Source: Crocosphaera subtropica ATCC 51142 (GTDB lineage Bacteria; Cyanobacteriota; Cyanobacteriia; Cyanobacteriales; Microcystaceae). Taken from it: a DNA stretch of 32,000 bases. Positions 1 through 32,000 of the stretch are shown one piece after another. The stretch is taken from assembly GCF_000017845.1 (NCBI RefSeq), contig NC_010546.1, positions 630,001 through 662,000 of the forward strand. The letters are read 5' to 3'. Both the position numbers and the translations under genes were made by a program. A model generated the notes under the pieces. The model worked only from the letters and a program-made list of their open reading frames with translations, ran no database searches and had not been told where the DNA came from. Numbering within the stretch: the first letter of the stretch is position 1; every line of letters starts with the position of its first letter.

Positions 1-634
1 GGAAATGGAAAGTAGTTTACATTATTTTCAATTAGCCTTATTAGTTTCCTGTTTAGAATGGCTTTGGCGTGAGCAAAATGATTTTTTTATTGGAGCCAAT
101 CTCACCATTTATTTTAATCGTCAACAACTCAAAAATAAAGACTTTCGTGGCCCTGATTTTTTCTTAGTTAAACAAACCGAAAAACGTCCCCGAAAATCCT
201 GGGTAACTTGGGAGGAAGGGGGAAAATATCCCGATTTAATTATTGAGTTACTGTCAGAATCAACTGAAAATGTGGATAAAACGATTAAAAAAGACCTTTA
301 TCAAAATCGCTTTCGTACTCCAGACTATTTTTGGTTTTCACCGGATACTTTAGAATTTTCAGGGTTTCGTTTAGTTCAAGGAAAGTATGAAGAAATTGAT
401 CCTAATGAGTTCGGTTGGTTATGGAGTGAAAGCTTAGGATTATACTTAGGAATTTATGAACAACAACTGCGCTATTTTACCCTAGAAGGTCAACTGGTTC
501 CCACCCCCGAAGAAGACGCACAACAACAACGAAAACAGGTTGAACAAGTACAACAACAGGCTAACCAGCAACAACGACGGGCTGAACAGTTAGCTGCTCA
601 GTTAAGAGCATTGGGAATAGAGCCAGAAGCTTAA
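1..634 (+). CDS. Uma2 family (DUF820) PD-(D/E)xK endonuclease, probably 5'-partial at the window edge
   Basis: The frame of ORF 5..634 stays open to base 2. The interior matches the Uma2/DUF820 pattern (FIGANLTIYF, RGPDFFLV, YPDLIIELLSEST..DK..K). The usual N-terminal ~50 aa is missing, so the ATG at 5 is likely internal. The tail is Q/R/A-rich and helical (..QLAAQLRALGIEPEA), as in many cyanobacterial members. Confidence 0.75.
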   Translation, partial: EMESSLHYFQLALLVSCLEWLWREQNDFFIGANLTIYFNRQQLKNKDFRGPDFFLVKQTEKRPRKSWVTWEEGGKYPDLIIELLSESTENVDKTIKKDLYQNRFRTPDYFWFSPDTLEFSGFRLVQGKYEEIDPNEFGWLWSESLGLYLGIYEQQLRYFTLEGQLVPTPEEDAQQQRKQVEQVQQQANQQQRRAEQLAAQLRALGIEPEA

Positions 635-695
635 AAGTATCTGGTTAGAACCTGTAAAGTTAAATTATCGTAAAATTAATCTACAACCTGACAAC

Positions 696-1226
696 ATGAT
701 AAAAATTCTAACACCAAGACTTAAACTAAGGGAATGGAAAGAAGAAGATAAAGAACCATTCTTTAAGCTTAATTCTGATCCTAGAGTGATGGAATTTATG
801 CCAAAACTATTATCAAAAGAAGAAAGCGATAATTTTGTTGAACGTATCAAAACTCATTTTCAGACTTATCAGTATGGACTATTTGCAGTCGAATTAATCG
901 AGAATCAAAACTTTATCGGATTTATTGGTTTATCGATTCCTAAATTTGATGCTTTCTTTACCCCTTGTGTAGAAATTGGTTGGCGTTTAGCTTATGATTA
1001 TTGGGGAAAAGGTTACGCAAGCGAAGGGGCAAAAGCATCTCTTAATTATGGATTTCAAGAATTAAGTTTATCAGAAATTGTTTCCTTTACTTTTCATGAT
1101 AATGTTCGTTCTCGTCAGGTGATGGAACGCATTGGTATGAAATATATGGGTGAATTTAATCATCCAGCATTACCGAAAGGACATCCGTTAGAAAAGCACG
1201 TTTTATATAAAATAATGAATAAATAA
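696..1226 (+). CDS. GNAT family N-acetyltransferase (RimJ/RimL-like)
   Basis: 176-aa ORF with a typical Acetyltransf_3 layout: LTPRLKLREW..., IGFIGL..., IGWRLAYDYWGKGYASEGAKA, SRQVMERIGM. Confidence 0.8.
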   Translation: MIKILTPRLKLREWKEEDKEPFFKLNSDPRVMEFMPKLLSKEESDNFVERIKTHFQTYQYGLFAVELIENQNFIGFIGLSIPKFDAFFTPCVEIGWRLAYDYWGKGYASEGAKASLNYGFQELSLSEIVSFTFHDNVRSRQVMERIGMKYMGEFNHPALPKGHPLEKHVLYKIMNK

Positions 1227-1231
1227 TAAAT

Positions 1232-3937
1232 TTATAGCCAATTTCCAACAAGAGTATAAGCTGACCAATAAAAAGGATGTTTGTACCAACGGTTTTTTAA
1301 CATAGCTAATTGTGCTTGTCTTAAAGCCTCTGCTTTTGATAATTTATTAGTAGATAATTGCTCATAAACTTGAGCCATAATGACTGCAGTAGCTTGGTCA
1401 TTCACTGACCATAATGTGGCTAAGGTACTTCTACCACCAGCACGCACGGCAAACCCTGCTAACCCAAGAGCAGCACGACTATCTCCTGATGCCGTTTCAC
1501 AAGCACTTAAGATTAATAATTCTATGGGTTTGTTTCCTCTGGGGTCATTTTCTTTCAGTAATTGTTCTAATTCTAATACGTTAATATAACTATCCCAAGC
1601 AACGATATAAGTTTGTTCAAATTGAGAACTAAATTGACCATGAGTGGCAAAATGAACAATGGGAAATGACTGATTTTCTAAGATATTTTGTAAATTATCT
1701 AAGGTAAATTCTTCATTTAGTAAAGCAGTGGTCGGAACTTGTTGTTGAATAGCTCTTAATTCTTGTTTAACATAAAATAAAGGAACCAATCCTTCTTGTT
1801 GAAACGTCTCTGTGAGTCCCCCAAAAAGCGTATTTAATCCCTGATTTTGTAGGGGTTTGGGTGATAGTAAACTTAACCCAGGACTTAAGGCTACTCGATA
1901 GTTTTCAATAAGATATTTTTTACCATCATATAAAGCACCCATCGGCGCATTTCTAAATATGCCATCTGGTACAAATACTAAGGTTTTAATTTTATTTTTT
2001 TGTAGTTGATTAACAAAGGGTTGAACTAACCATTGATAGAGAATTTTACCATCATCAAAAAAGGCTCTTTGGCTTCGTATTACTATGTTATAGCGAAATT
2101 GCTTGACTTGTTTTTCTAATTCTTCTTGAGAAATTTCAGTAATATGAACTCGTAAAGATTGATCGGGTAAACTGACTAACACAGCCAAGCGATCGCTTAA
2201 AATGATAGGATAAACAATTGCAGCAGTATCATCAATTTCAGCTACATCTACTGGTTCACTTTCGACACAAATATCATTAAAAAAGTCGTTCAATTGCGCT
2301 GCTTGTAGGGCTTCAACTTGTTGACGAGCTTCTTCTAAGGTTTCTTGGCTAACAATTTCTTGATTATTTCTTGGTAATAATAAACTTAATAATTGTCGAT
2401 AAATGGGTTCTACTTTCTCCTGAAAAGAGAATTTATACTCTCTATTATTAGCTAAATCATCTCTTAAAGTTTCAAGGGTTGTAACGGCTCCTAAATACGC
2501 AGAAATAGCTTCTTTTTCAAATCCCAACCCATAGAGAATTCTTCCGAGTTGCCATTGTAATATATAAGTTATACTGGAACTTTGTCTGGATTGAGATTTT
2601 ATTAAAGCTTGTTCTGTTATTTGTTTGGCTTTTTCATTTAATTGTTGATTGTTTAAATTAATTTTATTAATATCAGTAAATTTATAGGTTTTAGAACAAT
2701 CGAATACATCACTTACCGTTATATGATCTAGTTGACAAGTTTTAGTTAAGGCAAGTTTTTCATACAGTTTTCCTCTATCACCAAGTGCATAAATAATTCC
2801 TTTATCATAGTTAAGACTTTCAGCTTCTTTTTGAGCTTTTTCTAATAAGTTTTTAATTTTTTTCCAAGGGGGCAATAAATCAGATGAATCAGCGATATTA
2901 CTCCATTTTAATAAAAGGTTTGCTAGGTAAATTTGACTATCAACTTTAGTTTGATTTATAGGGAATTGTAATAAATCATTTTCTATATCAATTAACAGCT
3001 TTTGTATTTCTATCCATGCTTGTTGGTTGATTAATAAATTTAATTGAGCTAATTTATTTTTGATTTTAATTTCTAAGTTATTCGCTATTATTATAGCCTG
3101 TTGATAATTCTCCTTTGCTCCTTGAATGTCATTTTGTAATTCTAAGTTTTGTCCTAAGTTAAAGAAAATGGAGGCTTTTACCTCCGAAGAAGAAACTTGA
3201 GATAAAATTTTATTCAGTATTCCTTGAGAACTTTCTAAATTACCCTGTTGACGTAAAATTTGTGCTAAAGTTAGCCATCCAGCTTGTTCTAAAGAGGTTA
3301 AATCTTGAGATAATGAAGAACTAATATTATCTAAATTCAATTCATAACATTTCAACATATTGCCGAGTAAATTATTAGCTAATTTTTGACAAGCTTTTGT
3401 ATATAATCCTAGAGATTGTAACGATCTAGCTTGATTAATATTTGTGCGTAAAATACCAGTATTATCTTTAATTTTTTTATAGGTTTCTGTGGATTTTTCC
3501 CAACTGTATAAAGCGGCCAAAGGATCACCTTTAGCTAATAATAAGGTTCCTTGAATATTTAAAGCTTCAGCTAAAATAGGAAGGGTTTTATTATCCTGGG
3601 ATTGAGAGTTTAACAACGCCAAACTGCTATGAATAGAATGGTCTGCTTGTTCCCATTGTCCTAATTGACTATAAGCTAAAGCAAGATAACTTAAAACTCT
3701 CCCTTGACTCAAGATATCCCCTTGTTGGCGATAATCTTGTAGAATATTTAACCAAGTTGCGATCGCTTGGTCAATATCTCCTTGTTGATACCATTCTCTG
3801 CCTTGTTGTTCCTGTATCAAAACAGGCGCAGTTCCTAGGACTCTATTCCCAGGAAGAATAGACCAAGAAAAGGTTAAACTTAAGCTTAGGAATAATAAGA
3901 GTAAAAAACGAACCACAGAGCCTATAATAAAAAGCAT
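1232..3937 (-). CDS. TPR-repeat / CHAT-domain (caspase-like) protein with N-terminal signal or anchor
   Basis: The long ORF is 1232..3982. The ATG at 3937 gives MLFIIGSVVRFLLLLFLSLSLTFSWS, a hydrophobic leader. Several TPR-like units follow (YQQGDIDQAIATW, ALAYSQLGQWEQA, NLGQNLELQNDIQGAKENYQQA). The C-terminal CHAT domain has a His (VHFATHG, ~1638-1660) and a Cys (LSACETA, ~1491-1512). Confidence 0.85.
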   Translation of the reverse strand: MLFIIGSVVRFLLLLFLSLSLTFSWSILPGNRVLGTAPVLIQEQQGREWYQQGDIDQAIATWLNILQDYRQQGDILSQGRVLSYLALAYSQLGQWEQADHSIHSSLALLNSQSQDNKTLPILAEALNIQGTLLLAKGDPLAALYSWEKSTETYKKIKDNTGILRTNINQARSLQSLGLYTKACQKLANNLLGNMLKCYELNLDNISSSLSQDLTSLEQAGWLTLAQILRQQGNLESSQGILNKILSQVSSSEVKASIFFNLGQNLELQNDIQGAKENYQQAIIIANNLEIKIKNKLAQLNLLINQQAWIEIQKLLIDIENDLLQFPINQTKVDSQIYLANLLLKWSNIADSSDLLPPWKKIKNLLEKAQKEAESLNYDKGIIYALGDRGKLYEKLALTKTCQLDHITVSDVFDCSKTYKFTDINKINLNNQQLNEKAKQITEQALIKSQSRQSSSITYILQWQLGRILYGLGFEKEAISAYLGAVTTLETLRDDLANNREYKFSFQEKVEPIYRQLLSLLLPRNNQEIVSQETLEEARQQVEALQAAQLNDFFNDICVESEPVDVAEIDDTAAIVYPIILSDRLAVLVSLPDQSLRVHITEISQEELEKQVKQFRYNIVIRSQRAFFDDGKILYQWLVQPFVNQLQKNKIKTLVFVPDGIFRNAPMGALYDGKKYLIENYRVALSPGLSLLSPKPLQNQGLNTLFGGLTETFQQEGLVPLFYVKQELRAIQQQVPTTALLNEEFTLDNLQNILENQSFPIVHFATHGQFSSQFEQTYIVAWDSYINVLELEQLLKENDPRGNKPIELLILSACETASGDSRAALGLAGFAVRAGGRSTLATLWSVNDQATAVIMAQVYEQLSTNKLSKAEALRQAQLAMLKNRWYKHPFYWSAYTLVGNWL
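2189..2196. repeat. HIP1 palindrome GCGATCGC
   Basis: Exact 8-mer read in the sequence. Confidence 0.95.
3759..3766. repeat. HIP1 palindrome GCGATCGC
   Basis: Exact 8-mer read in the sequence. Confidence 0.95.
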
Positions 3938-4156
3938 TTTACTTATATTTGTTGACCTCGGTTGTGTCAGATTAAGGATCAATCCACTTTAAAATAACAC
4001 TGCTGATAATCTAGAGATTTTCTATAAAATTTTCAGATCCACAACCCGATCACATTATTCTAAGATTAAGACAGGGTAAACTGCTCATTCGACAACTCCA
4101 TTCTCTGTGGCTAACCCCAACCCATTCCCGAAATGATTTTGAACACTTCAAAAACT

Positions 4157-4678
4157 ATGAAACATACCCTTTCTGTCCTAGTTGAAGATGAAGCCGGCGT
4201 TTTAACCCGTATTGCGGGTTTATTTGCTCGTCGTGGGTTTAATATTGAGAGTTTAGCCGTCGGTCCAGCCGAACAACCTGGCATTTCTCGCATTACGATG
4301 GTTGTTCCTGGAGATGATAGCACGATTGAACAATTAACCAAACAACTCTACAAATTGATTAACGTCCTTAAAGTCAACGATATTACCCAAACCCCTTGCG
4401 TAGAAAGAGAACTGATGTTAGTCAAAGTGAGTGTTACGGCCACTAACCGTGCTGAAGTGTTAGAAGTAGCTCAGGTTTTCCGAGCTAGAATTGTAGATAT
4501 TTCTGATGATACAGTCACTGTAGAAGTGGTGGGTGACCCCGGAAAAATGGTGGCCATTGTCCAAATGTTGAATAAATTTGGCATTCGGGAAGTAGCACGG
4601 ACTGGAAAAATTGCCTTAACCCGTGAATCGAGAGTTAATACCGAATATCTCAAGTCCTTAGAAGCTAAAATTCAGTAG
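4157..4678 (+). CDS. ilvN: Acetolactate synthase small (regulatory) subunit
   Basis: [36 protein letters not shown] is the canonical ACT-domain N-terminus of IlvN/IlvH. The ORF track starts 8 codons earlier (4133); the ATG at 4157 matches the usual ~172-aa length. Confidence 0.9.
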
Positions 4679-4956
4679 ATTAGCCTGTTACTTAATCTAA
4701 ATTTAGGGATATCCCCACTAGATAGGGTATTAGCTCCCTAGTCTGCCTCTCATCTCAAGTTGTACTATAGTATTAAGAGTGGAGTTGCAATACTCCTGAT
4801 ATACCTCCTTAATTATTAATTAGATAAGGAAAATAGTCAGGAGTTAAAACAAAGCTAAATATCAAATGCTAGATTACATCAATAATCTCTATTCGTCTAT
4901 GCGATAGGGTTATCCAAGAACTATAATCAATAGGAGTGTTTAAGAGATTAGCAATT

Positions 4957-5181
4957 ATGAGTAACATTGACGACCAAATCCAACAAGAAAGAGAAAACGC
5001 AAAAAACGTCTGTAGCACTGAAGGTAGTGATTCTGGAAATTGTGCAGCTGCTTGGGATGCAGTAGAGGAACTTCAAGCAGAAGCTTCCCATCAACGTCAA
5101 AAACAAACCCCCAAAACTAACTTTGAACAATATTGTGACGACAATCCTGATGCAGTTGAATGTCGAGTTTATGATGACTAA
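4957..5181 (+). CDS. cp12: CP12 (Calvin-cycle GAPDH/PRK regulatory protein)
   Basis: Contains AAWDAVEELQAEASHQ and the C-terminal Cys pair YCDDNPDAVECRVYDD, which are CP12 signatures. The ATG at 4957 (MSNIDD..) is preferred over the GTG at 4936. Confidence 0.85.
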   Translation: MSNIDDQIQQERENAKNVCSTEGSDSGNCAAAWDAVEELQAEASHQRQKQTPKTNFEQYCDDNPDAVECRVYDD

Positions 5182-5236
5182 AAACAATAAGTATTTTAAT
5201 TGGCTTATTGTTCTTTAAATTTATCTAAAGCTCACA

Positions 5237-5274
5237 GCAGTGAAGATTACCTGTAATTTTCACTGCTTTTTTTT
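5237..5274 (+). terminator. Rho-independent terminator after cp12
   Basis: Perfect 8-bp stem GCAGTGAA / TTCACTGC (5237-5244 and 5259-5266) followed by T8 (5267-5274). Confidence 0.75.
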
Positions 5275-5581
5275 AGGGAAAAGCTAAAATGGTAGAGACG
5301 TTAATTAAGAAATGGATGGAGGGATATAATCAGAGCAAAGAAAAGCCACAGTAAAATAAAGATAAGATGACTTTTACCGTTGTTAAGATAATAAAGTCTA
5401 TAATCTTACCTTTCAACGCAACAACTTGTTAGAAAGTCTTAAGAAAGGGACTTAAATCCTGGTTATAAAAACAACTTCTAACTGATGACTTCTGATTTTA
5501 GACTTCGTTAACAGTGGTCAAAAGATCAGAAAAATCTTAAACTAAACAAATGTTAAATATTTCATAATCCATTAATTTATT

Positions 5582-6667
5582 ATGTCGGTTCTGGCAGCGA
5601 TCGCAGTTTTAATCATATTAATTGTTGTTCATGAGTTGGGTCACTTTTCAGCAGCTAGGTTACAAGGAATCCATGTAACTCGCTTTTCCATTGGATTTGG
5701 CCCTGTTTTAGCAAAATATAAGGGAAAAGAAACAGAATACACCCTTTGCGCCATTCCTTTAGGGGGATTTGTCGGATTTCCTGATGATGACCCTGAGAGC
5801 AATATTGCTCCAGATGACCCGGATTTACTCCGTAATCGTCCCATTTTTGATCGTGCCATTGTGATTAGTGCCGGCGTTATCGCTAATCTTATTTTTGCCT
5901 ATTTTCTCTTGGTGGGACAAACCGCTACCATCGGGGTTCAAGAGTTACAACCAGGTTTAAGCATTCCCCAAGTGGACGAAAATTCTGCGGCCATGGTAGC
6001 CGGTATCGAATCAGGTGATGTCATCCTTTCAGTGGATAATCAATCCTTGGGAGATTTTCCCGATGCGACCACCCTATTTATTGAAAAGGTTAAAAATTCT
6101 GCGGGTCAACCCCTGGATTTAAAAGTTGAAAGAGAGGATAAGATTGTCGATTTAACGGTCATTCCCGAAGCGAATGAGGAGGGAGAAGGAAAAATCGGAG
6201 TCGCATTGTTACCTAATGTACAATTAAACCGTTCTCAAAATTTACTCGAAGCTTTCAGTTATAGCGCGGAAGCTTATCAAAATGTCACCATGTTAACCTT
6301 GCAAGGATTTTGGCAATTAATCAGTAATTTTCAAGAAAATGCCAAACAAGTTGCAGGCCCTGTGAAAATTGTTGAATATGGGGCGAGTATTGCTGAAAAT
6401 AATCTGGGGAATTTATTTCAGTTTGGGGCTTTAATTAGCATTAATTTAGCCATTATTAATACCCTTCCTTTACCGGCTTTAGACGGGGGACAATTAGTCT
6501 TTTTATTAATTGAAGGTTTGTTAGGTAAACCCTTACCCCTAAAACTTCAAGAAGGTATCATGCAAACGGGTTTAGTGTTACTCCTTAGTTTAGGTATCTT
6601 TATCATTATTCGGGATACGGTTAATTTAGCAGTTGTTCAAGATTTAATTCAACAAATTGGCTTGTAA
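5582..6667 (+). CDS. rseP: RIP (site-2) zinc metalloprotease RseP family
   Basis: HELGH zinc motif at the N-terminus, a central PDZ-like segment (AGIESGDVILSVDN), the C-terminal NTLPLPALDGG motif, and multiple TM segments. Confidence 0.85.
   Translation: MSVLAAIAVLIILIVVHELGHFSAARLQGIHVTRFSIGFGPVLAKYKGKETEYTLCAIPLGGFVGFPDDDPESNIAPDDPDLLRNRPIFDRAIVISAGVIANLIFAYFLLVGQTATIGVQELQPGLSIPQVDENSAAMVAGIESGDVILSVDNQSLGDFPDATTLFIEKVKNSAGQPLDLKVEREDKIVDLTVIPEANEEGEGKIGVALLPNVQLNRSQNLLEAFSYSAEAYQNVTMLTLQGFWQLISNFQENAKQVAGPVKIVEYGASIAENNLGNLFQFGALISINLAIINTLPLPALDGGQLVFLLIEGLLGKPLPLKLQEGIMQTGLVLLLSLGIFIIIRDTVNLAVVQDLIQQIGL
5597..5604. repeat. HIP1 palindrome GCGATCGC
   Basis: Exact 8-mer read in the sequence. 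Confidence 0.95.
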
Positions 6668-6692
6668 GCTTAAACGAATTAATATAATCAAG

Positions 6693-6721
6693 AGAGATGG
6701 TAGCTTTACCGTCTCTTTTTT
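6693..6721 (+). terminator. Rho-independent terminator after rseP
   Basis: 10-bp stem AGAGATGGTA / TACCGTCTCT with one G-U pair and a 4-nt loop, followed by a T-run at 6716-6721. Confidence 0.65.
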
Positions 6722-6769
6722 ATTTATAAAGTAGAATAAAATAACTAAACTCTAAGCTAGATTAGCCTT

Positions 6770-7339
6770 ATGCAAGTAACTATACCCAAAAATTTATCCA
6801 TCGAAGATTATTTAAAACAAGAAGAAAAAGCCGACTTTAAAAGCGAGTATATCAACGGAAACATTATTCCTATGGCGGGTGGAACAGTCAATCACAACCA
6901 AATTGCGGTAAATATTACAACCGAACTTAATTATGCGTTTAAAAAGCGAGATTATCGGGTGTATATGGGAGATGTTCGCTTATGGATACCAGAAAAAAAC
7001 ATTTTTACTTATCCAGATATTATGGTGATCAAAGGTGATCCTATCTATTACGAAAATCGTAAAGATACTATTTTAAATCCTAGTTTAATTATAGAAGTTT
7101 TATCCCCTTCTACCAAAAATTATGATAAAGAAGGCAAGTTTTCTGCTTATCGAACAATTCAAGGATTTTCAGAATATATTTTAGTCAGTCAAACTAAAAC
7201 TTATGGGGGAAAATTCACAAAAACTGACGCTAAAACATGGTTATTTCAAGAATTTTATGAAGAAGATCAAACCATAACAATACAATTGGAAAATATATCT
7301 TTGCAGTTTGATGACATTTATCATAAAGTTGATTTTTAA
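6770..7339 (+). CDS. Uma2 family (DUF820) endonuclease
   Basis: Full-length 189-aa ORF with the family pattern YINGNIIPMAGGTVNHNQI, YPDIMV, LIIEVLSPSTKNYDKEGKFSAY. Confidence 0.85.
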   Translation: MQVTIPKNLSIEDYLKQEEKADFKSEYINGNIIPMAGGTVNHNQIAVNITTELNYAFKKRDYRVYMGDVRLWIPEKNIFTYPDIMVIKGDPIYYENRKDTILNPSLIIEVLSPSTKNYDKEGKFSAYRTIQGFSEYILVSQTKTYGGKFTKTDAKTWLFQEFYEEDQTITIQLENISLQFDDIYHKVDF

Positions 7340-7353
7340 GTTTATATTCACTT

Positions 7354-7383
7354 AAAACAAAAAGAGTCAACCACTGTTGACCC
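7354..7383 (-). terminator. Possible terminator of the methyltransferase gene
   Basis: On the minus strand, GTCAAC-cagt-GTTGAC (6-bp stem at 7366-7381) is followed by TCTTTTTGTTTT. The stem is short, so this is only moderate. Confidence 0.4.
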
Positions 7384-7412
7384 TACAATAATGATTTATT
7401 ATTAATTACCAA

Positions 7413-8363
7413 TTATAATGGTTTTGTAGCAACAATTGTCCGATGACGATGATCACTAGGAACTGTCGTTTGATAATCAAATCCTAATTCTTTTAACGCA
7501 TTTTCCACATTAAAAGTATAATAATCATCACTATGAGGTTCGGTACTTTTCATCAAAGTGAATAAGACCGGTGGTAAGTTTTGAATCACTTCTGATCTAG
7601 GATTATTATCAACAATACCGAGAACACCCCCAGGCCGTAAAAGACGTAACACTTCCTTAAAAATAGCGATCGCAGCATGACGGGGTAATTCATGGAGAAC
7701 AAACTGAATGGTAATAATATCAAAGGAATTATCCGCAAAGTTTGTTTTTTCAGCTAAACCATGTATCCATTGACTAATTTCTTGCTGTTCATCGGTGACT
7801 TTTGCCACTGCTAACATATAAGGAGATAAATCAAGTCCGATGGTATTAATGGGTGTATTTTGTCGTTGGCTATAGTAACGATGCAATTCTTTCGTCGAAA
7901 TGCCAACCGAACAACCAATATCCAGAATATCCTTGACTTGAGGGGGACTATAGGGTTCTAAAACTGCATGAAAACTGGATCGAAGTCGTTTTTGTGCTTC
8001 TTGCCAGGTTAAATCTTCATTTTTCCAGACTCGAAGACCTAAAGACTGGGTAGCCGGAATGGCTTCAAAAGAAGCTTTCCAGCATAAGTTACCTTCTTCG
8101 TAAGCATGAAAAGGAACCAGATAATAGTCAGGATAGACTACATCCGGGTTCGTCATTTGTCTGAGTAAGCTTTTAGCGGGGGATTTTTCTAAGGTTTGAC
8201 AGTTTCCTTCCCAAGAAATGCCATTTTTTTCTGCTGTTTTGATAATAACTTGTCTCGCTTGGTGGGTCATGAGGCGATAAATAGGCTTTGTTTTGATCAT
8301 TACATTGACAAAGCGCGAGAGAAAATCATCACCTGTCCAGTCAGGTTTAACTTTATCGGCCAT
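7413..8363 (-). CDS. Class I SAM-dependent methyltransferase (Methyltransf_11-like)
   Basis: Motif I ILDIGCSVGIST and post-I/II motifs (GLDLSPYML, FDIITIQFVLHELP, LRPGGVLGIVD). The substrate is not inferable. Confidence 0.8.
   Translation of the reverse strand: MADKVKPDWTGDDFLSRFVNVMIKTKPIYRLMTHQARQVIIKTAEKNGISWEGNCQTLEKSPAKSLLRQMTNPDVVYPDYYLVPFHAYEEGNLCWKASFEAIPATQSLGLRVWKNEDLTWQEAQKRLRSSFHAVLEPYSPPQVKDILDIGCSVGISTKELHRYYSQRQNTPINTIGLDLSPYMLAVAKVTDEQQEISQWIHGLAEKTNFADNSFDIITIQFVLHELPRHAAIAIFKEVLRLLRPGGVLGIVDNNPRSEVIQNLPPVLFTLMKSTEPHSDDYYTFNVENALKELGFDYQTTVPSDHRHRTIVATKPL
7666..7673. repeat. HIP1 palindrome GCGATCGC
   Basis: Exact 8-mer read in the sequence. Confidence 0.95.
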
Positions 8364-8479
8364 AATTTGAAAATGAGGGTTGATGGTTTGAAGATACTTT
8401 TAACTATATCACTATTCAGTAATATAAGGTATTTTGTTGATGAAACTAAGCCATTGGACTTATGTAATCCTAAAAATAG

Positions 8480-8487
8480 GCGATCGC
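8480..8487. repeat. HIP1 palindrome GCGATCGC
   Basis: Exact 8-mer read in the sequence. Confidence 0.95.
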
Positions 8488-8573
8488 TTTAGTATTTCTT
8501 ATTCTAATATTGAATAGTTTCGGATGTTCAAAATATTAGTTACAACGTTAATAACTTTAGGAGACAGCATAAC

Positions 8574-9005
8574 ATGGAAGAATTATTTGAGCTAAAAAAG
8601 ATGTTACTCGCAGGAAATATTGATGATGCTTTGTTGTTAGTAGAGGAACTAACAGAAATGAGTAAAGATGATAAACTCAATAAGATTTTTAGTTTCAGTA
8701 TAATTTTATTGTTACATCTCATTAAAAAACGAGCAGAAAAACGTAGTACCCGTTCATGGGAAACCTCTATTGCTAACTCTGTGCGACAGATTCAGCGAAC
8801 AAATAAAAGACGTAAAGCTAAAGGAAATTATCTGACTTCAACAGAATTAATAGAAACGTTAGAGGATGCTTACGCTTCAGCGTTAAGACAAGCAGCTTTA
8901 GAAGCATTTGAAGGGAAATATGAAGCAGAAGAACTTAATGAAATAGTTGATAAAACTGCTATTATTGATGAAGCAATAGAATTAATTGGGTTCTACCGAA
9001 CTTAG
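8574..9005 (+). CDS. DUF29-like helical protein (hypothetical)
   Basis: The 143-aa ORF follows an AGGAG about 12 nt upstream. Its layout resembles DUF29: LLLHLIKK....RSTRSWETSI...RQIQR... then LEDAYASALRQAALE. The assignment is from pattern memory only. Confidence 0.5.
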   Translation: MEELFELKKMLLAGNIDDALLLVEELTEMSKDDKLNKIFSFSIILLLHLIKKRAEKRSTRSWETSIANSVRQIQRTNKRRKAKGNYLTSTELIETLEDAYASALRQAALEAFEGKYEAEELNEIVDKTAIIDEAIELIGFYRT

Positions 9006-10366
9006 CGTGTAGATTTAACCACTAAAATGCCAAGTTAGGAAACTTCTAAGTTTAAAATTATCAAAATTTCTAAAACCATAACCTCTTCTTTTAATCAGCT
9101 TTAATTTGTTATTAATTCCCTCCACAACACCGCTATTTGTTCTCTCGTCAAAGTAAGCAATGATTTCTCCCATCCAACGTCTAATGGTTCCGAAGCTTTT
9201 AGGATAAACTGTATGAGCCTCTGCACACCAATCCGCTAGTTCAAACAGTCCTGATATCCAATCAATATTTTCATCAAAAACCTTTCTAAATTTCTCTTTT
9301 AGAAGGTGCATCTTTGAAAGAATAGGTACAGTTTTATAGATTTCTTCTAATTTCTCTTTTTGTTGGTCGCTTAAATCTTCTTCATTTTTAAGTAAAGCAT
9401 ATTTACTCTTATTTAATCCTGAAAGTAATTGTTTTTTTTCTGGAGAATCCTTTAAAGCAATTGCTTCTCTTTTTGACTTTTTTCTTTGAGCATCTAACTC
9501 ATCGGTAACTTGCTTCATTACATGGAATCTATCAGCCACTATTTCGGCTTGTGGCATTAATTTTTTAGCCACTTTTTTATAAGGTTGCCAAAAGTCTATA
9601 CTAACTTCAACTATCTGTCTTAAAACCTCTTCTCCCCAAGCTTCTAGATATTTTGAGACTTCCTCTTCTGTTCGTTTTTCTATCAGTCCTATAATCACTC
9701 CTTTATCCAAATCTACTAAAACTACATAATACTTTCCTTGTCCTTTAACTACAGCAATCTCATCTATGCCTAATCGTCTTAATTTCTGTGGTTTCTTCTT
9801 CCCTAATTCTTGACCTATATCCTTTAGCATCGTTTCTATCTCTTGTTCACTTACTCCATTTCTTTGTGCTACGTTTTTAATATCGCCATTTAAAACTTCT
9901 GCGACAATTTTCTTCTTCAATCTTTCGGTGTAAGTTCTCTTTTTCTTGATATCTTTCAATTCTTCTGTGAATTTCTTTTGACATTTTTCACATCTCATTT
10001 GACGACGATTTATTTTGAGGTAAACATCTTGCTCTCCCCAAGATAAATCTCTGATAGTTAGTTCATTATTTTGATGTAGTTTTCTAGTGACAGAACCACA
10101 GTATATACAAGTTGTTTTTTTATCTACTTTCTCTAATGACAAAACTATTCCCATTCCCTTGATTAACTGATAATCCATAACAGTAAATCCTTCTAATTGA
10201 AGAATATTTGTCATTAAGTTTAGTTGAGAATTTGACGGCATTAGTGTAACTTAACTTAAAATAGCATTCTTTTTCTAATACCTATTCAACCATCAAATAT
10301 CCTTAAAAGCAACCCTGACAAAGCTTTTGGCTATTATTCTCTTGTCTTTATGCTTTCAAAAACACG
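9006..10366 (-). mobile_element. ISL3-family insertion sequence (ends approximate)
   Basis: It carries a single intact ISL3 transposase gene. Both candidate termini carry CGTGT (9006-9010, and ACACG at 10362-10366). The element fills the whole gap between two convergent stop codons (9003-9005 and 10370-10372). The ~1.36 kb size fits ISL3. Confidence 0.7.
9015..10241 (-). CDS. ISL3 family transposase
   Basis: 408 aa with an N-terminal zinc-finger pair (CIYCGS ... CEKCQKKF). The ISL3 DDE region shows [41 protein letters not shown] and [25 protein letters not shown]. Confidence 0.92.
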
Positions 10367-10369
10367 TTT

Positions 10370-12442
10370 TTATTTTTTTAATTTACATGACAAGTTCGGT
10401 AGAACCACTATTCCTTGTTCTTTCCATTCTTCGGGGGTGCTATTCTTGCGATTAAGATTAACTTGAGCAAAATCACTTTCTTTGACAAAATTACTTAATT
10501 CAGGTTGTTGCCAAACTTCAGAGAGGGAAGTTTCACATATATATAGAAGTCGTCTAGCACGAGTAATGGCAACATAAAGTAAATTAAACTCTAGTGCTAA
10601 TTCAGGAATTTCTGTCTCTTTTAACTGGCGTTTAGGATTTAGTTTTTTATCCCATAAATTTTGTTTTTCTACAAAAAAATCAATTAAAAACACAGTATCA
10701 AATTCTAATCCTTTTGCTTCTTCTACTGTAAAAATGCGCTTTGAATTAAATGCTGCTTGTAGTTCTTTTTTCTGTTCTTCAGTTTTAACAATAATACCTT
10801 CCCCTGCTTTAATCTCTTGTAAAATATTAGATATTTTTGAAAAAGGATGTTTAATTAATCCTGTAAGTTCCCCTGAATTTCTTCCCTCAATAGTTGCTAG
10901 TGTATCTCTTTCATCAAGGAAGCGATCGCGTAATTTTAATAATTGATGTGATAAATTAGCTAAAGATTTAATATTGCGAAAATTAAGAGTTAAATTATTA
11001 AGTTTTTCACATTCAAAATCCAAATTATAAAGATTTACTGTTAAATCTTCCCAACGAAACCCACTGGGACTAATCATTTGATTGAGATCACCAGCAAAGA
11101 TTAATTGACTATCTTTTTTAGACATTTCAACAAGTAACCTAATTTGAATTTCTGCGAAATCTTGAACTTCATCACAAATCACGAGGTTATATTGTTTAAA
11201 CTTATTATCTCGAATTATTTTAAGTGCTTCTCTAGTTAAATCTATTTCGTCATAATACTCTATTGGTCGTTTTTTTTTGTCTTTTTTCTTTGTCTTTTTT
11301 TTGTCTTTTTCTTGGCTCAGTGTTTTCTGATACCAGCAAGCTAAGTTATGAATTTCTGGTCTTTCTTCACATGAGATCACATGAGAGCGATTTTTTCCCT
11401 TATTTTTATAGTCTTCTAAACTCAATAAAGGTGATTCAGTCTCAAGATGAGAACCTTTGATAACTCCTCTAATTTCTTCCCAAATAAAATAAGCAGGATA
11501 ACCTTTTTTATGATACGTTTTCTCCTCATATTTTTTCTCAAATTTATTGTAGTTTAATTTTTCTCTATCGTTTAGAAACTCTGAGTTTGAATTATTAATT
11601 CTATTTTCGCATAACTCCTCAATGGTTTGAAATTGAATAATATCAAAAATTTCTTGTGAATCAATTTTAAATTCATCTAATCTAATTAAACGTTCAAACT
11701 GTTTTTTGACCTCTTGTACTAAAACAGGATTATAAGCAATATATAAAGCTTTTCCTTCCTTCTCATCATTTAAACGTTGTTTTGCCCAATTTAAAAGACG
11801 ATACAATCCAATGGTTGTTTTTCCTGTTCCTGCACTTCCAGAAATTAATAAAGTTTCTGTTTTTTCAACTAATTCTTTTTCTTGTAGCGTTAGTAAATAA
11901 GGTAAATCTGCACTATTTTCAATAATTGCTTTTTCCCATTGTTCTCTAGTTTCTAAAACCTTATAATTCGTATTATCAAGTGAACTTAAAAAGTCGTCTG
12001 GAAGATTTAAGTCTTCTTCTATTGCTATTTCTATGTTATATTTTTCTTCCTCATCTAAAGAACAATAATTTTGCTCTAAATCGCCGATTATTTTTTCTAT
12101 ATCTGTCCTATCTAATAATGCTATATCGTCATTTTTGGTTCTCGCTCTTCTTGCCTGCCTTACAACATCATCATGATCTAAACAAATATCTTGAACAATC
12201 ATATACTGTCGCCCATAAGTATAAACTAAACGACTCCCTCTATTAATTCTAGCTTCCCAAATATTTTGCCCAATTCCATTAAGTTTTTTAGCCCTTAATC
12301 CGCCATCAAATTGCCTTCTATCAATTTTTTCGATACACTCCCATATTCTTTTTTGTAAAATTTTATCATTACAGTCTCTTAAAAATTTTTCAACGTCTGA
12401 ATGTATTTGTATCGATATATTCTGATTAGTCATAAAAAGCAT
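10370..12442 (-). CDS. UvrD/Rep-type SF1 helicase with RelE/ParE-like N-terminal domain
   Basis: Helicase motifs are Walker A GSAGTGKTT (11813-11839), motif II VICDEVQD, III FAGDLNQ, IV LNFRN, V EEAKGLEFDTVFL and VI LLYVAITRARRLLYI. N-terminal residues ~45-95 read KKLNGIGQNIWEARINRGSRLVYTY..MIVQDICLDHDDV, the RelE/ParE toxin-fold signature. The gene is noticeably AT-rich. Confidence 0.8.
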   Translation of the reverse strand: MLFMTNQNISIQIHSDVEKFLRDCNDKILQKRIWECIEKIDRRQFDGGLRAKKLNGIGQNIWEARINRGSRLVYTYGRQYMIVQDICLDHDDVVRQARRARTKNDDIALLDRTDIEKIIGDLEQNYCSLDEEEKYNIEIAIEEDLNLPDDFLSSLDNTNYKVLETREQWEKAIIENSADLPYLLTLQEKELVEKTETLLISGSAGTGKTTIGLYRLLNWAKQRLNDEKEGKALYIAYNPVLVQEVKKQFERLIRLDEFKIDSQEIFDIIQFQTIEELCENRINNSNSEFLNDREKLNYNKFEKKYEEKTYHKKGYPAYFIWEEIRGVIKGSHLETESPLLSLEDYKNKGKNRSHVISCEERPEIHNLACWYQKTLSQEKDKKKTKKKDKKKRPIEYYDEIDLTREALKIIRDNKFKQYNLVICDEVQDFAEIQIRLLVEMSKKDSQLIFAGDLNQMISPSGFRWEDLTVNLYNLDFECEKLNNLTLNFRNIKSLANLSHQLLKLRDRFLDERDTLATIEGRNSGELTGLIKHPFSKISNILQEIKAGEGIIVKTEEQKKELQAAFNSKRIFTVEEAKGLEFDTVFLIDFFVEKQNLWDKKLNPKRQLKETEIPELALEFNLLYVAITRARRLLYICETSLSEVWQQPELSNFVKESDFAQVNLNRKNSTPEEWKEQGIVVLPNLSCKLKK
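10922..10929. repeat. HIP1 palindrome GCGATCGC
   Basis: Exact 8-mer, located inside the helicase gene. Confidence 0.95.
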
Positions 12443-12519
12443 CTGAACCCATATAGGTTAAGATTCCCAAAACCTTTCTTAAACTAACAGACTTCTAATT
12501 TACTCTAAATTTAAACAAC

Positions 12520-12547
12520 AAAAAAGCACCCCCAAACTTGGGAGTGC
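12520..12547 (-). terminator. Rho-independent terminator of psbA
   Basis: The minus strand reads GCACTCCCAA-gt-TTGGGGGTGC followed by TTTTTT. The stem spans 12526-12547 and the T-run 12520-12525. Confidence 0.8.
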
Positions 12548-12579
12548 TTTCTTGTATTATTTAGTTGTTATCAAAGGAA

Positions 12580-13650
12580 TTAACCATTGATTACAGGAGC
12601 AGATACAGGCTCAGCAGAAGCTAAGTCTAAGGGGAAGTTGTGAGCGTTACGCTCGTGCATTACTTCCATTCCGATTCCTGCACGGTTTAATACATCAGCC
12701 CAGGTTCCGATTACACGGCCTTGAGAATCAAGGATAGACTGGTTGAAGTTAAATCCGTTTAAGTTGAAAGCCATGGTGGATACACCCATTGCGGTGAACC
12801 AGATACCGATTACAGGCCATGCACCTAAGAAGAAGTGTAAAGCACGGCTGTTGTTGAAGGATGCGTATTGGAAGATTAAACGACCAAAGTAACCGTGAGC
12901 AGCTACGATGTTGTAGGTTTCTTCTTCTTGTCCGAACTTGTAACCGTAGTTTTGAGACTCGATTTCAGTGGTTTCACGAACTAAAGAAGAGGTTACTAAG
13001 GAACCGTGCATAGCGGAGAATAAAGATCCACCGAATACACCAGCAACACCCAACATATGGAAGGGGTGCATCAAGATGTTGTGTTCAGCTTGGAACACGA
13101 ACATGAAGTTGAAGGTTCCGGAGATTCCTAAAGGCATACCATCAGAGAAAGAACCTTGTCCGATGGGGTAGATTAAGAATACTGCGGTCGCTGCGGATAC
13201 AGGTGCAGAGTAGGCAACACAGATCCAAGGACGCATTCCTAAACGGTAGGAAAGTTCCCACTGACGACCCATGTAGCAAAAGATTCCAATTAAGAAGTGG
13301 AAAATTACTAACTGGTAAGGACCGCCATTGTAAAGCCACTCATCAAGTGAAGCAGCTTCCCAGATGGGATAGAAGTGTAAACCGATAGCATTAGAAGAAG
13401 GTACGACTGCACCGGAAACGATGTTGTTTCCGTAGAGTAAAGAACCAGCTACAGGCTCACGGATACCATCGATGTCCACAGGAGGAGCAGCGATGAAAGC
13501 AATGATGAAACAGGTGGTAGCAGTTAAGAGGGTGGGGATCATTAAGGTACCGAACCAACCGACATAGATGCGGTTGTTGGTGCTGGTCACCCACTGACAA
13601 AACTGTTCCCACAAGGAAACGCTCTCGCGTTGTTGTAAGGTAGTAGTCAT
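12580..13650 (-). CDS. psbA: Photosystem II reaction-centre protein D1
   Basis: Near-invariant D1 sequence ([10 protein letters not shown]...[23 protein letters not shown]...[13 protein letters not shown]). All Mn4Ca ligand positions are present (D170, E189, H332, E333, H337, D342, A344). Residue 130 is Gln. The C-terminal extension after A344 is 12 aa. Confidence 0.98.
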
Positions 13651-13739
13651 AGTTGGTATAATTCCTATTCGTTTTTCAAGGTACGAATGATTTAGGCTTT
13701 TTTGCCTTTTGGCGTTTGCCTTTTGTTATGTATGTTTCT

Positions 13740-13768
13740 ATATTAACGAATCTGTAACGGTTTGTAAA
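13740..13768 (-). promoter_or_regulatory. Putative sigma70-type psbA promoter
   Basis: The minus strand has TTTACA (13768-13763), a 17-nt spacer, then TAATAT (13745-13740). This predicts a 5' UTR of roughly 80 nt. Confidence 0.55.
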
Positions 13769-13859
13769 GGGCTGTAACGAAAGAAATACTTATATTGGGT
13801 ATAAATACAGTTTATAATTAGGTAACTTCATAGGGATCAATAAGTTGCCAGGTAGGAAC

Positions 13860-14060
13860 TTAGGGAGATTCTTGCTCAATAATCTGCCAACTGGCTGAAA
13901 CAACACCTGATTCTAAACTCAAGCGACTAACGATTTGTTCTAAGAAAGCATCGTCACGTTTTTGGGTAATGAGTTGGGCTTTAATACTATGTCGGTCTGG
14001 AGTATCTTGAAGAGATTCACTTAATAGCGATCGCAACTGCATTGTATTACTACTACTGAA
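13860..14060 (-). pseudogene. C-terminal fragment of an MgtC/SapB-family gene (3' exon flank of the intron)
   Basis: The frame is open from the predicted intron 3' end (14061) to the stop at 13860. It encodes FSSSNTMQLRSLLSESL...KAQLITQKRDDAFLEQIVSRLSLESGVVSASWQIIEQESP, which resembles the C-terminal ACT-like domain of long MgtC proteins. No membrane domain precedes it. Confidence 0.55.
14027..14034. repeat. HIP1 palindrome GCGATCGC
   Basis: Exact 8-mer read in the sequence. Confidence 0.95.
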
Positions 14061-14100
14061 GTAAAGTCAGTGAAGAGGTCGCCCCCTCCACTGCTCTCCA

Positions 14101-14134
14101 AAACCGTACATGATACTTTCGTATCATACGGCTC
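14101..14134 (-). ncRNA. Group II intron domain V
   Basis: The minus strand reads GAGCCGUAUGAUACGAAAGUAUCAUGUACGGUUU. This is a 34-nt hairpin with the AGC catalytic triad, a 2-nt bulge and a GAAA tetraloop, a near-consensus domain V. Confidence 0.9.
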
Positions 14135-14156
14135 CTCAGTAGAACGGCTATTGTCA

Positions 14157-15980
14157 TTAGTACGTCGTCACAAGCATATCGTTTATCCATCTGTAGTTCG
14201 ATGGGATGTTAGATAGTTGTTTTGGTATGACACTATTACAGTCAGTTTTGTTACCAGACCTTTTCAGACTTCCGTCTGTTCGGGTCTTTTTGTCATGGCA
14301 GTGTCGATGGAGAAGTTGCCAATTTTTGTATTCATCTTTTCCGCCTTTCGACTTAGGGATGATATGGTCTAACTCTATGATGTCTCCATCTTTAAAGAAC
14401 AATCCGCAGTGGGTACATTTCCCTTTTTGCTTTTTGAGCATCGATGCTGTTCGCTTAGGCATCTCAGGATGTTTACCCATTCTTGTACTCCAGTAAACTA
14501 GGTTGCCGTCGTAGGGACTTGTTTCTCCTTTGACTTTTGCGTATTTTTGGCTCTTAAAGGAGCCGTATTCAGCAAGTGTATATGGATTGTTGTCACTTCT
14601 TGTAGCGAATACCCAGTTTTTATTCCCTATTGTTTGCCAATACTTTTTGATCCAGTATTCGCCTTTATTGGGATGTCTTCTCTTTGCCCATCTTCTGAGT
14701 TTCCAGTATATTCGATAATCCATTCGGTGAAATACCTTTGATGGACATCCAATTGAAAAGTAATTACACCATCCTTTTATTATAGGGTTAAGGTTTTTGA
14801 TTAGAATAGCCTGTGGTTGGGCTTTATGCCTATCAATTACCTCTTTTATTTTGGCGTAATGTATTTTCTGGCTTTCTTTTGACGGGGTTATGATTGTAGA
14901 AAATCCTAAAACCTTGCCATTTGTGTTCTTACCAGAGGTATGTTTTCCTGACTTGAATTGTCGGATATTAAAGCCAAGAAAGTTAAATCCTGGTTTTTCT
15001 CCTTCATATTCTTGCAGTGTATGGATTAATCTGGTTTTACTAGGTTTTATCTCTAGTCCCATGCCTATTAACCATTCAGAGATTATCTCTCTGCATCTTT
15101 GGACGATGGTAAGATTTTCGTGGATGATTACGAAATCGTCGGCGTATCGTATTAGGCTAATTGACTTTCGTCTGGCTGAAATGCTAATAAGATGTCCTTT
15201 TTCATTTCTCCAGTCTATATCTTTTGCCATTTCTTTTATCCGACTTTCCATACCATGTAAGGCAATATTAGCCAGTAGAGGGGATATAACTCCGCCTTGT
15301 GGTGTACCTTCAGATGTTGGGAACAACTTTTTCCCATCCATTACATCAGCTTTTAGCCAAGCTCGGATTTGTTTCCGTAGGGTAGGATAGGTATTTATTT
15401 TTTCTAAAAGTCGTTCATGGTCGATTTTATCGAAGCATTTGGCTATATCAGCGTCTAGCACATATTTGGGCTTAAGTCTGATTGCGCTGAATATTGCTCC
15501 GATGGCATCATGGCATGAGCGTCCTGGTCTGAACCCGTATGAGTTAGGCTCAAATTTGGCTTCCCATTCTGGCTCTAGAGCCATCTTGACAAGTCCCTGC
15601 AATGCTCGGTCTTTCATGGTAGGTATTCCTAAAGGTCGCTTTTCATCCCTCCCAGGTTTCGGAATCCATACTCTCCGAGTGGGCTTGACCTTTGTACCCA
15701 GTTTTAGTTTATTTACCAGTAAGAGACGTTGCTTTGGGGTTAGTGATTTAACACCATCCACACCTGCCGTCTTCTTTCCTTGGTTATCCTGAGTAACCCG
15801 ACGCACCGCTAAACATTTTGCAGCCCAGGATTTTGTGAGAAGTTTTTGGAGTCTGCGAACTGTCTTGACATCTCCACGACTAGACGCTCTGTAAATCCGC
15901 TTTTGCAACTTGAACGTTTCCCGTTCTAACTTTCGCCAGGGGATTTTGTTCCATTTATACATCGGTGATTCCGTGTTCAT
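14157..15980 (-). CDS. ltrA: Group II intron reverse transcriptase / maturase with C-terminal HNH endonuclease
   Basis: 607 aa. RT motifs are RRVWIPKPGRDEKRPLGIPTMKDRALQ, LDADIAKCFD, GTPQGGVISPLLANIAL and RYADDFVI. A maturase X region follows, then an HNH domain (CTHCGLFF...ELDHIIPKSKGGKDEYKNWQLLHRHCH). Confidence 0.95.
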   Translation of the reverse strand: MNTESPMYKWNKIPWRKLERETFKLQKRIYRASSRGDVKTVRRLQKLLTKSWAAKCLAVRRVTQDNQGKKTAGVDGVKSLTPKQRLLLVNKLKLGTKVKPTRRVWIPKPGRDEKRPLGIPTMKDRALQGLVKMALEPEWEAKFEPNSYGFRPGRSCHDAIGAIFSAIRLKPKYVLDADIAKCFDKIDHERLLEKINTYPTLRKQIRAWLKADVMDGKKLFPTSEGTPQGGVISPLLANIALHGMESRIKEMAKDIDWRNEKGHLISISARRKSISLIRYADDFVIIHENLTIVQRCREIISEWLIGMGLEIKPSKTRLIHTLQEYEGEKPGFNFLGFNIRQFKSGKHTSGKNTNGKVLGFSTIITPSKESQKIHYAKIKEVIDRHKAQPQAILIKNLNPIIKGWCNYFSIGCPSKVFHRMDYRIYWKLRRWAKRRHPNKGEYWIKKYWQTIGNKNWVFATRSDNNPYTLAEYGSFKSQKYAKVKGETSPYDGNLVYWSTRMGKHPEMPKRTASMLKKQKGKCTHCGLFFKDGDIIELDHIIPKSKGGKDEYKNWQLLHRHCHDKKTRTDGSLKRSGNKTDCNSVIPKQLSNIPSNYRWINDMLVTTY

Positions 15981-16573
15981 AACTTATTCATTGCTACTTG
16001 TAGCTTTACTTTCCGTTTTTACCGTGAATCCGTCGGCATATCCTCATCATTACAATAAGGCGTTAGCTTCTGACTCAATCTCTCCCATCTATTACCTACC
16101 TGTTTGGTAGAATTTTCGTCTTAGCTGACTACTCAATCCTTCGACCTTGATTGAGAGTAATAGGTGGGTTACTTCGTTCCAAATAACCATTGGTTTGTTC
16201 CTTTAGGATGGTACTTTACGCCATTATTCGGGAGACACTTATCTGATTGAGACCTGACCTCTCAGATTCCCTTAGTTTTTGCCCTTTTGGGACTCCCAGT
16301 GTATCAGCCTGTTTCACTGGTTACGCATCAAGACGCTTCGGATGTACCTTTGTCTCCTATCCATAGGAACTTGCTTAGGTGGTATTGACTCTAGGCTGAG
16401 TTACCTTTACCCTTTCATCCCTGCTTCAAGGATTGATGGCTAGTCGCTACCTTGAGGGAAGTGCTTTCACTCCTGTGTCTGGAGGATTAGACATCTCCAA
16501 GAATCCATAACCCAGTTACAGCAATGAAAACAGGCAGATTAAACTTGAAGTCAAAATTAGCCTTCAGAACGAA

Positions 16574-17104
16574 TTAATAAGGGGTTGAAGGAATTAACTC
16601 TAATTTGGACATAAAACTATGGCTCATTATAACGTCAATTACCTCTCCAGATTGGGAGGATTCTATTATTTTCAAAATCAAGGAACTAATTCTCAACCGA
16701 ACTAATCCACAAACGGTTAACAAAACCGATTTATATCGACTCTTATGTAAGCGAAATCTTTCTTGAACTACTTTAAATACTTTGACAACTCGAATTAAAT
16801 GCTCAACAAAAATCCGATTAGATGATAAAGCTTTATTTTCTTTTATTTGAGCTTCAGTTAATTCTCTTTTCTTAGTTTTTTTATGCGGAGTGATAATTTG
16901 AGTCTCTCCAATGTAGGCTTTATCAGCACTAAAAGTTTGGTTTATCTTGAATTTATTTAAAGTTTGCCGACAGATGTTAATGTCACTTGTCGGCCCAGGT
17001 TTTCCAATTACTACATCAATAATATCTTCAGCTTTTGGCAAGACAACGAATTGACTTTTTAAAGTATGTCTTTTCTGCTTACCCTGTCTCTTGGTGCGCG
17101 TTCC
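16574..17104 (-). pseudogene. Transposase C-terminal part (DDE_Tnp_4)
   Basis: The frame is open from 17104. It reads ..GKQKRHTLKSQFVVLPKAEDIIDVVIGKPGPTSDINI...ADKAYIG...NRIFVEHLI, the second half of the DDE domain. Confidence 0.75.
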
Positions 17105-17618
17105 CTAGGCGATTACGAATCGCCGGGGTCGCACCGCAATAATATTTTTTTTGTTCTTGATAATCTGAAGGTCTTTCAATAGCCTGTTCTGCGCTGTCTA
17201 CAATCAATTCATAATCAGTTAACATTTCAAGAACTATTTCTTTTTCTTCTTGAAACTTTTTTATTTGTTCTAATAAACTTGGTGGTAACTCTCCTTCAAA
17301 AAGTGTTTGCCAATAAGTAAAAATATTATGAGCCGTTGACTCACTTACTTGAAAAAGTAGTCCTAAGAGTTGAAAACTTATATTATGTCTTAAATAAACT
17401 AACGTTAGAACAATTTGTTCTTCTTCTGCTAATAAAGATGGACTTCCCGCACCAGGTTGATTAATTCTAATTTTTGTTTTTTCGTTCTCTTCTTTTTTTT
17501 TCTGATGAAGAAGCTTCCCTAGAGCAATCAATTGTTCCAATTGATTGTCATCAATTCCTAATAATCTTTTGGTTTGTTTAGGATATTTTTTTAGATAGCT
17601 CCAAGTGTAAGTTTCCAT
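17079..17618 (-). pseudogene. Transposase N-terminal part (HTH_Tnp_4 plus first DDE Asp)
   Basis: It carries an HTH region (EEEQIVLTLVYLRHNISFQLLGLLFQVSESTAHNIF) and LIVDSAEQAIERP...QEQKKYY. It then runs into foreign GC-rich sequence and stops (..CGATPAIRNRLGNAHQETG*). Confidence 0.75.
17087..17138 (-). repeat. ~52-nt GC-rich palindromic insertion splitting the transposase
   Basis: The minus strand reads TGCGGTGCGACCCCGGCGATTCGTAATCGCCTAGGGAACGCGCACCAAGAGA. Nested stems are GGTGCG/CGCACC, CCC/GGG and GGCGATT/AATCGCC. Removing 17087-17138 joins ..KKYY in frame to QGKQKRHTLK. Confidence 0.65.
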
Positions 17619-17692
17619 TCTTTTTTGAACTAATTATTCATTTTATTATACTATATTTCTTGATTTTATTAAATTATGGAGATGTCTATTCC

Positions 17693-17746
17693 AAGACCTA
17701 ATCCAAAAGCAACCACTAATCGTATTAAAAAATCTAATTCGCTCAT
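17693..17746 (-). pseudogene. N-terminal 18-codon stub of an MgtC/SapB-family gene
   Basis: The minus strand ATG at 17746 encodes MSELDFLIRLVVAFGLGL(G). This matches the start of MgtC TM1 (..rl..A...G..iG.ER). It abuts the IS inverted repeat directly. Confidence 0.4.
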
Positions 17747-17936
17747 TTTAGAAAATGCCTGGATAGTTTATAGATACTAGCATCATTTCTTGCGTCAATT
17801 TTAGATAATTTAATAAATTGTCTCCTGATTCAACACTAACTCAGGTAGAATACTCAAAAATCAGAATTATGGTGTTAAGAGAATAAACTCGCTAAAATCA
17901 AAGATAAGGAAACGACAAACTAAAGATAGAGACTTC

Positions 17937-18545
17937 ATGATTCCAACCGTTATTGAAACCTCAGGCCGTGGCGAACGCGCCTTTGATATTTACTCTCGTC
18001 TCTTACGAGAACGTATTGTCTTTCTAGGACAAGAAGTAAGAGATGAAAATTCTAATTTAATCGTCGCTCAACTATTATTTCTTGAAGCAGAAGACCCTGA
18101 CAAAGACATTTACCTCTATATCAACTCTCCTGGGGGTTCTGTGTCGGCCGGACTCGGTATTTTTGATACGATGAATCAAATTCGTCCCGATGTCTGTACC
18201 ATTTGTATTGGTTTAGCAGCGAGTATGGGAGCATTTCTTCTTAGTGCTGGGGCGAAAGGTAAACGTATGAGTCTTCCTAACTCCCGTATCATGATCCATC
18301 AACCTCTGGGTGGGGCGCAAGGTCAAGCCACAGATATCGAAATTCAAGCTAAGGAAATTTTGTATCTCAAGGGACTATTAAATAACCATTTGGCTAATCA
18401 TACCGGACAACCCCTAGATAAAATTGCTGAAGATACAGAACGGGACTTCTTTATGTCCGCAGAAGAAGCGCAAGAATATGGGTTAATCGATCAGGTGATT
18501 AACCGTCGTCCCTCTGCGACGAATCCTCCTGTTACTGCTGGATAA
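17937..18545 (+). CDS. clpP: ATP-dependent Clp protease proteolytic subunit
   Basis: [31 protein letters not shown] matches ClpP. The catalytic Ser lies in [11 protein letters not shown], the His in IMIHQPLGG and the Asp in ERDFFMSA. Confidence 0.96.
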
Positions 18546-18560
18546 GAGTCAATTTCATCC

Positions 18561-18616
18561 TAGTTAATAGTTGATAGTCAAGGGTGAGTTCCTCCTTTGG
18601 ACTAGAAAACTATTAA

Positions 18617-18619
<3 letters not shown>
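18561..18619. repeat. 12-bp inverted repeat spanning the clpP / DUF21-CBS convergent spacer
   Basis: TAGTTAATAGTT (18561-18572) and AACTATTAACTA (18608-18619) are perfect complements with a 35-nt loop. Confidence 0.5.
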
Positions 18620-19753
<1,134 letters not shown>

Positions 19754-19763
19754 TCAAGAAAAC

Positions 19764-19904
19764 TTAACCAACGGTATAGGCTGCTTTAAGTGCCCATATA
19801 ATTAAACCAATAATGGCACCGAGAACTAAAAAGGCTGAAATCGCTACCAAAACAGGCTTATCAGCCCCTTCAAACTTCATAATGCCACGATTTAAGTCTG
19901 ACAT
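19764..19904 (-). CDS. Small membrane protein, 46 aa (below the ORF-track cutoff)
   Basis: Hand translation gives MSDLNRGIMKFEGADKPVLVAISAFLVLGAIIGLIIWALKAAYTVG, with one clear TM helix. The ORF ends 35 nt upstream of the DUF21-CBS gene on the same strand. Confidence 0.45.
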   Translation of the reverse strand: MSDLNRGIMKFEGADKPVLVAISAFLVLGAIIGLIIWALKAAYTVG

Positions 19905-20338
19905 AGCATTGATCCTTGTTGACGAATTACACAGGCTTCATGAGCCTCTTTCCCTATCTAGGTTAGCGAAAATTTCCCCCCTATGAGTCAAAGAAAATGT
20001 AACAAAATCCTATTGATTTCTGATTCTGACTTGAAAACTCCCAGACGGCTGACCTCAAAAAACAATACCCTTTCTACTGCTCAGTGTTTCCTCCTTTCCC
20101 CATAAATGACCGCTTATCTTAACATCTTGTGAGCATAAATGAACCTTTCATCTATTGTCATCGTCTAAATAGATGAGCTAAAATAAAAACAAGTTAAAGT
20201 CATACCGACTTCACTTTGTAATTTTTCTTTTTCTTTCCAGTCCTTATGTATTAATAAGCACAGTATCTGGGAAAGATAAGAATAGCAACAGATAGCAACA
20301 GACTTTATAAGCAGGTTTAAAGGAGTCATATAGTACCA

Positions 20339-21325
20339 ATGCCCACTGCTAACGTTAATACCAAAACCAAACAGCCTACGTACTCAGCAGATATGGTGCG
20401 GACTTATCTGCATGAAATTGGGCGGGTACCTCTGTTAACCCATGAACAAGAAATTATTTATGGGAAACAAGTCCAAAAAATGATGAGCTTATTGGAGACA
20501 AAAGAGGAACTGGCTCAGAGCCTAGGAAAAGAACCAAGTCTCCAAGAATGGGCTAAAGAGGTAAACCTAGAGGAAAAAGCCCTCACAAAAGCTTTAGAAC
20601 AGGGAGAACGGGCTAAAAGAAAGATGATCGAGGCCAATTTGCGCCTGGTGGTTGCCATTGCCAAAAAATATCAAAAACGCAACATGGAATTCCTTGATCT
20701 CATTCAAGAAGGGAGTTTAGGACTCGAAAGGGGTGTAGAGAAATTTGACCCGACCAAAGGTTATAAATTCTCCACCTATGCCTATTGGTGGATTCGTCAA
20801 GCTATTACACGGGCGATCGCTCAACAAGCACGCACCATCCGTTTACCTATCCATATTACTGAAAAGCTCAATAAAATCAAGAAAACCCAGAGAGAACTCT
20901 CTCAAACGTTGGGCAGAAGTGCTACTCCTGCGGAAATTGCTCAAGAATTAGAAATTGAACCTTCACAAATTCGGGAGTTTCTCAGTATTGCCCGTCAACC
21001 CATTTCTTTAGACGTAAGAGTAGGGGACAACCAAGACACAGAACTGTCAGAATTATTAGAAGATCAAGGGGTTTCTCCTGATATTTACATCACTCAAGAA
21101 CTACTCCGCCAAGACTTGAGTAACTTAATGGCTGAATTGACCCCTCAGCAAAGAACCGTACTCACCCTACGATTTGGATTAGAAGATGGCAAAGAACTCT
21201 CCTTAGCCAAAATTGGCAAACGACTAAACATTAGTCGAGAACGAGTTCGTCAATTAGAACATCAAGCCCTAGCACAACTGAGGAGACGACGGGGTAACGT
21301 AAAAGAGTATTTAGCAGCTAGTTAA
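20339..21325 (+). CDS. Group 2 RNA polymerase sigma factor (RpoD/SigA family)
   Basis: Region 1.2 is [16 protein letters not shown], region 2 is [13 protein letters not shown]...[43 protein letters not shown], and regions 3 and 4 are present ([14 protein letters not shown]). At 328 aa it lacks a long region 1.1. Confidence 0.94.
20813..20820. repeat. HIP1 palindrome GCGATCGC
   Basis: Exact 8-mer read in the sequence. Confidence 0.95.
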
Positions 21326-21340
21326 AGTTAAAGTTCTCAA

Positions 21341-21374
21341 GGATAAGCAAAATTCAACAGCTTATCCTTTTTTT
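21341..21374 (+). terminator. Rho-independent terminator after the sigma factor gene
   Basis: GGATAAGC (21341-21348) pairs with GCTTATCC (21360-21367), followed by T7 (21368-21374). It lies between convergent genes. Confidence 0.75.
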
Positions 21375-21379
21375 GTGGT

Positions 21380-22054
21380 CTAGTTTTTCAAATATCCATC
21401 TTCCATGTGAATGATACGATCAGCCATATCCAAAATGCGGTTATCATGGGTCACAAGGAGAATGGTACATCCTTGTTCTTTGGTTAGGGTTTCCATAATA
21501 TCCACTACGTCCCGACCGGTTTTACTATCTAAAGCAGCCGTTGGTTCATCAGCCAAGACTAATTTGGGATGACTGACTAAAGCACGGGCGATCGCCACTC
21601 TTTGTCTTTGTCCTCCGGAAAGTTGATCAGGATAATAATTAATTCTTTCTCCTAAGCCCACCATTTTTAACATGGTTTCCGATTTAGCGATCGCTTCATG
21701 AGCGTTAATATTATCATGAAGTTCAAGGGACATTTGTACATTTTGTCTGGCTGTTAAAAAAGGTAAGAGATTATGTGCTTGAAAAATATAGCCCATAAAG
21801 CGGCGAACCTGAACTAACCTATGTTCTGTTGCCCCATTGAGTTCATAATCAATGGTTCGGAGGCTACCGTATTGAACCGAACGCAAGGCCCCAATCAAAG
21901 ACAATAAAGTCGTTTTACCCGACCCAGAAGGTCCGGTCATAATGATAATTTCCCCAGGATTGATTTCTAAATTAATATTAAATAAAACTTGCTTTTTTAA
22001 TTTATCTTTGCCAAAAAAATGATTGAGATTTTTGATAGAAATAACGGGTTTCAT
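21380..22054 (-). CDS. devA: DevA-family ABC exporter ATP-binding subunit
   Basis: Walker A GPSGSGKTT, signature LSGGQRQR and Walker B LVLADEP. The 224-aa size and N-terminus are typical of DevA. Its ATG overlaps the devB stop (ATGA at 22051-22054). Confidence 0.9.
   Translation of the reverse strand: MKPVISIKNLNHFFGKDKLKKQVLFNINLEINPGEIIIMTGPSGSGKTTLLSLIGALRSVQYGSLRTIDYELNGATEHRLVQVRRFMGYIFQAHNLLPFLTARQNVQMSLELHDNINAHEAIAKSETMLKMVGLGERINYYPDQLSGGQRQRVAIARALVSHPKLVLADEPTAALDSKTGRDVVDIMETLTKEQGCTILLVTHDNRILDMADRIIHMEDGYLKN
21588..21595. repeat. HIP1 palindrome GCGATCGC
   Basis: Exact 8-mer read in the sequence. Confidence 0.95.
21687..21694. repeat. HIP1 palindrome GCGATCGC
   Basis: Exact 8-mer read in the sequence. 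Confidence 0.95.
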
Positions 22055-23514
22055 TGGGGTTTCATGGTGTCAATAATAACATTAACTTGTAAATGGGTTA
22101 GATGGGCAACTCGTTGACTATCTTCAGGATTTAAGCGTACTTTAACTTCTACTACTCTAGCATCTACATCCGCCGTCGGATTGGTTCCTAAAACCCTTTG
22201 TCTATCGACTTGTAAACCAACCTCTTCAACTGTTCCTTGTAATTCTTCAGTGATCCCATCGGTGGTAATGGTAACGGGTTGTCCCTTCTGAACTCGGGTA
22301 ATATCGCTTTCATAAACCTCGGCCGTAACATACATCTGAGCGGTTTCCCCTAAGGCCACAATGCCCTGATTCTGAACTATTTCCCCTGGCCAGGTATGAA
22401 CTTCCAAGATTTGACCGTCCCTAGGAGCTTTAACATAAGACAGATCCAAATTAGCTTCAGCTTGCTTAACGGCAGCTTCAGCCGCAAGCAGTTCGCTTTG
22501 AGCCACTTGTAAGTCCACAGGACGCACTTCCGCCACAGCATTGAGTCTAGCTTGGTTTTCAGCAATTTGTGTGTCTAAGGTGGCAATGGTTCGACTTAAA
22601 TTAGCTTTGGCCGCCCTAATTTGATCTTGAAGGGTGTTAACAATTCGTTGTAAATTGGCTTGAGCTTCCCTCAGTTGTTGCTCAGTAATTTCTTGTTCCA
22701 AACACACGCGATCCCGTTCTTGAGCAGAGACAGCCCCGCTATCATATAAAGTTGCGTAGCGTTGACACTCAGTGGTCTTGTTAGCCAATTCAGCCTTTAA
22801 CCGTTCAATGCTTGCTTGTTGAGCGGATCTTTCTCCGAGTAATTGAGACTCTAGATTAGAGATAGTGGAGCGTTGCATGGCAATTTGTCCTTCTAACTCG
22901 GCTTTAGTTCCCATAAATCGAGCATTTTGGGCTTGAATATCTCCTTGTTTGGCCCCGGCTTGAACTTTAGCTAAATTAGCTTGAGCCACTGCTACCTGCG
23001 TTTTGGCTTGTTCTAAGGATGCTTTGAGACGATGATGATTATCTAGAATGGCAATGATTTGACCAGCTTGAATGCGATCGCCTCGTTTCACCTGTAAATC
23101 CATAACCCTTGCGCCTTCAAGAAAAGCAGGAGCAGAGACTTCGATAATTTCTCCTTGGGGTTCTAAATAACCTAAAGCAGCAATTCTCGTGGGCAGTGAT
23201 GGCTGTTGTTGTGATTGGGGGGTAGAGGAAGTGGACTGGCGAGCAATAAAAATGGAACTATACACAGCCGTAACACCGAGACTGAGGAGTCCCACCGCAG
23301 TTAAAAATAGCAATCTTGAACGCCATGGCTGTTTCTGGTGTCCCTGATGAGAAGGTATCCCATGGGTAATTTCTCCTTCTAAGGATGAAGGTTGTGGGAA
23401 GTCACTTTGCGTCATGGTATTAACTTGAGAACGGTAGGGGTGAAGGTTATCCTTCCCCTTATTAGCATTCCCAAAAATTCCTTCTGAAGTATAGTTTAGC
23501 CGATGAAAGTCCAT
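22051..23514 (-). CDS. devB: DevB-family membrane fusion protein (HlyD-like)
   Basis: A TM anchor is followed by RIAALGYLEPQGEIIEVSAP...LQVKRGDRIQAGQIIAILD, a long coiled coil and a beta-barrel. The true start may be the internal MTQSDF at 23415. Confidence 0.85.
   Translation of the reverse strand: MDFHRLNYTSEGIFGNANKGKDNLHPYRSQVNTMTQSDFPQPSSLEGEITHGIPSHQGHQKQPWRSRLLFLTAVGLLSLGVTAVYSSIFIARQSTSSTPQSQQQPSLPTRIAALGYLEPQGEIIEVSAPAFLEGARVMDLQVKRGDRIQAGQIIAILDNHHRLKASLEQAKTQVAVAQANLAKVQAGAKQGDIQAQNARFMGTKAELEGQIAMQRSTISNLESQLLGERSAQQASIERLKAELANKTTECQRYATLYDSGAVSAQERDRVCLEQEITEQQLREAQANLQRIVNTLQDQIRAAKANLSRTIATLDTQIAENQARLNAVAEVRPVDLQVAQSELLAAEAAVKQAEANLDLSYVKAPRDGQILEVHTWPGEIVQNQGIVALGETAQMYVTAEVYESDITRVQKGQPVTITTDGITEELQGTVEEVGLQVDRQRVLGTNPTADVDARVVEVKVRLNPEDSQRVAHLTHLQVNVIIDTMKPQ
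23074..23081. repeat. HIP1 palindrome GCGATCGC
   Basis: Exact 8-mer read in the sequence. Confidence 0.95.
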
Positions 23515-23596
23515 CCCTTAAAACCTGCTCAAGACACACAGATAAACTCTAGTGGGAAAATGTTAAAATCTTGTCAGGATAATTTAGCAATGGCTT

Positions 23597-24760
23597 ATGA
23601 AACTGAAATACTCTTTAGCTTGGTTGCAACTGAAGCGGGAGAAACTGCGCTTAATTGTAGCCATATCTGGGGTAGCTTTTTCTAATATTCTGATGTTTAT
23701 GCAGCTAGGGTTTGAAGGAGCTTTATATGAAAGTAATACTCGTTTACACTCTAGTTTGGATGCAGATTTAGTGATGCTGAACCGTCGTTCTAAATCCTTA
23801 GCCTATTCTTATGTCTTTTCCCGTCGTCGTCTCTATCAAGCTTTGGCGTTTGAGCAAGTTGAGGGAGTTAGTGAATTTTATGTGGAATATGGGATTTGGA
23901 AAAATGACCAGACGAATGAGTATCGTCCTATTTTTGTCTTTGGTTTCGACCCCGATAAACCAACATTTACCTTACCAGAAGTTAACCAACATTTAGAGGA
24001 TCTCAAAAAGCCTGATCGAATTTTGTTTGATCGTCAAGCTAAACCAGATTACGGTCCCATTGCTGCTAATTATTTGAAAAATAAAACGTCTATTAATGAA
24101 TTAAATGATCGTCAGGTAGAAACCGTTGGTTTATTCACCCTAGGACCTTCTTTTGCTGCTGACGGGAATATTATTACCAGTGATACTAATTTTCAGCAAG
24201 TTTTTAAGTTATTTAGGCATCATCGGATTGGTTTTATTAATCTTGGGTTAATTCGACTTAAACCAGGGGTTAATCCTCAAATGGTTAAAAACAATTTAAA
24301 GGCTTATTTACCTCAAGATGTGACTATTTTAACTAAGCAAGAATTTATCAATTTTGAAAAAACCTATTGGCGTACCACCACTCCTATTGGTTTTATGTTT
24401 CGTTTAGGAACTACTGTAGGCTTTATCGTAGGAATCGTCATTGTCTATCAAATTATTCAAACGGATGTCAATGATCATTTGCCTCAATATGCCACCCTCA
24501 AAGCCATTGGTTATACCAATAATTATTTGTTAGGGGTAGTTTTTCATGAAACCATTATGCTGGCTTTGTTGGGTTATGTACCTGGGGTGGGTATTTCCTT
24601 TGCTTTGTATCAACTGTCCAAAGCAGCTACCTTGCTGCCAATGAGGTTAACTGTCACCCGCATGATTACAGTCTTCTTTTTAACCGTAGTGATGTGTTGT
24701 GTGTCTGGAGCGATCGCTATTCGTAAACTTAAAGATGCTGATCCAGCAGATATCTTTTAA
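23597..24760 (+). CDS. devC: DevC-family ABC exporter permease (FtsX-like)
   Basis: The start LAWLQLKREKLRLIVAISGVAFSNILMFMQLGF is DevC-typical. A large periplasmic loop is followed by the FtsX 3-TM C-terminus. Confidence 0.9.
   Translation: MKLKYSLAWLQLKREKLRLIVAISGVAFSNILMFMQLGFEGALYESNTRLHSSLDADLVMLNRRSKSLAYSYVFSRRRLYQALAFEQVEGVSEFYVEYGIWKNDQTNEYRPIFVFGFDPDKPTFTLPEVNQHLEDLKKPDRILFDRQAKPDYGPIAANYLKNKTSINELNDRQVETVGLFTLGPSFAADGNIITSDTNFQQVFKLFRHHRIGFINLGLIRLKPGVNPQMVKNNLKAYLPQDVTILTKQEFINFEKTYWRTTTPIGFMFRLGTTVGFIVGIVIVYQIIQTDVNDHLPQYATLKAIGYTNNYLLGVVFHETIMLALLGYVPGVGISFALYQLSKAATLLPMRLTVTRMITVFFLTVVMCCVSGAIAIRKLKDADPADIF
24710..24717. repeat. HIP1 palindrome GCGATCGC
   Basis: Exact 8-mer read in the sequence. 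Confidence 0.95.
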
Positions 24761-24929
24761 CTTATATATTCCTCAGATTGAATATAGATAAGATAAACAA
24801 ATTATTAAAAAAAAGAAACTTTTAAGTGACGTGGTGTTTTTGAAACTTATACGTTAAAATTACGGACTAAAGACCACAACTTTTTTGAAAGGTCTTAGAA
24901 AACACATAGTTTACAAAAGGTAACTACTC

Positions 24930-25808
24930 ATGAATAACAAAATCCTGAGCTTATTGGGTGTAGCAGTCGCAACCACAGGCATGACTGTGGGTGCTACTTC
25001 TACTCAAGCATCAACATTAGGGCCTGGTACTGTCAGTGTGCAACTTGATCAGGGTGTATTTTTCAGCAACAACATCGCTGACTTTATTCTCGACGGAACT
25101 TCAGTACCCAACCCAGGAGTAGCTGGGGATGGTTCGGTTTCAACTCCGGCAAACCCTTTAGATCCAGATGCAGAGATTTACGGTATAGTCCCTGGTAATG
25201 CTGCTACCTATCCTGCTTTTGATAATATCGGTGAAATCCTTGGAAAGTTAGCTGGGAGATCATTTGTTGGTGCGCCCATCAAATTTAACGATATCATTTT
25301 CGTTCAAGATCCTACCGATCCAGACTCCCCTGGGATTTTCGTCAATAATGGTCAAACCTATGACTTAACTGGAGGTGGTGCTATTGACGGATTCACCTTT
25401 GCAGAGTTTGATACAGATGGTGATACCGGTTTTGGAGATAGCGCTGGCGACTTCTCCTATATTGCGACTTCTTTCACCAGGGTTGTGGAACCCGGTGCAA
25501 CTGGTGGATTCAATATCATTTTCGATTTAGAAGGATTCTTCAGAGATGGTAGTGGTAACTTCAAAGATACACCTAGTAATTTCGCTTTATTTAATGGCGC
25601 AGCTGGTGTTAACCCACAAACTCTCCCCGTACTTACTCTCAATGAGTTTGTAGCTGGTGTTGGAACTCCTGATGTGCGATTCATTGCTAGTGCTGATGGA
25701 GTAATTAATACCTCTGGTCGTGAAGCACCTGAACCTGGCACCATCATTGGCTTGACTGCTGTAGCTGGACTAGGTTTAGCTGGTCGCTTAAAGCGCAAAG
25801 CTAAGTAG
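24930..25808 (+). CDS. PEP-CTERM sorting-domain secreted protein
   Basis: The N-terminal signal peptide is MNNKILSLLGVAVATTGMTVGATSTQAS. The body is G/D/T/P-rich. The C-terminus is PEPGTIIGLTAVAGLGLAGRLKRKAK, meaning a PEP motif, a TM helix and a basic tail. Confidence 0.85.
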   Translation: MNNKILSLLGVAVATTGMTVGATSTQASTLGPGTVSVQLDQGVFFSNNIADFILDGTSVPNPGVAGDGSVSTPANPLDPDAEIYGIVPGNAATYPAFDNIGEILGKLAGRSFVGAPIKFNDIIFVQDPTDPDSPGIFVNNGQTYDLTGGGAIDGFTFAEFDTDGDTGFGDSAGDFSYIATSFTRVVEPGATGGFNIIFDLEGFFRDGSGNFKDTPSNFALFNGAAGVNPQTLPVLTLNEFVAGVGTPDVRFIASADGVINTSGREAPEPGTIIGLTAVAGLGLAGRLKRKAK

Positions 25809-25832
25809 TTTTTCTATTTAGTGTAATGTTTA

Positions 25833-25866
25833 GGTATGTAGAGGAGTGCTTCTGTGTACCTTTTTT
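25833..25866 (+). terminator. Possible terminator after the PEP-CTERM gene
   Basis: GGUAUGUAGAGG / CUUCUGUGUACC forms a 12-bp stem with several G-U pairs, followed by T6 (25861-25866). Confidence 0.45.
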
Positions 25867-25963
25867 CTAAAATAATCATACTAATCAAAAATTAGGAAAA
25901 TTCCCTAGCCATATAGATAATCAATAAGGAGAGATACTTATTTATATTAGATGTCTCTCCTTT

Positions 25964-26260
25964 CTAATGGCTATTTAAAGCCATCGTGACCAGTCCTTGT
26001 TGACCCACTAAAATTTCTCTGAGTAAGCTACAAATACCAACCCATATAATAGGACTAATATCCACCCCACCGAGAGGGGGAATAACACGACGCACAGGAA
26101 TTAATAAAGGTTCAGTGGGTAAAGCAATTAATTTCCACGGAAGACGGTTTAATTCAACTTGAGGATACCAAGTTAAGACAATACGAAAGATAAATAAGAA
26201 GGTCATTAATCCTAAAAATAACCCTAAACCCCAGTTGGCTAGATTGACTAGATCCATCAT
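25964..26260 (-). CDS. YggT family membrane protein (Ycf19)
   Basis: 98 aa with FRIVLTWYPQV...LPTEPLLIPVRRVIPPLGGVDISPIIW, the YGGT repeat signature. Confidence 0.88.
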   Translation of the reverse strand: MMDLVNLANWGLGLFLGLMTFLFIFRIVLTWYPQVELNRLPWKLIALPTEPLLIPVRRVIPPLGGVDISPIIWVGICSLLREILVGQQGLVTMALNSH

Positions 26261-26423
26261 TTTAGAAACTATTTAAACAGTTAAGATAATGTTAATTTTA
26301 GCATATATAGCATAAGCATTCAGCTTTTGAATGAAAAACGTTCTAACCATAATGAGTAGTGCTATACTTTTCGTTTTTTCGGTTGCCATATTTTTTTTCT
26401 TGCGCTTAATTTGAAGTGATTAA

Positions 26424-27005
26424 TCAAGGATTAACTGCTTGTATAATCCAGTTTTTATTCTCATCTAAGTAATAAAGAGTTCTTTGATGGGGATTTCCTC
26501 GTAATTCTAAGTGATCGACTTTTTCAGGGTTAAATAATAGTAAAATAAAGTTAGCAAGAGGGTGATCTTTAGGTGGAGTTTCTCTGAAAAAATCTTGCTG
26601 ATTGTAAGTTAACGCTTGGCCAGGTTCAGGCCAGGTAAACTGTTGTCTAGCTGAGTCTGAAAGATTTTGCCAAACGGTTAATCTTGCAGTTTGATTATCA
26701 TAATTTTCATCAATGATGGTTAAAGTTCCTGTAATGCGAAATTGTTCTCTAGTTTTTGGAAAATACCAACAAATTTCACTAGCAGCATTATTACTAATAT
26801 GATTGATTTTTTCGCTACGACCATCGGTTATAATTTGTAGTTGACTCTTATTGTTCAAAAAACCTCTAAAAACAACAGTACGATTCGAGGGTTTTCCTTG
26901 AAGGTTAACGGTGGCTAGTTGAAGATAACGAGCATTAGGGAGACTTCGATTTCGATGAAGGGAACGAGATAAAATAGTTCGCCAAGGGGCTAAAATATCG
27001 ATCAT
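26424..27005 (-). CDS. PPOX-class FMN-dependent flavoprotein (pyridoxamine 5'-phosphate oxidase-related, alr4036-like)
   Basis: 193 aa with LATVNLQGKPSNRTVVFRGF...SEICWYFPKTREQFRITG...LELRGNPHQR, the split-barrel PNPOx-like pattern. Confidence 0.75.
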   Translation of the reverse strand: MIDILAPWRTILSRSLHRNRSLPNARYLQLATVNLQGKPSNRTVVFRGFLNNKSQLQIITDGRSEKINHISNNAASEICWYFPKTREQFRITGTLTIIDENYDNQTARLTVWQNLSDSARQQFTWPEPGQALTYNQQDFFRETPPKDHPLANFILLLFNPEKVDHLELRGNPHQRTLYYLDENKNWIIQAVNP

Positions 27006-27092
27006 CAGTTATTAGTTATCAGTTATTTAGTGAGCAGTTAAGCTTATTACAAAACAATAACATGATTATTCTAACAAAACGAGGAGAATAGT

Positions 27093-27206
27093 ATGGATAA
27101 TGATCTTTTTTCTTTCTTGCTTGGAGTTACAATTTTAATAGCTTATTTGATTTTTTCAGCTAAAACAGAAATGGGAACTAAGCTGTTTAAGAAGAAAAAG
27201 AAGTGA
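27093..27206 (+). CDS. Mini-ORF, 37 aa: hydrophobic helix plus poly-Lys tail (speculative)
   Basis: GAGGAGA lies 5 nt upstream of the ATG. The ORF encodes MDNDLFSFLLGVTILIAYLIFSAKTEMGTKLFKKKKK. Confidence 0.3.
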   Translation: MDNDLFSFLLGVTILIAYLIFSAKTEMGTKLFKKKKK

Positions 27207-27310
27207 TGAGAAGGAATCCCTACTTACAAAGGGATCATAACCGAACCTAAAAGATAACTCATCAATGTTATTCTCGTAGTAAAGGGAAGAAATAATATAA
27301 GGAGTTAATC

Positions 27311-27733
27311 ATGAGTCATAGTTACCGTCATTATCGCCAAGTTAAAATTATTAATAATGGTCAACAATCTTCTCCAAAAATTGATGGTTTTGAAGAAATA
27401 GTTTGTGATGGAAAAAAACAAGTTTATTATTGGAATGAGCCAACAGATAGGTCTAGATGGGATGATAGCGAGTTAAGTTTTTCATCTTTGATTGATCCTG
27501 ATTATAACTGGTTAGATATTGATGAATTTTTTAATGGGGTTCGATATCTTAATCCTCATGAAGTTATTATTAGAGATTTAACCTATCCTCAAACTACAAT
27601 AAAACATCAAAACTCTAAACTATTTCAACTCAAAAGATCAATTCAAAACGGCGTAAACAATCTCAAAAAAATAGCAAAGCGTTTACCCTTAGCTTTTAGA
27701 GCAGCTTGGAGAGAGTTAACCAGTGATTATTAA
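27311..27733 (+). CDS. Hypothetical protein with WW-like motif
   Basis: 140-aa ORF preceded by AAGGAG. No family was recognised except residues 26-52, GFEEIVCDGKKQVYYWNEPTDRSRWDD, which resemble a WW domain. Confidence 0.55.
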   Translation: MSHSYRHYRQVKIINNGQQSSPKIDGFEEIVCDGKKQVYYWNEPTDRSRWDDSELSFSSLIDPDYNWLDIDEFFNGVRYLNPHEVIIRDLTYPQTTIKHQNSKLFQLKRSIQNGVNNLKKIAKRLPLAFRAAWRELTSDY

Positions 27734-27834
27734 AATTACTAGGGTGGGTATCGCTCACCCTACAAGTGGGATATGTTATAATTTGGACTGACAGGATTAA
27801 CAACATAAATTTTAAAATTATTTTTAAACAGAAG

Positions 27835-27927
27835 ATGATTTCTCACAGTTTTTTGGATTGGATTGCTGTTTTTATTTATATTGGATTTACTAGCTTAATT
27901 ATTTGGGTTGTTTGTTTTAAGAAATAG
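27835..27927 (+). CDS. Mini-ORF, 30 aa, hydrophobic with KK tail (speculative)
   Basis: It encodes MISHSFLDWIAVFIYIGFTSLIIWVVCFKK. An extended -10-like TGTTATAAT lies at 27774-27782, upstream of the ORF. Confidence 0.3.
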   Translation: MISHSFLDWIAVFIYIGFTSLIIWVVCFKK

Positions 27928-28034
27928 AAGGAAATGATCGTCAAATTTTTTCTAGATTGAAAAACAAGACTTCGTAGGATAAGATAAACTAGGGAAATCA
28001 GTTAATATATTATTTGAAAACTCGATAGATAGCA

Positions 28035-29375
28035 ATGTTAAATACAGAAACCATCGCTAATTATGCCCAAAATAGTGCAGAAAAACTCGGCATTAATAAA
28101 TATGATATTTATGGTTCTTCCATTGATGAAACCAGTGTTGAAGTGAATCATGGAGAACCCAAGCAAGTCCAAGCATCGAATCGCTCTAGTGTCATTGTTC
28201 GGGTGTGGAATGAGAAAGGAAGAGTTGGGGTGACAACCACCACAGATTTAGATGAACTCGGTATACAATTAGCTTTAGAAACGGCAAAAGAAGCCAGCAC
28301 TTTTGGAAACACAGAAAACCCCCCAGAGTTTAGTCCTGAAGCTAAAGCAACGATTGAAAATGCTGTTGATGAAATAGTAGAACCTGTCCCTGTTCCTACC
28401 CTAATAGATACCTTAATTAAAGCAGAAAAAAGCCTCCTAAACGCCCATCCCGCTATTCAAGGGGTTCCTTACAATGGGTTATCTCAAGAAGACATTAAAA
28501 GATTCTATCTCAACAGCGACGGTTCTCTACGTCAAGAAGCTCGTTCCTATGCAGTTATCTATCTTTATAGTCGTACCGAAGAAGAAGGAAAAAAACCGAG
28601 AGGTGCTAGTGCCATGAAAATCAGTCGGGGGTTAGAAACCTTAGACGTTGATGGCTGTTTAAAAGAAGTGACAGAAAAGACTATCAGTCATATTAATTAT
28701 CGCACCATTCCTTCAGGAAAATACACCGTTGTTTTTTCTCCGAAAGCCTTTTTGAGTTTAATTAGTGCCTTTTCTAATTTGTTTAATGCTCAAAATATTT
28801 TAGATAAACAAAGTCTTTCTAATTTAGATTCTATCGGAAAGGAAGTGGCTTCCCCTTTACTCTGTTTGTCTGATGATGCGCTTCATCCTGATAATATTGG
28901 GGCAGAAACCTTTGATGGAGAAGGAACCCCTACCCGTCGTGTTGAATTAATTAAAGATGGGGTATTAACTGGATTATTACACAGTGCAGGAACGGCTAAA
29001 CGGATGAATGTCCAACCCACAGGAAACGCTAATATTGGGGCAAAAGTTACAGTTGGTTCCCATTTTTATCACGTTTTTTCTAACTCAGAAACTAACCCCG
29101 AATACAACTTAGACGAAGCAGAAAATGTCATTTTGATTGATAAATTACAAGCCCTTCATGCAGGGGTTAATACCCTACAAGGTTCTTTTTCTTTACCCTT
29201 TGATGGATGGTTGGTTAATAAGGGAGAATTAACCAGTATTGACGCTGCTACAGTTGCAGGAGATTATCTAACCCTGTTGAAATCGATTATCGCTATCGAC
29301 TCAGAAGCAGAAGTAACCCCAGGAGGGGTGTGTCCGAGAATCTGGGTCAGTGATTTATCGATCACAGGGGAGTAA
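28035..29375 (+). CDS. TldD/PmbA family metalloprotease-like protein (PmbA/TldE type)
   Basis: 446 aa with a conserved C-terminal block: GAETFDGEGTPTRRVELIKDGVL...LQALHAGVNTLQGSFSLPFDGWLVNKGE. Confidence 0.88.
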   Translation: MLNTETIANYAQNSAEKLGINKYDIYGSSIDETSVEVNHGEPKQVQASNRSSVIVRVWNEKGRVGVTTTTDLDELGIQLALETAKEASTFGNTENPPEFSPEAKATIENAVDEIVEPVPVPTLIDTLIKAEKSLLNAHPAIQGVPYNGLSQEDIKRFYLNSDGSLRQEARSYAVIYLYSRTEEEGKKPRGASAMKISRGLETLDVDGCLKEVTEKTISHINYRTIPSGKYTVVFSPKAFLSLISAFSNLFNAQNILDKQSLSNLDSIGKEVASPLLCLSDDALHPDNIGAETFDGEGTPTRRVELIKDGVLTGLLHSAGTAKRMNVQPTGNANIGAKVTVGSHFYHVFSNSETNPEYNLDEAENVILIDKLQALHAGVNTLQGSFSLPFDGWLVNKGELTSIDAATVAGDYLTLLKSIIAIDSEAEVTPGGVCPRIWVSDLSITGE

Positions 29376-29477
29376 AGTTCTCTTACTTTATAACTGCTTT
29401 GTTACACTACCGTAGCCAAGAGTTACCCCGTAAAGATACATTAGATCAAGGAAAGCTTATCGAGTGTTACGGGAAAT

Positions 29478-29795
29478 ATGTCGAATACGTATACTGTTGA
29501 AATTAATCACCAAGGAACAACCCAAACCATTGAAGTTCCCGAAGATAAAACCGTGTTGGCTGCAGCCAAAGAAGCCGGTATAGAGTTACCCTTATCTTGT
29601 GAAGCAGGTGTTTGTACCACCTGTGCAGGAAAACTGTTAGAGGGGGAAGTTGAACAAGGGGATGGTATGGGGTTAAGCCCTGAATTACAAGCAGAAGGAT
29701 ATGCTTTATTATGTGTGTCCTATCCTCGTTCTAACCTAAAAGTTGAAACTGAAAAAGAAGAAGAGGTATATAGTCGACAGTTTCCACAACCTTAA
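29478..29795 (+). CDS. Plant-type [2Fe-2S] ferredoxin
   Basis: Cluster ligands follow the pattern SCEAGVCTTCAGKL ... LLCVSYP (Cys-x4-Cys-x2-Cys ... Cys). The protein is 105 aa. Confidence 0.92.
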   Translation: MSNTYTVEINHQGTTQTIEVPEDKTVLAAAKEAGIELPLSCEAGVCTTCAGKLLEGEVEQGDGMGLSPELQAEGYALLCVSYPRSNLKVETEKEEEVYSRQFPQP

Positions 29796-29816
29796 CAAAG
29801 TTTCATTTTAATGAAT

Positions 29817-29850
29817 AGGAGCTTAATCTGAATTAAGCTCCTTATTTTTT
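29817..29850 (+). terminator. Rho-independent terminator after the ferredoxin gene
   Basis: 11-bp perfect stem AGGAGCTTAAT / ATTAAGCTCCT (29817-29842) followed by TTATTTTTT. Confidence 0.8.
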
Positions 29851-29962
29851 GCTAAAATTTACTTTGCCTAAGATTCAGTTGTGATATTAAATATGCTTCA
29901 TTACTCATCATTAATCATGACTCAAAACCCCTACTCCCCAAAGTATAGTATTCAAAGAGATT

Positions 29963-32000
29963 TCATATTATAGTCCTCGGTAATAATAAAGTTGATTCTA
30001 TTTCTTTTTTTACTGTTGAACTAATATTTCCCTCTCCTTGGAGACATTTAACTAAGAAAACATTACTATTATAAAATTGGTTCCACAACGCTTTTTCTTG
30101 TTCCCTTAATTGCCAATCATAGCAAATTTTACGATGATTAATCAATAAAGTACGAAAAGTCTCAACCCATTCTTGACCTTGAGTTTTCCACCAAGATATG
30201 ATTTTTTCTTTTCCTTGTTCGAGATCAGGAAGTTGACTTTTTAAATTTCTAAACTCTTCTAAAAAATCAGGCTCAAGTTTAAATTTTTGTTCTATTTCTA
30301 AACTTAGACATAAACTTAAAAAATGCTTAATATTAGGATATTTTACTAAATTTAAACTATCTATAAAGCCTCGTGCTAAACTAGAATCAAGTTTAATTTC
30401 TTTACTTAATTTATTTTGATAAGCAAATTGGGAATCTAAGGATAAAGCCAAGTTAAAATCTCGATGATTAAATAAAGTAAAATAAAAAGCTCTAACTGCT
30501 GACTTTTGGTAAGGTAAATTCATAGATTCAACTTTCTCATTAAGGAATTTTAGGCAATGTTGTAACTTGATATTCTGTTCCGCAACATTATCTATAACAT
30601 CTTTAATCTTTAATAAGAAATTATCGGCTTTGGGTAACATATTAACTGTTAATAAAATAACTTCTTGCCAACTATCATCTGTTATTTTCTCCGCTAAATT
30701 TATTAATTTATTTTCTAAACTTTGACTATCGCTTGCTAGAATATGTCGAGCGGTAAAATACTCTTGAAAAGTAAGATGAGAAAAAGAATAAACATCTTTA
30801 GCTCTTTCTACTAATACTCCATGTTGTATTTCGATAGATTTTAAAATTGCTTCACTGGTTAGCCATAAACTTTCTATATCTTCTTTGAAATTACAAAAAT
30901 TGCATAAGTAATCTTCAATAATTTCTTGGATTTCACGACCTTCAAAAAAATAACGCCTTTCAGAAAAAGTGGCTGCAGCAATTTTAGATAATAACTTTCT
31001 TTTATCAACTAAAGGTAAATCGTGATAAAAATCATCTCGTTTAATTCCTCTGGAGCAATCCCAACGCTGTAGTAAAATGTCTAAACCTGCTTCATAAAGT
31101 TTAGCACGTTGGCGAGGAAATTTAGCTCTTTCTTTGAACACTGAACATAAAAGATTCAGCAAAATTGGTGTAACTGCTAATTCTCGAATGGCTTCATTTT
31201 CAGGGCTATTTAATTGCTCTAAAAATTGCCTTGCTTTTTTCTTGCCTTCTGCTTTAGTATTACTCGTGACTATAAACCATTGTTGTGCAAAATATTTGAT
31301 TTTATTATAATCAAAGTCTGCTATTTCTACATAATTAAAACCCTTAAAATGAAACTTTTGTGCTGAGCTTCTAGAGGTAATAATGATTGAGTTATGGTAA
31401 AAGTCTTGGAAGAACAACTGAATATTTTGACACAGTATTTCTCTATATTGCTGAGGAACTTCATCTAAGCCGTCTAATAATAAAAGAAATTTTCCTGCTT
31501 CTAATAAAATTGTTATCTGTTGATGGGATAATCCACAATTTTTACCGTAATCAATTAAATACTTTTCTAAATTAATAACTTGCTCATTATCTTCCATCCA
31601 TTCACTTCTTAATTGAATAAAACAAGGAATTAAATCTTGTCTATATTTTCCCTGATTACATTGTAGAGCCAGATACTGTAAAAAAGTGGTTTTTCCTGCG
31701 CCTGGTTTCCCTAAGATGACTAATTTATCCTGTTTACTGAGCAGTTCTCGATCAAACACAGTGTTAGAATAGGGTTTGGAAAGGCGGAAACTATCAAACT
31801 GTGCAAAAGAGCTTTCTAGATCAGACACCTCTAACCAGCGTTGATAGTTAGGTTGAAGGTAAAAACTGGTCTTAGTATAAATTTTCTCTAGAGGAGGTTG
31901 GGTCAATTCAAAAGAAGATTGTAAGACACTACACTGAGTTGTGATGGCATTTTGAACTCTAGAACGCATCACCGATACTAATTCTGACACCTCTAAACTG
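29963..32000 (-). CDS. NACHT-domain STAND NTPase, 5'-partial (continues beyond the window)
   Basis: Walker A is ILGKPGAGKTTFLQYLA (~31688-31715) and Walker B is LLLLDGLDEV, with downstream NACHT motifs (IIITSRS, TPILLNLLC). The frame is open through base 31999, so the GTG at 31990 is not the real start. The C-terminal ~230 aa looks helical and ends in YDWQL.EQEKALWNQFYNSNVFLVKCL. Confidence 0.85.
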   Translation of the reverse strand, partial: SLEVSELVSVMRSRVQNAITTQCSVLQSSFELTQPPLEKIYTKTSFYLQPNYQRWLEVSDLESSFAQFDSFRLSKPYSNTVFDRELLSKQDKLVILGKPGAGKTTFLQYLALQCNQGKYRQDLIPCFIQLRSEWMEDNEQVINLEKYLIDYGKNCGLSHQQITILLEAGKFLLLLDGLDEVPQQYREILCQNIQLFFQDFYHNSIIITSRSSAQKFHFKGFNYVEIADFDYNKIKYFAQQWFIVTSNTKAEGKKKARQFLEQLNSPENEAIRELAVTPILLNLLCSVFKERAKFPRQRAKLYEAGLDILLQRWDCSRGIKRDDFYHDLPLVDKRKLLSKIAAATFSERRYFFEGREIQEIIEDYLCNFCNFKEDIESLWLTSEAILKSIEIQHGVLVERAKDVYSFSHLTFQEYFTARHILASDSQSLENKLINLAEKITDDSWQEVILLTVNMLPKADNFLLKIKDVIDNVAEQNIKLQHCLKFLNEKVESMNLPYQKSAVRAFYFTLFNHRDFNLALSLDSQFAYQNKLSKEIKLDSSLARGFIDSLNLVKYPNIKHFLSLCLSLEIEQKFKLEPDFLEEFRNLKSQLPDLEQGKEKIISWWKTQGQEWVETFRTLLINHRKICYDWQLREQEKALWNQFYNSNVFLVKCLQGEGNISSTVKKEIESTLLLPRTII

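Follow-up and report, generated by a model that had tools for sequence, protein, structure and literature searches.

Two fusions of a RelE-fold domain to an SF1 helicase have been published. ArmD of the type II ARMADA anti-phage system, encoded by ECs_5264/Z5902 in E. coli O157:H7, combines a RelE-like domain with a UvrD helicase, according to the available portions of two preprints (bioRxiv 10.1101/2025.09.15.676423 and 10.1101/2025.09.22.677730). The same portions give the gene order as ArmA (BrxHII/RapA-like), ArmB (PglX-like methyltransferase), ArmC (YprA-like) and ArmD; deleting any of these four genes, or introducing the Walker A mutation K266A into ArmD, abolished protection, with the second study reporting a lesser requirement for ArmD, and the type II mechanism is reported to be direct and non-abortive (bioRxiv 2025). 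These portions make no mention of a RelE-domain mutant of ArmD, and because ARMADA is described in them as non-abortive, the RelE-like domain need not be a toxin even there. The other fusion is CnuH of CoCoNuT types II and III-A, a predicted defence protein in which a RelE/colicin D-fold 'RNase toxin-like' (RTL) domain is joined to an SF1 helicase (eLife 2024, PMC11090510). The initial annotation of the gene described here, made from the sequence alone, had recognised its architecture in no characterised helicase or named defence system; with ArmD and CnuH, the combination was already in print.

Here we examine cce_0635 within a window of 32,000 nucleotides from Crocosphaera subtropica ATCC 51142. 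The open reading frame spans 10370..12442 on the minus strand, encodes 690 aa (a 100% match to P0001 of that strain) and is a chimera of a native gene and an IS-derived tail. Alignment to the DNA of a relative (L087) delimits the native part to codons 1-678 plus 2 nt (10407..12442, minus strand), and this stretch accounts for the first ~78% of a gene whose product is modular, with a YoeB/RelE fold at the N-terminus, an acidic linker and a UvrD/PcrA-type SF1A core, in that order. The family to which it belongs is large and uncharacterised, its nearest studied relative is ArmD, and it constitutes a stand-alone, TPR-bearing variant of the RelE-like and UvrD fusion already published for ArmD. We infer, as the more probable reading of its function, that intact members act as single-protein sensor-motor-RNase conflict systems, of which the copy in the window is an IS-truncated remnant.

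The setting of the gene is largely as first described. It is more AT-rich (GC 29.7% vs 36.3% for the whole window), with a single HIP1 site at 10922, and no antitoxin-sized ORF precedes it: the 137-nt gap that separates it from psbA upstream is free of any ORF, and no conserved partner, small neighbour or antitoxin gene recurs across ~85 related loci. We set aside low GC as a sign of recent transfer, since a slight deficit relative to the flanks is the rule in cyanobacteria (median -2.8 points) and its sign is reversed in other phyla, which makes it weak evidence.

The N-terminal domain (residues 8-94; 12161..12421, minus strand) was defined by Pfam PF06769, by an AF2 model searched with Foldseek and by conservation over 180 domains, and its resemblance to the RelE superfamily is beyond chance. 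Pfam YoeB_toxin (PF06769) matches cce_0635 at 28.3 bits, above its gathering threshold of 27 (E 1.8e-6), S. aureus YoeB aligns with E 0.0018 (phmmer), and the string that the initial annotation had read as RelE/ParE-like at about residues 45-95 lies at residues 52-93. NCBIfam TIGR02116 scores 24.5 against a cut-off of 51.8, no NCBIfam model exceeds its curated cut-off, and a precomputed PF06769 match is absent from most other family members. The AlphaFold model, with pLDDT 81-93 across residues 10-100, has the compact beta-alpha-alpha-beta-beta-beta(-beta) topology of the RelE/ParE superfamily (E10-13, H15-23, H27-41, E51-53, E61-65, E71-76, E80-87). The structural search that had been proposed as a check bears the assignment out: the best 27 Foldseek matches in PDB are all RelE/YoeB/YafQ-type toxins, with TM-scores of 0.74-0.80 on the target and RelK/YoeB on top, and the type II toxins YoeB, RelK and RelE (PDB 2a6q, 6l8e, 3oei) share both fold and topology. 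Because hhalign comparisons of the domain profile with single sequences (YoeB E 0.023, RelE 0.014, ParE 0.12) are too weak to discriminate, we classified the domain on the fold and Pfam evidence.

Across the 180 domains, K52 (174/180), E63 (177/180), R65 (177/180), R71 (178/180) and H90 (175/175) are conserved, G48 and D91 are also near-universal, and the conserved residues map onto the positions of YoeB R59/R65/H83 and RelE K52/K54/R61. While YoeB R59, R65 and H83 are thereby kept in the family, it differs from YoeB and RelE in carrying an extra invariant Glu (E63) at the position of RelE K52 and, in most cyanobacterial members, a hairpin insert of ~10 residues. The catalytic set of YoeB, as reportedly defined by Kamada and Hanaoka in 2005, comprises E46, R65, H83 and Y84 (E. 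coli numbering); E46 is the general base. This set is only partly retained: R65 and H83 correspond to R71 and H90, whereas K52 stands in place of E46 and D91 in place of Y84, a pattern that is constant over the 180 domains. With Lys and Asp at these two positions, any catalysis would need a different set of residues. The domain is, moreover, fused rather than free-standing as in YoeB/RelE, no YefM/RelB antitoxin gene accompanies it, and the arrangement is not that of a type II toxin-antitoxin operon.

Residues 95-185 (11888..12160, minus strand) form a flexible linker modelled with low confidence, with pLDDT <50 at residues 106-125 and 141-157, whose acidity had been remarked on from the start. 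Its net charge is -13 over residues 100-165, and all 58 of the 58 homologues tested carry a charge between -8 and -19 (median -12) in a linker that is itself poorly conserved in sequence.

The helicase core (residues 186-640; 10523..11887, minus strand) is of the UvrD/PcrA SF1A type, with matches to Pfam UvrD-helicase, UvrD_C and AAA_19 and with all motifs (I, Ia and II to VI), including, on the minus strand, Walker A (GSAGTGKTT, residues 202-210, with K208; 11813-11839), motif II (VICDEVQD, residues 421-428; 11159-11182), motif III (FAGDLNQ, residues 449-455; 11078-11098), motif V (KGLEFDTVFL, residues 577-586; 10685-10714) and motif VI (YVAITRARRLLYI, residues 623-635; 10538-10576). These motifs, and LNFRN, stand where the initial annotation had found them, and its description of the core as complete holds, with UvrD-helicase, UvrD_C and both RecA domains present; the protein as a whole is not complete, however, as it lacks the C-terminal TPR module of the family. 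G202-T210, D424-D428, G451-Q455, R489, G578-E580 and T627-R628 are invariant in family alignments. The nearest relations of the core are PcrA (7.5e-19, profile) and UvrD (9e-16, Foldseek), which are closer than GajB both by sequence and by fold, and UPF1-type helicases rank below UvrD/PcrA in Foldseek. A PADLOC scan of the protein, in line with another check that had been suggested, returned generic GajB/UvrD-type matches alone (best GajB models, E~1e-16) and no model specific to the family. A conserved segment (residues 641-678; 10407..10522, minus strand), in which alignments A1 and A4 show W644 and W673 to be invariant or nearly so, leads from the core towards the missing module, and homologues continue beyond residue 678 with TPR repeats of the form '..YY..A.FY.QA.ECF.KSGD'.

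Why does the window copy stop here? It ends early only because of an ISL3-family insertion sequence of 1418 bp (8989..10406, strand not assigned; matches to DDE_Tnp_ISL3, Zn_ribbon_ISL3 and HTH_Tnp_ISL3), which carries a transposase gene of 408 aa (9015..10241, minus strand) and has imperfect terminal inverted repeats of 39 nt, 79% complementary, at 8989-9027 and 10368-10406. The native gene is interrupted after codon 678; most of codon 679, codons 680-690 (VLPNLSCKLKK) and the stop (10370..10406, minus strand) are read from the inverted repeat. The relative P0003 (869 aa, 96% identical) diverges from cce_0635 exactly at this repeat, reading FFNAEKYNQAIECFEKGG... at the point of the IS tail, and the L087 DNA matches window positions 12549->10407 with 97.5% identity, the alignment breaking off precisely at 10407; at least 766 nt of this relative are missing from the window. 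On the far side of the IS lies a DUF29-family ORF (8574..9005, plus strand), whose final codons likewise extend into the IS repeat, showing the two flanks to be unrelated sequences. The flanks TTAATTG and ACTATTCC differ, and the element has no target-site duplication. Given an unrelated DUF29 gene on the other flank and the lack of this duplication, we attribute the structure to an IS-associated deletion or rearrangement and not to simple insertion. The missing C-terminal fragment was not found within the 32-kb window by tblastn; a protein-database search with it gave no matches, failing to recover even its source protein P0003, and is thus silent on survival of the fragment elsewhere in the genome.

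Codons 109-491 of cce_0635 are nucleotide-identical to the intact relative, and judged by this identity the truncation is a recent event. The initial annotation had implied an intact locus, which is at odds with the IS origin of codons 679-690 and the stop and with the loss of the TPR module; it had also placed the gene between an IS and psbA, correctly as to psbA upstream and an adjoining IS, but the IS truncates the gene and does not merely flank it. Without its predicted sensor module, the cce_0635 copy is most probably a non-functional remnant, and it is unsuited as a representative or functional example of the family. Differences from P0003 are clustered; we rejected positive selection on the toxin-like domain, as the number of synonymous changes among them matches what a divergent recombined tract would give, and the pattern reads as a mosaic.

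How does the family compare with the published fusions? By hhalign, it aligns to ArmD with a probability of 99.1% (E 1.3e-18) over 568 collinear columns, and the N-terminal domain alone does so with 94.3% (E 1e-7); on these profile alignments, the family is shown to be a collinear, distant homologue of ArmD. In both, a single polypeptide carries a RelE-like N-terminal domain, a long linker and an SF1A helicase resembling UvrD and GajB, and R65, R71 and the H90-D91 motif have counterparts in ArmD. Identity is ~20%, however, and position 52 is Lys in the family and Glu in ArmD, whereas position 63 is Glu in the family and Ser in ArmD. ArmD, at 704 aa, ends right after the helicase without TPRs, whereas intact members of the family add a TPR array; ArmD comes fourth in an operon of strict order, ArmA-ArmB-ArmC-ArmD, and depends on its three partner genes, whereas the family stands alone, with no ArmA-C-type genes within the 32-kb window and none as recurrent neighbours in the ~85 loci. 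We located the ARMADA island with ArmD in SpLE6 of O157:H7 Sakai; it is not present at leuX in E. coli ATCC 8739. CnuH resembles the family by description, and differs in having a UPF1-like helicase, an internal RTL domain after an OB fold and a McrBC-type operon, where the family has a UvrD/PcrA-type helicase, an N-terminal RelE-like domain and no McrBC neighbours. GajB of Gabija is likewise a UvrD-like defence ATPase, without a toxin-like N-terminal domain or TPRs, and acts as partner of the OLD-family nuclease GajA, of which no counterpart neighbours the window locus or the family loci.

The family comprises 2,071 clusters at 50% identity (E<=1e-30) and extends over Cyanobacteria, Acidobacteriota, Spirochaetota, Bacillota and other phyla, on chromosomes and plasmids. 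The complete homologues examined, without exception, measure 850-1670 aa and have a TPR-type C-terminus in every phylum sampled, the TPR/alpha-solenoid being 160-1000 aa and variable in both length and sequence. A phage collection yielded no family members, which we regard as neutral. Association with defence islands, raised initially as a point to check, is borne out in part. Some homologues lie on plasmids or beside defence genes: NERD helicases, TCAD9 kinases and cas1 on a Euhalothece plasmid, DUF262/DUF3696 on a Crinalium plasmid, a PLD nuclease and MNT-HepT in B. tianshenii, and PtuA, PD-T4-6 and type IIG R-M at other loci. Several clades, by contrast, sit in stable chromosomal synteny with housekeeping genes, as in Nostocales and at 21 surE-linked loci of the Okeania/Trichodesmium/Dapis group, which looks like long vertical retention. 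An HTH_3 gene lies upstream in only 7 loci, all Nostocales, among the ~85; we rejected it as a common antitoxin, given this restriction and the fact that the upstream HTH_3 genes of Tolypothrix and Euhalothece are mutually unrelated.

For the intact protein we propose an autonomous role in conflict or defence, in which the TPR array and the ATP-driven helicase would probably recognise protein or nucleic acid of an invader and, in response, govern an effector of endoribonuclease type in cis. E63 and H90 are the predicted acid/base pair of its active site, with R65, R71, K52 and K53 as the presumed phosphate-binding residues. Going by its charge alone, the acidic linker might mask the basic RNA-binding face of the domain, much as RelB and YefM do in trans as separate antitoxins; this offers a testable explanation of how a toxin of the RelE type could exist without an antitoxin gene. 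We speculate further, and only tentatively, that intact RelE-like-UvrD-TPR proteins are one-protein immune systems whose YoeB-type ribosome-dependent RNase is silenced by the linker as a built-in antitoxin and freed when the TPR array and the helicase detect invader protein or nucleic acid, with ArmD as a derived form that exchanged the TPR sensor for its ARMADA partners. On this view, one-protein immunity of this kind would be common among cyanobacteria that form filaments or blooms (Trichodesmium, Okeania, Microcoleus, Nostoc) and among soil Acidobacteriota.

Could the N-terminal domain instead be a non-catalytic, RelE-fold adaptor for RNA or the ribosome, in a cellular RNA- or DNA-handling helicase that acts, for instance, on stalled ribosome-RNA polymerase complexes? 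The absence of YoeB E46 and Y84, the housekeeping synteny over several genera and the many housekeeping neighbourhoods, the presence of RNA-polymerase-associated HelD and UvrD among the structural neighbours of the helicase, and the description of ARMADA as non-abortive in the available text all favour this alternative, but we consider it unlikely, because a near-absolute Glu/Arg/Arg/His/Lys set at RelE/YoeB active-site positions in 180 divergent domains is more typical of catalysis. Patchy distribution (a motif scan of ~185,000 species representatives found relatives in only 208), plasmid carriage in four phyla, hypervariable TPR tails, tandem paralogues in some loci, and the fact that the sole functionally studied homologue is a defence gene also speak against an adaptor. 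The same fold is shared by the gyrase poison ParE, which the initial annotation had offered as one possible effector licensed by the helicase. ParE structures do appear in the Foldseek list, at rank 33 and below, with E~0.02-0.06 vs 2.6e-5 for RelK/YoeB (~1000-fold worse); against ParE, hhalign gives a null result, the toxin family that Pfam and NCBIfam select is YoeB, and the conserved paired Arg and C-terminal His are features of RNase toxins, which leaves a ParE-type function barely credible.

The annotation's own model, in which cce_0635 as it stands is a working single-gene toxin-helicase system of abortive infection with a previously unseen architecture, draws on an open reading frame without frameshift, on a toxin-like domain and helicase motifs that are whole, and on ArmD, a working relative of similar length (704 aa) that also lacks TPRs. 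We judge it improbable: the 3' end is IS sequence, every complete member examined has a C-terminal module of at least 160 aa, ArmD works only with ArmA-C, none of which is in the window, and the architecture has been published. Abortive-infection logic finds no direct support either, ARMADA II being reported, in the text available, as direct and non-abortive. Similarly improbable, in our view, is a role in plasmid maintenance or competition tied to partition systems, in place of an anti-phage function. The gene lies directly beside a ParA locus on three unrelated plasmids (Euhalothece, Crinalium and Paraclostridium), but adjacency on small plasmids may be chance, most copies are chromosomal, and no labile antitoxin partner for post-segregational killing accompanies them.

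If the single-protein conflict function that we favour is correct, the list of prokaryotic immune systems would gain a compact module in which one gene combines sensor, motor and RNase. The family is abundant in cyanobacteria of ecological importance, a group whose defences have been little studied, and it would offer a simpler model for the role of the RelE-like domain of ArmD, which the available portions of the two ARMADA preprints do not address experimentally.

Among the fold matches of the N-terminal domain is also Cami1 (CARF-RelE, a type III CRISPR accessory protein; PDB 8phb/8phj), with a weak Foldseek match (E~0.07). Cami1 is a RelE-fold, ribosome-dependent RNase under the control of an in-cis sensor, a cA4-binding CARF domain where the window family has a helicase and TPRs, and it serves as a precedent for a RelE that is fused to a sensor and has no antitoxin.

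The 690-aa ORF at 10370..12442 (minus strand) matches cce_0635 of Crocosphaera subtropica (Cyanothece) ATCC 51142 at 100% and is a copy recently disabled by an insertion sequence (IS). Every string quoted in the initial annotation was found on translation: the toxin-like stretch at residues 52-93, the Walker A motif GSAGTGKTT at 202-210, VICDEVQD at 421-428, FAGDLNQ at 449-455, KGLEFDTVFL at 577-586 and YVAITRARRLLYI at 623-635. That annotation implied an intact gene, but the 3' end is an IS repeat. A metagenomic protein 96% identical to it (P0003, 869 aa) continues after '...EEWKEQGIV' with 'FFNAEKYNQAIECFEKGG...', where the window reads 'VLPNLSCKLKK' and stops. The DNA of this intact relative (L087) aligns with the window from 12549 to 10407 at 97.5%, ending exactly at 10407, and its last 766 nt match nothing anywhere in the window. 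An imperfect 39-nt terminal inverted repeat (arms 8989-9027 and 10368-10406) has its outer end at 10406, and the element that it delimits encodes an ISL3-family transposase. The two IS flanks show no target-site duplication, and on its far side the IS adjoins an unrelated DUF29 gene, encoded on the opposite strand, which likewise runs into the repeat; the truncating event was therefore a deletion or rearrangement associated with the IS. It happened recently, since codons 109-491 are nucleotide-identical to the intact relative. Every other complete family member examined is between 850 and 1670 aa long, and in members from cyanobacteria, Acidobacteria, spirochaetes and clostridia Pfam places TPR or other alpha-solenoid repeats downstream of the helicase. 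We regard the truncation and the architecture as practically certain. Thus the "complete UvrD-type helicase" of the initial annotation holds for the helicase core, whereas the protein lacks its third, C-terminal module; and of the two neighbours named there, psbA, on the gene's own strand, does lie 137 nt upstream of it, but the IS cuts the gene. The C-terminal 190 aa of P0003 had zero matches in a large protein database, P0003 itself included, a negative that is not trustworthy.

Which branch of the toxin fold does the N-terminal domain belong to? Over residues 25-83 Pfam YoeB_toxin scores 28.3 bits (E 1.8e-6; gathering threshold 27), the NCBIfam Txe/YoeB match falls under its model's cut-off, and phmmer against PDB sequences returns S. 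aureus YoeB with an E-value of 0.0018. The AlphaFold2 model built for residues 1-130 (input alignment of 59 sequences; pLDDT 81-93 across residues 10-100) has the topology beta-alpha-alpha-beta-beta-beta-beta, and all 27 of its top Foldseek matches in the PDB are RelE/YoeB/YafQ-type toxins, led by M. tuberculosis RelK, S. aureus YoeB and E. coli YoeB (E 2.6e-5 to 8e-4; TM-score 0.74-0.80 on the target). These results together therefore confirm a YoeB/RelE fold, within the RelE/ParE superfamily originally proposed. ParE structures enter the same list only at E 0.02-0.06, and the RNase branch is favoured over the gyrase-poison alternative.

Sequences aligned across a range from cyanobacteria to Firmicutes share E63, R65, R71 and H90 without exception, and G48, R50, K52, K53, A64, F74, T75, D91 and V93 are almost invariant. 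Across 180 N-domains, comprising homologues from a word-indexed search and representatives of 50%-identity clusters, K52 is kept in 174, E63 and R65 in 177 each, R71 in 178, D91 in 168, and H90 in all 175 that are not gapped there; this is conservation of active-site grade. R59, R65 and H83 of E. coli YoeB align with R65, R71 and H90, and K52 and K54 of RelE with E63 and R65, while YoeB E46 is replaced by Lys (K52) and Y84 by Asp (D91). We infer an RNase-type site with another acid/base pair, putatively E63 and H90, and not the canonical YoeB site. The differences between cce_0635 and L087 are concentrated in a tract (window 12117-12549) covering codons 22-108, with 21 nonsynonymous and 14 synonymous changes packed in the toxin-like domain, and the 107 nt upstream, which are 91.6% identical; G48, K52, E63, R65, R71 and H90 are unaltered. 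The tract looks like a recombination mosaic in which the 5' end was swapped.

The acidic linker (residues 95-185) has a net charge of -13 across residues 100-165 and is of low confidence in the full-length model. Its sequence is poorly conserved, but the equivalent ~65 residues carry a charge of -8 to -19 (median -12) in 58/58 homologues tested, with neutral or basic domains on either side. In the helicase core all SF1A motifs are invariant alignment columns. PcrA (7.5e-19) and UvrD are closest by sequence profile, and UvrD, PcrA, UvrD1 and Rep by fold, followed by HelD, UPF1-type helicases and GajB.

The word-indexed search found ~65 cyanobacterial relatives at 34-44% identity, along with distant ones from Bacillus, Paenibacillus, Calditrichaeota and Acidobacteria; the JGI pipeline had labelled several as 'Txe/YoeB family toxin / superfamily I helicase / TPR'. 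At E<=1e-30 an exhaustive profile search gave 2,071 representatives of 50%-identity clusters, with each of the top 150 under 1e-95, and the N-domain is present in 107 of the 132 new representatives among those 150. A motif-seeded scan that took a single genome for each species yielded 208 stretches encoding a relative, including Thermoanaerobaculia, Holophagales, Sphaerochaeta, Thermodesulfobacteriota and Clostridium. Members are plasmid-borne in Euhalothece, Crinalium, Cetobacterium and Paraclostridium; the phage genomes searched held none. Two giant representatives (P0192, 3050 aa; P0212, 4101 aa) carry the helicase module close to the C-terminus, and three others of 1660-1900 aa (P0178, P0185, P0198) have an internal RelE-like domain; there are therefore more fused architectures than the common one. 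The GC content of the family gene is slightly below that of its flanks in 45/49 cyanobacterial loci (median -2.8 points) and slightly above in 27/28 loci of other phyla.

The initial annotation did not recognise this architecture from any named defence system, yet two fusions of a RelE-fold domain with an SF1 helicase had been described. In CoCoNuT, CnuH is an SF1 (UPF1-like) helicase that contains another RelE-fold domain (eLife 2024, PMC11090510). ArmD is the fourth gene of ARMADA type II, for which a September 2025 preprint (bioRxiv 10.1101/2025.09.15.676423) reports protection that needs each of the four genes as well as K266, the Walker A lysine of ArmD, by a mechanism called direct and non-abortive; in a second preprint, on O-island 172 (bioRxiv 10.1101/2025.09.22.677730), the system is confirmed and the requirement for ArmD is weaker. 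We located ArmD as ECs_5264 (704 aa) of E. coli O157:H7 Sakai, in SpLE6 beside Zorya II and Druantia III; its K266 and D454 agree with the published mutant numbering. ArmD is homologous to the family and collinear with its profile from N-domain through helicase (hhalign 99.1%, E 1.3e-18, 568 columns), and the N-domain profile alone matches residues 6-99 (94.3%, E 1e-7), but identity is only ~20% and ArmD lacks the TPR and a Pfam YoeB match. Literature searches for a stand-alone TPR-bearing form, for cce_0635 or for YoeB with helicase and TPR found nothing. ArmD already represents this kind of protein; the family, which stands alone and bears a TPR, is a new and uncharacterised variant on it.

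Clustering all neighbouring ORFs at 86 loci revealed no universal partner gene. A divergent surE is kept in 21 loci of the Okeania/Trichodesmium/Dapis group, including some cyanobacterial MAGs. A 75-aa HTH_3 (Xre-type) gene, unrelated to that of the Euhalothece plasmid, lies ~148 bp upstream on the same strand in seven Nostocales loci only (L002, L003, L004, L016, L017, L019, L046) and may be a clade-specific regulator. In 17 loci of Acidobacteriota, most of them Thermoanaerobaculia, a second paralogue follows in tandem on the same strand (in L068, 1477-5928 and 5971-10377). Both genes encode a RelE-like N-domain, helicase and long C-terminus, a hint that a heteromeric version may exist. Some contexts are defence-rich: NERD-UvrD helicases, TCAD9 kinases and cas1 on the Euhalothece plasmid, a DUF262/DUF3696 pair on that of Crinalium, and a PLD nuclease with MNT-HepT in B. 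tianshenii. Others are housekeeping (COX genes, RND efflux, two-component systems). Among 124 nearest neighbours from 33 non-redundant loci, scattered strong PADLOC matches (type IIG R-M, PD-T4-6, PtuA, PDC-S01/S03/S17, PbeA) are equalled in number by housekeeping families (SurE, SelB, AcrB, desaturases). The family is thus accessory and in part mobile, and not a consistent defence-island resident. A ParA partition locus directly adjoins the family gene on three unrelated plasmids, of Euhalothece (L007, 4930-10889), Crinalium (L009, 5639-10270) and Paraclostridium (L008, 6899-11513).

How might such a protein work? Domain order, residue conservation, the lack of partner genes and homology to ArmD are observed, and the mechanism is inferred from them. 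The variable TPR array and helicase would act as sensor and switch and the N-domain as RNase effector, and the acidic linker, by analogy with the acidic C-termini of RelB and YefM, may keep the basic RNA-binding face covered until the helicase motor engages. Cami1, a CARF-RelE type III CRISPR accessory, is a precedent for a sensor-fused RelE. We put a conflict or defence system with a catalytic N-domain at roughly even chances. The main rival, in which a cellular helicase carries an N-domain that binds RNA or the ribosome without catalysis, seems rather improbable; the loss of YoeB E46 and Y84, synteny that is stable in some clades and the reported non-abortive mode of ARMADA speak for it. The initial annotation was largely right in observation, good in its fold call and partly right in interpretation, where it overstated novelty and integrity.

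The surroundings of cce_0635 agree with what was first noted: the psbA-cce_0635 gap contains no ORF, antitoxin-sized or otherwise, and the gene is AT-rich (29.7% GC versus 36.3% for the window) with one HIP1 site, at 10922. A hairpin-plus-T-run after psbA resembles a psbA terminator. Just upstream of psbA lies a group II intron-type reverse transcriptase with RVT_N, RVT_1, maturase and HNH domains (14157-15980, minus strand). A second transposase (16574-17618, minus strand), split over HTH_Tnp_4 and DDE_Tnp_4 ORFs, suggests that an IS from a different family has been frameshifted or has decayed. Also encoded in the window are a 916-aa TPR-CHAT (caspase-like) protein (1232-3982, minus strand) and a NACHT/NCH2 STAND NTPase (29963-31990, minus strand), of the kind known from NTP-dependent conflict systems of multicellular bacteria.
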